A program made the position numbers and the translations under genes. A stretch of 64,000 bases of DNA from an uncultured Gammaproteobacteria bacterium (GTDB lineage Bacteria > Pseudomonadota > Gammaproteobacteria > Steroidobacterales > JABDLF01): NCBI GenBank assembly GCA_963759075.1, contig CAVWXZ010000004.1:5677-69676 (forward strand), read 5' to 3'. Positions 1 through 64,000 of the stretch are shown here, in pieces (position 1 is the stretch's first letter; each line of letters opens with the position of its first letter). The notes beneath the pieces are model-generated. The model saw nothing but the letters and a program-made list of their open reading frames with translations, was not told where the DNA came from and did not search any database.

Positions 1-1227
1 AAGAAACCGGCACGACATCTGCGCTTCTCGGATATTCGGGGCATCGCGCAGCTTGCGACTCAGGCCACCACGGGCGTCACGCAGGTCGTGGAAGGTGTGC
101 ATCGGTCGGTATTGCGCACTGTCGGACTGCCCGGCGCGGCGGGTCCGGGGCCAACGTCGGGGGTGACCGGGTTTGTCTACAAGAGCATTCACGGCGTCAC
201 GCGCTTCGTCGGAACCGGCACGGACCTGGCTTTGGCCTCGCTCCAGCCCTTGTTCAGGTCTGCCGATAATTCTGAGCCCGGAAGCCCGGAGCGAGAAGCG
301 ATCCTCGCGGCGCTCAACGGGATGGCAGGAGATCGGATGGTTGAAGGCGACAACCCGCTCGTCATTCCCATGAGCCTGCGCTACCGGGGCCAGGCGCTGA
401 ACTGGGACGCCGCGCCGGACATGGCGGCAGCGACGGGCAAGGTGCTGGTGCTGATCCATGGTTTGTGTGTCAGCGATGCCAGCTGGAGCAGGAAATATCA
501 GGGGCGCGGCGTGAACTACGGTGAGGTCCTCGGCCGGTCCCTGGGCTACACGCCGGTCTATCTGCGTTACAACTCCGGCCTGCACATTTCCACGAACGCG
601 CGCGAGCTGTCGGACCAGCTCGAACGACTGGTCACTCATTGGCCGGTGGCGGTTACAGAACTCTCAGTGGTCGCGCACAGTATGGGCGGCCTGCTGGCGC
701 GCAGCGCTTATCACTACGGAGCGGAGGCGTCCCGGAGCTGGACGAAGCGAACGAAGCGCATGGTATTCCTGGGTACCCCGCACCATGGCGCCCCGCTGGA
801 ACAGGCGGGTGGCTGGGCGGACACGATATTGGGCAGCACACCGTACAGTGCACCTTTCAGGCGGCTCGGCAGGCTGCGCAGCGCCGGCATTACCGATTTG
901 CGTTTTGGCAACGTGCTGGACGAAGACTGGCAGGGCCACGACCGATTCGTTCGTCGCGCCGACAGCCGCAGGCCGCTGACGCTCCCTGCAGGCGTGCGGT
1001 GTTTCGCCGTTGCCGCGACAGCAGCGGCGCGGCGCGGCACGCTGGCTGACAGGCTGATCGGAGATGGTTTGGTGCCCCTGGACAGCGCGCTGGGCGCCCA
1101 TAAGGATTCCCGGCGTTCGCTCAAGTTCAGCAGGGATGCGCAGCACGTGGTCTATCGCAAGCACCACATGGATTTGCTAAGCAATCCCGCAGTGTCAAGC
1201 AAGCTGGTGCGGTGGCTCGGATCCTGA
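1..1227 (+). CDS. Alpha/beta-hydrolase (PGAP1-like esterase/lipase), 5' end outside window
   Basis: LIHGL oxyanion segment, AHSMGG nucleophile elbow, GTPHHG, GDGLVP and terminal H motif; frame is open from position 1. Confidence 0.8.
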   Translation, partial: KKPARHLRFSDIRGIAQLATQATTGVTQVVEGVHRSVLRTVGLPGAAGPGPTSGVTGFVYKSIHGVTRFVGTGTDLALASLQPLFRSADNSEPGSPEREAILAALNGMAGDRMVEGDNPLVIPMSLRYRGQALNWDAAPDMAAATGKVLVLIHGLCVSDASWSRKYQGRGVNYGEVLGRSLGYTPVYLRYNSGLHISTNARELSDQLERLVTHWPVAVTELSVVAHSMGGLLARSAYHYGAEASRSWTKRTKRMVFLGTPHHGAPLEQAGGWADTILGSTPYSAPFRRLGRLRSAGITDLRFGNVLDEDWQGHDRFVRRADSRRPLTLPAGVRCFAVAATAAARRGTLADRLIGDGLVPLDSALGAHKDSRRSLKFSRDAQHVVYRKHHMDLLSNPAVSSKLVRWLGS

Positions 1228-1311
1228 ACGATTGAATCGTCGCTGAGCCTTGCCTTCACCTGGTAGCTGGTGGTGGGCGATACGCTGCGGGCGCGCCCAC
1301 GGGCCGCCCAT

Positions 1312-3510
1312 TTATGTCCATGCGCTGCCGAGCTGAAAGATCAGGAGAGCGCCCAGATAGCCGAGCAGCGTCATGTAGGCCCAGCCAAAAATCGGCCAGC
1401 GCCAGCTGTTGGTTTCGCGACGTATAACAGCCAGGGTAGCGGCGCACTGCAGGCACCAGGCATAGAACACCAGCAGACCGAGCACCATCGGCAAGGTGAA
1501 TACGATTCGTCCATCCGGCCAGCGCGCCGCCCGCAGCCGTTCGGCGAGGCTGCTGACATCTGCTTCCTGACCCACCGCATAAATGGTGCCCAGCACCGCC
1601 ACCACGACCTCGCGTGCTGGGAAGCCGGCAATAACAGCCGCGCTGACTCGCCAGTCCCAACCCAACGGGGCAAATACGGGTTCGACAGCCTTGCCGGCAC
1701 GCCCCAGCCAGCTTTGCTCAAGGCGTGCCGCAGATGCCTCGTTGTCCAGCCTGCTGAGTTCTCGGTCCAGCGCTTCGCCTGTGAGCGTGGACTCCACGGC
1801 TTGCTGCGCGCCGGCGAGCTGAAAATCAATCTCGGGCGAACGCGGAAAATAAGCCAGTGCCCACACGAGCACCGCCACGGTAAAGATCACCGTACCGGCC
1901 CTGCGCAGGAAAATGCGGGCGCGGTCCAAAAGCTTGATCAGCACGCTGCGCCAGTTGGGCATTCGAAACTCGGGCAGGGCCAGCATGAACGAGGGCTTTG
2001 GGCCGCGCAAAGCGGATTTGCGCAGCAGCAGGGCCGTGCCGGCACCGCCCACGATGCCCAGCATGTAGAGGCCAAACAGTACGAGGCCCTGGATGTTGAA
2101 AAGACCGACGCGCGTGGAGGGCACAAAGGCTGAAATTAACAGCGCGTAAACCGGCAGCCTCGCGGAGCAGGTCATAAACGGTGCTGCAAGAATCGTGGCG
2201 ATGCGATCGCGACGATTGGGGATAACGCGCGTCGCCATGATCCCGGGCACCGCGCAGGCGAAGCTCGACAACATCGGGATGACGGACTGGCCCGAGAGGC
2301 CGACAGTCCTCATCGCGCGATCCATAAGAAAGGCCGCGCGCGCGAGATAACCCGTGTCTTCCAGGAGAATGATAAACAGAAACAGAATGAGGATTTGCGG
2401 CAGAAAGATCACGACGCTGCCCACGCCCGCAATCACGCCGTCCGCGAGCAGGCTGGTCAAAGCGCCGGCTGGCAAGGTCGCGTTGACCCAGTTCGTAAGC
2501 AGCCCGGCCGTCGCATCGATGCTGTCCATCAGCGGAGTTGCCCACGCAAATACGGCCTGGAACACCACGATCATCACGACAAAAAATGAGATCGTGGCCG
2601 GCACCGGGCGCTCCATGAACTCTACCAGCCGTGTGGATATTGTCTCCAGAGGTGTGGCCTGGGTCTGCACGTCATTCAACACCTGGCGGATCCAGCGATA
2701 ACGGTGGCGGGCTTCCTCTGCCAGCGGCGGTTTTTCTCCGAACAAGCTTCGTTTGATAGTTTGAATACGCAGGCGATCTTCCGCGTTTGAACTCGCGATG
2801 ACACGGTTGTTTTCAGTATCACCGTCGATCAGTGCACGTTCGAGTTCAATCCGTCGCGGTTCGAAATCAAGGTGCAGCTTGCCGCGCAGAGAGACCTCGG
2901 CTGCGCGCAGCGCGGGCCAGAAGTCGGGCACTTTCGGTGCTGCTGCGCCGGGCAGCGAGGCCAGCGCCCGCTCCAGCTTTTCCATGCCGTGGCCTGTTGT
3001 CGCCACCACCGGGCAAACGGGTATCCCGCACAGATGCTGGCTGAGTTTTTCTACGTCGATCACCACGCCCTGGCGTCGTGCAACATCTGTCATGGTGAGC
3101 GCAACGACCACGGGCAACTGCAGTTCCAGCAGCTGCTGAAGCAGGTACAGCCCCTGATAAAGGCGCGTCGCATCCACCACGGCAAGGATGCCCGCGGGTG
3201 GCTCGGTGCCGGGCATCCTGCCCAGCAATACATCCACGGTAATGCGCTCGTCCAGGGAGAAGGTGCTGAGCGCAAAGGTGCCCGGCAGGTCAACCAGTTC
3301 AAGTGACTTTTCGTACAGGCGTGCGCGCCCTACATGTTTTTCTACCGTAACGCCCGGGTAGTTGGCGGTCTTCTGCCGCAAGCCAGTCAACCGGTTGAAA
3401 AGCGTGCTCTTGCCACCATTCGGATTGCCGACCACCGCGATGGTGGCCAAGCCGACGTTATGGATCTGGATTTTCTCGAGCGGGACACCAATGACGTTGG
3501 GCTTATTCAT
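1312..3510 (-). CDS. feoB: Ferrous iron transporter FeoB
   Basis: GNPNGGKST G1, NYPGVTVE, DLPG, then a membrane domain with EDTGYLARAAF and PFMTCSARLPVY. Confidence 0.97.
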   Translation of the reverse strand: MNKPNVIGVPLEKIQIHNVGLATIAVVGNPNGGKSTLFNRLTGLRQKTANYPGVTVEKHVGRARLYEKSLELVDLPGTFALSTFSLDERITVDVLLGRMPGTEPPAGILAVVDATRLYQGLYLLQQLLELQLPVVVALTMTDVARRQGVVIDVEKLSQHLCGIPVCPVVATTGHGMEKLERALASLPGAAAPKVPDFWPALRAAEVSLRGKLHLDFEPRRIELERALIDGDTENNRVIASSNAEDRLRIQTIKRSLFGEKPPLAEEARHRYRWIRQVLNDVQTQATPLETISTRLVEFMERPVPATISFFVVMIVVFQAVFAWATPLMDSIDATAGLLTNWVNATLPAGALTSLLADGVIAGVGSVVIFLPQILILFLFIILLEDTGYLARAAFLMDRAMRTVGLSGQSVIPMLSSFACAVPGIMATRVIPNRRDRIATILAAPFMTCSARLPVYALLISAFVPSTRVGLFNIQGLVLFGLYMLGIVGGAGTALLLRKSALRGPKPSFMLALPEFRMPNWRSVLIKLLDRARIFLRRAGTVIFTVAVLVWALAYFPRSPEIDFQLAGAQQAVESTLTGEALDRELSRLDNEASAARLEQSWLGRAGKAVEPVFAPLGWDWRVSAAVIAGFPAREVVVAVLGTIYAVGQEADVSSLAERLRAARWPDGRIVFTLPMVLGLLVFYAWCLQCAATLAVIRRETNSWRWPIFGWAYMTLLGYLGALLIFQLGSAWT

Positions 3511-3760
3511 CGGTGCCGACCGCCGTCACGCTGAAATGACGCGCCTGGTCTCGCCGCAGGGACAGGGTGCCACCATAGAGGCGAAACTCGAGCGGGTCCC
3601 CCCCAAGCGCGCTGGCGCGAAAGGTGAGTTCTGCACCTTCCACCAGCCCCAGTACCATGAGGCGCTGCACGGCAGGGTCTTCCGAGTCGATATTGTCTAT
3701 GCGAGCCCGCTGTCCCGGCAGCAGGTTCGCCAGCGTCAGGCTCGGATTATCAGCTTCCAT
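3503..3760 (-). CDS. feoA: FeoA SH3-like protein
   Basis: RLMVLGLVEG..ALGGDPL..LSLRR pattern; overlaps the feoB start. Confidence 0.93.
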   Translation of the reverse strand: MEADNPSLTLANLLPGQRARIDNIDSEDPAVQRLMVLGLVEGAELTFRASALGGDPLEFRLYGGTLSLRRDQARHFSVTAVGTDE

Positions 3761-3789
3761 TCCTAAATGATATAGATTCTCATTTAGGA
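3761..3789. promoter_or_regulatory. Fur-box-like operator directly upstream of feoA
   Basis: Perfect inverted repeat TCCTAAATGA-N9-TCATTTAGGA; core AATGATATAGATTCTCATT resembles the Fur consensus; abuts the feoA ATG. Confidence 0.75.
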
Positions 3790-3992
3790 TACAAGCGGCA
3801 GGCCGTGAAATTCATGACATTTTTCTGCCTGGCCGAAACTTTGGGTCTGGAGGGTCCACTCGGGTGCCTCGGGAAGGATCGGGTTTTTACGGCCGCACGC
3901 AGGAGCAAACTGTGCCGCCGGCGCAGGGCTGCGGTGCCGTTCAAACCTGGTGCCTATGCAATAATATGCGGCACACGAAGAGGGACCGAAAC

Positions 3993-4763
3993 ATGGATCG
4001 ACAAGACATTGTGCGCGATTGGCTACCCAGATACACCGGCATGCCGCTGGACAAGTTTGGCGACTATATCCTGCTGACCAATTTCGACAGCTACGTGCAG
4101 CAGTTTGCCGACCGCTTCAATTGCGAGATCCATGGCATGGATCGGCCCATGAAAGCCGCGACCAACAGCGACGGCCTGACGATTATCAATTTCGGCATTG
4201 GTTCCGCCAATGCGGCCACCATCATGGATTTGCTCAGCGCGCGGCCGACCAAGGGCGTGCTGTTCCTCGGCAAGTGCGGGGGGCTCAAGAAATCTACTGA
4301 GATCGGGAATTTTATTCTGCCCATCGGAGCGATTCGCGGGGAGGGTACCAGCGACGACTATTTTCCGAGAGAGGTGCCGGCGCTGCCGTCGTTCAAGTTG
4401 CACAAGTTCGTGTCGGAAGAGCTAAAGGAAAGGCACCTCGAGTATCGGACGGGCGTGATCTACACAACTAACCGGCGGGTCTGGGAGCACGACCTGGAGT
4501 TTCTGGCCAGGCTCAAGCGCATGACAGCGATCGGGATCGACATGGAGACGGCGACCATTTTTATCGTCGGCCATCATAATGAAATCGCCCGCGGCGCCTT
4601 GCTCCTCGTATCAGATGTGCCGACGACTCCCGAAGGCATCAAGACCGAAGCCAGGGATAAAAGGGTGACGGCATCCTGGGCAGAGACCCACCTCGAAGTC
4701 GGCATAACGGCCATGACCGAGCTTGGTTTTCGCGGTGAGAAGATCAAGCACTTCAGCTACTAG
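3993..4763 (+). CDS. amn: AMP nucleosidase, short (256 aa) PNP/UDP-family type
   Basis: WLPRYTG, LLTNF, INFGIGSANAATIMDLL, AIRGEGTS, YTTNRRVWE, DMETAT; ATG 3993 chosen after AGGGA. Confidence 0.88.
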   Translation: MDRQDIVRDWLPRYTGMPLDKFGDYILLTNFDSYVQQFADRFNCEIHGMDRPMKAATNSDGLTIINFGIGSANAATIMDLLSARPTKGVLFLGKCGGLKKSTEIGNFILPIGAIRGEGTSDDYFPREVPALPSFKLHKFVSEELKERHLEYRTGVIYTTNRRVWEHDLEFLARLKRMTAIGIDMETATIFIVGHHNEIARGALLLVSDVPTTPEGIKTEARDKRVTASWAETHLEVGITAMTELGFRGEKIKHFSY

Positions 4764-4932
4764 CGCAGTGTTCAGTTGCAGGGCTGGCTTTTCTCAGCAG
4801 CAATTTGACATAAGCTTGCTATTTAGGCCCTGACGTAACAATAATGGGGCAGGTGCTGGGGGGCACGCTCTGATAGGTTCTTACTTTCGGCTTCTGATCG
4901 TATGAGGCAGCTCCCTGAGCGACTCGAAACGG

Positions 4933-6258
4933 ATGCCGGGGGTGCAACCCTTGACCAGGGATATATTCAGGGACTTCTTCGAACTGTCGTCCGACATGCT
5001 TTGTATTCTCAGCGGCGATGGCCGGTTCCGGATGGTCAACGCCGTCTTCGAGAATACAGTCGGCCGAACCGCTGAAACATTGCTCGACCGCCCGCTCACT
5101 GACTTTATTCATCCCAAAGACGTTGATGCAACCTCGCAGGCCCTTGCGAGCCTGGCTGCCGGGGCCGCAAAGGTATCATTTGAGCACCGTTATCGGTGTG
5201 CGAATGGGACCTATAAGCTGCTTAAGTATGCTGCGGCCTCTCAACAGGATACAGGTTTGCTTTTCGCGACGGTAAAAGACCTCAGATCGGAACTGGATGG
5301 CACCGGGCGCTTCCGCATAGCGATTGATGCGTCCCCTGCCGCAATCATCCTGGTGGACGCCAGCGGGCATATTCAGCTCACCAATAAGGAAGCCAACCAG
5401 CTGTTTGGATACAAACAGGGTGACTTGCTGGGTCGGTCCATTGAGATACTGATCCCCATGAAATCTCGCGCCAGGCATGCCGGTCTGTTTTCGGGCTACC
5501 TCGGGAATGGCGAGGTTCGTAAAATGGGTCAGGGCCGGCACTTGAGTGCGATCACGAAAGATGGCTCTGAGCTTGTGGTAGAGATTGGCCTCAACCCGAT
5601 TGACTTGGAGGATGGGCCCCATGTCCTTGCGTCAATAGTCGACCTGACCGTGCAAAGAGACTTGGAAAACAGGCTGCTGGCAGCGGCCTCGGGGCTTGTG
5701 GAAGCGAATGCACAGCTATCCAAACTGGCGAGAACTGACGAACTGACCGGCCTGCTCAATCGCAGGGCCCTGAACGAGCAACTGATCGTTCATGTTCGGC
5801 TCATGCATCGAATGTCACGCCCGCTGTCTTTCCTGCTCATTGATTTTGACCATTTTAAAGGACTCAATGACACGTATGGGCACGCGGCCGGAGATGAGGC
5901 CCTGAAAGCCGTTGCCGGCATCATGACATCGTGTTCGCGCGCCAGTGATATTGCGGCCCGTTATGGGGGGGACGAGTTTGCAATGCTGTTGCCCAACACG
6001 GAAATGGCCGGCGCCCTGAAGGCGGCACAGAAAATGCGCAGGAAAATTAAGGGCCACAGCTGGGATCATGTCGCTTGCACAATCAGTGTGGGCGTTTCGA
6101 CGATGCTGTTTCCGAGCGGTGAACTGAGCCAGGAGGCGGACTATGTCAGCGCACTTGTTGCTGACGCTGATCGGGCCTTGTACCGGTCGAAAAAACTCGG
6201 TGGCAATCAGTCGACCCACGCCGCCGCTATCGCGACTGAGGAAGTCGAGTCTTACTAG
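4933..6258 (+). CDS. PAS-PAS-GGDEF diguanylate cyclase
   Basis: Two PAS-like segments, TDELTGLLNRR, DFDHFK, RxxD I-site (RASD) and intact GGDEF. Confidence 0.92.
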   Translation: MPGVQPLTRDIFRDFFELSSDMLCILSGDGRFRMVNAVFENTVGRTAETLLDRPLTDFIHPKDVDATSQALASLAAGAAKVSFEHRYRCANGTYKLLKYAAASQQDTGLLFATVKDLRSELDGTGRFRIAIDASPAAIILVDASGHIQLTNKEANQLFGYKQGDLLGRSIEILIPMKSRARHAGLFSGYLGNGEVRKMGQGRHLSAITKDGSELVVEIGLNPIDLEDGPHVLASIVDLTVQRDLENRLLAAASGLVEANAQLSKLARTDELTGLLNRRALNEQLIVHVRLMHRMSRPLSFLLIDFDHFKGLNDTYGHAAGDEALKAVAGIMTSCSRASDIAARYGGDEFAMLLPNTEMAGALKAAQKMRRKIKGHSWDHVACTISVGVSTMLFPSGELSQEADYVSALVADADRALYRSKKLGGNQSTHAAAIATEEVESY

Positions 6259-6325
6259 CCTGCTCGGGTTCAGCATGGCTTCAGTGGCTGGTCAGCATGC
6301 GCGCGACTTGGGCGGAGAGCGTTAG

Positions 6326-7237
6326 GTGACAAAAGGCTTTACTGATCGCGACGTGCCTGAGCAAAGCGGTAAGACGTTTCTGGTAACAGGCGCCAATACC
6401 GGGATCGGTTTTGAAGCGGCCAGGGTGCTGGCAGCGCAGGGCGCGCGCGTGCTGCTGGGCTGTCGCTCGGATACCAAAGCGGCGCAGGCGCGGGCGGCGA
6501 TTCTGGCTCTCCATCCGCGCGCTGACCTTGACCTGGTGAGTCTTGATCTTGCCGACCTTACCTCGGTCAGGGCGGCCGCACGGCGCGTTGCCGGGGAACC
6601 GCGGCTCGATGTGCTGATCAACAACGCGGGCGTCATGGTGCCGCCCTATGGCCTGACCAGGGACGGTTTCGAGTCGCAGTTCGGTACCAACCATCTCGGG
6701 CCCTTTGCCCTGACCGGCCTGTTGCTGCCCAAGCTCGCCGAACACGCGGGTGCGCGTGTAGTCTCCACCAGCAGCATTGTGCACAAGGGTGGCCGGATCG
6801 ATTTCGACGATATCAATGCGGAGCACGGCTACAGCGCAAGCAAAAGGTATCGCATGAGCAAGCTGGCCAATCTGCTGTTCGCCAACGAACTCCACCGGCG
6901 CCTGTCGGCGGCCGGATCCAGCATGATTTCGGTGGCCTGCCACCCGGGCGTTGCCAATACCGAGCTCACGCGCTATCTGCCGCGTCTCCTGGTGGCCATG
7001 ACGCCGCTGGTTAGCGGGCTGCTCAATAGTTCGCTGCAGGGCGCCTGGCCGACGCTGATGGCGGCCACGCTACCGGGTGCGAAGGGCGGCGAGTACTTCG
7101 GTCCTGTAAGGCGGCTCGAAACGGCCGGACCTGCAACGCGAGTCCAGGGTAGTCGGCGCAGCCGGGACCCGGAGTTGGCCAGGCGACTGTGGGACCTGTC
7201 GGTTGAAATGACCGGTGTACGGCCGACGATTCAGTAA
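6326..7237 (+). CDS. SDR oxidoreductase (retinol dehydrogenase/WWOX-like)
   Basis: TGANTGIG, NNAG, FGTNHLG, YxxSK. Confidence 0.92.
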   Translation: MTKGFTDRDVPEQSGKTFLVTGANTGIGFEAARVLAAQGARVLLGCRSDTKAAQARAAILALHPRADLDLVSLDLADLTSVRAAARRVAGEPRLDVLINNAGVMVPPYGLTRDGFESQFGTNHLGPFALTGLLLPKLAEHAGARVVSTSSIVHKGGRIDFDDINAEHGYSASKRYRMSKLANLLFANELHRRLSAAGSSMISVACHPGVANTELTRYLPRLLVAMTPLVSGLLNSSLQGAWPTLMAATLPGAKGGEYFGPVRRLETAGPATRVQGSRRSRDPELARRLWDLSVEMTGVRPTIQ

Positions 7238-7403
7238 CAGCCGGGCGTCCTGTTCGATTCGGGCTGGCGCCCCTCCTATCTATTTTTTGGAACTGGCCTA
7301 AGCTTAGTGTCGGTCTGAGTACTTTCTTCTGGCACGGTCCGCGGCCGGGCAGCCAGCCATCGGGCCGGTCTGCCCCGTTCATTACCAGCGAGGGAAAACT
7401 GCT

Positions 7404-8081
7404 ATGCGTGGCGAAACCAGAATGTTTGCGCTCATTGTTTTTCTAGGCGTGCTCGCCAGCGGCGACACGTTGGCGTCCGGAAACGTCGTGGCAGGTCGCT
7501 ATGTGTCCCCACTGCACAATTTCACGGTGCCCGTGCCAGACTGGAAGGCTCTTAAAGTCCAGGAACACAACGATGCAGATTTTATGATCGTGGCGTTTCT
7601 CGATCGAGGTGGTTTGCTTCCGGCACCCATGTGGAGCGTCGCCAGCCTGCGCCTGGATCCGGAGATGGCTCCGCAAATCGAGGAAAGCGAACAACGCGAA
7701 GCAGTCTACCAGCGCTTTCTTGCCGGCTTCGTCATGCCTTACGTGTTTCAGAATGTGGCGTCGAAAACCTCGCTGTCGAACGAGGCCTTTGTGGGTGAAG
7801 AGGGTGCCCGCGATCTTTTTGCGGTGGCAAATATCCCTGAGGGTCATGCATTCCTGCGCAACCCGAAGAAGAAAAAACAGGATGATTCGGTCAGCGGCCT
7901 GCTGATTTTTCATGCGGATGGATTCATGTACCTGATTCGCTGCGAGATGAAATCGGTCATCAATGCGGATCTGACTCCGGCGACGCTGACCGAGAAGGAC
8001 CTCGAAAGCGTGCAGGAAAAATTGCAGGAAATAAAAGCGAGCATCGAGTTTCCAGCGCGGGCGTCAGAACAGGCGGGCTGA
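7404..8081 (+). CDS. Hypothetical exported protein
   Basis: 225-aa ORF with RBS and N-terminal hydrophobic signal-like segment; no family recognised. Confidence 0.7.
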   Translation: MRGETRMFALIVFLGVLASGDTLASGNVVAGRYVSPLHNFTVPVPDWKALKVQEHNDADFMIVAFLDRGGLLPAPMWSVASLRLDPEMAPQIEESEQREAVYQRFLAGFVMPYVFQNVASKTSLSNEAFVGEEGARDLFAVANIPEGHAFLRNPKKKKQDDSVSGLLIFHADGFMYLIRCEMKSVINADLTPATLTEKDLESVQEKLQEIKASIEFPARASEQAG

Positions 8082-8333
8082 AATATGTCTGCAGATGCGC
8101 AGCTCGGGTAGCGTGGTAAATGCTGATCAGGCAGTGCCAGGAATCGAACGCCACGGTCCGCAGTGAGGAATGAGTGACAAAGTCTGGCAGGAATCATGCC
8201 CCGGCAACACGCCCTCGCGCAGCTTGTCACGAGGCCGGCGACCGCCACCGCGGAAATTTTCGTCTATATTGAGAGATGTTCTACGGCATTTTGTCCGCAG
8301 AACCTGAAACAACAAATAAACTGGGGGAACGCG

Positions 8334-8702
8334 ATGAAAGCAATTATGGGGTTGGTGCTTCTGGTATTTTCAGTTTCCGCTTTCGCCGACTACATTGATG
8401 TAATCGAAGTGAAGCTGAACGAGGGCTGTAGCCTGGCCGAATACCTGAAGATCAAGGACGACTTCAATACTCAATGGGGTTCGAAGAACGGCTACAAGAG
8501 CGAGATCCTGATGCCTATTCAGAGTCAGAACCTGATCTCATTGTACTGGGTCGGAAGGACAGCCAGCGCCGCGGCGTTTGGCAATGCGTGGGATGTGTGG
8601 AGAGACGCGCAGAATGATCCGGACTCTGTGCCTGCCAAGCTGTGGGCCAGATTCGCTGCCTGCAGTACGAACGTGTCGCGCAGAGGCTACGACGTCTATT
8701 AG
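8334..8702 (+). CDS. Small secreted hypothetical protein with two Cys
   Basis: Signal peptide MKAIMGLVLLVFSVSAFA after GGGGGA; 122 aa. Confidence 0.75.
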   Translation: MKAIMGLVLLVFSVSAFADYIDVIEVKLNEGCSLAEYLKIKDDFNTQWGSKNGYKSEILMPIQSQNLISLYWVGRTASAAAFGNAWDVWRDAQNDPDSVPAKLWARFAACSTNVSRRGYDVY

Positions 8703-8747
8703 TGGAAAGCGGGGCGACGCTCGTGTGAACGTTGCCCCGCTGCCTGC

Positions 8748-9116
8748 CTAGAACATGCAGACGCGTGGACCGCCTCTGCTTCGCATCTCACGCCGGCGTC
8801 GGCTGCCGCGCCTGCGTCTGCGTTCCACCATCGCGGTGCGCCTTACGGCGAACTGATCCGGTGCCGACTCCGCGTCGGCGAGCGTCTCGGTGGCATCAGG
8901 CGCTAATGCCTCGACAGGGACCGCTTGGGCCTCTGCCGGGGTTCTGCGTGTCAGGATCGGAAGGCCTGGTATCGGTTTTCTGAGCGAAACCTCAACAGTT
9001 GAGTTTTCGCTCAGGGCCTGTAGCTCTTTAAACGAGTCTGCAGGGAACATGAGAGCCTGAAAATTCTGCCCGGCAATCGTGTCGTCAAAACTTGGAAGTT
9101 GTTCTCGCCTCATCAC
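8748..9116 (-). CDS. Possible hypothetical protein with Arg-rich tail
   Basis: 122-aa ORF; AAGGA a few nt upstream of the start; no motif. Confidence 0.35.
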   Translation of the reverse strand: MMRREQLPSFDDTIAGQNFQALMFPADSFKELQALSENSTVEVSLRKPIPGLPILTRRTPAEAQAVPVEALAPDATETLADAESAPDQFAVRRTAMVERRRRRGSRRRREMRSRGGPRVCMF

Positions 9117-9544
9117 TGGATTCCTTGATCAGCCTGATTGATTGTCGAACCGGAAGCGAAACAAGTAAAAGAGCTACTGCGTTCCAACAACCTGAATGCA
9201 ACTTTAAAGAAACTTGAAAAAAAATGAGGCGACGAGCGTCGCAGTTTTGGTATTGAACGGTATATTAATTCAGTCGACACTTTTTCGTTTTGGCGCCATT
9301 TCCCACGACAGGAAGTGGCAAACAAATGGCCGTCACAATCGTTTGAAGAAACCGCCGCCACGGTGCGGTTAGTTGCTTGTTTATCAGCCTTAAAGCATCC
9401 TCTGATGTAATGGGCTGTTGCAGCGAAGGCCCGCAGTTCATTTGGGCTGGCTTGAACTGGCGTGTGATCTAAACAGTCACCTGGCACAGTTAGCGGACGA
9501 CAAGAATGTGAAGCAGTTTTAAGCTTATGTAAAAGCGCAACAAG

Positions 9545-10741
9545 GTGCTCATTTTGACGACGATCTCTTACTCGCTTTTTGCCCTCGGCTTCAGGCCTTT
9601 TTACCTGGCAGGCGCCCTATTCGCGGTGCTGGCGTTGCCCTTGTGGCTTGCCATGTTGTTCGGGTTTGTGCAAATGGGTGGCTATCTCAACGGCATGCCC
9701 TGGCACAGCCATGAAATGGTCTTTGGATTCACCTCGGCGGTGATTGCCGGGTTCCTGCTCACCGCGGTTCGCAACTGGACAAACCTGCCGACACCTCATG
9801 GTCTTGGGCTTGCGGCATTAACTTGCCTGTGGCTGCTGGCGCGCGGGTTGCTGCTGACCGACTTCGCGGTCCCGGCGGTAATCACCGATCTCGCCTTTCT
9901 GCCGGTGCTGGCCGGGGTGATTGCGGTGCCCATCTGGCGCAGCCGCAACCTACGCAACCTCAAGCTTCTGGTGGTCCTGGGCGGCCTGTCAATCGCCAAC
10001 GCACTGTTTCATTTGGCTCAGCTGGGGTTGCTTGCCCCAGTCTGGAGAGGTGCTTCTGTCACCCTGGCATTGGACCTGATCACGATTCTGATGGCCATCA
10101 TCGGCGGTCGTGTCATTCCTGCGTTTACGATTAATGCAGTACCGTCAGCGCGCCCCGTGCGCAGTACCTTCATCGAGGTGACTGCCGTGGGCTCGCTGGT
10201 GGGTATTCTGATGCTGGATGCACTGGCCCCCTGGTTTACCCTCGGCGACGGTGTATGGGTGGCGGCGCTCTTAATCGCTGCGCTGGCCAACATCATCCGA
10301 TGGCTTCTGTGGAAGCCCCATCGCACGCTTGGCAACGCGCTTTTGTGGATGCTGCCTGCCGCGTATGGATGGATTCCGGTCTCTTTGGCCATCAGGGCAT
10401 TTTCCATGCTGGGGGCTGTACCGCCAGTGGCGGCCGTACATGCCCTGACGCTCGGTGCAATCAGCGCCCTGATGATCGCGATGATGATGCGCAGCAGCCT
10501 GGGTCACACCGGCCGTGCATTAAGGGCAGGGGTGGCAGAGGTCAGCGCGTTCCTGCTGGTGCAGTTCGCGGCCGTTGTCCGGGTAGGCGGAATGTTCGTC
10601 GAGCCGGGTCTCTACCGGAGCTCCGTCATGGTATCCGGCGCGCTTTGGTCGCTGGGCTTTGCGGTATTTGTTTTCCATTACGGGCCAATGCTCATACGAC
10701 CGCGGGTTGACGAGCAACCTGGCCGGGTCCGCGCTGCATAA
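9545..10741 (+). CDS. nnrS: NnrS family membrane protein
   Basis: GFRPFYL, WHSHEMVFGF, GFLLTAVRNWT, IGGRVIPAFT, HALTLG, LGHTGR. Confidence 0.93.
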   Translation: MLILTTISYSLFALGFRPFYLAGALFAVLALPLWLAMLFGFVQMGGYLNGMPWHSHEMVFGFTSAVIAGFLLTAVRNWTNLPTPHGLGLAALTCLWLLARGLLLTDFAVPAVITDLAFLPVLAGVIAVPIWRSRNLRNLKLLVVLGGLSIANALFHLAQLGLLAPVWRGASVTLALDLITILMAIIGGRVIPAFTINAVPSARPVRSTFIEVTAVGSLVGILMLDALAPWFTLGDGVWVAALLIAALANIIRWLLWKPHRTLGNALLWMLPAAYGWIPVSLAIRAFSMLGAVPPVAAVHALTLGAISALMIAMMMRSSLGHTGRALRAGVAEVSAFLLVQFAAVVRVGGMFVEPGLYRSSVMVSGALWSLGFAVFVFHYGPMLIRPRVDEQPGRVRAA

Positions 10742-10855
10742 GAAAAAAGGAGACAGATTGATTTCGGGTGCGCGATAAGGGCAAAAGGAGCCGGACCCGT
10801 ATTTGCCTGGCGGCGTCCCGGAAAAAAGCCGGCCCGTTTTGCTGCAGAGGAGCGC

Positions 10856-11251
10856 TCAGGCCAGATGTTCTGCTACGTAATCGCGTTCGTAGGTTGTGAT
10901 TTCATGGGGATTGTCCCAGGGATCGCTGAAGTACATTGAATAGGCCAGCTTGTGATCCGTCACCCTGAGGTCGAGGCCGTGCTTTTGCAGATGAACCTTC
11001 CAGGCCAGAAACTGCTCGCCGCTGGCGCCAAAGGCGATGGACGACTTGCCTGAGTGTGCAGGCCTTTCAAAAAGCGCGAGATGAATTGTCTTATCCTCGT
11101 TCTCTATTGTGAGCGGTCCATTGTTGACCGCCCAGCTCATCAGCGCCTCAACGCGCGTGAACCCCAGTATTTCTGCATACCATTTCTCGGCATCTTCCCA
11201 GTTATCCACGTAAACATGGGCATGGTCGATATTGGATAGTTTTGGTTTCAC
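10856..11251 (-). CDS. VOC/glyoxalase family protein
   Basis: IDHAHVYV..WY..ILGF and SMYFSDPWDNPHEIT; start set at GTG 11251. Confidence 0.85.
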   Translation of the reverse strand: MKPKLSNIDHAHVYVDNWEDAEKWYAEILGFTRVEALMSWAVNNGPLTIENEDKTIHLALFERPAHSGKSSIAFGASGEQFLAWKVHLQKHGLDLRVTDHKLAYSMYFSDPWDNPHEITTYERDYVAEHLA

Positions 11252-11412
11252 GGTTGTTCTTCTTCGATCTTGGTTGAGGGGCAGGTTAATGAACCCGTTA
11301 TCAATCAAAGCTTCGTGAGCCGAGCGGTAGCCCGGCCCAACGGCATCGCCACCATATCGGCCAGCTGCTTGTCTTCGTTGCACGGAACAGGCCGATGAAT
11401 GTAGATTATAGG

Positions 11413-12720
11413 TCAAAGTTCAACGGCACGGCGCTCGCAATAGACGAGGGCAGTGACTGCAAGCAGGCCGGCAACAGAGACGCCCGCCAGGAACAGGAAG
11501 AAATGCTGATGACCTGCCAGCCCCGGCGCGGCATCCAGAATCCGTCCGGTGACTGCGCCGAAGAACACATCAGGTGTATAGCCGATGAACGCGATAAACC
11601 CGACCGTGGCGCCGGTCAGATGCTTCGGTACCCGGGTTTCCTCCAGCAATGCGTAATACAAACCACGGAATGCATAAACGGCCAGGAAGCTCACCAACAG
11701 GTTGGCGAAGATTAACGTGGTCCAGCCGGGCGCTGGCGCAGCAATGCCCAGCATGCCGTACAGGCCGATAAGCAGCGCAAAGCACAGGCCTGTTATTTTT
11801 CCCGCCCCGTAGCGATCAGCGATGATGCCGGCTGCGATGCAGCCGACGGGACGCAGGTAGCTCGCATACGCGCTGAAGTTAGCCGCCTCGATCTCGTTCA
11901 TGCCGAGTACCTGGAACGCATACAGGGAGTAGTTATCGAGGCCTTTATAACAACAGTAGGCGCACACGATGATCAGCGCGTGCAGCCAGGCCACGGGTCT
12001 GCGCATCACTTCCAGCATGCCGGCAAGCGGGCTGGATCGTTCGGGCGAGGCGGTCGGTGCTATGGCCGGCACGAACAGCCAGACCAGGGCTGCGGCGAAA
12101 AGCGTCGCCACCGAATAAAACAGGATAACGCTCCGGAACCCCGCCAGACGTTGCTGACCGGTCGTAAGCTGCACGTCTGCCGGCAGGTACACTTGCAACA
12201 GGAGCACGGCGACCACTGCCATGACCGAGGCGATCAGTCCCCGGCCACCGTCCAGGAGGCCAAAGGCGAGCCCCTGAGAGGTGTCGCCTCCCCATTCACG
12301 GGTCGCACGGATCATTGCCGCCCAGAACAGGAATATGGTCGACACACCCCAGCACGCATAGACAACTGCGGTACCCGTGAACTGAGGGATGGTGGCCAGA
12401 TACAGTCCACCCGCGGCCGTGGCAACAAGCGAAACCACCATGAGACCGCGGGCAGAGAAGCGGTCTGCCAGAGGGCCGCCGAGATAGTAAGAAGCCATTG
12501 CAGCGACGCCATAGAAGGCGAATACGTCACCCAGCTCAGTATTGGTGAAGCCGAAAACATCCAGAAAAGTGGGTCGAAAGAAACGGGTGGTATGGAACGG
12601 GAGGCCAAAGATCATCTCGCCGGCGAACACCAGGGCGAAAATAAACAGAAAGCTGGAAAGTCGGGAATGACGCAAACGATTGCCCCGGGTTAAGTTGTGC
12701 GGGGGCCAATTATTACTCAT
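11413..12720 (-). CDS. MFS transporter
   Basis: ~12 hydrophobic segments, GPLADRFSAR and GIIADRYG motif-A repeats; start uncertain. Confidence 0.88.
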   Translation of the reverse strand: MSNNWPPHNLTRGNRLRHSRLSSFLFIFALVFAGEMIFGLPFHTTRFFRPTFLDVFGFTNTELGDVFAFYGVAAMASYYLGGPLADRFSARGLMVVSLVATAAGGLYLATIPQFTGTAVVYACWGVSTIFLFWAAMIRATREWGGDTSQGLAFGLLDGGRGLIASVMAVVAVLLLQVYLPADVQLTTGQQRLAGFRSVILFYSVATLFAAALVWLFVPAIAPTASPERSSPLAGMLEVMRRPVAWLHALIIVCAYCCYKGLDNYSLYAFQVLGMNEIEAANFSAYASYLRPVGCIAAGIIADRYGAGKITGLCFALLIGLYGMLGIAAPAPGWTTLIFANLLVSFLAVYAFRGLYYALLEETRVPKHLTGATVGFIAFIGYTPDVFFGAVTGRILDAAPGLAGHQHFFLFLAGVSVAGLLAVTALVYCERRAVEL

Positions 12721-12819
12721 ATGGACAGGGCGGGCTGCCGTCAGCGTGTTGCCCACTTTGGTCAGGGCTTGTGGCACAGTATCGGCCTGCGTCCAAAACG
12801 AACAGGGGAGGAGGCACTG

Positions 12820-14007
12820 ATGAACCCGGCAACTCGACACATGGTTCTGTTCGCCGCCATCCTGCTGGTGTGCACCGGCTGCGCCTCCGTGCCTGGCGAG
12901 CCGGGGCCGGGGGGAGAGACTGCAAGCCTGCATACCGCGGTCGGTCAGGAATCTCTCGGTACCGCGCGCCAGACCATGCAGACGGCGCTGGCAGAAAGCG
13001 GTGCACCCGCACTAGTGGTTTCGGTTTGGCAAGGCGACGCCATCGTGTGGTCCGAGGCTTTTGGCATGGCCGACCTCGAGCACCAGGTGCCCGCGACACG
13101 TGCCTCGAAGTTTCGGCTCGGCAGCGTATCGAAGGTCCTGACGGCAATCCTCGCGGCCAGGCTGGCGGACGCTGGTGAGGTGGATCTGGACGCAGACATC
13201 AGGCAGGCGCTCCCCGCGTTCCCGGACAAGGGTGCGCCGATCACGCTGCGCCAGTTACTCGGGCACCTTGCGGGTATACGGCATTACCAGCGCAAGGATT
13301 TTGACTTCTCGGTGCCCGGTGGAATGATCGATACGCGACCGTATGCAAGCGACCAGGAGATCTATTCCCTGTTCTTTGACGACCCGCTCGTTTCCAGGCC
13401 CGGTGCTGCGTTCAATTATTCAACCTTTGGCTATACGCTGGTCGGCGCAGTGCTTGAGGCGACGACCGGGCGCAGCTTTTACGACTTGCTCGACACCTAT
13501 GTACTGGCGCCGGCTGGCGCGAGCGAAACGGTGATTGACGACAGGTTCGCGATCATCCCGGACCGGGTCGATTTCTACGATCCGACCAGCGACTACGAGG
13601 GCTATTTGTCACGCCAGCTCGGGCCGGTGGTCAATGCCTGGCCACTGAACAGCGCCTATAAGCGCCCCGGGGGCGGGCTGATCGGCACCGCTGACGACAT
13701 GGTGCGGATCGCTGCGCTGCTCTTCGAACCTGGCTTCCTTTCGCAGGCTATGTATACGCAGATGTTTACGTCACAGACGGACGCCTCCGGTAAGCTCACC
13801 GGGACAGGGCTTGGCTGGCGGGTGGGTAAAGATGCGCAGGGCCGAACGATCTACCAACACCGCGGGACGCAGCAAGGCAATCGATCTTTCGTAATTATTT
13901 TTCCTGACGAACACATGGCTGTGGCGATACTCTCGAACCTCAGGGCCCGCCCGGCCAATATCGAGAAGGTTGCCGGGCAGATCGCTGGGGTATTCCGCCA
14001 GAACTGA
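12820..14007 (+). CDS. Serine hydrolase, beta-lactamase/class C-like family, probable lipoprotein
   Basis: FRLGSVSK (SxxK), LLGHLAG, FNYST, HRG; lipobox-like VCTGC; GGAGGAGG RBS. Confidence 0.9.
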   Translation: MNPATRHMVLFAAILLVCTGCASVPGEPGPGGETASLHTAVGQESLGTARQTMQTALAESGAPALVVSVWQGDAIVWSEAFGMADLEHQVPATRASKFRLGSVSKVLTAILAARLADAGEVDLDADIRQALPAFPDKGAPITLRQLLGHLAGIRHYQRKDFDFSVPGGMIDTRPYASDQEIYSLFFDDPLVSRPGAAFNYSTFGYTLVGAVLEATTGRSFYDLLDTYVLAPAGASETVIDDRFAIIPDRVDFYDPTSDYEGYLSRQLGPVVNAWPLNSAYKRPGGGLIGTADDMVRIAALLFEPGFLSQAMYTQMFTSQTDASGKLTGTGLGWRVGKDAQGRTIYQHRGTQQGNRSFVIIFPDEHMAVAILSNLRARPANIEKVAGQIAGVFRQN

Positions 14008-14096
14008 TGCGCGCTTAGACGAGAGGGACGCAGGGCGGAGCACATCACTACTCACATTCAAACAGTCCGCGAGTCACTGCATAACTGATACCATGG

Positions 14097-14133
14097 AATC
14101 GTTGGATATCCCGTAATTCGCCAACGTAATTCG
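14097..14133. repeat. Degenerate solo repeat arm with duplicated junction
   Basis: AATCGTTGGATATCCC followed by CGTAATTCG twice; resembles the arm at 15094-15127. Confidence 0.5.
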
Positions 14134-14159
14134 GAACTCATTCTGCCGCACACATACCG

Positions 14160-14957
14160 ATGTCTGAAAACGCACATCTGCCGAGCGACTCCTTTTCTGA
14201 AAAACTGATTGCCTGGTGCATGATCACGCTCGCCGTTGGCATCGGCGGTGTATCGCTGGTCGCCTTTGGCATCTTTGTGTTGGCTGGTTCGCCTCGCCTG
14301 GTCGAGCTGAATCTGAGCCTGTGGGGCGGCTTGGCTATGAACACGGGCCTGTCATTGCTGTTCTTTGTGCAACACAGCGGCATGACCAGGCGTTCGTTCA
14401 AACAGTGGATGGCGCGCTTCGTTCCCAGGCACTACACAGGCGCTGTCTACGCGATTGCCTCGGGCGTAACCCTCCTGGCTGTCGTCCTCCTCTGGCAGGA
14501 ATCACAATACGTCATCGCGGCTGCATCAGGCTACCTGTGGTGGCTTGCACGAGTGGCGTTCTTTCTCGCCGTGTGCGGCCTTGCCTGGGGTGCTGTGTCA
14601 TTGAAGGGTTTTGATACTCTGGGCCTTACACCAATCCTTCGCCGAAACCGGGCCGGCAGCGCATCATCACCAGCTCTTGCGGTTCGTGGGCCGTATCGAT
14701 GGGTTCGCCATCCACTGTACTTCTTTGTGCTGGTGATGATCTGGTCGCAGCCGTATCTCACTGTCGACCGTTTGCTGTTTAACGCACTGTGGAGCCTGTG
14801 GATTGTCTTTGGCGCCGTGCTGGAGGAGCGCGATCTGGTCGCCGAGTTTGGCGACGGCTATCGTGTCTACCAAAGCAAGGTCCCGATGTTGATACCCCGC
14901 CGGCTCGTGGGGTGGATTGGCCCCAACGAGGACAGCTCAGGCGCGGGAACTCGGTAG
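14160..14957 (+). CDS. MddA/nurim-like membrane methyltransferase (ICMT/PEMT superfamily)
   Basis: FFVQHSGMTRRSFK, GPYRWVRHPLY, LEERDLVAEFG..YR.Y. Confidence 0.75.
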   Translation: MSENAHLPSDSFSEKLIAWCMITLAVGIGGVSLVAFGIFVLAGSPRLVELNLSLWGGLAMNTGLSLLFFVQHSGMTRRSFKQWMARFVPRHYTGAVYAIASGVTLLAVVLLWQESQYVIAAASGYLWWLARVAFFLAVCGLAWGAVSLKGFDTLGLTPILRRNRAGSASSPALAVRGPYRWVRHPLYFFVLVMIWSQPYLTVDRLLFNALWSLWIVFGAVLEERDLVAEFGDGYRVYQSKVPMLIPRRLVGWIGPNEDSSGAGTR

Positions 14958-14978
14958 GCGTCAATTCGGTGGCAATTC

Positions 14979-15066
14979 GGGACATCCACCTTGCTTTAAA
15001 AAAACCAGCTCAAGCTAAGCATTTGATAAATAAATGAATTGGGCGCCGGCAATGGGTGGGTGTCCT
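14979..15066. repeat. 88-bp palindrome-ended element with central IHF consensus (left copy)
   Basis: GGGACATCCACC...GGTGGGTGTCCT; TAAGCATTTGATA (15016-15028) is the reverse complement of WATCAANNNNTTR; 65/88 ungapped identity (hand count) to 16728-16815. Confidence 0.8.
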
Positions 15067-15093
15067 CATTCCTGACTTTATCCCGGCGACGAG

Positions 15094-15127
15094 AATGGGT
15101 GGATGTCCCCAAGCTCGCCCAAGCTCG
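15094..15127. repeat. Extra right-type arm with duplicated junction
   Basis: AATGGGTGGATGTCCC (exact inverse of GGGACATCCACC) followed by CCCAAGCTCG twice. Confidence 0.7.
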
Positions 15128-15178
15128 GATGAGTGCCCTCAAACCCGTCAATCTTGCCGCCGAAAAAGACATATTTCT

Positions 15179-15207
15179 TTGCGTTTTCATGGTGTTAGAC
15201 GTATACT
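15179..15207 (+). promoter_or_regulatory. Sigma70 promoter of the DUF222-HNH gene
   Basis: TTGCGT-N17-TATACT; AAGGAGGAG RBS and ATG 15247 downstream. Confidence 0.7.
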
Positions 15208-15223
15208 GTATATATGTACAGAT
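15204..15223. promoter_or_regulatory. LexA (SOS) box
   Basis: TACTGTATATATGTACAGAT = CTGT-N8-ACAG with AT-alternating spacer; overlaps the -10 element. Confidence 0.85.
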
Positions 15224-15246
15224 GGTCTTTTGACAAGGAGGAGTCC

Positions 15247-16669
15247 ATGTCACACGCAGCAGAATTAGGCGCCAGGATCACGGAGCTTTGCAGCCAGATT
15301 TACGCGGCCGAGCATCGCCTCATGGAGCTCATCCGGGAGTTCGACGAGCACGAGTACTGGGCCGAGTTGGGCCTTGCTTCCTGCGCCCATTGGCTCAATT
15401 TTAAATGCGGCATCGGCATGAACGCGGCGCGCGAGAAGGTGCGGGTGGCGAACGCACTCAAGAGCCTGCCCAAAATCAGCGAGCGCTTCGCCAGGGGTGC
15501 GCTGAGCTATTCCAAGGTCCGGGCCATGACCCGCATCGCCGATGAGACCAACGAAGATTCTCTCCTGATGATCGCCGAGCATGGCACGGCCCATCATGTG
15601 GAAAAGCTGGTGTCGCAATGCCGCAAGGTGAAACGCTTACAGGAAGCGGAGATTGCCGGTACGGCGTATCGCGATCGCGAGCTCACGCACTACTACGACC
15701 ACGACGGGTATCTGGTGATCAAGGCGCGGCTGCCAGCCGAGCAGGGGGCCATGGTGGTGAAGGCGCTCGAGATGGCGATGGATCGGGACTTTCGTGAAGA
15801 GGGGCCAAAAAGGTGTCTGAATTCAATTCGTGGGCCAAAAAGGTGTCTGAATTCAATTCAGACACCTTTTTGCGGGGGTCAGAATTCAATTCAGACCCCT
15901 GATCATGACGTTACCGCGGTAACGCCAGACCGGGAACCGGAGCGAGCGCCCATCGCGGCCCGGCGCGCTGATGCTCTGGCAGCTGTGGCCGAGACTTACA
16001 TGAACAACAGCGAGTCTTCAGGCTCCACGGCGGATCGCTATCAGGTGGTGGTGCACGTTTCAGAGGGGCCGCTCAAACAAGGCCGGGGTCAGAATTCAAT
16101 GCTGACCCATGATCGCGACGTTACCGCGGTAACGTCTCATCTGGAGGACGGCCCCCACGTTACCGCGGAAACATCTCGCCGGATTTGCTGCGACAGCTCG
16201 ATTGTCGCACATTCTTAAAAAAGAGAACGGCGAGCCGCTGTCCATCGGGCGACGATCCCGGACCATTCCGCCGCCCATGCGGCGGGCCTTACAGGCCAGG
16301 GACGGCGGCTGCCGCTTTCCGGGCTGCACGCATACTCGCTTCGTGGACGGTCACCACATCAAACACTGGGCCGACGGCGGTGAGACCAGCCTGGATAACC
16401 TGATTTTGCTCTGCCGATACCACCATCACCTGGTGCACGAGGGGGGTTTCGACTGTGAGAAGAGGGCAGGTGGCGAGGTGATATTCAAAGACAGGTCGGC
16501 TGACAGGTTGCCCGGGTATTGGGCGCTGCCAGGGGTAGCAACCGCAGACCTCGAACGTTGGCTTGACAAGGAGTTCTTCGAGCCGGGTATTCAGCCTGAC
16601 GCGTGCGTCACGAAATGGCGCGGTGAGCGGATGGACTACCAGATGGCGGTGAGTGGGCTGATGACTTGA
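15247..16669 (+). CDS. DUF222 domain HNH endonuclease (13E12-like), split by one +1 frameshift near 16200
   Basis: N-terminal SCAHWL..AAREKVRVA..LSYSKVRAMTR; C-terminal RDGGCRFPGC..DGHHIKHWADGGET..NLILLCRYHH..VH. Confidence 0.88.
15802..15899. repeat. In-frame REP-like palindrome cluster inside the DUF222 gene
   Basis: 28-bp exact repeat at 15802-15829 and 15832-15859; perfect 18-bp-arm hairpin 15836-15872; GGGGTCAGAATTCAATTCAGACCCC at 15875-15899. Confidence 0.85.
16085..16136. repeat. Second copy of the 50-bp intragenic palindrome module
   Basis: 45/50 identical to 15875-15924; contains perfect 20-bp palindrome GACGTTACCGCGGTAACGTC (16117-16136). Confidence 0.85.
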
Positions 16670-16727
16670 AACGGATTCTTTTAACGAGGACCTGGGCGGC
16701 CAGAACGGGCAATTTGGGAGGCAAATT

Positions 16728-16815
16728 GGGACATCCACCTTCATCTGGCAAAGTCAGAGCAAGCTAAGCGTTTGATACATAAAGAAAATAAACGTCGACA
16801 ATTTGTGGGTATCCT
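16728..16815. repeat. 88-bp palindrome-ended element with central IHF consensus (right copy)
   Basis: GGGACATCCACC...TGTGGGTATCCT; TAAGCGTTTGATA at 16765-16777 plus adjacent A-tract; preceded by duplicated GGCAAWTTGGGA. Confidence 0.8.
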
Positions 16816-16917
16816 GCAATCACGGTTTTTGATTTACTGTGTCCTCTGCTTCGCAGTCAGTTCGGCTGCTCTGACAAGATTAATGATTAGAAACTGAAGA
16901 CACTGGGGGAGACGACG

Positions 16918-17556
16918 ATGACGCAACATGGTATTTCAGGCGCCAGAGCAATTGCTGGCATTGCTGCATTGATTATGACCGCCGGACTCCTGGGCGGCTG
17001 TGGAACAACCTCTGGCCTGCAAGCGGCCGACGCTGCGGCCGAAGAACGCATCGACCTGTCATCCTATAGCTCTGCCGTCATCAGTGATTTCGCTGATGCG
17101 GCTACGGCGGGCAAGAAGTTCAAGAGTGGCGAAAAGGGTGCAGAGAAAAAAGCTGAGTATCAGGCTGACGTGCAGGCCGCCAGTGTCACTTTCTCAGAGT
17201 ACCTTCAGGCTGAGCTGAACAAGTTGAATGTGTTCGACAACGTACGGCGCGGCGATGATGCTGCGGAGGGCGAGTTGCTTATCGGCGGCGAGATAACGCG
17301 GTTTGAGCGTGGTAACGCGGCCGCGAAATTTCTCATTGGCCTGGGTGCCGGCAGCACGTACTTCGACGCTATCGTGGTCATCAAAGATGGAATGTCAGGA
17401 GAAGAGCTCGGGCAGATTGTCGTTGACAAAAACAGCTGGGTGCTTGGCGGCGCGATCTCTGCCTCACAGAATGTTGAGGGATTCATGCGCGGTGGCGCAG
17501 AGAAAACGGCAAAAGAACTCTACATGGCACGCTTCGGCAAGGAGCCAGAAAAATAG
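16918..17556 (+). CDS. DUF4410-like lipoprotein
   Basis: Lipobox LLGGC; G.IT.F..GNAAAKFLIGLGAG pattern. Confidence 0.72.
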   Translation: MTQHGISGARAIAGIAALIMTAGLLGGCGTTSGLQAADAAAEERIDLSSYSSAVISDFADAATAGKKFKSGEKGAEKKAEYQADVQAASVTFSEYLQAELNKLNVFDNVRRGDDAAEGELLIGGEITRFERGNAAAKFLIGLGAGSTYFDAIVVIKDGMSGEELGQIVVDKNSWVLGGAISASQNVEGFMRGGAEKTAKELYMARFGKEPEK

Positions 17557-17571
17557 GAAAGTGACCTGGCT

Positions 17572-18315
17572 CTAGGTGTCCGGGTAACGGCGTCGATCAA
17601 GATACGCCGGCACCCGCATGGCCGGCAACACGCCAAAATACATATAGCCGGCCGCCACTACCCAGGCGTTTGGCAAGGTGAGTGCAAACACAATGGACAG
17701 TACGCCGAAGATTGCGCTGATTGTCCAGGCTTGCACGGATATCCTGGTTTTTCGGAGCTCAATCTGATTCAGCCCAAGTGCTGCACAGTTGAGCAGAGCC
17801 GCACGATACAGCTGACTGATGATGACAGACAGAGCGCAATAGCCGACAGAATAGAAGACGAAGATCATACGCAGCTCGTAGTAGCTCGTGATCTCGTAGC
17901 TGGTCGGCAGAAAGCCGCCCGTGAGATTTGCAAACATACCCTCGAAGATCATGCGCAGCGGGTACACGTAAACAAGCATCACAAATATCATCACAAGGCT
18001 GTAGAGCACTGTCTTGGAATTTTCCAGTCCATAGCAGCGGCTCCACAGCCGGTGCTGCAGCCAAAACATCATTAGCACGGCGAAGCTGGCAGCAAAGCCC
18101 GGGATTCGGCTCGCAGCAACGATCATCTCCGGATAATTCGAAGGGATCGAGTCGAATGAGATGACCAGCAGCGTCAGCACGAATGCAAAAGCCGCATCAA
18201 CAAAGGTGTCCAGGCGCGTGACTTCCACTCCCCGCAGCCGAAAGTCGTTTTCGACCAACAGGCTGTCCAAATCGCGGTCGGTCCACTGCTTATTCTCTGA
18301 TGCGTGGGTAGTCAT
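17572..18315 (-). CDS. TMEM175/DUF1211 family membrane protein (K+ channel-like)
   Basis: RLDTFVDAAFAFVLTLLVI resembles the TMEM175 RxxxFSD motif; FWLQH; about 6 TM segments. Confidence 0.8.
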   Translation of the reverse strand: MTTHASENKQWTDRDLDSLLVENDFRLRGVEVTRLDTFVDAAFAFVLTLLVISFDSIPSNYPEMIVAASRIPGFAASFAVLMMFWLQHRLWSRCYGLENSKTVLYSLVMIFVMLVYVYPLRMIFEGMFANLTGGFLPTSYEITSYYELRMIFVFYSVGYCALSVIISQLYRAALLNCAALGLNQIELRKTRISVQAWTISAIFGVLSIVFALTLPNAWVVAAGYMYFGVLPAMRVPAYLDRRRYPDT

Positions 18316-18411
18316 ATTCTGAGCCAGCCGGGGAGGGAATACGCACTGAGTGTGGCAGGACAGGCTGACAGAAGCCACAGCGGTTGGCCTTGCGTATTCA
18401 GAGCTTCGAAT

Positions 18412-19011
18412 CTAGTTTTGTGTGTCCTCATATCCCCACGGGGCCGGAGGTGCTTCGACGGGATTGGTCAAATCGAAGTCCACCCTGAATTCCCGGCCTT
18501 GGCGAATCAGTCGGTAGGTGAATCGTTCAGGGTAGATAAATATCTGCCAGGTATTGCCGACAGACTGCGGAATGGCATTTCTGACAAACAATTCTTTTGA
18601 ATACTGGTCGGCCGGAAAAGACTGTACCTGTGCCCACCCGGCATCGACAGTATGGCCACCGTACTGGGTCAGCGTATCCTCAGTGCCGTCGCTGTGCCTG
18701 TGGTCGTGCTTGAGCGACAGGCCGGAACCCGTCTTGGTAATCAGCCAGGTGCGAGAGGCATCTTCACCTACGTGAAAAGGAATTTGTAGTTGCGTCTCGT
18801 CGCAGCGCCTGACGTGCATGATGAGCTTCTTGTTCGCAAAACTATCACTGCTGGCGTTATCGACGGTGACCGTTCCGGAATATGCTTTGCCGCAGAGCTC
18901 GCTGATCGCGCGGAAGAATTCATCTTGCGTCGGGATAGATGTAGGGTTTTCTTGCGCGAATCCGGGTACTAACAGGAGATTCGAAAGTAAAGCGAGAACT
19001 AACATTTTCAT
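18412..19011 (-). CDS. Secreted hypothetical protein
   Basis: Signal peptide; LCGKAY, IPFHVGEDASRTW, LKHDHRH, PAPWG blocks look conserved; function unknown. Confidence 0.8.
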   Translation of the reverse strand: MKMLVLALLSNLLLVPGFAQENPTSIPTQDEFFRAISELCGKAYSGTVTVDNASSDSFANKKLIMHVRRCDETQLQIPFHVGEDASRTWLITKTGSGLSLKHDHRHSDGTEDTLTQYGGHTVDAGWAQVQSFPADQYSKELFVRNAIPQSVGNTWQIFIYPERFTYRLIRQGREFRVDFDLTNPVEAPPAPWGYEDTQN

Positions 19012-19251
19012 AACTTTGATTCACACTGACCGATGGATTGGTGGTCAGAATACATTAAGCAGGCCGTAAATGAATCGATTGCACTAATTGGATTGTGCCA
19101 AGAACGAGTCAAAAGCTGGAATTGCTAGCTGTTCCCCAATGGTTTCAAGGAACTTCAAAAGTTCCTGCGGAAAGTACCTATGGGGGTCCTGTCATCGCAA
19201 GGCAGACCCATGCGTTACACCTTCCAGAAACATCTGATAAGGAGCGCTGAG

Positions 19252-19692
19252 ATGAGAAACGTACTATTTACAATTGCAGTCGCTACCGGCCTGTTAGCAT
19301 CCGCCGGGTCGGCTTTGGCAGATCACAACAGCAAGAATGGCGAAGGCTCGGCAAACATGCCGAACGACATCCACAATACGCGTGTGGATACCCGGGACAA
19401 TGATGACAACTCGGCTTTTCGCGACTTTGTGAAGTATGGAGAGGGGTCCACGACCGTCAACCGTTTCGACGCGAGCGAGACTGAGTCAGCAGAGGCCACC
19501 GAATCAGAGAGCAAAGCCAGGGTTGCCGAGAACAAGGCGATAGCCAAGAAGCAAAACGAGAACCAGGCTGCCGAGAAAACAGCCGTCAAAGACCAGAACA
19601 GGACCGAGACAGCTGAACGGCTCAGAACGAAAACGCCAGCAGCATCGCGGCAGAATCGCAGCGGCGCATCCAGGCGCGGTGGCGGGCGGTGA
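19252..19692 (+). CDS. Secreted hypothetical protein with low-complexity charged tail
   Basis: AAGGAG RBS, signal peptide ending ALA-DH, followed by a terminator. Confidence 0.75.
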   Translation: MRNVLFTIAVATGLLASAGSALADHNSKNGEGSANMPNDIHNTRVDTRDNDDNSAFRDFVKYGEGSTTVNRFDASETESAEATESESKARVAENKAIAKKQNENQAAEKTAVKDQNRTETAERLRTKTPAASRQNRSGASRRGGGR

Positions 19693-19728
19693 AGTTCAGT
19701 CGGTAATTGGCCGAGCAACCCGGCAGGC

Positions 19729-19760
19729 AATCAGGCCCTCAAATGAGGGCCTGATTTATT
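19729..19760 (+). terminator. Rho-independent terminator
   Basis: AATCAGGCCCTC-AAAT-GAGGGCCTGATT perfect 12-bp stem then TATT. Confidence 0.8.
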
Positions 19761-19847
19761 GGGTCATGCATAAGCACTTTGGTCGCTTGGACGGAACGCC
19801 AACGCGTGCCTGGAGGCGCCGAACAGAGCAGCCTGATCCAGTTCAGG

Positions 19848-19875
19848 TTTGCGCATAATGTATATTATGTTAAAT
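19848..19875 (+). other. dif: Chromosomal dif site (XerC/XerD dimer resolution)
   Basis: TTTGCGCATAA-TGTATA-TTATGTTAAAT; 26/28 match to E. coli dif GGTGCGCATAATGTATATTATGTTAAAT; intergenic. Confidence 0.95.
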
Positions 19876-20041
19876 AAGGTATGTATCTCATTATCCGTTG
19901 ATACAAGGCAGGCCCCTCTTTTCCGTTCCATCTGTTTCTTGCCAGGTCGATGAAGGTCTCATTAATTCATATATTTACAGAACTAATATAATCTGCTTTC
20001 GACTATGTGGGCGGCACATTGCCAAGTTTGCCGCTCACTGC

Positions 20042-21525
20042 TCAATCAATGGCGTCTGGCCGTTTGTTCGATTGCATGAGGAAATGTGACCAGTTGGCCC
20101 TGCGGGTCCTTTTCGCATACTCCTGGGCTGTGCCCGGCCAGTTGTTGGTGATTCTCTGGCCATCCTTGTACCAGCTGTCTTGCACCTCGGCCCAGGCCAT
20201 GGTCGCAAGCCGCGACTCTAATTCCCGGTTGTAGGCTGTCTTCGGCGTTCTTGCGGACCTCGATAGTGCCGTCGCCTGCCTCAGCAACCAGCTTCGAGAT
20301 CAGCCTGGCCTGGGCTTCGTGGAAGTAGATAACCGAAGAATGCCCGGGGTTTGTATTGGGTCCGTAAAGCATGAAGAAATTTGGGTAGCCGGCGGTCATG
20401 ACGCCTAGATAAGCGTGCGCCCCTTGTTGCCAATGTTGGCTCAAAGGATCGTTTCGCTTTGCCGATGACCCGAATCGACTGCAGGAACGGATTTGTCCTG
20501 AAGCCTGTCGCATAGACGATCACGTCATGCTCGCTCGGCGCCGTCTCGTGAGACGATGCCGTGGGCCGTCATCTGCCGGATACTTGAGGTCACGAGCTGC
20601 ACGTTGCTGCGGGCAAGCGTCGGATAGTAGGCGTCTGAAAGCAAGACCCGTTTCGCCCCGATCGGATAGTCAGGCACCAGCGCATCGTGCAGCGCTGGGT
20701 CCTTGATGTTTTGCCGGATTTGCCGCTTGCAGGCCCATTCAGGAGGCCCTTGCGGAAGCGCGCACCCTTGATCGCGGGATACAGCAGGTATTCGCCAAGC
20801 AAGAAGGCTTGCAACCGGTAGAGTTTGGCGAGTCCAGGGATGCTCGAATACGGTCGGTTGTGCTTCGGGAGAATCCAGTTGGCGCTGCGCTGGTAGATGG
20901 TCAGGGTGGCTGCGCGCCGGGCCAGTTTGGGCACCAGCTGGATGGCGCTGGCGGCGTTGCCAACGACGGCGACTGATTTACCTTCGATTTCGACATCATG
21001 TGCCCATTGCGCGGAATGAAAGGCGGCCCCTTTAAACAACTCCCGCCCCGGCAATTCCGGGATCTTCGGGTGATTGAGCTGACCGACTGCGCTCACCAGG
21101 AATGCTGCGTCGTACACTTCACCGGTCTGAGTCACAACCCGCCAGCGTCCCCGTTGTTCATCGAAGGCTGCGTGGCCGACTGCCTGCCCGAGGCGCAGGT
21201 GTGTTCGGATCCCGAAATCCTTCGCAAACTTCTTAAGATAAGCAAAGATCTGCGCTTGCCCTGCCCATCTGAATGACCAGGCCGGATTCGGGGCAAATGA
21301 AAAGCTGTACAGCGCCGAGACGACATCGCACTCGGCCCCTGGGTAGGTATTCTCCCGCCATGTGCCCCCTACTTCGCTGGCTTTGTCGAGAACGAGAAAA
21401 TCGTTGACGCCGGAGCGTTTTAAGGTGGCCGCCATGCACAGTCCGCCGAAGCCGGCACCAATGATCAGGACGCTCGTGGTGACAGGCACCGCCTCGGCAG
21501 GCGAGTTTTCGTTGCCGCTGCTCAT
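20042..21525 (-). pseudogene. Flavin-containing (Baeyer-Villiger type) monooxygenase with several frameshifts
   Basis: GAGFGG, GGTWRENTYPG, FHSAQW, VGNAASAIQ, then YATGF, PNFFMLYGPNT and NNWPG in different frames; could be sequence error. Confidence 0.8.
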
Positions 21526-21550
21526 GATTACGGAGCATACATGCTGAGAG

Positions 21551-22373
21551 CTAGGACGACTGACAGGTCTCGCAGACAAAGATGTTGCGACTGCCCATGG
21601 TCTGGCGCTGGATTTTCGAATCGCAGCGATAGCACGGCAGACCTTCGCGGCCAAATACATGGAAACGATAGCGTTGGTAGCTCAAGCCTTGTGCCTTCAG
21701 TAATTTCGCGAGCCTGGGCGGCACTGTTACGCCCCGGGTTCGGTAAGAGCGCCGGCTCATGCGCAGGGTCTCTTTCGCCAGTTTCTCCAGGGAGCTCGCA
21801 GCAAGATCCGCGGGCTTGTGCGATGGATGGGCGCCTGCGGCCCAGAGTATCTCGGAGCGCAGGTAGTTCCCGTTGCCGGCCAGGAACGACTGGTCGAGAT
21901 AAAGGCTGCCCAAAGCACGGTTCGCGAACGGCTTTTCACGCAGCCGCGAAACGATGTCATCGCTGGTCAGGGCAGGGTCCAGAATATCCGGCCCGATGCG
22001 CTGCAGGAACGGATGCCTGGATAGCTGCGCGCTCGGTCAGAACTTCGATATCAGAGGCGCTGTACAGCAAGGCGCTATGGGTTGGTGTGTGCAGCGCCAC
22101 CCGCAGGCTGCGATTGGTTTTAGGCATGCGCGGGCGGCGGGTCGTATACCAGCGGCCGTAGAGCTGGTTATGGCTGTAAAGCGTCAGCCCGTTGTCAAAG
22201 CGCGTAAGCATCGCCTTGCCGTGCGTATCGATGGCGGTAACCGATTGGCCTGCAAGCCGCTTCTCGAAGCGCTTGAGAGGCTGGAGCCCAAAACGCGCCT
22301 CTTCGACCTGCTGACCGACAAGTACTTTTGCGACCCGATCGGCAGCCAGACGTATTTCAGGGCCTTCGGGCAT
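21551..22373 (-). CDS. nei: Endonuclease VIII (Fpg/Nei glycosylase), one frameshift near 22030
   Basis: MPEGPE N-terminus, HNQLYG, GNGNYLRSEIL H2TH, C-terminal CxxC..CxxCQ zinc finger. Confidence 0.9.
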
Positions 22374-22402
22374 CGTGGTGCTTGCCGAATGCGGTGTTGC
22401 GT

Positions 22403-22942
22403 TCAGGCACCGAGTGCCGTCTCGATTGCTGCGAGCAGCTCTTTGTTGTCGGGTTGTGTGCGCGGGCTGAACTGGGCAATGAGCTTACCGTCCCGGCCAA
22501 TCAGGTATTTGTGAAAATTCCAGGTGGGATAGGTGCCCGCTTCGCCTGCAAGCTGCGCGAAGAACGGATGTGCGCCGCCCTCCTTCACCGAAACCTTCTC
22601 GAACATCGGGAACTTCACCTTGTAGGTGAGCCTGCAGAACTCCGCAATTTCCTTTTCTGTGCCAGGCTCCTGGCCGAAGAAGTCGTTGGAAGGAAAACCG
22701 AGCACCACAAGCCCCCGGTCCCCAAGCTTCTCGTTCAGCGCCTCAAGTCCGTCATACTGTGGCGTGTTGCCGCACTTGGAGGCGGTGTTTACAACCAAAA
22801 TCACTTTTCCGGCATAGGCTTCCTGGAGGTTGACGACCTCATCAGCGGCCAGTCGCCTGAAGTCATGATCAAGCAGAGTCTCAGCACGAAGGGGGGCCGC
22901 AGCCAGTAAAAAGAGACCAGAAAAAAACAGGAAATTGCGCAT
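22403..22942 (-). CDS. Glutathione peroxidase family protein with signal peptide
   Basis: VNTASKCG, LGFPSNDF..QEPG, WNFHKYLI. Confidence 0.93.
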   Translation of the reverse strand: MRNFLFFSGLFLLAAAPLRAETLLDHDFRRLAADEVVNLQEAYAGKVILVVNTASKCGNTPQYDGLEALNEKLGDRGLVVLGFPSNDFFGQEPGTEKEIAEFCRLTYKVKFPMFEKVSVKEGGAHPFFAQLAGEAGTYPTWNFHKYLIGRDGKLIAQFSPRTQPDNKELLAAIETALGA

Positions 22943-23093
22943 TTATGACTCCGAAGAAGATTTAACTCAGGTTTGGGGCTTGCTTTGAAAGCGCGTAAAG
23001 ATACCCTATGGGTCTCGCGCTTGCCATCATTCCGCATTCAATAATCACGGCGCTACAATGCGCGCCCGGCTTGTCAAGAAAAGGTATACAAAA

Positions 23094-23531
23094 GTGAATA
23101 AGGGCAAACTCTACGCGGCGTTGGCTTTCTCTGGCGCGCTGCCATTTGTTGCCTGTGCGATCCTGCCGTTGTTCGGGATCGTCGCCCTGCCGCTGTTCGG
23201 GAGGCTGGATGTACTGGCGAGCACTTATGGCCTGGCAATCCTGTGCTTTCTGGCCGGTGCTCACTGGGCAACTTTCCTGTACAGAGAGACCGAGACACCC
23301 TTGAATCTTTTTCTCAGCAGCAACGCCGTGTTCCTTTTTGTCTGGTTTGCGTTCGTGATGACCGGGTTGACCTGGGTATTGGTGTCTCAGGTGCTCGCAT
23401 TCGGAGTCTTGCTCTGGATTGATCACCGTCTGCTGAAAGCCGGGCTGATTGCCGATCATTATTTTCGGGTGCGCAGCGTCGCCACCGTGCTGGCCTGTGT
23501 ATCACTCCTCATTATTCTGGTGAACAAGTGA
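23094..23531 (+). CDS. DUF3429-like membrane protein
   Basis: GALPF, YGLAILCFLAGAHW, D..L....Y..VR pattern; stop overlaps the next start. Confidence 0.72.
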   Translation: MNKGKLYAALAFSGALPFVACAILPLFGIVALPLFGRLDVLASTYGLAILCFLAGAHWATFLYRETETPLNLFLSSNAVFLFVWFAFVMTGLTWVLVSQVLAFGVLLWIDHRLLKAGLIADHYFRVRSVATVLACVSLLIILVNK

Positions 23532-24511
23532 CATCAATAGCGATAGTCGGTGCTGGATTTGCGGGCCTGGTGGCAGCGAAAGAACTCTCCGCTCGTCACG
23601 AGGTCACCCTGTTTGAGAAATCACGGGGTGTTGGCGGGCGCATGGCCACCCGGTATGCGGACGGCTATGAATTCGATCATGGCGCGCAGTTCTTTGTTGC
23701 GCGAACACCGGCTTTTAAGTCGTTTCTGAAGCCGCTGATTGAGCGGGGCGTGGTTGCCAGCTGGTTCGCCCGGTTTGCCGAGCTCGAGGGTGACAGCGTC
23801 GTTGTTGAAAGGCAGTGGAATGACGACAACCCGCACTATGTAGCCATGCCGCGCATGAATGCTATTGGCAAGGCGCTTGCCGAGGGGCTCAATCTTCGCC
23901 TGCAAACCTGTGTTGCGAAACTTGAGCGCCGCGACCAGGGCTGGCTGCTTCTCGACGATGGCGGCAAGGAGCTCGGGATGTTTGACTGGGTAGTGTTCAC
24001 TGCCCCCGCAGAACAAACGAGGGACCTGTTGCCCGCGGATTCGAGTATTGGAGCCCTCTGCGAGATGGCGCGCATGCGCGCGTGCTTTGCACTCATGCTG
24101 GGCTTTGAGCACCCGCTTGAACTGCCCTGGCAGGCCGCCCTCGTGCGTGACGCCGATATCAGCTGGATCTCGGTGAACAGCAGCAAGCCGGGGCGCGCGG
24201 GCCCCTTCTCGCTGGTCGTGCATTCTACGAATGCCTGGGCAGACGCGCGCATCGAGGATGATATCGATGCAGTGCGCTCGCATATGCTGTCCGAATGTTC
24301 CCGGGTATCAGGTATCGATGTCGCAAGAGCGTCGTATTGCGGCGTGCATCGTTGGCGCTACGCCAATGCTGATTCGAGCACCGGCCCGGCTTGTGGCGTG
24401 GATGTGCAAATGCGTCTGGCCGCCTGCGGAGACTGGTTTGTTCAGGGTCGCGTCGAGGCCGCCTTTACCAGTGCGATTGCGCTTTCGAAAGAACTGGCCA
24501 TCGAGCTCTGA
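23528..24511 (+). CDS. Renalase-like NAD(P)/FAD-dependent oxidoreductase
   Basis: GAGFAG, FEKSRGVGGRMATR, FDHGAQFF, HRWRYA, CGDW...RVEAAF. Confidence 0.9.
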   Translation: MTSIAIVGAGFAGLVAAKELSARHEVTLFEKSRGVGGRMATRYADGYEFDHGAQFFVARTPAFKSFLKPLIERGVVASWFARFAELEGDSVVVERQWNDDNPHYVAMPRMNAIGKALAEGLNLRLQTCVAKLERRDQGWLLLDDGGKELGMFDWVVFTAPAEQTRDLLPADSSIGALCEMARMRACFALMLGFEHPLELPWQAALVRDADISWISVNSSKPGRAGPFSLVVHSTNAWADARIEDDIDAVRSHMLSECSRVSGIDVARASYCGVHRWRYANADSSTGPACGVDVQMRLAACGDWFVQGRVEAAFTSAIALSKELAIEL

Positions 24512-24556
24512 GCGCTATGCGATAGTCGGGGGTCAACGCTGCGGCGTTGACGACAG

Positions 24557-25792
24557 TCAAGGCTGAGGAGCAAGTCCCAGGGCTGCGAGGGTTCGGGGGA
24601 TCTGCGATTTGAGTTTGAAGAAACCCTGGTCGCTTCCGGCCAGGTGAGCGTATCGTAGCGGCGTCGAATCTGCACCAGCTGTATGTCGCGCGCACTGAGT
24701 GCAGCGCGCGCCTGAACGAGGCGGTCGGCAACCGGTCCTGCCGGTGCATAGGCCGTCACCATAAAGCGTATATTCTCTCGCTGTGCCCAATCCCCAAGCA
24801 TGCGTGCCCAGTCATCATCAGCGGCGTGCTCACCATGCACACCAAACGTATGCTCTGCACGGCGCAGCGCATCCTTAACCGCGGCGCATGCAAACTCTGC
24901 AGCGTGATGGCCGGTGGCGAGCGGTGAGCGCGATGCACCTGACACTGCTCCCAGGATGCACGATGGATTGTCGCCCTGGATCAGCGACTCCGGGAAGCAG
25001 TCTTCTTCGGTCAGGAAAAGACCATAGCGCATGGTCAGCGGGCCAGTATGAGCGGCTGGCAGCTGTTGCAACGGGTGCTCGATACTTTCTGACAGCGGCG
25101 GCGCCGAGCGCGCAAGCTGCCCCTGCGGATTGAATCGGTTGTCTGTGTAGCGCGCAATGTTGCTGGCCCGGGCCTGATAAGTTTTGCCCGCTGTGTGCAA
25201 TCCGCCCACCCAGCGCCAGCTCAGGGTGTTGCTGGCGGGATCGCCGTCGAGCAGGTGTCGGTAAAAAAAGTCGGCCCCCAGCTGCCAGGGCAGCTCGAGT
25301 GTGAATATCCAGATGCTGGCAAACCACATGCGAGCGTGATTATGCAGGTAGCCGGTCCGCACCAGCTCCGCTGCCCAGGCGTCGAAACAGTCGATGCCGG
25401 TCTGACCGCTGATGGCTGACTGGTAGCGAGCATTAAGTTCGGCGCTGGACTCCAGCGAGTCGATCAACCTTCGAACGGCCGAGCGATAATCGAGTCCATA
25501 CCGTTGGCCGGTGCTCCAGCCAGCCCTTGAAATATGCCCGCCAGAAGACCTCCTGAACAAATTTGTTAGCCGAATCCAGGCTATGCAGACGGAGCGTGGA
25601 AGCCAGGAGTTCTTCCTCCAGCACCAGGCGGCGGCGCAGATATGGTGACATGAGCGAGACGTTGTCCCGATTGTCGGGTCCGAAATCGAAATTTCGGCTG
25701 TTCGCATAGCCGCGCCCCGACCTGTTCGCAAATGCGGCCATTCTTTCGAGGCCCGCCTTGCGTTCCGGTAACCAGATTTTTTTGTCAGTCAT
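24557..25792 (-). CDS. Short photolyase with N-terminal FAD-binding domain (NewPHL-like), frameshifts near 25490 and 24625
   Basis: MSPYL, FVQEVFWRAYFKGWLE, GYLHNHARMWFAS, LLDGDPASNTLSWRW, terminal WP.AT.GFF; about 410 aa. Confidence 0.82.
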
Positions 25793-25936
25793 GCTGGCTG
25801 TTCTCCTCGCTGCAGATCATGACGCCCGCCCCCGCAAATATCTTCCCAGGTGTGCCCGCTGGCTGCAGGTCTGCCCCAGCCATTGCCAGCGGGAGACGGT
25901 CGTCCTCATGCGGGTTGTGTCATTGGACAGGATCTT

Positions 25937-25960
25937 GTATATTCAATAATTCGAATATAC
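25937..25960. promoter_or_regulatory. Palindromic operator, SqrR/BigR-type
   Basis: GTATATTC-N8-GAATATAC perfect 8-bp inverted repeat (ATTC-N8-GAAT core) ~85 bp upstream of the ArsR gene. Confidence 0.7.
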
Positions 25961-26044
25961 GTAGTAACCAGTCAAGGCCCTGAAGGCGTGAGCCCATCAG
26001 CTATCTTGCCTGCGCGGCGCGGCAAAATCGAAGATCTGAGTGAT

Positions 26045-26383
26045 ATGAAAATCAAGTATGAGCAAATGTCCAAAAGTGCCGGCGAGGCAAAGAGATTGCT
26101 GGGCGCGATGGCCAACGAAAAGCGCCTGCTGATCCTCTGCCAACTGGTTAACGGAGAGCGGTCTGTTAACGGCCTGGCTGAACTGCTGGAAACACGCCAG
26201 TCCACCGTATCGCAGCATCTGGCCCTGTTGCGCAAGGACGGTTTCGTGGTGTGTCGTCGGGAGGGTCAGACCCAGTATTACTCCCTTGCAGGCAAAGAGG
26301 CCCGGACCGTTCTGGAAACCCTGTATGGGCTGTACTGTGAGCCACCGGCAAAAACGAAAAGAGGCGAAAATCGTGAACACTGA
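26045..26383 (+). CDS. ArsR/SmtB repressor of the BigR/SqrR dithiol type
   Basis: ANEKRLLILCQL, SQHLALLR, LYGLYC; Cys pair in helix 2 and helix 5 positions. Confidence 0.85.
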   Translation: MKIKYEQMSKSAGEAKRLLGAMANEKRLLILCQLVNGERSVNGLAELLETRQSTVSQHLALLRKDGFVVCRREGQTQYYSLAGKEARTVLETLYGLYCEPPAKTKRGENREH

Positions 26384-27512
26384 CATGGCCAGGCGGCCCG
26401 AACAAAGTGAGCGTGTTGATTTGGCTACCGGGTGCGCGAGGCACAGAGTCCGCGCTGCAGGGCCACGGGTCTGGCACGGTGTGCTGCTGTTCGCTTGTCT
26501 CGTGCAGGGACTCCCGACCCTCGCAGTGGCGCAAGAGTTGCCTTTTGCGGTCGCGACAGTGGTCGCTGAACAGGCCCCGCTGGAGCGCCTCTACGATGGC
26601 ACCGTCGAGGCGGTGAATCAGGCGACCCTGTCGGCCCAGACGTCAGGGCGCATTGCGGAGGTCTACTACGACGTCGATGACCAGGTGGAGGCCGGTGCAC
26701 CTATCGTGAGGTTCACCGACGTTGAGCAACAGTCTTCGCTACGCGCCGCGCAGGCCACGCTCAGGGAGGCGCAGGCTCGTGAAACCGAGGCCGAACAGGA
26801 ATTGCGGCGCGCGGAGGAGCTTTATGAGGCCAGGACCGTTTCGAAACGCGCCCTCGAACAGGCCCAGGCCGCAAAGGCGGCCACGTCGGCACGTGTAAGC
26901 GCCTCAAGATCAGCCGTCAGGGCTGCGCAGCAACAGGCGGACTACACGCTTGTTCGTGCGCCCTACTCCGGCATCGTGACACAGCGTCACGTTGAGGCGG
27001 GTGAATCCGTCAGCGTTGGCCAGCCTTTAATGAGCGGCATATCGCTTGAGCAGCTGCGGGTTTCTGTCGATCTGCCACAACAGGTGGCGGCACAGTTTCG
27101 CAGCTCGAGGATCGCGGCTGTGATAACTGCGGAAGGCCGGGTGCAGCCAGTTGGCCTTACGATATTTCCCTTTGCCGACCCGGGCACCAACACCTTTACA
27201 GCCAGGCTGGAGCTGCCCGAGGGCCAGTTTGGCCTGTATCCGGGCATGTTCGTGAAAGTGGCGTTTGTGGTCGGCGAGGCGCGACGGCTGCTTATTCCCA
27301 CCGTGGCGCTGGTTCGGCGCAGCGAGGTGACCGGCGCCTATGTGGTGAGTGACGGAAATACTATTCGCTTTCGACAGCTGCGGGTGGGCAACGTCTATGG
27401 CGATAAAACAGAAGTGCTGGCAGGCCTGAGCGACCAGGAGCGTGTTGCGCTGGATCCGGTAGCCGCCGCTATCTACGTCAAATCAGGGATGGCCGCAGCT
27501 GATGGCAAATAA
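26373..27512 (+). CDS. RND efflux periplasmic adaptor subunit
   Basis: AQTSGRI, alpha-helical hairpin, VRAPYSGIV, LYPGMF; start uncertain. Confidence 0.9.
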   Translation: MNTDMARRPEQSERVDLATGCARHRVRAAGPRVWHGVLLFACLVQGLPTLAVAQELPFAVATVVAEQAPLERLYDGTVEAVNQATLSAQTSGRIAEVYYDVDDQVEAGAPIVRFTDVEQQSSLRAAQATLREAQARETEAEQELRRAEELYEARTVSKRALEQAQAAKAATSARVSASRSAVRAAQQQADYTLVRAPYSGIVTQRHVEAGESVSVGQPLMSGISLEQLRVSVDLPQQVAAQFRSSRIAAVITAEGRVQPVGLTIFPFADPGTNTFTARLELPEGQFGLYPGMFVKVAFVVGEARRLLIPTVALVRRSEVTGAYVVSDGNTIRFRQLRVGNVYGDKTEVLAGLSDQERVALDPVAAAIYVKSGMAAADGK

Positions 27513-30500
27513 GCTGGGATTCTCGGGCGCTATTGCCAGCCGTTTCCAGGAAAACGCGCTGACCCCGCTGCTGGCTGTTACTGCCTTGCTGCTCGGCATC
27601 TTCGCGGTGCTCGTCACGCCGCGTGAAGAAGAACCGCAGATAGACGTCACCTTCGCCAACGTGTTTGTACCGTTTCCGGGTGCCAGCTCGCTGGAAGTCG
27701 AAAACCTTGTTGCCATCCCCATGGAACAGGTCCTGGCAGAGATTGAGGGCGTCGAGCACGTCTACTCAGTTTCACGTCCCGGCATCGGCGTGCTTACGCT
27801 GCAGTTCGAGGTCGGCGAACCCCGCACTGAGGCGCTGGTCCGCCTGTACAACGCCATCTATTCGAACCAGGACTGGCGCCCGGCCAACGCAGGAATACTG
27901 CCCCCCCTGGTCAAGCCCAAGGGAATAGATGACGTACCTATAGTGAGCGCAACGCTGTGGACCGAAGACCCCTCGAAGGCGACTCATGAACTGCTGAAGG
28001 TCGCACATGCGCTGGAAGCGGAGTTCAAGCGCGTACCGGGAACGCGCGATGTCTACACCATAGGCGGTGCGCAGGACATCGTGCACGTGGAGCTCGATCC
28101 ACAGAGAGTCGCCGGGTTTGGGCTGACTCTGGATGATCTGCGTTTTGCGCTGACGGCGAGCAACGTGGTTCGCCATGCGGGCGAGCTGCTTTCGAGCGAT
28201 CTGAGCCTGCCCGTGCAGGCCGGCAGTTTTCTCAGCAGCCGTGACGAGGTCGCGCAGCTTGTAGTGGGCCTGATCGATGGCCGGCCGGTCTATCTCGAGG
28301 ACATCGCAACAGTGAGCGACGGCCCCGATCAGCCGGAGCAATACAGCTGGTTTGCGACAGGGCCCGCGGCCGAGGAAGCGGGTCTGCAGCGGGTGGCCCA
28401 GGCACCGGCGGTGACCCTGGCGATCGCCAAGAAACCGGGCACCAATGCCACGGAAATTGCTGATGCTCTGATTGCGCGGCTGGCGCAGATGCAGGCGACG
28501 CTGATACCCGAGGGAATCAATGTCACCATCACGCGCAATTATGGCAAGACGGCGAACGACAAGGCCGTAAAGCTTATCCAGAAACTCAGCTTTGCGACGC
28601 TGTCCGTGGTGATTCTCGTTCTGCTTGCGCTGGGCTGGCGCGAGGCGATCATCGTCGGTGTGGCCGTTGTCGTTACCCTGACGGCCACTTTGTTCGCGTC
28701 ATGGGCCTGGGGTTTTACCATCAATCGGGTGTCGTTGTTTGCGCTGATTTTCGCGATCGGCATTCTGGTGGATGACGCCATTGTGGTGGTCGAGAATATC
28801 CATCGGCACCGTGGCTTCAAAGCCGAGCCGCTCGCGAGGATTATCCCGACTGCTGTAGACGAAGTGGGTGGGCCCACAATCCTCGCGACCTTTACCGTAC
28901 TTGCGGCCCTGCTTCCTATGGCATTTGTGACGGGGCTTATGGGCCCCTATATGAGCCCGATCCCCATCAACGCCAGCGCCGGCATGCTGATCTCACTGGC
29001 CGTCGCGCTGATCCTCACACCGTGGCTGAGCAACAAGTTACTGGCCGGCGCGCCCGTGCATCAGGGTGATGGCGGCCAGAATTCCTGGCTCAATGCCTTG
29101 TTCCGGCGCACCATGCGGCCCTTCCTCGGCGGGCGGGCCGGACGCCGTTCCCGAATGTTCCTGTATGGCGGCCTGAGTGTGGTGATCCTGCTGGCAGTGA
29201 GCTTCGTTCCCCTGCAGCTTGTGGTCCTTAAAATGCTGCCGTTTGATAACAAATCAGAATTTCAGGTCATTCTCGATATGCCCGAAGGCACAACGGTAGA
29301 AGGCACGGCGAAAGCGCTTGACGCGCTGGCCAGTTATATCGAGACCATCCCCGAGGTGACTGACTACCAGGTGTACTCAGGTCTTGCCGCGCCCATCAAC
29401 TTCAATGGCCTCGTGCGGCAATACTATCTTCGGTCCGGCCACAACGTGGGCGACATCCAGGTTAACCTGACCGATAAGAAGCACCGCAAGCGTTCCAGCC
29501 ACGCAATCGCGAAAGCGGCGCGCGGCGCGCTGGCTGCGATTGCGAGCGAGCACGGCGGCGCGATAAAAATTGCGGAAGTGCCTCCCGGTCCGCCGGTCAT
29601 GGCGCCCATCGTCGCCGAGGTCTACGGCCCCGAGTACGAGTCGCAGAAACGCCTCGGCCGGGCACTCCAGTCGCTGTTCGCGGCGACCGAGGACATCGTG
29701 GACGTGGACAGCACCGTGGAAGCGGATGCGATTCGTCTCGTGGTCGATGTTGACCAGCAGCGTGCCGCCCTGTTGGGCGTATCGAAGCAGCGGGTCGCCA
29801 CGGCAATCCAGATGGCGTTGGGGGGCGAGGACGTCACCTACGTCCACCGTGGCCATGAGAAATACCCGATTCCGGTTCGCATGGAAGTATCGGTAGCCGC
29901 CAAGGCGGACCTCGAGAGCCTGCTCGCGCTGGAGGTCCGCAGTATCGACGGTCTGCGTGTGCCTATTTCAGAAATCGCCACCGTCCGTGAAGTCGGCTGG
30001 GACGATGCGATCTACCACAAGGACCTGCTCCCTGTTGTGTTCGTGACCGCGGACATGTCGGGGCGACTGGACAGTCCTCTGTACGGAATGTTCAGTTTGT
30101 CGGAACAAATAAGCGCCGAAGGCGTTGACGGGAACGAGGTAGAGCAGCGCTTTATCACTCAGCCTCCGGATCCTTATAATTTTTCCATGAAATGGGACGG
30201 GGAATGGCAGATTACCTACGAGACCTTCCGTGATATGGGTCTGGCCTATGCCGTGGGCCTGATACTGATCTATCTGCTGGTCGTTGCCCAGTTTCACTCC
30301 TATCTGCTGCCGTTGATTATTATGGCGCCCATCCCGCTGACTTTGATCGGCGTCATGCCGGGGCATGCGCTGCTGGGTGCGCAGTTTACTGCCACTTCTA
30401 TGATCGGATTGATCGCGCTTGCCGGCATTATCGTGCGCAACTCGATACTGCTCGTTGATTTCATCGCGCAGCTCCGGCGGGAGGGCAAGTCGCTGGATGA

Positions 30501-30711
30501 GGCAGTCGTACTCGCTGCTACAGTGCGCGCGAAGCCGATTGTCCTGACGGGGCTGGCGGCGATGATGGGTGCGTTTTTTATTCTTGACGACCCGATATTC
30601 AACGGACTCGCGATTGCCCTGATCTTCGGCATCCTGATTTCGACGATGCTGACACTGGTGGTGATCCCCCTGCTCTATTACAGCTGGCAGGCAGGCCGCG
30701 CGGCTACCTGA
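27502..30711 (+). CDS. RND efflux permease (AcrB/CzcA superfamily)
   Basis: 1069 aa; PREEEPQI, IGILVDDAIVVVENI, GIIVRNSILLVDF. Confidence 0.95.
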   Translation: MANKLGFSGAIASRFQENALTPLLAVTALLLGIFAVLVTPREEEPQIDVTFANVFVPFPGASSLEVENLVAIPMEQVLAEIEGVEHVYSVSRPGIGVLTLQFEVGEPRTEALVRLYNAIYSNQDWRPANAGILPPLVKPKGIDDVPIVSATLWTEDPSKATHELLKVAHALEAEFKRVPGTRDVYTIGGAQDIVHVELDPQRVAGFGLTLDDLRFALTASNVVRHAGELLSSDLSLPVQAGSFLSSRDEVAQLVVGLIDGRPVYLEDIATVSDGPDQPEQYSWFATGPAAEEAGLQRVAQAPAVTLAIAKKPGTNATEIADALIARLAQMQATLIPEGINVTITRNYGKTANDKAVKLIQKLSFATLSVVILVLLALGWREAIIVGVAVVVTLTATLFASWAWGFTINRVSLFALIFAIGILVDDAIVVVENIHRHRGFKAEPLARIIPTAVDEVGGPTILATFTVLAALLPMAFVTGLMGPYMSPIPINASAGMLISLAVALILTPWLSNKLLAGAPVHQGDGGQNSWLNALFRRTMRPFLGGRAGRRSRMFLYGGLSVVILLAVSFVPLQLVVLKMLPFDNKSEFQVILDMPEGTTVEGTAKALDALASYIETIPEVTDYQVYSGLAAPINFNGLVRQYYLRSGHNVGDIQVNLTDKKHRKRSSHAIAKAARGALAAIASEHGGAIKIAEVPPGPPVMAPIVAEVYGPEYESQKRLGRALQSLFAATEDIVDVDSTVEADAIRLVVDVDQQRAALLGVSKQRVATAIQMALGGEDVTYVHRGHEKYPIPVRMEVSVAAKADLESLLALEVRSIDGLRVPISEIATVREVGWDDAIYHKDLLPVVFVTADMSGRLDSPLYGMFSLSEQISAEGVDGNEVEQRFITQPPDPYNFSMKWDGEWQITYETFRDMGLAYAVGLILIYLLVVAQFHSYLLPLIIMAPIPLTLIGVMPGHALLGAQFTATSMIGLIALAGIIVRNSILLVDFIAQLRREGKSLDEAVVLAATVRAKPIVLTGLAAMMGAFFILDDPIFNGLAIALIFGILISTMLTLVVIPLLYYSWQAGRAAT

Positions 30712-31852
30712 AACGCAGGTTGTGGCGGCCGAGATCCTTAACGGATCGGCAGCCCATCAGCTTCATGTCGCGTTCGATTTCGCTGCGCAGATTGTCGAGT
30801 GCCCTGGCCACGCCCGCCTCCCCGGCGGCGGCCAGCGCATACAGGTACAGTCGTCCGCCCGAACAGGCCTTTGCGCCCAGCGACAAGGCCTTCAGCACAT
30901 GTGTGCCGCGCCGGATGCCACCGTCACAGATCACCTCGATCTTGTCGCCAACGGCGTCTACAATTTCGGCGAGCTGATCGAACGGTGCGCGTGAGCCGTC
31001 CAGCTGTCGACCGCCATGATTGGACACCATGATGGCCGTCGCGCCGATGTCTACTGCGCGCCTGGCGTCCGCAACGGACATGATGCCCTTCAATGCAAAT
31101 GGCTTGTCCCAGTAAGCGCGGATTTCTTCGGCCGCCTTCCAGTCCATCGTCTGGTCCAGCATATTGGTAAAATAGTCGGACACCGACACGGCAACATTCG
31201 TGCCGGTCTCGGCGTGGTCCTTGATCTGGGACAGCTCGAAGTTTTCATGGCGCCAGTAGTTATATGCCCAGGCAGGATGCGCGGCAAAACTCAGCAGGCT
31301 ATTGAGCGTCAGCCGTGGGGGTGACGTAAAGCCGGTCCACAGATCCCGTTCCCGGTTACCGCCCACAATGGTGTCCACAGTCAGTGCCAGGGCGTCGAAA
31401 TTGGCGTCCCGGCACCTGTCGATCAGGCTGCGCGTCAGGCCTTTGTCCTTGTGCACGTAAAGCTGAAAAAGTTTGGGCGTGGGCACCAGCGCGCCGATCT
31501 CTTCAATGCTGACGGTGCCCAGCGATGAGATGCCGAACAGCGTGCCAAACTGAGCGGCCGCCCGGGCCACCGCGCGCTCGCCATCATGATGAAAAAGCCT
31601 CTGCAATGCGGTCGGCGACAGGAACAGCGGCATGGCGAGCTTCTGACCGAGGACGGTGGTGGACATATCGATGTGCTCCACGCCTGCCAGCACATTGGGG
31701 ACCAGATCACAGTCCTCGTAGGCCTCGGTATTCCGCCTGTAGGTCACTTCATCTTCAGCCGCCCCGTCGATGTAGTGAAATATCGGACCGGGCAGCCGGC
31801 GCCTGGCGAGGGCACGAAACTGGTGGGTGTTGTAACAGTCTTTCAGCCGCAT
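30704..31852 (-). CDS. lldD: FMN-dependent alpha-hydroxy acid dehydrogenase (L-lactate dehydrogenase-like)
   Basis: YIDGAA, LTVDT..GNRERD, SNHGGRQLD, DGGIRRG; substrate not certain. Confidence 0.85.
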   Translation of the reverse strand: MRLKDCYNTHQFRALARRRLPGPIFHYIDGAAEDEVTYRRNTEAYEDCDLVPNVLAGVEHIDMSTTVLGQKLAMPLFLSPTALQRLFHHDGERAVARAAAQFGTLFGISSLGTVSIEEIGALVPTPKLFQLYVHKDKGLTRSLIDRCRDANFDALALTVDTIVGGNRERDLWTGFTSPPRLTLNSLLSFAAHPAWAYNYWRHENFELSQIKDHAETGTNVAVSVSDYFTNMLDQTMDWKAAEEIRAYWDKPFALKGIMSVADARRAVDIGATAIMVSNHGGRQLDGSRAPFDQLAEIVDAVGDKIEVICDGGIRRGTHVLKALSLGAKACSGGRLYLYALAAAGEAGVARALDNLRSEIERDMKLMGCRSVKDLGRHNLRFR

Positions 31853-31872
31853 CGGCGTGGGCTCACAAGCTG

Positions 31873-33657
31873 CTATTGGTCAGCATGCACCGGGCTCTCT
31901 TCGGCCCGCAGCTCGGATACGGCCGGAGAGTTGGCCAGACAGCGCTCATCCAACGCAAAAAACTGCAAAGCGCCAAGCTCGCCAGGCAGCATGGAATTGT
32001 GCGCAGATGGGTCGCCCAAAGTCCCGGCAAGCGCTCTCGCTTCGTCGAGGTAGCCGCGATACAGCTTCGCACGCTGACTCGCAGGCTTTGCGTCTGGTCG
32101 GGCAGGCATTGCCTCGAGGGCCGCCGTGAGCGATAAGGTCCCATACTCCGAGCAGTCCTGCTTATGCATCCAGGCGCCGGTATTGACGTCGAAGTCGTAA
32201 AGCGGCAGAAAGCGATAGCCAAACTCGGCGACAAAGCAAACCGCCTCGATAACGTAGTCCGCTTCGACATCATCCATCGTGTAGTGAAAACCGACCCGGC
32301 ACCAGCCTGGCTTCAGGCCCCCATAACCCTTGCTGACGATCTCCCGATAGCGCTGCGACATCTCCTGGTCGATACCGAGTAGCCGGTGCCCGTACGGCCC
32401 GGCACATGAACAGCCTGCGCGCGACTGGATACCAAACAGATCGTTCAGCAGCGCAGTTACAAATTTCGGGTGCAGGTAGCTTCCCTGCGGGTCACTGACA
32501 TTAAACGAAACGATACCGATACGGCGCTTCGGGTCCGGGTTGCCAAGAATGACCAGGTTCGCTTCGGTGCACCAGCGCCTGAGCGCACGTTCCAGAAGCT
32601 GCTGTTCCCGTGCCGCGATCTGCTCAGTCCCCAGCGCGTTCTTGATCTCGAATGCCAGCGCTGCCTTGATGGTCTGCATTACGCCCGGCGTACCCGCCTT
32701 CTCGCGCTCCTCGATGTCCTGGATAAAGTCCTGATCATCAGGATTTACGTAATCGACAGTACCGCCAGCCGCGACAGTCGGTGGCAACAGTTCCTGGTAC
32801 AGCCGTTTGTTAAAGACAAGGATACCGCTGGAACCGGGTCCGCCGAGAAACTTGTGCGGCGAAATAAACAGCGCATCTATTGACGCGTCGCCCTCGCCAT
32901 TGTCCGCCGGGTTCATGTCGATCTCAACGTAGGGCGCGCAGGCCGCGAAATCGAAACACGCAATCGCGTCGAACTGATGCAATAATCTGGCAATGGCACT
33001 GACGGGCGAGCAGACGCCGCTTACGTTCGATGCGGCAGAGAACGAGCCGATGCGCATGCGATTCTGGTACTGCGGCGCCTGCAGCAGCTCGCGCAGATGG
33101 GCAAGATCGATGCCCCCTTCGTCTGTGAGTTCTACCTCCACGACTTCGGCCAGCCCCTGACGCCAGGAAATCTCGTTGGAGTGGTGCTCGTAGGGTCCGA
33201 CAAACACCACCGGTCGCTGTGCACAACGGTAGTCGCTAAAACCCTGCCGGGCTTTCTTATCCATGCACGCATCCAGCATCGAGTCGATGCGCTGACCGGT
33301 GGCCGGCGCAAGAGCGATGCCGAGAATCTGCTGGAGCTTGTATATCGCCCCGGATGCACCCGTGCCGGTGGCGATGATCCGGCCATCCGGACCGGCATTG
33401 ACCGCACGCTTGATGATGCATTCTGCGTCGTGCAGCAAACGGGTCATGCTGCGACCGGTGATGTCGTCTTCGGTGTGCGTGTTGGCGTACCTGCGTTCCA
33501 GGTTCAGCAGATAGCTTTCGACAAAGTGCAGGCAGCGGCCCGAAGCCGTGTAGTCGCAGTACACCATCATGCGCTCGCCAAATGGCGTTGCGAAGGCGGC
33601 ATCAGCGCCAACGGTCTGTTCGCGAAGATACTCGAAATCGGGCGTTTTGCTGTACAT
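31873..33657 (-). CDS. Class V PLP enzyme, cysteine desulfurase-like
   Basis: DYTASG, YANTH, EHHSN, SPHKFLGGPG, AGTP, RAGCSCAGPY catalytic Cys loop. Confidence 0.88.
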   Translation of the reverse strand: MYSKTPDFEYLREQTVGADAAFATPFGERMMVYCDYTASGRCLHFVESYLLNLERRYANTHTEDDITGRSMTRLLHDAECIIKRAVNAGPDGRIIATGTGASGAIYKLQQILGIALAPATGQRIDSMLDACMDKKARQGFSDYRCAQRPVVFVGPYEHHSNEISWRQGLAEVVEVELTDEGGIDLAHLRELLQAPQYQNRMRIGSFSAASNVSGVCSPVSAIARLLHQFDAIACFDFAACAPYVEIDMNPADNGEGDASIDALFISPHKFLGGPGSSGILVFNKRLYQELLPPTVAAGGTVDYVNPDDQDFIQDIEEREKAGTPGVMQTIKAALAFEIKNALGTEQIAAREQQLLERALRRWCTEANLVILGNPDPKRRIGIVSFNVSDPQGSYLHPKFVTALLNDLFGIQSRAGCSCAGPYGHRLLGIDQEMSQRYREIVSKGYGGLKPGWCRVGFHYTMDDVEADYVIEAVCFVAEFGYRFLPLYDFDVNTGAWMHKQDCSEYGTLSLTAALEAMPARPDAKPASQRAKLYRGYLDEARALAGTLGDPSAHNSMLPGELGALQFFALDERCLANSPAVSELRAEESPVHADQ

Positions 33658-33664
33658 GACTGAT

Positions 33665-34486
33665 CTATACCCCAGGACCGGCTGCGAGAACAGTAACTGG
33701 GTCGCCGATACGAACGCGCCCAGTGCGACGGGGAATCGCATTCATGCCGAAATACACCTGCCCCCCCTCCCCGCGTCGGTATGCAGCAAGGGTCCTGAGC
33801 GGTTCCTGCTGGCTGTCGCGCTCGGCCGTCCCCGAGTCGATCGTGGTGAGCACGCAGCGGCTGCAGCGCTTCACAAGCTCCAGTTCGACCGCGTCTCCGA
33901 CGCGAATGCGCTGCCAATCGTCTTCCGCGTGGGCCGGACAATCCGCGATGACGAGGTTCGGACGAAATCGCTCCATGCCCAGCGGAGTCCGGAGCCGTTT
34001 GTTCAGGGCGTCCACGGAGGCCTGGGACAAGACCAGAATCGGGTAACCATCGGCGAAACTGACTTCATCCTCCGGCTGCCCGAAGCTCGGATCAATCGAC
34101 CTGCGCGAGTTGGGACCCATGAATACGAGATGGCAGGACAAGCCCAGGTATTCTGAAAGCCAGGCGTCAGCTTGCGCAGACACCGCCGTCGCCATGAGCG
34201 CATCTTTCCAGACTGTCACCGGGACAGTCGGCTCGTCCCTGTCGAACTCGATATGGGCTGGCTCCATATCAGGTGCCGACAGCGACAGCTGCAGGGCTGC
34301 CCGGCGGAATGCGACAAGCAGCATTTTCGGATGTTTACGGGCGGTAAGAAACCGGCCCTCGTCGTCTACCAGCATGAAGCGGCGATCGCCTTGCAGGCCT
34401 CTCGGCTCAACCAGCGCTGACGCAAGCCCGATGCCGGCCATGGATTTGGCCGGATAGCAGGTAATGTGGCTGAGCGTTCCGTTCAC
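33665..34486 (-). CDS. MOSC_N + MOSC domain protein (YcbX/mARC-like)
   Basis: YPAKS, DRRFML, FADGYP, RFRPNLV, CSRCVLTT, FGMN. Confidence 0.92.
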   Translation of the reverse strand: MNGTLSHITCYPAKSMAGIGLASALVEPRGLQGDRRFMLVDDEGRFLTARKHPKMLLVAFRRAALQLSLSAPDMEPAHIEFDRDEPTVPVTVWKDALMATAVSAQADAWLSEYLGLSCHLVFMGPNSRRSIDPSFGQPEDEVSFADGYPILVLSQASVDALNKRLRTPLGMERFRPNLVIADCPAHAEDDWQRIRVGDAVELELVKRCSRCVLTTIDSGTAERDSQQEPLRTLAAYRRGEGGQVYFGMNAIPRRTGRVRIGDPVTVLAAGPGV

Positions 34487-35268
34487 CGCCCTTTGAATTC
34501 CGGAACCCGCTTTTCGAAAAATGCCTCGACTGCATGCTGGCGATCGTCACTCTCGAAGCAAACGTTTTGTGCTTTCGCTTCCCGCTCAATACAGTCCGCC
34601 AGCCCGTCGCCCATTGCTGCGCGCAGAACGCGTTTGGAGAACTTCTGCGCGAGCGGCGCGCCCCGGGCGAGGGACTCGGCCCATTCCACCGCTGCCGAAT
34701 TCAGTGCGCTGGCGGGCACAACCTTGTTTGCCAGACCATAGGCCAGGCACTTTTCAGCAGAGAGTTTTTCCGACTCAATGATGGCCTGCAACGCACGCTT
34801 GTAACCGATCGCATTCAACAACTGCCAGGTGATCCCGCCGTCGGGGATCAGGCTGATCGCAGCGAACGCAAGATAGATGTAGGCATCATCGGCCATGATG
34901 GTGAGGTCGCAGACCATTGCCAGCGCGCCACCAATGCCAGCGCAAGGGCCATTGACGGCGGAAATATACAGCTTGTCGGAGTCGTGAATCGCCATCAGGA
35001 ATGGCTTGTACTCGGACATCAACATTTCTTCTACCGAGTCACACTGCTCCAGGCCGGCTTTCAGATCAGCGCCCGCGCTGAAGCCCCGGCCCGCGCCGGT
35101 TATGACGACAACACGCACCGCAGGATCTGTCTCTGCCTGCGTGACCGCCGCCAGCACGTCCCTGCGCAGCTGCGCGTTGAATGCGTTCAGCGCCCTGGGA
35201 CGATTCAGGGTGATGATCGCAACCCCGTTGTCTGCGCTGTAGTCAACGGTTTCCAGATTGCTGCTCAT
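34483..35268 (-). CDS. Enoyl-CoA hydratase/isomerase (PaaG-like)
   Basis: LNRP..LNA, FSAGADL, AVNGPCAG, PDGG, F.EKR.P.FKGR. Confidence 0.9.
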   Translation of the reverse strand: MSSNLETVDYSADNGVAIITLNRPRALNAFNAQLRRDVLAAVTQAETDPAVRVVVITGAGRGFSAGADLKAGLEQCDSVEEMLMSEYKPFLMAIHDSDKLYISAVNGPCAGIGGALAMVCDLTIMADDAYIYLAFAAISLIPDGGITWQLLNAIGYKRALQAIIESEKLSAEKCLAYGLANKVVPASALNSAAVEWAESLARGAPLAQKFSKRVLRAAMGDGLADCIEREAKAQNVCFESDDRQHAVEAFFEKRVPEFKGR

Positions 35269-35541
35269 ACTATGTCCTTGGTGGTCTGTGAACGGGTCGC
35301 TGCGCGCGCCGCCAGTTGCCGAGAAAAGCTCCGCATCAGGCTCCGGTGATTCTAGTCCAGCAGCGCCACTTAATCATCTGGCAGTCTCTTTCGGCATTCA
35401 GTGCTTTTCCTGTACGGATCGCGGTGCTTGCCAGGCTTTCGGGTCATGCGGCCAGATGCGTTTGCGCTCACAGCGTGGCTGGCCTTATGCTCGGGCGCCG
35501 ACTCGGAGCATGGCCGATACACTTTTCGGAGAACACGATTT

Positions 35542-36387
35542 ATGACCAGCTATACGACCCTCAGCGTGCAAATTAATGACGGGATTGCGCAGCTCGAGCT
35601 GTCACGTCCCGACGAATTTAACAGCATGACGGAGGCCTTCTGGGAGGAGTTTCCGGCAGCATTGCGAGAGATTGACAGCGACGGACAGACTCGCGTCGTT
35701 GTGCTCTCCTCCACCGGCAAGCACTTTTGCTCGGGCATGGACCTGGGGGTTTTCGCGTCGATCGCGGGTCAGAAGAACGTGGAATACGCGCGTCGGCGCG
35801 CCAATCTGCGGGAGCGCATTCTCCAGTTTCAGGCGGCCTTTTCCGCCATCGAGAAAATCCGGCCCCCGGTCATAGCTGCGATCCAGGGTGGTTGTATCGG
35901 TGGCGGCGTGGCGCTGGCGAGCGCCTGCGACATGCGCTATTGCAGCAGCGACGCATTCTTCTCTATAGAGGAAACCAATATCGGTATCACTTGCGACATC
36001 GGCACGCTGCAGCGATTGCGCCATGTGCTTTCGCAGAGCCACCTGCGCGAATGGGTGTACACGGGCGCCCGCCTGCCTGCGGAAAAGGCGGCGGCCTGGG
36101 GGCTCGTCGGTGAGGTGTTCACTGACCACTCCACGCTGCTTGAGGGCGTTATGGCACTTGCGAGAACCATCGCCGAAAAATCTCCCCTGGTGATTCATGG
36201 CTGCAAACTCGGTATGAACTACGATCGGGATCATTCGATTTCCGAAGGGCTCGAAAATATTGCGCTGTGGAATGCGGCGGTATTGCATGAATCTGAAATT
36301 GAGCTTGCGATGCAGGCAAGGGCCAGGAAGCAGGCCGGAGAATTCCAGCCGTTGATGCCGAGGGTTGAGATCAAAACAGGCGTTTGA
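35542..36387 (+). CDS. Crotonase-family enzyme (dienoyl-CoA isomerase-like)
   Basis: GKHFCSGMDL, GGCIGGG, CDMRY, DIGTLQRL, KSPL. Confidence 0.88.
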   Translation: MTSYTTLSVQINDGIAQLELSRPDEFNSMTEAFWEEFPAALREIDSDGQTRVVVLSSTGKHFCSGMDLGVFASIAGQKNVEYARRRANLRERILQFQAAFSAIEKIRPPVIAAIQGGCIGGGVALASACDMRYCSSDAFFSIEETNIGITCDIGTLQRLRHVLSQSHLREWVYTGARLPAEKAAAWGLVGEVFTDHSTLLEGVMALARTIAEKSPLVIHGCKLGMNYDRDHSISEGLENIALWNAAVLHESEIELAMQARARKQAGEFQPLMPRVEIKTGV

Positions 36388-36555
36388 ACTGTCGTCGGCC
36401 CGGCCCCGCGCGGCTTGTCGGCCGCGGCCGTTTCGCCAGGGACAAACGCGGATTCTTTCCGCACATTCTCCGCCTGACAATGTAAAATACAGCTCGTTTT
36501 TCAGCCAGTAGCCCGCGCTGCTGGTAACTCGTCAGCGCCCGGCACAGGAGCACGC

Positions 36556-38312
36556 ATGTCGCAGAAGATCAAAGTGGCGAAACCCCTGGTGGTTTTGCAT
36601 GGCGATGAAATGGCGCAGATCGCGTTCGAACAGATCCTCGACAGATTCGTCACAAAGCGGCTCGATATCGAGCTGGTGGAGATCGACCTCACCGCCGAGA
36701 ATCGCCTGCTCACCAATGGCCAGGCGGTGCGCGATGCCATCGAGGCACTTCAGAAATACGGCGTGGGCATCAAGAATGCCGGCATGACCGTGAACCGTGC
36801 GCAGCTGGACGAGCTGCTGGCCAAGCACCCGGATAGTCGAGGAAGCGAAGCTGGACAGACTCGCCACCAAGTCACCCAACGGCGCGATCCGCAAGGGCAT
36901 CCACGGCAACATCACCCGTGAGGATATCCTGTTTCGCAACCTGGAGGTCAAGCGGCCCGGCTGGATCGGCCGTGACATCGAAGTGTTCACGATGGAAAGC
37001 GGCGGCATCAAGGACAGCCACAACGAGCTGTCCAAGGCGACCGGCGTTGCCAAGCTGATGTTCGTCGGTCAGCGACGGCGACCCGGTGGAATTGCACCGC
37101 CGCTTCATCAACAAGGGCGATCCGTGGCTGCTTGGCCACCAATGACATCGACGAGGTCAAGGCCTGGGCGCACGCTTTTTCCAGCGCGCCATCGACGGAA
37201 AAGCGCGACGCCTACCTCGGCCTGAAGGACACGGTGATTCCCGGCTACGACGGCGTGATGCGCAAGGCCATCGAGGATATCTACGAGAAGGACTACAAGA
37301 CGAAGCTCGCAGAGCTGGGCCTGAAGTATCACTACGAACTGATCGACGCCCAGGCGGCACGCATCGTCGCCAATCCGCCGGAGCGCGCCCTGTGGGGCGT
37401 GCCGGACAACACCACCGGCCGCAAGCTGTACAAGCTGGTCAACGAGCTCAAGAAATACGGCATCCCCAGCCGCGAAGCCCACGTGTCGATGTCGCGCATG
37501 AGCGCCGGCGGCGGCGACCAGTACGGCAGCTTTCAACCTGCCGGCGACGGAAGACGGCATCCTCAAGGTCATCGTCGACGGCGACGAGAAACACGCGCGG
37601 CACGTCAAAGCCGGCGATCCCATGCTGTTCATGTCCAACGACCGCGCAGGCGATCAAGGACTGGGTCAGCCAGGTGTTTCGCGACGCCTCGCACAAGGAC
37701 AAGGAAGTGTACTTCGGCCTGAAGCGCGAATACATGGAGTACGACGATGTGTTCAGCACGGTGATTACCGAGGTGCGCCAGGAACTGGCGCAGCACGGAC
37801 ACGCCGCCGCCCTCGTTCATGATCATGCGGCCTTCCAGCCAGCTCAAGAAAGATGATCACCGACCCGCCGCAGCAACGCGCTGTATCCGGCGCAGAATCT
37901 CGACGGCGACATCTTTTCCGATATCTCCGCGGCGCTTGGCGGCAGCCTGGCGACGGCCAGCTCCATCATCGAAAGCAAAGACGGCACCATGCTGTACGAG
38001 GCGCCCCACGGCACGGCCCACGATCTGTATCTGAAGTACCTGGAGAGCGACGGCAAGGAGGCGCTATTCAATTCCTCGGCGCTGCTCTATGCGCTGGCCA
38101 ACGCGCTCGGAACGCTGGGCGAGCGCGAGGACAACCAGGCGCTGGTCGCATATTCGAAGAGCCTGAAGACAGCGCTGATCGACACGGTGGGCCAGGGCAT
38201 CATCACCGGCGACCTGAAAGGCAAGACCAATAAGCCCGCAGAGGAAACAGTCGTCGACATGCTGGGCTTTCTCGATGCGGTCGAGGCCAACCTTGAAAGT
38301 GGCCAGTCATGA
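36556..38312 (+). CDS. icd: Long (~580 aa) type II isocitrate dehydrogenase, probably NAD-dependent; many frameshifts
   Basis: LHGDEMA, KSPNGAIR, LKDTV..YDG, NLDGDIFSD, EAPHGTAHDLY recoverable across frames. Confidence 0.85.
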
Positions 38313-38383
38313 CTTGCCGCGGGCAGGCTTTACCCGCTCTGCGCGCAGCTTTCCATAAATTGATTTAATAACAGAGGAACAAA

Positions 38384-40553
38384 ATGTCTGATCGAATTTC
38401 GGTAGCAGGCCTGCAAGTCGCCCCGGTGCTGTACGAACTCGTGGAGCGTGACATGGCGCCCGGCACGAATATTGGTTCGGAGGCCTTCTGGTCCGGGCTG
38501 GCAGAGATTATCGAGACCCTGGGGCCGAAGAATCGCAGCCTGCTCGCACACCGCGATCAGTTGCAGGCCAGAATCGACGACTGGCACAGCGAACGTCGGG
38601 GCCAGCCAAAAGATCCCGAGGCATACAGGCGCTTCCTGGTGGAGATCGGCTACCTGGTGCCGGAGGGTGATGACTTTTCAATCACAACGGAGAACGTCGA
38701 CACCGAGATATCGCGCCAGGCCGGCCCGCAACTCGTGGTGCCTGTGAAGAACGCGCGCTTTGCACTGAACGCAGCCAATGCGCGCTGGGGCAGTTTGTAC
38801 GATGCGCTGTACGGCACCGATGTGATCCCCGAAAAAGACGGGGCCGGGAAAGCCGGCGCCTACAATCCGGTTCGCGGCGCGCGCGTCATTGCCTTCGGCC
38901 GCAGTTTGCTCGACGAAATCGCGCCTTTGACTTCGGGAAGCTACGGCGACGCAAGCGCATTCGTGGTGCACAACGGGACTCTGCGCGTGCAGCAGGCAGG
39001 CGGCGCTGCTGCAGGACTGAAAGATCAGGCGCGGTTCAGGGGCTACAGGGGCGAGCCGGAAGCGCCCTCAGCTATTTTGCTGCGCAACAACGGGCTCCAT
39101 GTTGAGATCCAGATAGACCGCGCACACCCCATCGGCAAGACTGATGCCGCAGGCGTCAAGGACCTGCTGATGGAGGCGGCGGTCACCACGATCATGGACT
39201 GCGAGGACTCGGTGGCCGCAGTGGATGCCGAGGATAAAGCCGAGGTTTATCGCAACTGGCTGGGGCTCATGCAGGGCACCCTTGAGGACACCTTCGAGAA
39301 GGGTGGCCGGATGATGACCCGTAAACTCGATGCCGACCGCGATTACCTGGCGGCGGACGGCAGCACGTTCAAGTTGCATGGTCGCAGCCTCCTGTTCGTG
39401 CGCCATGTCGGGCACCTGATGACTACCGATGCCGTCCTCGATCGGGACGGAAAAGAGATACCGGAGGGCTTTCTCGACGGGATGATGACCGCTCTGGCAG
39501 CCATGCATGATCTCGGCAGTGAATCGTCGCGGCGTAATACGCGAACGGGCTCCGTCTACATCGTCAAGCCGAAAATGCACGGGCCGGAGGAAGTGGCTTT
39601 TACCTGCGAATTGTTCAGCCGCATAGAGGACGCGCTGGGCTTGCCGCGCAACACGCTGAAGCTCGGCATCATGGACGAGGAGCGTCGCACCACGGTCAAT
39701 CTCAAGGAATGTATCCGCCCGGCAGCCGAGCGCCTGGTGTTCATCAACACCGGCTTCCTGGATCGCACCGGCGACGAGATTCATACCAGCATGCAGGCGG
39801 GACCGATGGTGCCGCAAAAACGCCATGAAAGAGCAGCCGTGGATCAACGCCTACGAGGACTGGAACGTTGACGTGGGCCTCGCCTGTGGCCTGCCGGGCA
39901 GGGCACAGATCGGCAAGGGCATGTGGGCAATGCCCGACGAAATGGCGGCCATGCTGGAGGCCAAGATTGCGCACCCATTGTCCGGCGCGAACACGGCCTG
40001 GGTGCCCTCCCCCAATGGCGCCACGCTGCATGCCATCCACTACCACCGTGTGGATGTATTCAAGCGCCAGCGTGAGCTGACCCAGCGCGAACACGCGCGA
40101 CTCGACGATATCCTGACAATCCCGCTGCTGGATGATCCCGAGACGTTGCAGCCGGAGGACATCCAGGCCGAACTCGATAACAATGCGCAAGGGATTCTGG
40201 GCTACGTGGTGCGCTGGATCGACCAGGGCGTGGGCTGCTCGAAGGTGCCTGACATCAAACACGTGGGCCTGATGGAGGATCGCGCCACGCTGCGCATTTC
40301 CAGCCAGCACATGGCAAACTGGCTGCATCACGGCATCTGCACGGAGGCACAGGTGCTGGAGACGATGCGGCGCATGGCGCGCGTCGTCGACGAGCAGAAT
40401 GCCGGCGATCCGCTCTACAAGAACATGGCACCGGACTGCGACGGTGTAGCGTTCAGGGCCGCCCGCGACCTCGTGCTCAAAGGCATGACCCAGCCAAACG
40501 GATACACTGAACCCCTGCTTCACGCTTATCGCAAGGAGGCCAAGGCGGGGTAG
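38384..40553 (+). CDS. glcB: Malate synthase G, one frameshift near 39815
   Basis: [64 protein letters not shown]. Confidence 0.95.
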
Positions 40554-40607
40554 GACGCGGCAATACACCAGCGAGCGCCGGTCAAGTGTGCAATAAGAAT
40601 TATTATT

Positions 40608-40620
40608 AATCAATTGCTTA
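40608..40620 (+). promoter_or_regulatory. IHF consensus site upstream of copA
   Basis: AATCAATTGCTTA = WATCAANNNNTTR with 5' AT tract. Confidence 0.5.
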
Positions 40621-40704
40621 GAGCGACTTTCTAATTACATTTCTCGTGCTTGATTCGGCACGCTTCACTTTGAAATCCACGCTGAAAAGGCTGACACTGC
40701 CGCC

Positions 40705-43158
40705 ATGACGAAGGATCCCCGATCGCCCGCGGAGCATCACTGCCATCACCAGGCCGGGGCATCCGGCCCTGAGCCCAAAAAGCCTGCCAGCCAGGCTGAA
40801 ACTGGCGCGCACAGCGGCCACCAGACTGGCCAGGAAGAGCCCCGCCCGCACTGCTGTCACCACGACAGCCCTGGTGAAGCCGGGAAGCACGGCGGTCATA
40901 CTCAGCACGCAGGTGCCCCCGCGCTACAGGCGGCCGCGCCAGCCGGCCGCTGGATTTGTCCCATGCATCCGGAAGTCGATGAAGCCAGCGCAGGGAGTTG
41001 CCCGAGTTGCGGCATGGCCCTTGAGCGCGGAACGCCCGTTTTGACTCGCTCCTGGACCTGCCCGATGCACCCGGAGATCGTGCGGGACGCCCCCGGCAGT
41101 TGCCCGATCTGTGGAATGGCCCTGGAGCCGAGCACCGCGTACGGCGACGAGGAGAACCACGAACTCAATGATATGACGCGCCGCTTCTGGATCGGAGTCG
41201 CCCTGTCCTTGCCTGTATTCGTGCTTGCTATGGGCCACCTGATCCCAGGTAATCCCATCGGCCAACGCCTCTCGCCCGGCGTGTCGAGGTGGCTGGAACT
41301 GCTGTTCGCGACACCCGTGGTGCTGTGGTGCGGCTGGCCGTTTTTTGAACGCGGCTGGAATTCCTTGCGCACATGGAACCTGAACATGTTCACGCTGATC
41401 GCGCTCGGCGTAGGGGTGGCTTACAGCTACAGCGTCGTCGCCACCCTGTTCCCTGCTGTTTTTCCAGCGGCGATGCGTGATGTGCACGGCCAGGTCGGAG
41501 TTTACTTCGAGGCGGCGGCGGTAATTGTCACCCTGGTGCTGCTGGGGCAGGTACTGGAACTCAGGGCGCGGGACCAGACCGGCGCGGCTATCAAGGCCCT
41601 GTTGGGGCTTGCACCGGCGACTGCACGACGGGTTGGCCCGGATGGCGACGAATCGGATGTCGCGCTGGAGCAGATTGCCGTGGGGGATATTCTGCGCATC
41701 CGGCCGGGCGACAAAGTACCGATTGATGGTGTCGTGCAGGAGGGGCGCAGTTCCATAGATGAATCCATGCTGACCGGTGAGCCGATGCCGATCGAGAAGA
41801 CTGCCGGCGATCGCCTGATCGGGGCAACGGTTAATGGCACGGGCACCCTGCTGATGCGCGCCGAGAAGGTCGGCAGCGAAACCCTGCTGGCGCAGATCGT
41901 GCAGATGGTGGCTGATGCGCAACGCAGCCGGGCGCCGATCCAGAAACTTGCCGACCAGGTGTCCGGCTGGTTTGTACCGGCGGTGGTGGCGTCGGCGGTG
42001 CTCACGTTCATAGTCTGGGCAGTGGCTGGCCCCGCCCCCAGCATGAGTTACGCGACCATCAATGCTGTCGCTGTGTTGATCATCGCCTGTCCCTGCGCAC
42101 TGGGTCTGGCGACGCCCGTGTCGATCATGGTCGCCATGGGTCGGGGGGCCGGAAACGGCGTCCTGTTCAGGAACGCTGAAGCCATCGAGGTGATGCGCAA
42201 AGTCGATACACTGGTCGTGGACAAGACCGGTACGCTGACCGAAGGCCGGCCTGCGCTTGATCGCGTGACTGCGGTCGATGGCTTCGAAGAGGACGAAGTT
42301 CTGGGGCTGGCGGCAAGCCTGGAGCAAGGCAGCGAACATCCGCTGGCCGAGGCCATTGTCAAAGCGGCCCGGACACGCGGGCTCACGCTGCAAAGAGCGG
42401 CGGCCTTTGAGTCCGTTACCGGCAAAGGGGTTCAGGGCCAGGTAGGGAACCGGGAGGTCGCCCTCGGCAACCAGGCCATGATGGACACGCTGGGCCATAC
42501 CTCGCAGGTCCTGGCAGAACAGGCCGAGCCACTGCGGGCCCAGGGACGCACCGTGATGTTCGTGGCCATTGACGGCAAGCCCGCCGGCCTGATCGCCGTG
42601 AGCGACCCGGTCAAGGAATCCACCGCTGCGGCTATCTCGCAACTGCATGCGGAAGGCATCGAGATTTTCATGCTCACCGGGGACAACAGGACCACCGCCG
42701 AGGCGGTGGCCGCGCGGCTCGGCATCGACCAGGTCTTCGCCGGTGTGTTGCCCAACGAAAAGGCCGACAAGGTGCGCGAACTGCAGGCCCGGGGCAGGAC
42801 GGTCGGGATGGCGGGTGATGGCATTAACGATGCCCCTGCCCTTGCGCAGGCCCACGTTGGCATCGCCATGGGCACCGGCACTGATGTGGCCATGCAAAGC
42901 GCCGGGGTGACGCTGGTCAAAGGCGACCTGCGCGGCATCGTCAGGGCGCGGCACCTCTCCCGTGCGACCATGCGCAACATAAAGCAAAACCTGTTTTTCG
43001 CCTTCATTTACAACAGCCTTGGCGTGCCGGTAGCCGCCGGCGTCCTGTACCCGTTCTTTGGCGTGCTGCTGAGCCCGATGATCGCGGCGGCAGCCATGAG
43101 CTTCAGCTCGGTTTCAGTGATCGGTAATGCCTTGCGATTGAGGAATACAAAAATCTGA
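40705..43158 (+). CDS. copA: Cu(I)/Ag(I)-translocating P1B-type ATPase
   Basis: His-rich N-terminus, two CPMHPE..CPxCGM domains, TGE, CPC, DKTGT, SEHP, GDGIND, YN, MxxSS. Confidence 0.95.
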
Positions 43159-43283
43159 TCCGCAGCGTGTCAACGCAGGAGAAGCCCACGCCACACAGCG
43201 TGTCGCTGTCAGTACAGGTGCCGGTGTCCGCACTGTTATAGAATCAGCCGTGTGAGTGATCAGCCCCGTGCGTGGTTCAGACA

Positions 43284-44021
43284 ATGACAAGCAAAAACAT
43301 CCTGATTACCGGCGCCAGCTCCGGTCTCGGCGAGGGCATGGCACGGCAGTTTGCCGGCATGGGCCGGAACCTGGCGCTGTGTGCCCGACGCGTTGAGCGG
43401 CTTGAGACCCTAAAATCCGAACTCGAGGCGGCTTACCCTGGGATCAGGGTTTTCGTACGCGGGCTTGATGTGAATGACCATGACCATGTGTTCAGGGTAT
43501 TTGAGGAGTTTCGTCAGGATCTCGGCAGTATCGATCGGGTCATCGTAAACGCCGGCATGGGCAAGGGTGCGTCCCTCGGTACCGGGTATTTCTACGCGAA
43601 CGTGCAGACGGCAATGACCAATTTCGTCGGCGCCCTGGCCCAATGCGAGGCAGCTGTGAAAATATTCCGGGAGCAGAACGCCGGGCACCTGGTGACGATC
43701 TCTTCGGTGAGCGCGGTCAGGGGATTTCGCGGCGCAATGAATGTTTATGCCGCCACCAAGGCTGGTCTGAGCAACCTGAGCGAGGGGCTGCGGGCCGACC
43801 TGCGCCGCACGCCGATAAAGGTCAGTACGATTCATCCGGGCTTTATTCGCAGCGAGATGAATGCCAAGGTTAAAGACACGCCATTCATGGTGGACACAGA
43901 AACCGGCTGCCGGGCCATCGTCAAGGCCATCGAAAAAGAGCGGGCCACGGCATTCGTGCCCTTCTGGCCCTGGGCGATTCTGCGCTACATTTATCCTTTA
44001 GTACCCTCGAGCTGGTTGTAA
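43284..44021 (+). CDS. SDR oxidoreductase
   Basis: TGASSGLG, NAG, YAATK. Confidence 0.9.
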   Translation: MTSKNILITGASSGLGEGMARQFAGMGRNLALCARRVERLETLKSELEAAYPGIRVFVRGLDVNDHDHVFRVFEEFRQDLGSIDRVIVNAGMGKGASLGTGYFYANVQTAMTNFVGALAQCEAAVKIFREQNAGHLVTISSVSAVRGFRGAMNVYAATKAGLSNLSEGLRADLRRTPIKVSTIHPGFIRSEMNAKVKDTPFMVDTETGCRAIVKAIEKERATAFVPFWPWAILRYIYPLVPSSWL

Positions 44022-44036
44022 GCACCGGGACCGCCT

Positions 44037-45263
44037 ATGAACTTCCAGCCTTCAGAGCGCACCCAGGAACTGCTCAGCCAGCTGCAGACCTTTCTGGATG
44101 ACCAGGTCATGCCGGCAGAGCAAGACCTCTACGAAGCAAACCATAGCCTGAACCCGACAGGAGACTGGCAGCGCTGGCAGGTTCCACCGGCAATCACGGC
44201 ACTGAAGAAGAAGGCTCGCGAGGCCGGGCTGTGGAATCTTTTTCTGCCCGACGCAGAGCTCGGCCGCGGTCTGTCAACACTGGAGTATGCGCCGCTGGCC
44301 GAGGCAATGGGACGCTGCCTGCTGGCGCCTGAGATTTTCAATTGCAACGCGCCGGACACCGGCAACATGGAGGTGCTTTACCATTACGGCAGCGCGCAAC
44401 AAAAACAACGCTGGCTGACCCCCCTGCTCGCCGGCGAGATCCGGTCGGTATTTTGTATGACCGAGCCAGACGTCGCCTCGTCTGATGCCACGAATATGGC
44501 TGCGACCATAGCCACAGACGGCAACGAACTGGTATTGAACGGGCGCAAGTGGTGGGCGACCGGTCTCGGCCACCCCGACGCGCGGCTCGCCATATTTATG
44601 GGCCTTTCCGACGCACAGGCGGAAAAGCACCGGCGCCACAGTATGGTGCTGGTGCCGCTTGATGCGCCGGGTGTCGCGATCCGGCGCATGCTGACTGCCT
44701 GTGGCGACTATGACGCGCCTTACGGCCACGGCGAGGTCGAGTTCGAGAACGTGCGTGTGCCGCGTGAAAATATCCTGGTCGGTCTCGGCGAGGGTTTCGC
44801 CATCGCGCAGGGGCGACTGGGGCCCGGGCGTATCCATCACTGCATGCGCTGCATCGGCGCGGCGGAACGCGCCCTCGAGCTGATGATCAGTCGCGGCAAA
44901 GCGCGGGTTGCGTTCGGCCGCCCGATCATTGAGCTTGGCGGTAATCGCGAGCGCATCGCGGAGGCCCGGATCGCGATTGACCAGGCCCGGCTGTTGACCC
45001 TGCATGCAGCATGGAAGATCGACGAGGCGGGTGTCAGAAAGGCGATGACAGAAATATCGGCCATCAAGGTGGTTGCGCCACGAGTGCTGGAACAGGTGGT
45101 CGATATGGCCATCCAGATACACGGTGGCGCAGGCCTGTCCGGCGACTTTCCGCTGATGGGATTTTTTGCTCAGGCCCGGGCCCTGCGGCTGGCAGACGGT
45201 CCAGACGAGGTTCACAAAGCCATGGTCTCGCGCCTGGAGCTCAGGAAACATGGTTCGAACTAG
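44037..45263 (+). CDS. Acyl-CoA dehydrogenase (ACAD10/11-like)
   Basis: GLWNLFLP, FNCNAPDTGNMEVL, MTEPDVASSDATN, QGRLGPGRIHHCMR, LADGPDEVH. Confidence 0.93.
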   Translation: MNFQPSERTQELLSQLQTFLDDQVMPAEQDLYEANHSLNPTGDWQRWQVPPAITALKKKAREAGLWNLFLPDAELGRGLSTLEYAPLAEAMGRCLLAPEIFNCNAPDTGNMEVLYHYGSAQQKQRWLTPLLAGEIRSVFCMTEPDVASSDATNMAATIATDGNELVLNGRKWWATGLGHPDARLAIFMGLSDAQAEKHRRHSMVLVPLDAPGVAIRRMLTACGDYDAPYGHGEVEFENVRVPRENILVGLGEGFAIAQGRLGPGRIHHCMRCIGAAERALELMISRGKARVAFGRPIIELGGNRERIAEARIAIDQARLLTLHAAWKIDEAGVRKAMTEISAIKVVAPRVLEQVVDMAIQIHGGAGLSGDFPLMGFFAQARALRLADGPDEVHKAMVSRLELRKHGSN

Positions 45264-45343
45264 CCGCCGTCGCGAATGCCGTTCTTCGGGGTTCTCTATG
45301 CTGATGCCGGGCACGACGGGCTGACGGCGCGGGCATCTCAATA

Positions 45344-46414
45344 GTGCAGGATTCAGCATTGCAGGATCGAGGTCGGGCCCAGCGCCCTGGCGAAATGCTG
45401 ACCACGGAAGCCCTGCTGCCCTGGCTGCGGGCGCATATACCAGGCCTGCAGGGGGAGCCCGTTGTCACCCAGTTCACCGGCGGCGCCTCGAACTGGACCT
45501 ATCGGCTCGAGTTCGCGAGCCATGACCTGATTCTGCGTCGGGCGCCGTCAGGCACCAAAGCAAAAGGTGCGCACGACATGGCGCGAGAGTTTCGCCTGCA
45601 ACAGGCATTGAAACCCGCCTACCCGCTGGTACCTGCCATGTATGCGCTGTGCGAGGAGCGCGCGGTGATTGGCACGGAATTCTATGTGATGGCACGGGTG
45701 CCGGGCATCATCCTGCGGCGCGATCCTCCGCGAGGGCTGAAGCTCGATGTGGCGACCACGCGGGGGCTTTGCCTCAGCGCCCTTGACGCGCTCATTCGCC
45801 TGCACCAGGTGGACTATGAGGCGGCGGGCCTTGCGGGTCTTGCCAAGGGGGCCGGGTATACGCAACGGCAGGTTGAAGGCTGGTGCCAACGGTATTCAAA
45901 GGCTAAGACCTGGAACGTGCCGTCCGGGAAGCGGGTCATGCGCTGGCTGCGCGACAATATGCCTGAGCATGAGCAACTGTGCATGACGCACAATGACTTT
46001 CGTTTCGACAACCTGGTGCTGGACGCCCGGGAGCCGACGAGGATCATCGGCGTCCTGGACTGGGAGCTTGCGACCATCGGTAACCCGTTGATGGACCTGG
46101 GCAATACGCTGACCTACTGGATCCAGGCGGACGATGACTTTATTGCCAGGGCCATGCGCCGCCAGCCCACTCACCTGCCCGGCATGCTCGTTCGCAAAGA
46201 GGTGCTCGCTTACTACTCGGAGAAAACTGGCACACCGGTGGAAGATTTCGCCTTCTATGAAGTCTTCGGGCATTTTCGCCTGGCCGGCATTATCCAGCAG
46301 ATCTATTTCCGCTATCACAAAGGCCAGACCACGAACCCTCAGTTTCGGCGTTTTTGGTTTTTCGTGCGCTACCTGCTCTGGCGCTGTACCCGGGCGATCA
46401 GACAATCCGGCTGA
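45344..46414 (+). CDS. APH-family phosphotransferase (ACAD10/11 kinase-like)
   Basis: QFTGGASNWTY, AHDMARE, FYVM, HNDFRFDN, LDWELATIG.PLMDL. Confidence 0.9.
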   Translation: MQDSALQDRGRAQRPGEMLTTEALLPWLRAHIPGLQGEPVVTQFTGGASNWTYRLEFASHDLILRRAPSGTKAKGAHDMAREFRLQQALKPAYPLVPAMYALCEERAVIGTEFYVMARVPGIILRRDPPRGLKLDVATTRGLCLSALDALIRLHQVDYEAAGLAGLAKGAGYTQRQVEGWCQRYSKAKTWNVPSGKRVMRWLRDNMPEHEQLCMTHNDFRFDNLVLDAREPTRIIGVLDWELATIGNPLMDLGNTLTYWIQADDDFIARAMRRQPTHLPGMLVRKEVLAYYSEKTGTPVEDFAFYEVFGHFRLAGIIQQIYFRYHKGQTTNPQFRRFWFFVRYLLWRCTRAIRQSG

Positions 46415-46536
46415 GCGGGTGATTCGCACCCGCGCTGGGCGCCGGCAGGGATGTTGTGAGGACAGACGGCGGGTCAGAATTTTTAGGTAATAAAAGTTCG
46501 AGATTTCACTCGTAACATTATTATATTATTAAATAT

Positions 46537-48765
46537 TTACCCGGTTTTTCCCGTTTCATTGTTGACCATATGCTCGTCATTAGCGAGCGTTCCTTGACGC
46601 GGGCGCTTGAGCGCCGCTGCATGCTTTGCCAGCAAGGGTCCCTCGAGTATGTCCTCCAGATCCTGGGTCAATCGCCGGCGCCAGTTCGGATACTGGTCGC
46701 TGGTGCCGGGGACATTGACCGGGTCTTCAATACCGAGCCAGTCCTCAAGCTGGGCGCAGACCATTCTGCTCGCGCTGCGGGCAAGGAATGTCTCCAGGGC
46801 CAGCAGCAGTTCTTCCGGCAGCGGGTCAATGTCGTTCGCCTCATCCGGAAGACCTTCGGGATACAGCTGCTCAAGCTTGAGCGCAGCCACCATTCCCTGG
46901 CGGTCCAGGATGCGTTCTTGCCAGCTTTGTTCCTTGACTTCGAAGCTCGGAAACAAGGCGAGCTTTTCCCTTAACAGTAAGTCAGCACCGCGCCAATAGC
47001 CTGGCAAAGTCGGCAGATCGTGGGTGGTGAGCGTTGCCATCGCATTCTCGGCATAGTCTTTCGGCGCGGTGAAATGGCCCGCCCCGTCCTTTTCGAAGAG
47101 CGCAACTTTGTAGGACCAGATATGGTTTTCCTGCATGGCTTTGCGGATTTCATCTGGCACGACGCCAAGATCTTCACCGATGATCCGGCAGCGATTGCGA
47201 TGGCTCTCCAGGGCGATGATGCCGAGCAGGTCATCAACGGGGTATTTCACGTAGGCGCCTTCGCTGGAGGCCTGACCCGCAGGCGTCCACCACAGGCGCA
47301 TGAGCTGCATCACATGGTCCACGCGCAGTGCCCCGCAATGACGCATGTTGTCGCGCAGGTCATCGGCAAAGGTGGCATACCCCTCCTCCTGCATTCGCAA
47401 GGGGTCCATAGGGGGCAGTCCCCAGTCCTGGCCCTGCGGGGCTAATGGGTCCGGCGGTGCTCCGACTGATGCCCCCACACAGTAAAGCTGCTGATTGCGC
47501 CAATTGTCGGCCCCATCCCTGTCAATGCCGACGGCCAGATCGCGGTACAGGCCCGTTGGCATGCCGGCCGCCCGCGCCGTTGCCTGGGCGGATGCCAGCT
47601 GTTCATCAGCGAGCCACTGCAGGTACATGTAGAACCCGACGGTCTGCTGATTGTCCTCGGCAAATCGGGCGACGGCCTCGGAATTCGGGTCGTGCAGCGC
47701 CGCAGGCCAGCTTCTCCAGCCGCCCTGGCGCGACGCTTTGCGATGATGTGCATACAGCGCGTAGAAAACACAGAGTTGCTCGAGCGCGGCGCCTCCTTCT
47801 TCGCAGAATACGTGGTACTGCCGGGCGCGTTCGCTGTCCTGGCTGAGTTCGTTGCGGACAAAAGCGTCGTGCAGGTGCCTGAGGATCACCAGCTTCAGGA
47901 AAGCGACGCCTGAGTAGTCAACGTGGGTACTGCTGCGCAAGCTGGCAAGACGCCCCTGAAAGTATTCCGAACGCACTTTTTCCCGGGCCTCCTGAGAATG
48001 CCGGAATTCAGGAACCGCCTCGACGTCGATATACAGATAGTTAATAAAAGCCCGGCTTGCCGGGCTGTATGGGCTGGCGTGTTCGGGATTCGAGGGATAC
48101 AGCGCATGCAGCGGATTAATGCCGACGAATCCTGCGCCGGCGCGGCCCAGGCCGTCGGCCAGCCGCGCCAGGTCGGTAAAGTCCCCGATACCCCAGTTGC
48201 GGGCCGACTTCAGGCCATATAACTGCACACACACGCCCCACTCGTTTACGGCCGCCTCGTCGCCATCGTAGGCGGCAGTCGGGGCAATAATCAGGCGAAT
48301 CCGCTGATCATGCCGCGCGTCCGCGTCGACACTGATAGTGAGCCAGTGGTAGCCGGCCGGGGCGGGACCCGCCAGGTCGAGGACGCACGTGACAGCAGGC
48401 CCCTCGGTTGCGTCGTCTGTGCGGACAGGGCGGGTCTTGCCACGCGTGACTCGCCCGTCCTCCAGCGACAACCGCCAGCCCAGCTCAGTCTCGAGCATTG
48501 CGACTGGCAGTTCGATGGCAATTTGCAAGCGCTCGTGCTCGCGCAGCACTATCACCGGCGGCAGCCTGAATTCACCACGCTGCATGCCGAATTGTGCAAT
48601 CTGCCGGCGCAGTGCTTCCGCCGAGTCGGTCTTGTAGCCACGCGCCTCAAGGATGGCAGCCAGCGATGCCGGGCTGATGTCACGTGCTTCGTTGCGATAA
48701 TTCCGGAATCGCGTAATTACGCCGACAAGTGCACCAAGGTCATATATTAAATCATTATTATTCAT
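46537..48765 (-). CDS. malQ: 4-alpha-glucanotransferase (amylomaltase, GH77)
   Basis: WGIGDF, SPYSP, DLAVG, GAPPD, RVDH, GEDLG, THD, NVPGT...PNWR. Confidence 0.95.
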   Translation of the reverse strand: MNNNDLIYDLGALVGVITRFRNYRNEARDISPASLAAILEARGYKTDSAEALRRQIAQFGMQRGEFRLPPVIVLREHERLQIAIELPVAMLETELGWRLSLEDGRVTRGKTRPVRTDDATEGPAVTCVLDLAGPAPAGYHWLTISVDADARHDQRIRLIIAPTAAYDGDEAAVNEWGVCVQLYGLKSARNWGIGDFTDLARLADGLGRAGAGFVGINPLHALYPSNPEHASPYSPASRAFINYLYIDVEAVPEFRHSQEAREKVRSEYFQGRLASLRSSTHVDYSGVAFLKLVILRHLHDAFVRNELSQDSERARQYHVFCEEGGAALEQLCVFYALYAHHRKASRQGGWRSWPAALHDPNSEAVARFAEDNQQTVGFYMYLQWLADEQLASAQATARAAGMPTGLYRDLAVGIDRDGADNWRNQQLYCVGASVGAPPDPLAPQGQDWGLPPMDPLRMQEEGYATFADDLRDNMRHCGALRVDHVMQLMRLWWTPAGQASSEGAYVKYPVDDLLGIIALESHRNRCRIIGEDLGVVPDEIRKAMQENHIWSYKVALFEKDGAGHFTAPKDYAENAMATLTTHDLPTLPGYWRGADLLLREKLALFPSFEVKEQSWQERILDRQGMVAALKLEQLYPEGLPDEANDIDPLPEELLLALETFLARSASRMVCAQLEDWLGIEDPVNVPGTSDQYPNWRRRLTQDLEDILEGPLLAKHAAALKRPRQGTLANDEHMVNNETGKTG

Positions 48766-48795
48766 GTAGTTATTGATACTACTTAATAAATATTA

Positions 48796-50934
48796 TCACA
48801 AAGAATCATGACCTGCGGCGGCTGGCCGCGCGGCTTGCGGCAGCCGTTCCCAGAAGGCCGCGCAGGATAGCTCACCTAAGCGGTAATTTTGAAAAGCGAA
48901 GGGCAATTCCAGGTTGACGTTAGAGGTATCGAAGATCCGCGTCCAGCTGCTGCCGCTCGGATATTCCGGCAGCACGAACTCCACGGGCTCCAGCGATGCA
49001 TTGAACAACAGCAGGTGGATGCCACTGGCCAGCCCGGCCTCGCGGCTGTCGGCCCCCGGCGGCCCCTGATCGATCAGCAGCATGCCCAGCGCGCGCAATT
49101 TGGGGTTGTGCCAGTCTGACATAGCCATCTCGCGGCCGCCTGGATGCAGCCAGCTGACATCCTTGATCGCTGAGATATGCGCCTGCCCTGCAAGCGGCTC
49201 TCCACTCAGGAACGCCTCGCGGCGAAATCCCGGGCTGCGCTTGCGCAGCGCGATGACCAGGCGCGTAAAGGCCAGCAGCGCGTTCCGTTCCGGGCTGGCC
49301 GACCAGTCCAGCCACGAGATTTCATTATCCTGGCAATAGGCGTTGTTGTTACCGTGCTGCGAGTGGCCGAACTCGTCACCAGCGAGTATGTGGGTAACGC
49401 CCTGGGATAAGGCGAGCGTCGCCAGCAGGTTGCGCTTCTGTTTTTCACGCAGTGCGCGAATGCCCGGGTTCTCGGTCTCCCCTTCGGCGCCGTGGTTGGC
49501 CGAAAGGTTGAAGTCGCTGCCGTCCTGGTTGTTTTCGCCGTTCGCAAGATTGTGCTTGCCTGCGTAGCTCACCAGGTCATGGAGGGTAAACCCGTCATGA
49601 CAGGTCACGAAGTTGACGCTGGCCGTGGGCGTTCGTCCGGCATCGCGATACATGTCGCTGGAGCCCGCGATGCGTTCCGCGAATGCGCCGACCGACACGC
49701 CGCGCGTGTTCCAGAATCCGCGCACCGTATCCCGGTAGGCGCCATTAACTTCGCGCCATGGACGAGGAAAGCGGCCCAGCTGGTACCCGTTGGGGCCCAC
49801 GTCCCAGGGCTCCGCAATCAGCTTGATGCGCGACAGGACGGGGTCTGCCGCGATGGCCCGGAAGAAAGCCGACTCCGGATTGAAAGCGCCTGTTTCGTCC
49901 CTGCCAAGGCTGGCCGCGAGGTCGAAACGAAAGCCGTCCACGTGCATCTCATCGACCCAGTAGCGCAGGCACTCGAGGGTGAAAGCGAGCGTGCGTGGAT
50001 GCGCTGTGTTGAGCGCATTGCCGCAGCCGCTGTGATTCTCGTAGTACATCGGCTGGTCTCGCACCAGCCGGTAGGCGGCGGCGTTGTCGAGGCCCTTGAA
50101 CGAAAGCGTGGGACCGCGGTGGTCGCCTTCGGCCGTGTGATTGAGCACGATATCCATAATCACTTCGATGCCTGCGGCATGCAGAGCGCGGACCATGAAT
50201 TTGAATTCCAGCACCGGGTCGCGGACAGCATAGGACGGCTCAGGTGCAAACAGCGCAATGGGGTTATATCCCCAATAGTTGCTGAGGCCACGATCTGTAA
50301 GATGCTGCTCCGACAGGAATGCAGAGCAAGGCATCAGCTGCACGGTGGTGATGCCCAGCTGGCGCAGATGCTCGATGACCCGCCGCTGCGACAAGCCGAG
50401 ATAGCTGCCACGTAGCGACTCATCTATATCCGGGTGCTGGCGTGTGAAGCCCTTTACATGGAGTTCATAGATTACCGTCTGGTTCCACGGAACCTCGGGT
50501 CGAACATCGTCTCGCCAGTCGAAGCGACCATCCACCACAATACTTTTCGCAACATAGGCGGCGCTGTCTTCTTCGAGCGGTCTGGGTTTCTTCTGTTGGG
50601 CAAACGGCTCATACAGCGACCGGTGCCAGGCATGGGTCGCGGATATACTTTTTGCGAAGGGGTCGATGAGCAATTTGGCAGGGTTGTACCAGAGCCCTGC
50701 GGCGGGCTCGAAGGGACCGTCGGCACGGAATCCATACTGGGTGCCCACCGGGCATTCATCGTGTTCCAGCTGCCAGCCACCGTCCTGGGCCCGCTGCATG
50801 GGATGCCGGTGTTCGCCGCCTTGAGCGTCGAAAATGCACAGCCATACCTGCCGGGCGGCCGGTGCCATGACACCGAAGCGTGTGCTCTGGTGGCCATTCA
50901 AACTCACGATGTGTGCGCCCGGACGGGTGGCCAT
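48796..50934 (-). CDS. glgX: Glycogen debranching enzyme
   Basis: IYELHVKG, NYWGY, NHTAEG, DGFRFDLA, AEPWD, CHDGFTL, NNNAYCQDN. Confidence 0.95.
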   Translation of the reverse strand: MATRPGAHIVSLNGHQSTRFGVMAPAARQVWLCIFDAQGGEHRHPMQRAQDGGWQLEHDECPVGTQYGFRADGPFEPAAGLWYNPAKLLIDPFAKSISATHAWHRSLYEPFAQQKKPRPLEEDSAAYVAKSIVVDGRFDWRDDVRPEVPWNQTVIYELHVKGFTRQHPDIDESLRGSYLGLSQRRVIEHLRQLGITTVQLMPCSAFLSEQHLTDRGLSNYWGYNPIALFAPEPSYAVRDPVLEFKFMVRALHAAGIEVIMDIVLNHTAEGDHRGPTLSFKGLDNAAAYRLVRDQPMYYENHSGCGNALNTAHPRTLAFTLECLRYWVDEMHVDGFRFDLAASLGRDETGAFNPESAFFRAIAADPVLSRIKLIAEPWDVGPNGYQLGRFPRPWREVNGAYRDTVRGFWNTRGVSVGAFAERIAGSSDMYRDAGRTPTASVNFVTCHDGFTLHDLVSYAGKHNLANGENNQDGSDFNLSANHGAEGETENPGIRALREKQKRNLLATLALSQGVTHILAGDEFGHSQHGNNNAYCQDNEISWLDWSASPERNALLAFTRLVIALRKRSPGFRREAFLSGEPLAGQAHISAIKDVSWLHPGGREMAMSDWHNPKLRALGMLLIDQGPPGADSREAGLASGIHLLLFNASLEPVEFVLPEYPSGSSWTRIFDTSNVNLELPFAFQNYRLGELSCAAFWERLPQAARPAAAGHDSL

Positions 50935-50995
50935 CAGGGATTGTTCCTTCGGGCGGCACCGCGGCTGCCCGGCACGACTGCAAGCCCGCTTCCCA

Positions 50996-53213
50996 TTACA
51001 CCATCCTGAGCGCTACGGCCCCGAGCGGCGGCAGGTCGAGCTGGATTCGGGCGGGCTGGCCGTGCATGCCTTCTGGCCACGCGTCCAGCTGCGCCTGGCG
51101 ATTGTATTCCGAGCCGCCGTAGTTGGCGCTGTCGCTGTCGAATACCTTCATGTAGGTGCCCGCGGCAGGGACGCCCAACTGGTATCCGTTGTGGGGCACT
51201 GGCGTGAAATTAAAGGCCCACACCAATGGCCTGTTCCGGGACGCAGGCAAGCGCAGAAAAGCATAGACACTTTGCTCGTGGTCCTCGCAGCTGATCCACT
51301 GAAAGCCATCCTGGGTAAAGTCCCGCTCATGCATGGCCGGGTCACTTATCGTAAGGTGATTGAGGTGCTTGCAAAACAGCTGGAGCATGCGGTGCTCCGG
51401 CTGGTCCAGCAGGTCCCAGTCCAATGCCCGGGTTTCACTCCATTCCCGGCGCTGGCCGAACTCCGAGCCCATGAACAGCAGATTCTTGCCCGGATGGGCG
51501 TGCATGAAGCTCAGGTAAAGCCGGAACCCGGCGCGCTTCTGCCAGTCATCGCCGGGCATTTTTTCCAGCAGGGATAGCTTGCCGTGCACGACCTCGTCGT
51601 GCGAAATGGGCAGGACGAACTGCTCACTCCAGGCATACACAAACGAGAACGTGATGAGATGGTGGTCGTGCTTGCGAAACAGCGAATCGGTGGCGGCATA
51701 GCGCAGGGTGTCGTTCATCCAGCCCATGTTCCATTTCAGGTTGAAGCCGAGGCCTCCGTCAGATACGGGCGCGGTGACTTTCGGGATAGGCCGTGGATTC
51801 CTCCGCAATCATCAACACGCCGGGATACTGTTGCGCCACAGTCTGGTTGCACAGCTTGATGAATTCGATGGCCTCGAGATTTTCGCGACCACCGTATCGG
51901 TTCGGCAACCACTCCCCGGGTTCCCGGCTGTAGTCGAGGTAAAGCATGGAGGCGACAGCGTCGACCCGTAGCCCGTCCAGGTGATAACGATCGAGCCAGA
52001 ACAGCGCATTGGCGACCAGGAAATTGCGCACCTCTTTGCGCCCGTAGTTGAAAACCTTGGTGCCCCAGTCGGCGTGTTCGCCCTGACGTGGGTCGGCGTG
52101 CTCGTAGAGACAGGTGCCGTCAAATTCGGCCAGCCCATGCTCGTCGCGTGGAAAATGTCCGGGCACCCAGTCCATGATGACGCCGATGCCTGCCTCGTGG
52201 CACTTGTCGACGAAGGACATGAAATCCTTGGGCGAGCCATGCCGTGAGTTGGGGGCAAAGAAGCCGGTAACCTGGTAGCCCCAGGATCCGTCAAACGGAT
52301 GTTCCGCGAGCCCCATCAGTTCGATATGCGTGTATTCCATCCCCTTTACATACGGGATTAACTCCAGCGCGAGTTGGTGCCAGGTTTTGAAGCCCGGGTC
52401 AGCGCCCGGGTTTCGGCGCCACGAGGCGGGATGAACTTCGTAAATATTCATGGGGCGAGCGCGAAAGTTCTCGCGCGCCCGTTGCTGCAGCCATTGCTCA
52501 TCGTGCCATTCGTAGCCGTCGATGTCGGCGACCACGGAGCAGTTCTCGGGCCGCAGCTGCGCGGCGAAGGCGTAGGGATCGGACTTCAGCAAGGTGCCGC
52601 CGTCACCGGGCTTGATCTCGAACTTGTAAGGTGTGCCGTGCATGACACCGGGCACGAACAATTCCCAGAAGCCAGAAGAACCCATGACCTGCATGGCGTG
52701 CTTCCGGCCGTCCCACTGGTTGAAGGGCCCGACCACTGAGACCCGCTTCGCTGACGGCGCCCAGACCGCAAAGCGGGTGCCCGCGACGCCCTGCTCATGA
52801 GTAAAATGTGCGCCGAGCTTCTCGTAGATCCGGTGATGGTTGCCTTCGCCGAACAGGTACAGGTCGAAATCAGTCAGGCGTGGGGAAAAGAAGTAGGCGT
52901 CGTAGCGGGTCAGCTCATTGCCGTCCGCGTAGGTGACTTGCAGCAGGTAGGGATGTGGCTGCTTGCGGGGGCGAAACACCGCCTCGAAGAGCCCGCCTTC
53001 GTGCAGGCGTTTCAACTCGCGGGGCCTGGGCTGACGCGGTTCCTGCCAGAGCAGCTGCACGCGCACGGCATCCGGTTCCAGCACCCGGACTACCCATGCC
53101 CGCGCGCCGTTCCTGCGCCGGACCTCGTGAAATCCCAGGGCCGAACGGGGCGCCGGATGGTTGGCGCTGACCAGCGACATGATTTCTTCTTTGCTGAGTT
53201 CAAGCTCCGCCAT
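50996..53213 (-). CDS. glgB: 1,4-alpha-glucan branching enzyme, one frameshift near 51790
   Basis: FAVWAP, SWGYQ, DWVPGHF, GLRVDAVASM, AEEST, KWNMGWMND, SHDEVVHGK. Confidence 0.95.
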
Positions 53214-53215
53214 GT

Positions 53216-55711
53216 TCAGCCTTGCCCCTTGGGTTTGCCGGGTACCTGTAGCCCCCAGATTTCCCGCGCGTATTCCGCTACCGAGCGGTCGCTGGAGAAT
53301 TTACCCATGCGTGCAGTATTGAGTATGGCCGAGCGCAGCCACTGCTCCGGCCGTGCATAGAGCGCGTCCACCCGTTCCTGGGCCTCCACGTAAGCGCGAT
53401 AGTCAGCCAGCACCAGGAAATGTTCGCCCGGGTTAAGGAGCGCATCAACAACAGGTTTGAATTCGTCAGCGTTGTAGGGCGAGAAATAACCGGAATTTAT
53501 CAGCTCCAGCACAGATCTGAGCTCAGCATCTTCGGCTGCAATGGCTGCCGGCGCATAGCCAGTTGCACGGCGCGCCTGGGCCTCCTCCGCTGTCAGCCCG
53601 AAAATAAACATGTGCTCGTCACCAATTTCTTCGCGCATCTCGACGTTGGCGCCGTCCAGGGTGCCGATGGTCAGGGCCCCGTTCAGCGCGAGCTTCATGT
53701 TGCCAGTTCCAGACGCCTCCATACCGGCCGTGGAGATCTGCTCCGAGAGATCCGCAGCGGGAATGATCGTCTGCGCAAGCGTGACGCTGTAGTTTGGAAT
53801 GAACACCACCTTAAGCTTGTCGGCCACCCGCGGGTCCGCGTTGATGATTGTGGCAACGTTGTTAATCAGCTTGATGATGTGCTTGGCCATGACGTAACCG
53901 GGCGCGGCCTTGCCCGAAAAAATGACGGTCCTTGACTGACTGACGGCGTCGGGGTCGGCAATAATCTTCTGGTAGCGGGTGACGACATAGAGCAGGTTCA
54001 GCAGCTGTCTCTTGTACTCATGAATCCGCTTGATCTGCACGTCAAACAGGGAGTGCGGGTTTATTTCGATGTTCAGGTTTTTCTTCACCAGGGCGGCAAG
54101 GGCCTCCTTATTGGCCAGCTTGACGGCCGCAAAGGCCTTCCGGAAAGACTCATCTTCCGCCGCTGATTCAAGGGTCTTGAGTTGTCCAAGATCATTCTCC
54201 CAACCGCTGCCGACGCGCTCGGCAATGAGCCGCGCGAGGCGTGGATTGGCAAGTTTGAGCCAGCGCCGGGGCGTGACGCCATTGGTGACGTTGGTAAAGC
54301 GCTCCGGGAACAGCTCGAAGAAATCCTGGAAGATGGTTTCTCTCATCAGTCGCGAATGCAATTCCGCGACGCCATTAATCGTGTGGCTGCCCACGATGGC
54401 GAGGAAGGCCATGCGCACGGTGCGCACCCCGTCCTCCCGGATAAGCGACATGCGTTGCAGGCGCAGCGTGTCCCCCGGGAACTGACTGTCTACAAGAGTC
54501 AGGAGATCGCGGTTGATGCGATAGATGACGTGTAGCAGCCGCGGCAGCAGTTTTTCGAACAGGCTGACCGGCCAGACCTCGAGGGCCTCTGGCAACAGCG
54601 TGTGATTGGTATAGCTGAAAACTTTTTGTGTGATCGACCAGGCTTGCTCCCAGCTCTGTTCGTACTCGTCGGTGAGGATGCGCATGAGCTCCGGGATCGC
54701 CAGCGCCGGATGGGTATCGTTCAGCTGGATCGCTACCTTGTCAGGGAGCTGCGCCAGGTCCTCGTGCGCGTCCAGGAAGTCACGCAGGATGTCCTGCAGG
54801 CTGGCGCTCACGAAAAAATATTGCTGGGCGAGTCGCAGTTCCTTGCCCTGGGGCGTCGTGTCGTCCGGATACAGGATCCGCGAGAGGTTCTTGGCGTTGA
54901 CCTGGTCCTCGACCGCTTTGGCATAATTGCCCGCATTAAACTCCGCGAGCTTGAACGGTTCCATGGCGCGCGCGCCCCAGAGTCGCAGGTGATTCACCGT
55001 TTCGCCGTCATTGCCCGGCACCGGCGTGTCGTAGGCCAGCGCAACCACAGGTCGCGTGTCCAGCCAGCTTATCCGGGTTTTGCCGGATTCGTCCTTATTG
55101 CTCTGGACCCGCCCGCCGAAATGCACGGTGTAATAGCGCGACATACGCCGCAGTTCCCAGATGTTCTGATAGTGAAGCCACTTGTTGGCCTCTTCTGTCT
55201 GCGCGCCCTGTGCATTGAACTTCTGGGTAAAGATGCCGTAGTCATAGCGAATGCCATAACCGAAACCCGGCAGTCCGAGCGTCGCCATGGAGTCCAGGTA
55301 ACACGCGGCGAGGCGACCAAGACCGCCGTTGCCAAGGCCCGCATCAACCTCCTGCGACTCCAGTTCTTCGAGATCCTGACCAAGGCCGGCAAATGCGGTG
55401 GTGACCTCGTCGTCGAGATTGAGATTCAGGATCGCGTTCCCGAAGCTCCTGCCAATAAGAAATTCAAGCGATAGATAGTAAACCTTCTTGGGATCAGTAT
55501 CCCGGTATTGGTCCTGGCTTTTGAGCCAGCGCCTGGACAGGTGATCGCGCATGGCAAACGCGCCTGCCCGATACCATTTGCGGGCATCGGCGCCACTCGG
55601 ATGGACACCGATCTCGAGGGCGAGATTATCGACGACCCGCTGAGCAATACTCTCGCTGTCCGTGGCTAACTGACTTGGCTCAGGTTCGTTCTTGTAAGAT
55701 TTCGAAGACAT
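53216..55711 (-). CDS. glgP: Glycogen/maltodextrin phosphorylase
   Basis: GLGNGGLGRLAAC, QLNDTHP, KRIHEYKRQ, EASGTGNMK. Confidence 0.96.
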   Translation of the reverse strand: MSSKSYKNEPEPSQLATDSESIAQRVVDNLALEIGVHPSGADARKWYRAGAFAMRDHLSRRWLKSQDQYRDTDPKKVYYLSLEFLIGRSFGNAILNLNLDDEVTTAFAGLGQDLEELESQEVDAGLGNGGLGRLAACYLDSMATLGLPGFGYGIRYDYGIFTQKFNAQGAQTEEANKWLHYQNIWELRRMSRYYTVHFGGRVQSNKDESGKTRISWLDTRPVVALAYDTPVPGNDGETVNHLRLWGARAMEPFKLAEFNAGNYAKAVEDQVNAKNLSRILYPDDTTPQGKELRLAQQYFFVSASLQDILRDFLDAHEDLAQLPDKVAIQLNDTHPALAIPELMRILTDEYEQSWEQAWSITQKVFSYTNHTLLPEALEVWPVSLFEKLLPRLLHVIYRINRDLLTLVDSQFPGDTLRLQRMSLIREDGVRTVRMAFLAIVGSHTINGVAELHSRLMRETIFQDFFELFPERFTNVTNGVTPRRWLKLANPRLARLIAERVGSGWENDLGQLKTLESAAEDESFRKAFAAVKLANKEALAALVKKNLNIEINPHSLFDVQIKRIHEYKRQLLNLLYVVTRYQKIIADPDAVSQSRTVIFSGKAAPGYVMAKHIIKLINNVATIINADPRVADKLKVVFIPNYSVTLAQTIIPAADLSEQISTAGMEASGTGNMKLALNGALTIGTLDGANVEMREEIGDEHMFIFGLTAEEAQARRATGYAPAAIAAEDAELRSVLELINSGYFSPYNADEFKPVVDALLNPGEHFLVLADYRAYVEAQERVDALYARPEQWLRSAILNTARMGKFSSDRSVAEYAREIWGLQVPGKPKGQG

Positions 55712-55852
55712 GTTATTCAGACGCTCTTGGTGTGATGCAGTTGCTTTGTCTCAATCATAATCTGTGAGTTGTGGTGAAACGCATTGAGCGCGCTCACTCA
55801 GTCCGACCAGCCTGGTGCAGCATAAGTGCTGCGGATCCCTCATCCGGTTTGC

Positions 55853-56818
55853 TCATGTAAGCGAGTCCCTGTGCAGCGCCGCGCAGCCCAGCAACCCCGG
55901 GAACGGTTCCTTGACAACCAGGGTTGGCATATTCGCAACGTATTGACTGAAGCGCCCCTTCGATTCAAACCTGGCGCGGAAGTCGCTGACCTGTATCTGC
56001 GTCAGCAGCTTCGGAACGATTCCGCCAGCAATGTACACGCCGCCTTCAGCACCGACGGCGAGCGCCAGGTCGCCGGCCACGCTGCCCAGTATGCCGAAGA
56101 ATCTCTGCAGGGCTTCCTGGCAGGTTTCGCAACTGCCATCCAGTGCGCGGGCGCTTACCTCGTCCGGGCGCAACGGCTCAATCGCCCGGTTTCGCAATAC
56201 GGCAATGGTCTCGTAAAGGGTCGCCAGACCCGGTCCCGACAGGAGCCGCTCCACCGATACCCGATCGAACTTATTGAGTAGCAACTCCAGAATGCTGAGC
56301 TCCACTTTGTCGGACGGCGCAAATCCGATGTGCCCGCCTTCGGTCTGCAGTGCGACAGGCCTGCCGTCCGCGAAAACCAGCACCGAAACACCGAGCCCGG
56401 TGCCCGGCCCCAGTACCACCGCCGGCGCGCCCGGCTTGCGCCGCCCGCCACCTATTGAGTGCAGCTGTTCAGCGGAAATTTCTGGAATAGATCTCGCCAC
56501 TGCCTTGAAGTCATTGACGACAAGGAGATCGTCAAGGTTCAGCGATTCGCGTAAACGACTGGTCGAGAATGACCATGCCAGATTGGTCATAGTGACCCGG
56601 TCGTGGTCCACGGGCGCGGCTATAGCAAGGCAGGCGGACGCCGGACGCGCTACGCCCTCGGGCAAAGTCTGGAAGTAAGCTGCCACCGCCGCCTCCAGGC
56701 TGGCGTAGTCGTGCCCCTTCAGGCACACCAGGTGCGCATGCGTGAGTTCGCCGCGCCGCGCCAGCGCGAAGCGCGCATTGGTCCCGCCAATGTCACCAAG
56801 TAAGACTGTCTCAGACAC
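55853..56818 (-). CDS. glk: Glucokinase
   Basis: [39 protein letters not shown]. Confidence 0.95.
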
Positions 56819-58642
56819 GCCGCACCTCATCAGTACCAAACAGGCTGCAGGCGCCCTCCTCTGAGCTGCCTACCGAGTTTCTCATTAAAGCAAACAGCTC
56901 GCGCCCGGTGCCGCGGTGGGCTGCACGGAGATCAGCAACAGCCGGTTCGCGCGCCGCCAGTTGCGCCGCATCCACTTTGACCTCGAGCTGGCCCTGGTCG
57001 AGATCCAGACGGATCAGATCGCCGTCGCGGATCCGCCCGATGGGGCCACCGCATGCGGCCTCGGGTGACAGGTGGATCGCGGCAGGCACTTTGCCGGATG
57101 CACCGGACATGCGGCCATCAGTGACCAGTGCCACCTTAAAGCCCCGGTCCTGGAGCACGCCGAGATAAGGGGTGAGCTTGTGCAACTCGGGCATCCCGTT
57201 GGCCTGCGGTCCCTGGAAGCGAACCACCGCAATCAGGTCCTGATCCAGCTCGCCATTTTCAAAGGCGACTCTGATTTCGTTCTGGTCAGCAAACACCCGG
57301 GCAGGCGCTTCGACAATGCGATGCTGTGCGCTGACCGCCGAGGTTTTGGTAACACCACGGCCGAGGTTGCCCTTAATCAGCCTTATTCCACCGCCCGGAT
57401 CAAAGGGTTCTGCGATACCTCGCAGGATGTCGCGGTCGCCGCTGGCCAGTGGCCCCTCGCGCCAGGTCAGCACCTCGCCGTTCAGTTCCGGAACCCTGGT
57501 GTAGTTTGCGAGGCCCCGCCCGACAACGGTCGGGACATCTGCGTGCAGGAGCCCCGCTTGCAGCAATTCTCTGATCAGAAAAGCCATGCCTCCGGCCGCA
57601 TGGAAGTGGTTTACGTCCGCTGAGCCATTGGGGTAAATGCGGGTCAGCAAAGGCACCGCGGCGGACAGGTCGTCGAAGTCCTGCCAGTCAATGATGATGC
57701 CGGCTGCGCGCGCAATCGCCACGATGTGCAAGGTGTGATTGGTCGAGCCACCCGTCGCCAGCAGACCCACGATGCCATTCACGACAGATTTTTCGCTGAC
57801 CAGATCTGCGAGCGGCGTATAGCCGTCGCTGGTGGCCGTCAGCCTGGTGACCTGCTTCGCTGCTTCCCGGGTCAGCGCGTTGCGCAGGGGCGTGTTGGGG
57901 TTTACAAAAGAAGCCCCCGGAAGGTGGAGGCCCATGACCTCCATCAACATCTGATTGGTATTGGCGGTGCCGTAGAAAGTGCAGGTGCCGGGTGCGTGGT
58001 AGGAACGCGACTCCGCCTCCAGCAGTTCGTCTCTGCCAACTTTGCCTTCGGCATACTGCTGCCGGATCGACTGCTTCTCTTTGTTCGGCAGCCCTGACGG
58101 CATTGGTCCGCCCGGCACGAATATCACCGGCAGGTGACCAAAGCTCAGTGCGCCGATCAGGAGCCCTGGCACGATCTTGTCGCAGACGCCGAGACACAGT
58201 GCCGCATCGAACATGTTGTGCGACAAAGCCACGGCCGTGGCGAGGGCAATCGTGTCGCGGCTGAACAGGCTGAGCTCCATGCCCGGCTGACCCTGTGTGA
58301 CGCCGTCACACATCGCAGGGACGCCGCCTGCGAACTGAGCGGTGCACCCGACCTGGCGCGCCGCCTCCTTAATAATAAATGGAAATCCGTTCAGCGGCTG
58401 ATGCGCTGAGAGCATGTCGTTGTAAGACGAAACGATTGCGATGTTTGCCGAATCGAGCCGCCTGATCACTGCCTTGTCCTTGTCGTCTGCCGCGCAAACC
58501 CGTGGGCCAGGTTGCCGCAGGACAGGCTGGAACGGTCACCACCCGTGCGCCTGGCTTCGGCCATGCGTTCCAGGTAATCAGATCGTTCCTGACTACTGCG
58601 CCTGATAACGCGTTCTGTGACCTTTTCAATCGTCGCATTCAT
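56811..58642 (-). CDS. edd: Phosphogluconate dehydratase, frameshifted N-terminus
   Basis: [47 protein letters not shown]; N-terminal [19 protein letters not shown] in other frames. Confidence 0.95.
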
Positions 58643-58654
58643 TGGTTTTATATC

Positions 58655-59352
58655 CTAGGGCGCCCAGTACACTTCAACCGGTACCCGCTGCTGCTTCAGC
58701 ACGCCACGAACCGGCATGTCTTCCGCCGGTCCGTCCTCCAGTGCAGCATTCAAGACGACGCGCTTCGTCTGCGCCCATAATCAGCAGGCAAATCAGCTCG
58801 CTGTCCAGCAGGCAGGCAAGGCTCAGGCTCATGCGCGCCTGTGCAGTCGATCGGGTGGGCTGCCGACCAACGCAGCCCGTTGCGTTCAGCCGCGGCCGCG
58901 AGGCCCGGGTCGTCCGGAAACAGTGACGCGGTGTGGCCGTCGCTACCCATGCCCAGCAAGACGACCGCTGCAGGCCAGTGACAGGCTGCCAGGCGCTGCT
59001 CGCAGGCGGCCAGGCCTGCTTCGGGTGATTGTGCTCGCGTTTTCAGGCCCACGAAATCTGCCTGCCGGGCGCGGTTCCTGAGCAAGGCTTTCTGATCATG
59101 CGTTCGTTGCTGTCGGCGTCATCGGGGTCCACCCAACGTTCGTCCGAGAGCGTCAAAGTGACGGCTGACCAGTCTATATTGGCCGCCGAGAGCCGTTCGT
59201 AAACGCCCGCAGGCGTCGTGCCGCCAGACAGCACAGCAGGTTGCGCCCTGCCCGCCCGGGCTCGGCTGTCGAGTTGCGCGTCAATTCTCTTCGACAGCGC
59301 GTGTTCACAGGCTGTGCGATCCGGCGAATTCGAGTATAAGCGGTGGCGCCAT
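58655..59352 (-). CDS. pgl: 6-phosphogluconolactonase, several frameshifts
   Basis: LSGGTTP, DERWV...SN, LGMGSDGHTASLFP, terminal PVEVYWAP; start approximate. Confidence 0.88.
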
Positions 59353-59385
59353 GACCGTGCGCCGGTATCTCTTCGGTCACGCACA

Positions 59386-60889
59386 TCACAGAAAACGCTC
59401 CTCGGGTGGGCCCCAGGTCCTGCCGTCGCGGCGAATCAGCTTGTCCGCGGCGTCGGGCCCCCAGGTGCCCGCAGCATACGCGAGTGGTTTATCGCCGGAG
59501 GTTTTCCATGCGCCGATGATCCCGTCGATCCAGCGCCATGCCTCTTCGACCTCGTCACCTCTTACGAACAGGGTCGGATCGTTGCGCAGCACGTCGAGCA
59601 GCAGGCGCGCGTACGCGCCCGGCGTGCGCGGCAGGTTGAAAGCTTCCTTGAAATTCAGGTTAAGGGAAACCGGCTTGAGCTGAATGCCCTCGGCTAGGCC
59701 CGGGACCTTGTTCATCAGCATCAGCATGATGGTTTCTTCCGGCTGCAGGCGCAGGACGAGTCTGTTGGCCGCCTGATTGTCGGTCAGTTCACCGCCAAAA
59801 ATAGAATGCGGCACGTTCCTGAACTGGATCACCACCTCGGAAAACTTCACCGGCAGGTTCTTGCCGGTGCGCAGGTAGAAAGGCACACCAGACCAGCGCC
59901 AGTTATCGACAAATGCGCGCAATGCGACAAACGTTTCGGTCGTGCTCTCGCGCAGATCATCGTGACCATCGAGGTAGCCCGGGCACCTGCTGGCCGTTAT
60001 TAAAGCCGCTGGCATACTGACCGCGCACTGTGTCACGCGCGACCGTGTCGGAATCAAAACGGCGCAGGGATCGCAGGACTTTGAGCTTTTCGTCGCGCAC
60101 CGCATCGGGATCCATGCTGCCCGGCACCTCCATCGCCAGCAGGCACAGCAGTTGCAGCAGGTGATTCTGCACCATGTCGCGCATGGCGCCGAAGTTGTCG
60201 TAGTAGCCGGAACGTCCTTCGACACCGATGGTTTCCGAGACCGTGATCTGCACGTGATCTATGCCGCCGGCATTCCACACCGGCTCAAACATCCTGTTGG
60301 CAAAGCGCAGCGCCAGGAGATTCTGAACTGTTTCCTTACCCAGATAGTGATCAATGCGAAAAATCTGTCGTTCCGGGAAAAACTGCGTGACCTGTCGGTT
60401 GATGAGTTGCGACGAAGCCAGATCGTGACCGAGCGGCTTTTCCAGCACCACTCGGCTGTGATCATCCACCAGTCCTGTTTCCGACAGATTCCGGCAAATT
60501 GCCGAGAACAGCGTGGGCGGCGTCGCCAGGTAGTAAACGGTGTTGCACGCCGACTCGGCGCCACCGCAGGCACTGACCAGTGCCGTAAACTTGCTCTTGT
60601 CTGTGGCGTCAATCTCAAGGTACGTGATTTTCTGCGCCAGGGCTTCCCACACCGCTGAATCATAGTCGGCATCGGGCAGGTAATTGCGCAGGCTTTCCCC
60701 AGCGTGCTCGAGATAGGCCTCGCTCGTCATCGCAGTCCGTGCCGCCGCGATAATCCGCCCCGCGCGCACCAGCCGGCCATCCCGCTCGAGATAAAACAGT
60801 GCGGGCAGGAGTTTGCGCAATGCAAGGTCGCCGTTGCCGCCAAATATGACCAGGTTGCAGGCCTGCCCGGCGCCCATCAGCCCGCGCAC
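59386..60889 (-). CDS. zwf: Glucose-6-phosphate 1-dehydrogenase, one frameshift near 59985
   Basis: GDLALRKL, EKPLG, RIDHYLGKE, DMVQNH, NWRWSGVPFYLRTGK. Confidence 0.96.
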
Positions 60890-61061
60890 CTTGCGAATAG
60901 CGCACAGCCGATCGGCAGAGATTTCTTGCAGTAAAGTGCCATCATTTCTTGCTGGAATGCCTGATCGCGAAGCTGCGAAGTATACCTAAGCCGGGCGCAA
61001 CGCTCAGGTATGAAAATGTCCGGCAGGACATTGTGGCCCATTCTGTCGGGGCCTGGCTGGC

Positions 61062-62176
61062 TTATTCGACCCGCTGGCTGATTTTTATGCTGACAGGCGG
61101 CATGTTGCTGCTGACGTCCAGCGTCTGCTCGCCGAACAGGTCGCCGGGCTGGGCCACGGGTGTTCCGCCGAGCGCTATGCGCGCGACAATTTCTATCTGG
61201 CTGACGCTACTCAGGTTGCGGCCAGCCACCATGGCGTCGTCGTCGCTGAGTTCGAGCGTGAACGGCAGATCCCTGACGCTCATGCGCCGGGCTGCCAGCG
61301 GTGGACCCGGCGATGTGCTGCGGGCAAGAACGAACACCGGCGTGCCAGGCGGCACAGAACCGAGCACTCCGGGCTCGGCCGACACGCTCACTCGAATTAC
61401 GGGCGGGCCACTTGCCTCTGTGGGCTGGGCCGACTCGCTGGCGGCTTGCGGTACCGGCGCCGGGGTCGCCGCCGGGGTCGCCGCCGGGCGCTAAGCTCCT
61501 TCGGCGGTGACGGCATCGCGGCCAAAGGCATCACTTGCGCGCTCATCCGGCTCTGCGCATCACTGATCCGTTCCTCCAGTATAGGGCGCAGCGTTTCCGG
61601 CGGCGCCTGGCTCAGGAGTTGCTGCCAGCGGGACACAGCGAGCCCGAACTGTGACTGCTCGTAGGCAGACATTCCGCCGTACCAGAGCCCGCGCGGATCA
61701 TTCGGTCGCTCCGCGAGAATCTGTTCGAACATCTGGCCGGCCTCGCCCGTCAGCTGACTCTGATCTGCAAGGACCGTCGCCTCGGCATAAAAAGCAAGCA
61801 CGTCGAGGTTATCGTTGCCCGCGAGTTTGCGCGCCTGGGCATAGGCAGTGGCTGCATCACCGTAGCGTGCCATCATTGTGAAAGACTTCCCCAGCATCAT
61901 CCATTCATCGAGACTGCCGCCCTCGCGCTGCAGGCGATTTGCCAGTTGCTCGACGATGACTGCGAGGTCTTGCTGCTGGGCATGGGGGGCCGGGTCGGGC
62001 GCTCGCCAGCTGCCAAGCGACAGGTAGATGCCAAGAGCCAGCGCCGGCACGCCGAGCCCGGTGACGAGAAACACCAGGTACCGGGGCGAATCCGACTTCG
62101 CGCGCATCACCGGATAAAGCAAGGCCGCGACTGCCGCGATTGACAGGACAATCGTTATAATCCAAAACACAGTCAT
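61062..62176 (-). CDS. ccmI: Cytochrome c biogenesis protein CcmI/CycH (TPR), frameshift near 61400-61500
   Basis: N-terminal TM segments, Y..LG, TPR helices, C-terminal VFVLAR..GPPLA..LP..LSD..AM..ARI. Confidence 0.85.
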
Positions 62177-62610
62177 TTCGTGGCCTTTTGATCGAGGTCA
62201 TCCTGACCCTCGTTGGGTCCGGTGCCGCCGGCCTGTCGACGCACAACCCGGACGAGAATAAATATGCCAAGCAGCAGAAACAGCGCGGGCGCAGCCCAGA
62301 GAAACCAGTTCTTGGGAGTAAATCGCGGCCGATAAAGCACGAAATCCCCGTAGCGGTCCGTCATGTAGGCGAGGATTTCGTCGTCGCTGCGGCCTTCGAG
62401 CAGCATCGTTCTGACCTGATCGCGAAGGTCTTTTGCAAGGTCTGAATTGGAATCGGCGATGTTCTGGTTCTGACATACCAGGCAACGCAGCTCCCAGGTC
62501 AGCTCTTCGAAGCGCGCCTGCAGCGCCGGATCTTCGAGCGTGCCTTCGCTGTCGATGGCCAGTGCGCCAGCGGCGAACGCCATCATGAATATGACGAGAA
62601 TTACGCGCAT
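62173..62610 (-). CDS. ccmH: Cytochrome c biogenesis protein CcmH
   Basis: LRCLVCQNQNIADSN, RYGDFVLYRP. Confidence 0.95.
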   Translation of the reverse strand: MRVILVIFMMAFAAGALAIDSEGTLEDPALQARFEELTWELRCLVCQNQNIADSNSDLAKDLRDQVRTMLLEGRSDDEILAYMTDRYGDFVLYRPRFTPKNWFLWAAPALFLLLGIFILVRVVRRQAGGTGPNEGQDDLDQKATK

Positions 62611-62614
62611 GAAA

Positions 62615-63142
62615 TTATTGACTCCCGAGTTGCCTGACCAGTGGCATGATCCGGGACTTGATTATGTCCGGGGTGACCGGGCCAATGTGCTTGTAGCGAA
62701 CGACGCCGCTCTTGTCGATCACGAATGTTTCTGGCGCGCCGTAAACACCCCAGTCGATGCCCGCTTTACCCTCCTCATCAAAGGCGTTTGCCACGTAGGG
62801 GTCACCGAGCTGTTGCAGCCAGCCGAGGGCCGCGGGGCGATCGTCTTTGTAATTGAGGCCATAGATCGGCACTTCGCCAGTTTGCGCAAGCCGCAAAAGT
62901 GTCTCGTGTTCCTGGCGGCAGCCCGCGCACCAGGTTGCCCAGACATTGAGCAAGCTGACCGTTCCCTGGAGGTTGCGTTCGGTGATCCGCTGCGTGGGAT
63001 CTTTCAGTGCCGGCAGGTCGAAAGCCGGCGCCGGCTTGCCAATCAGCGGCGACGGGACTTCGGAGGGATCGAGTTGCAGACCCTTAAAAAATACGGCGAC
63101 CAGCAGCGCGAAGGCTGCAACGGGCACCAGTGACTTCCACAT
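62615..63142 (-). CDS. dsbE: Thiol:disulfide interchange protein DsbE/CcmG
   Basis: PSPLIGKPAP, NVWATWCAGC, GVYGAPETF. Confidence 0.95.
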   Translation of the reverse strand: MWKSLVPVAAFALLVAVFFKGLQLDPSEVPSPLIGKPAPAFDLPALKDPTQRITERNLQGTVSLLNVWATWCAGCRQEHETLLRLAQTGEVPIYGLNYKDDRPAALGWLQQLGDPYVANAFDEEGKAGIDWGVYGAPETFVIDKSGVVRYKHIGPVTPDIIKSRIMPLVRQLGSQ

Positions 63143-64000
63143 CAGGTTGCTTCCCCGCCCACCATCGCGCCGGTCCGTGCGGTTACGTCCTCTCGCACGC
63201 GGTAACGCTTGTCGCTGGCAGCAAGCAGTCCGCCGAGCGCCATCAGCAGGGCCCCGAGCCAGATAAACCGGATCAGCGGCTTGTACTGCAGGCGCACGCT
63301 CCAGCTGTCTCCGCCCAGCGGATCGCCAAGGGCCACATAGATGTCGCGGCGCAGTCCCGCATCGATCGCGGATTCTGTCATGGGCATGGTTTGCACGCGA
63401 TAAACGCGCTTCTGCGGATTAAGTGTCTCGATCAGCTGGTCGCCTTTATACAGACCGATCTCGGCTTCGGACGCGCTATAGTTGGGCCCGTCCTTCGCCT
63501 GCATGCCCTCAAAAGTAAAGCGGTAGCCCGCCACTTCAACGCTGTCGCCCGGCTGCATGGCAAGGTCCCGCTCAACGCTGAAACTGCTGGTGACGGTGAC
63601 ACCCAGTACGAACAGGCCGACGCCGACATGGGCGAGGGTCATGCCCAGCACGCTGCGCGGCAAGTGCGGAAACCGAGCGTTTCCGCCACATGGTGGCGAG
63701 CGGCTCAGCCAGCGCCGAGACAATTATCCAGAAAGCGGCAAACAGGCCGACGAAGGTCAGTACGCTGCTGGCGCCATATACGACGAGCCCCAGCACCAGC
63801 ATCGCAAATACGCCCGCAACGAATGGCCAGAGCAGCTTTGACCTGATGGCCGCAAAGTTGTCGCTGTGCCATTTGACGTGGGGACCAACGCCCAGCAGCA
63901 GCACCAGCGGCAGCATCGGCACCAGGAAGACAGCAGCGAAATACGGCTCGCCGACACTGATCTTGCCAAGCCCCAGCGAATCCAGGATCAAAGGATAGAG
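63142..64000 (-). CDS. ccmF: Heme lyase CcmF, 3' part (runs off window), frameshift near 63700
   Basis: LYPLILD..KISVG.PYF, GMTLAHVG, GPNY, PQKRVY..MTE, YKPLIRFIWLG. Confidence 0.93.

Follow-up and report, generated by a model that had tools for sequence, protein, structure and literature searches.

Paired repeats around a DUF222-HNH gene belong to a low-copy family of dimers linked to a Y1 transposase gene

Introduction

Y1 HUH enzymes act on single-stranded DNA. The TIR families tied to Y1 transposases share the sequence GGGGWSAS and are organised as dimers or clusters, according to the part of Di Nocera et al. 2013 (PMC3733652) drawn on here. In the corresponding part of the TnpA_Y1 classification by Quentin et al. 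2018 (PMC6006769), the 26 described TIRYTs fall in subclasses 2.1, 2.2 and 2.5, not 2.3, and no REP-like structures are recorded beside subclass 2.3 genes ('REP: no'), with the qualification that the additional files may list flanking repeats. The portions of these two papers used here report no transposition, excision or binding for subclass 2.3. For E. coli REP/BIME elements, host roles as architectural, terminator or 3'-UTR elements are described in the relevant part of PMC3479197.

The DUF222-HNH genes, or 13E12 family, are a separate described system. In M. tuberculosis, SOS control of the DUF222/13E12 genes is already documented (PMC3381160) and the family has been tied to recombination and inversions (PMC13157036), as given in the parts of both papers used here. 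We describe a locus at which a gene of this family lies between two similar repeats, an arrangement that an earlier, sequence-only reading had proposed to be a new excisable or mobile module. We find two known kinds of thing side by side, not a new mobile module, and the repeats have no link to HNH genes.

Results and discussion

The two repeats

The locus lies within the window, the whole stretch of DNA that was analysed (64,000 nucleotides). The features of the two repeats are as follows.

14965–15066, plus strand: repeat copy L, a dimer-type element (repeat search, alignment and family membership)
14979–14990, plus strand: left arm of copy L, GGGACATCCACC
15016–15028, minus strand: IHF-consensus centre of copy L
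15055–15066: right arm of copy L, GGTGGGTGTCC
15085–15112, plus strand: additional right arm in copy L, repeating 15042–15068 in tandem (81% identity)
16714–16815, plus strand: repeat copy R (repeat search and alignment), with its left arm at 16728–16739
16765–16777, minus strand: IHF-consensus centre of copy R
About 16805–16814: degenerate right arm of copy R, GTGGGTATCC

Copy L begins 7 nt past the stop codon of an upstream methyltransferase-like ORF (14160–14957), and copy R begins 44 nt past the HNH stop codon, upstream of a DUF4410 gene (16918–17556). The co-oriented pair that had been described (14979–15066 and 16728–16815, 1749 nt apart, aligning without gaps at 65/88 positions) was reproduced, and a repeat search stretches it to 102 nt (14965–15066 and 16714–16815) at 74% identity. 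No ungapped alignment of 88 nt between the two intergenic stretches scores higher than this 65; in 100 shuffles the best score never exceeded 42 and averaged 37.8. The conserved blocks were also recovered, comprising the left arm (14/14), a central block (22/24) and the right arm GTGGGT(G/A)TCCT, and both copies carry on the minus strand an exact match to WATCAANNNNTTR, which we take to be the IHF consensus.

The proposal that the arms are inverted holds for copy L, though the best partner of its left arm is a second right arm that had been missed, and is weak for copy R. In copy L, GGTGGATGTCCC (15098–15109) matches the left arm exactly in inverted orientation, and the second right arm at 15098–15112 is the best partner of that arm (12/12 exact, and 93% over 15 nt); contig C3 likewise has sister elements with more than one right arm. 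Copy R reaches an inverted symmetry of about 8/12 by eye, and its arms are unpaired in the minimum-energy fold. Single-strand folds of the window copies are unremarkable (z −1.5, −0.8 and +0.6). The folds show pairing from arm to arm only. The arms GGGACAYCCAC are not themselves self-complementary and have no GTAG; the 20–40-nt hairpin with a GTAG (or CGTC) tag that defines a REP is not formed by these arms. Neither copy has a predicted terminator-like site, and an Rfam search over 13500–18500 gave no match.

A dispersed family of arm motifs

We searched the genome, a 2.69-Mb assembly that is 66% complete, for the arm motif GGACAYCCAY and found 56 exact sites in 11 clusters, compared with 14 sites and no clusters for the reversed control. 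Inside clusters, plus-strand sites always lie to the left of minus-strand sites. The clusters sit in the gaps between long ORFs, and 11 of them in a 66%-complete assembly amounts to a low copy number. A BLASTN search with the whole element returns only the two window copies, and yet the arm motif itself is dispersed; the whole-element search misleads, since short arms and a short centre are all that the members have in common, and it was the motif search that found the family.

A sister pair on contig C3, co-oriented and 74% alike, brackets an An_peroxidase gene, with each copy beginning about 12–45 nt after a stop codon, while further clusters adjoin GH30/DUF2306 and other genes. Five elements have this centre, with the IHF consensus exact in four of the five (by eye). 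They form two local groups, with identities of 66–74% within C3, 71% within contig C4 and 53–59% between the two. Twice in this genome a co-oriented pair encloses a single accessory gene (HNH and peroxidase), where about 0.1 such close pairs would be expected by chance, as estimated from the 11 cluster positions. The three same-genus genomes hold no paired arms except for one 2-mismatch match in G002, in a search among relatives that took in the unpublished genome G018; none of the conclusions depends on G018, and none of its loci was used. A separate candidate, a transposon with inverted ends at C26:70326–74677, was rejected: there the DUF2306 and GH30 genes are duplicated in inverted orientation, which may be an artefact of assembly.

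A Y1 HUH transposase gene flanked by the same arm

One Y1 HUH transposase gene was detected in the assembly; because the assembly is only 66% complete, a second could be missing from the data.

C26:44872–45849: Y1 HUH transposase gene, an ORF of 326 aa

Two plus-strand and two minus-strand arm-motif sites flank this ORF as inverted arrays. The suggestion of a trans-acting RAYT/HUH transposase as catalyst fits this finding, a RAYT-like Y1 gene on another contig flanked by the same arm. The protein matches NCBIfam REP_Tyr_transpos (E 7e-9, residues 140–199) and Pfam Y1_Tnp (E 0.005, residues 17–79), the former below its cut-off and the latter below its curated cut-off. Homologues of the protein go under the names 'REP element-mobilizing transposase RayT', 'Transposase IS200-like' and DUF1568. 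An AlphaFold model built from 8 sequences was poor (pLDDT 56), and a Foldseek search with it gave no match at E ≤ 0.001, its top rows being IS200/IS608/ISDra2 transposases and 4er8, all weak (E ≥ 0.08). A PDB sequence search with the protein returned nothing relevant.

The HuH motif and catalytic tyrosine are present, within the motifs NHYH, WE and YVDLNP. Read against Table 1 of PMC6006769, the motifs and length of this RAYT/TIRYT-like protein fit TnpA_Y1 subclass 2.3. As the part of PMC6006769 used here describes that subclass, the likeness extends from these three motifs and a gammaproteobacterial host to the length (326 aa, compared with a median of 325) and an insertion of about 55 aa in the core.

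The flanking sites recur beyond this genome. The motif flanks 8 of 12 transposase-homologue loci, drawn from five genomes of the order and this genome. Across 80 diverse gammaproteobacterial transposase loci, the exact motif was in the expected orientation at 41 and in the wrong orientation at 2, and a relaxed form, GACA[CTG][CG]CAY, at 71 and 7; the reversed controls gave 0 (exact) and 5 (relaxed). The three same-genus genomes searched for paired arms have no transposase match either. The sites beside this genome's own transposase read GGACACCCAC, unlike the window arms, which read GGACATCCAC (the T form); the T form flanks transposase homologues in G019, G013 and G284.

In arrangement there is a close likeness to the TIRtron/TIRYT systems, as covered in the part of PMC3733652 drawn on above: a Y1 HUH gene is flanked by inverted repeats other than REP hairpins, and dimers or clusters of the repeat lie dispersed, their numbers being moderate in TIRtrons. 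Most sites in this genome read GGGGACAC, comparable with the GGGGWSAS of TIRs; they read (G)GGGACACCCAC, and the window arms fit GGGGWSAS at just 7 of 8 positions. The present system differs in its flanking arrays of 2–3 short direct sites and in dimers with an IHF consensus.

The analogy drawn earlier to IHF-centred BIME/RIP-type elements is also apt, with the IHF consensus placed between inverted arms. E. coli BIME-1/RIP (RIB) and REPIN-RAYT systems share this plan of two inverted arms around a linker with an IHF consensus, as well as an extragenic position just downstream of genes and a single-copy Y1 transposase flanked by the same repeat. The arms here, however, have neither the palindromic hairpin nor the GTAG tag and are not classical REPs, and, compared with these systems, the loci number about a dozen instead of hundreds and the transposase is of another subclass.

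A Y1 subclass reported to have no REP-like partners has, in these data, a conserved and strictly oriented flanking motif (71/80 loci), and at least one genome also has dispersed IHF-centred dimers, which offer a concrete substrate for biochemical tests of subclass 2.3.

The DUF222-HNH gene between the repeats

The gene and its expression signals occupy most of the interval between the two copies.

15179–15241, plus strand: HNH expression signals (−35/−10 by eye, LexA-type box and AAGGAGG)
15247–16218, plus strand: ORF1, the DUF222 part (323 aa), with a stop after the frame break
16202–16669, plus strand: ORF2, the HNH domain, in another frame than ORF1, with the break near 16204
15802–15900, plus strand: in-frame palindromic block inside ORF1, missing from closer homologues

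The sequence-only reading had described a promoter, a LexA box, a ribosome-binding site and a DUF222-HNH gene. The LexA-type box (CTGTATATATGTACAG, 15206–15221, upstream of the gene) and the ribosome-binding site (AAGGAGG at 15235–15241, with ATG at 15247) are there. A possible TTGCGT ... TATACT promoter pair can be picked out by eye, but a simple scan found no sigma-70-like site at threshold. Both domains were recovered with Pfam (PF02720, E 4.9e-13; PF01844, E 2.3e-7), but they are spread over two ORFs; homologues have a single uninterrupted frame, and the window gene is frameshifted in this assembly. Control of the gene by LexA is predicted from the box in its promoter. In the DUF222-HNH family, 12 of 12 promoters carry a CTG-N10-CAG box directly beside the −10 region.

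In the block at 15802–15900, 28 nt are duplicated in tandem, a perfect palindrome (18+18, 15836–15872) flanked by A- and T-tracts resembles a terminator, and another hairpin occupies 15875–15900; the fold score is z −7.6.

The gene resembles 13E12/REP13E12 of M. tuberculosis in its DUF222 and HNH architecture, in the LexA box in its promoter, and in the many copies per genome of some relatives (7 places in G032, in a tally that took in the unpublished genome G018). It differs in its gammaproteobacterial host and its CTGT-N8-ACAG box, and in having one DUF222 match in this genome, broken in the assembly. The flanking repeats do not belong to the unit typical of this family; paralogous HNH units elsewhere are bounded at about −120 to −170 upstream and at the stop codon, and are without such repeats.

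Origin of the paired arrangement

The proposal that the repeats and the SOS-controlled HNH gene form one mobile cassette found no support, since the repeat family also adjoins unrelated genes. Enrichment of the repeats next to DUF222-HNH genes had been expected on that proposal, and 11 of 11 HNH homologue loci in related genomes are without a flanking direct repeat or paired arm motif. The HNH protein as catalyst of repeat mobility is likewise unsupported, other HNH loci being without the repeats. The peroxidase homologue loci elsewhere are also without flanking motif clusters (11 of 11), and no second genomic context was found for either the HNH or the peroxidase unit.

An empty-site allele with a single repeat, a further expectation, was not found in data that are thin and hold no syntenic relatives. 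The methyltransferase-like protein has no match in the same-genus genomes, and among them the DUF4410 gene is present in G003 only (67% identity), where its surroundings differ and the repeat is missing. A single scan of metagenomes, which used the methyltransferase protein, turned up 5 loci (≤63% identity), and the motif, HNH and DUF4410 are missing from all of them. Four public runs, all from one study, contain small shares (0.07–0.21) in short contigs, none of which spans either repeat. No joint between the repeats was listed in these runs, whose patchy read cover has no bearing on excision or empty sites.

The explanation that we hold to be probable as a whole has two parts. The repeats are sister copies of a low-copy dispersed dimer family tied to the Y1 transposase, and they are paired through local duplication and do not mark where a cassette ends; the DUF222-HNH gene stands on its own as a 13E12-type unit, predicted to be under LexA-box control, that elsewhere occurs without these repeats. 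The element would be a short non-coding dimer whose inverted arms (GGGACAYCCAC) enclose an AT-rich centre bearing an IHF consensus. Such dimers would be non-autonomous and copied or maintained in trans by the transposase on contig C26, through single-strand cleavage and joining, with IHF bending bringing the arms together. New copies may land nearby, on the same strand and just downstream of stop codons, and the pair flanking the HNH gene would be a local duplication into two successive intergenic spaces.

A first alternative is that the elements are domesticated sites that no longer move, serving as IHF-bent architectural, terminator or 3'-UTR elements, with the transposase link historical. 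This would account for every element starting about 7–45 nt past a stop codon, for the retention of the IHF consensus in 4/5 while the spacers drift, and for the age of the copies (53–74% identity). We regard it as improbable, given the weak folds and lack of a predicted terminator-like site at either copy, the low copy number, and the three same-genus genomes, which are without paired arms bar the 2-mismatch match.

We think it quite improbable that a cassette is mobilised in trans, with a Y1 HUH enzyme using the co-oriented elements as left and right ends and excising the HNH or peroxidase segment as a single-strand circle. The genome does hold a cognate-looking transposase, sister pairs twice bracket single accessory genes, and these genes are patchy, with one DUF222 match here and the peroxidase in 19/301 genomes of the order (a tally that takes in the unpublished genome G018). 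Local copying would explain the two co-oriented pairs, though a cassette role keeps a small probability. The copies, however, are just 71–74% alike and so record no recent event, and the homologue loci without motif clusters and the lack of a second context for either unit both stand against excision.

It is very improbable that the HNH unit itself entered and duplicated an ancestral element, or that its circle recombined with a chromosomal element to leave attL/attR-like repeats. Both copies are complete and directly flank the promoter-to-stop unit, the limits of which come from paralogues in other genomes, and the ties of 13E12 to recombination and inversions in M. tuberculosis (in the cited part of PMC13157036) would suit such an event. 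Against this, other HNH copies are without such repeats, the same arrangement surrounds a peroxidase gene without a nuclease, identity extends over several blocks rather than one crossover core, and the gene is broken in this assembly.

Integron attC sites have the core consensus RYYYAAC / GTTRRRY. A reading of the repeats as attC sites, in a cluster without an integrase and with the HNH gene as gene cassette, can be rejected: the elements are co-oriented, 88–102 nt long and just downstream of ORFs, with inverted ends around a variable centre, and the genome has a true integron integrase, but their ends are without these cores, the real sites (…CTAACAAGG…GACGTTAGG…) beside intI on contig C18 are a different sequence family with no GGACAYCCAY site among those listed at that integron, and a possible promoter and a LexA box of its own precede the HNH gene.

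The proposed module is not worth pursuing as a cassette.

A covarying palindrome inside DUF222-HNH genes

On our boldest reading, the lead to the function of DUF222-HNH (13E12) genes sits inside the gene, not in the flanking repeats. The DUF222-HNH genes contain 1–3 perfect 16-nt palindromes NGTYNCCGCGGNRACN each, and in the window gene they are placed as follows.

15909–15924: first copy of the palindrome CGTTACCGCGGTAACG, coding DVTAVT
16119–16134: second copy of CGTTACCGCGGTAACG
About 16158–16173: imperfect third copy, immediately ahead of the ETSRR motif

Compensatory changes maintain the palindromes and alter the peptide non-conservatively (VSAET / VTAVT / VPAGT). Each genome has a variant of its own, which turns up again at isolated intergenic sites; otherwise the palindrome is found inside DUF222-HNH genes and once just upstream of one. 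At G038:C21:201854, homology between paralogues or remnants stops at the palindrome. Orthologous 'before/after' sites for a lone palindrome in G032 gave no alignment, the relatives being too distant. For Actinobacteria the data were too few to extend the finding: a plasmid search gave one Rhodococcus gene and a partial Arthrobacter match, and a phage search one unverified contig.

The palindrome could be the cognate DNA site of the SOS-induced nuclease, with damage-induced cutting driving gene conversion, duplication and rearrangement between copies; we consider this doubtful. The palindrome may be a weightier finding than the flanking repeats. The DUF222-HNH family has 32,209 cluster representatives at E ≤ 0.001, and the covarying palindrome gives a testable handle on the spread of these genes and on their seat at rearrangement breakpoints.

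The repeat pair and its relatives in the source assembly

The two repeats that bracket the split DUF222-HNH gene (copies L and R) match at 65 of 88 positions without gaps, with 14/14 identities in the left arm, 22/24 in the centre and a right arm of GTGGGT(G/A)TCCT; the most matches reached in 100 shuffles was 42. These values bear out the pair described in the sequence-only reading, as does the IHF consensus, which is matched on the minus strand of both copies. The likeness between the copies reaches 102 nt at 74% identity. Copy L has an additional right arm, previously unnoticed, and a 'GGCAATTCGG' doublet precedes each left arm, resembling short-repeat runs on contig C16.

The source assembly (G000; 2.69 Mb, 34 contigs, 66% complete), of which the window is C4:5677-69676, yielded no further copy of the whole element by BLASTN. 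A paired-arm pattern search across 401 genomes of the order found comparable structures at other places in G000 as well as in further genomes. The arm motif, GGACAYCCAY, occurs at 56 sites in G000 that form 11 clusters (reversed control, 14 sites and no clusters), and in every cluster the + sites lie to the left of the - sites. Five elements, comprising three on contig C3 and the window's copies on C4, have in common the window architecture and the centre GCTAAS-N3-TTGATWA, with an exact IHF consensus in four of them. They form two local groups, with 66–74% identity within C3, 71% within C4 and 53–59% between groups.

Repeat features in the window and elsewhere in G000 (C, contig; L, fetched locus)
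Window 15098-15112: extra right arm of copy L, exact inverted partner of the left arm
C3:61825-61945 and 64034-64165 (L053): co-oriented dimer pair, bracketing an animal-haem-peroxidase-family gene (62273-64021)
C26:65430-65810 (L052): largest arm array, with 3–4 plus sites, 3 minus sites and 73-nt sub-repeats
C16:247440-247600 (L055): GGCGAAATTTGG-like short-repeat runs leading into arm sites
C18:60352-61662 (L172): chromosomal integron integrase (458 bits, cut-off 265)
C18, about 62500-71000 (L172): canonical attC array (…CTAACAAGG…GACGTTAGG…), spacing 0.4–2.8 kb

In a separate region, C26:69700-75300 (L050), DUF2306 and GH30 genes are duplicated in large inverted arms that each contain a motif cluster; the palindromic arrangement could be genuine or an artefact of assembly.

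The repeats are not specifically linked to the HNH gene

The sequence-only reading had proposed a new mobile module made up of the repeats and the HNH gene, and a check for enrichment of the repeats beside such genes. The module found no support: flanking direct repeats and paired arm motifs were both absent from 11 of 11 HNH homologue loci, and the sister pair on C3 brackets the peroxidase gene in the same arrangement, each copy beginning ∼12–45 nt past a stop codon. The remaining G000 clusters adjoin unrelated genes. A search across 301 genomes of the order picked up the peroxidase gene in 19, and none of the 11 homologue loci inspected in other genomes had a motif cluster. In three genomes (G032, G019 and G011), similarity between paralogous HNH units is confined to a segment that starts at about -120 to -170 and ends at the stop codon. 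A search for relatives usable in an empty-site comparison found none, and read data for the site were fragmentary.

A reading of the repeats as integron attC sites fails because those of the integron on C18 belong to a different sequence family; the C18 array includes a 0.6-kb cassette stretch duplicated at 91–97% identity.

A Y1 transposase is flanked by the same arm motif

The suggestion that a RAYT/IS200-like transposase might accompany the arms fits the data. On C26, a 326-residue ORF (44872-45849) is flanked by a cluster pair of two + sites, then two - sites. Its product carries the motifs NHYH, WE and YVDLNP, and matches Pfam Y1_Tnp in the N-terminal part and NCBIfam REP_Tyr_transpos in the tyrosine-containing part, both below the curated cut-offs. 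Its many homologues bear names such as RayT, IS200-like transposase and DUF1568, and in motifs, length and core insertion it fits TnpA_Y1 subclass 2.3 as outlined by Quentin et al. (PMC6006769). The top Foldseek matches of a poor structural model, IS200/IS608/ISDra2 transposases and 4er8 (all E ≥ 0.08), weakly suggest an IS200-type transposase.

The motif flanks 8 of 12 homologue loci from G000 and five genomes of the order. We extended the count to 80 transposase loci from named Gammaproteobacteria (Woeseiaceae, Lysobacterales, Thiodiazotropha, Endozoicomonas, Alcanivorax, Colwellia and others). Of these, 32 carry an exact motif on the gene strand ahead of the ORF and 21 carry one on the other strand behind it; 41/80 have at least one of these expected placements, and 2/80 show the wrong orientation. 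Relaxing the motif to GACA[CTG][CG]CAY raised these to 71/80 and 7/80 (reversed controls, 0 and 5). Three same-genus genomes gave no transposase match, and no paired arms except one match with two mismatches.

Such transposase-plus-flanking-repeat arrangements are already described by Di Nocera et al. (PMC3733652) as TIRtrons, Y1 transposases flanked by TIRs that share GGGGWSAS and occur as dimers or clusters. We conclude that the window repeats are a new member of this known kind of TIR/REP family with a Y1 transposase. Quentin et al. (PMC6006769) give subclass 2.3 genes as lacking REP-like secondary structures, which would fit if short, non-hairpin sites had escaped notice.

The enclosed gene is of the 13E12 type and probably under SOS control

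The LexA-type box, ribosome-binding site, DUF222 and HNH regions reported between the repeats are all present. In the window the gene is split into two ORFs near 16204, a break previously unnoticed, and the homologues are single-frame. A contig from public run X3 (depth 2.3; two other differences and one gap against the window over 180 nt) lacks one letter near 16204, placing both ORFs in one frame, as does a more distant contig from run X4. Either misassembly or a sequence variant may account for the break.

Features of the DUF222-HNH gene and related palindromes
Window 15206-15221: LexA-type box
Window 15802-15900: palindromic DNA, ∼100 nt, in-frame inside the first ORF
L027 2671-2704 and 3379-3413, L028 about 2910-2945: 35-nt palindrome immediately 3′ of genes in same-genus genomes
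Window 15909-15924 and 16119-16134: perfect 16-nt palindromes
Window, about 16158-16173: imperfect 16-nt palindrome

In all 12 promoters inspected of the DUF222-HNH family, a CTG-N10-CAG box abuts a TATACT-like -10 region, and two papers place the 13E12 family under SOS control in M. tuberculosis (PMC3381160; PMC8151990). The HNH gene of the window belongs to the 13E12 type and is probably SOS-controlled.

The in-frame block at 15802-15900, also unnoticed before, is absent from closer homologues. Its 35-nt core is a palindrome of A-tract, stem and T-tract, with a second hairpin and a tandem duplication of 28 nt next to it. No further copy was found in G000; in a same-genus genome the palindrome closely follows two genes and resembles a bidirectional terminator. 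Two genes upstream of the HNH gene, an ORF of the Pfam Beta-lactamase family (12697-14007; PF00144, E 3e-59) may encode an esterase or penicillin-binding-type enzyme.

A 16-nt palindrome recurs inside DUF222-HNH genes

The finding most worth following up is a perfect 16-nt palindrome of the form NGTYNCCGCGGNRACN, present at least once in 15 of the 21 DUF222-HNH loci examined; four others have only a version with one broken pair and two have none. The palindromes were noticed in the window and among loci L013-L025, L175-L177, L184, L189 and L190, with 1–3 perfect copies in a gene that carries them. On a Rhodococcus plasmid it is found not inside the gene but ∼108 nt upstream. A limited literature search on DUF222, REP13E12 and 13E12 repeats and palindromes found no description of it.

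Each genome has its own variant (for example CGTTACCGCGGTAACG, CGTTCCCGCGGGAACG, TGTTTCCGCGGAAACA, CGTTTCCGCGGAAACG, CGTCTCCGCGGAGACG and CGTCCCCGCGGGGACG). Compensatory changes at pairs 1/16, 4/13 and 5/12 set the variants apart and keep the palindromes intact, while turning the peptide VSAET into VTAVT or VPAGT. At the protein level, V[STPA]A[EVGA]T occurs up to five times in 86 of 150 representatives (50% identity). As the palindrome predicts, the residue pairs P-G (odds ratio 29, p 8e-9) and T-V (odds ratio 49, p 1e-4) covary, in figures uncorrected for relatedness; non-palindromic pairs also occur (P-E, 16; T-E, 9).

Outside these genes the palindromes are rare. Against 1746 CCGCGG sites in G000, perfect 16-mers of all forms number only seven; two have the NGTYNCCGCGGNRACN form, both inside the HNH gene. 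In addition, 300 kb of transposase loci gave no perfect palindrome among 49 CCGCGG sites. All nine perfect copies in G019 fall within three HNH genes, and all five in G759 within HNH genes. Lone copies occur in intergenic DNA of G032 (seven: six of CGTTACCGCGGTAACG, its commonest in-gene variant, and one CGTTTCCGCGGAAACA) and G038 (three of its own variant), and tblastn around nine of these ten found no HNH gene nearby. The two lone copies checked lie 20–26 nt past stop codons. At one G038 lone copy, ∼32 nt from the 3′ part of an HNH coding sequence remain on a single side, and the homology therefore ends at the palindrome.
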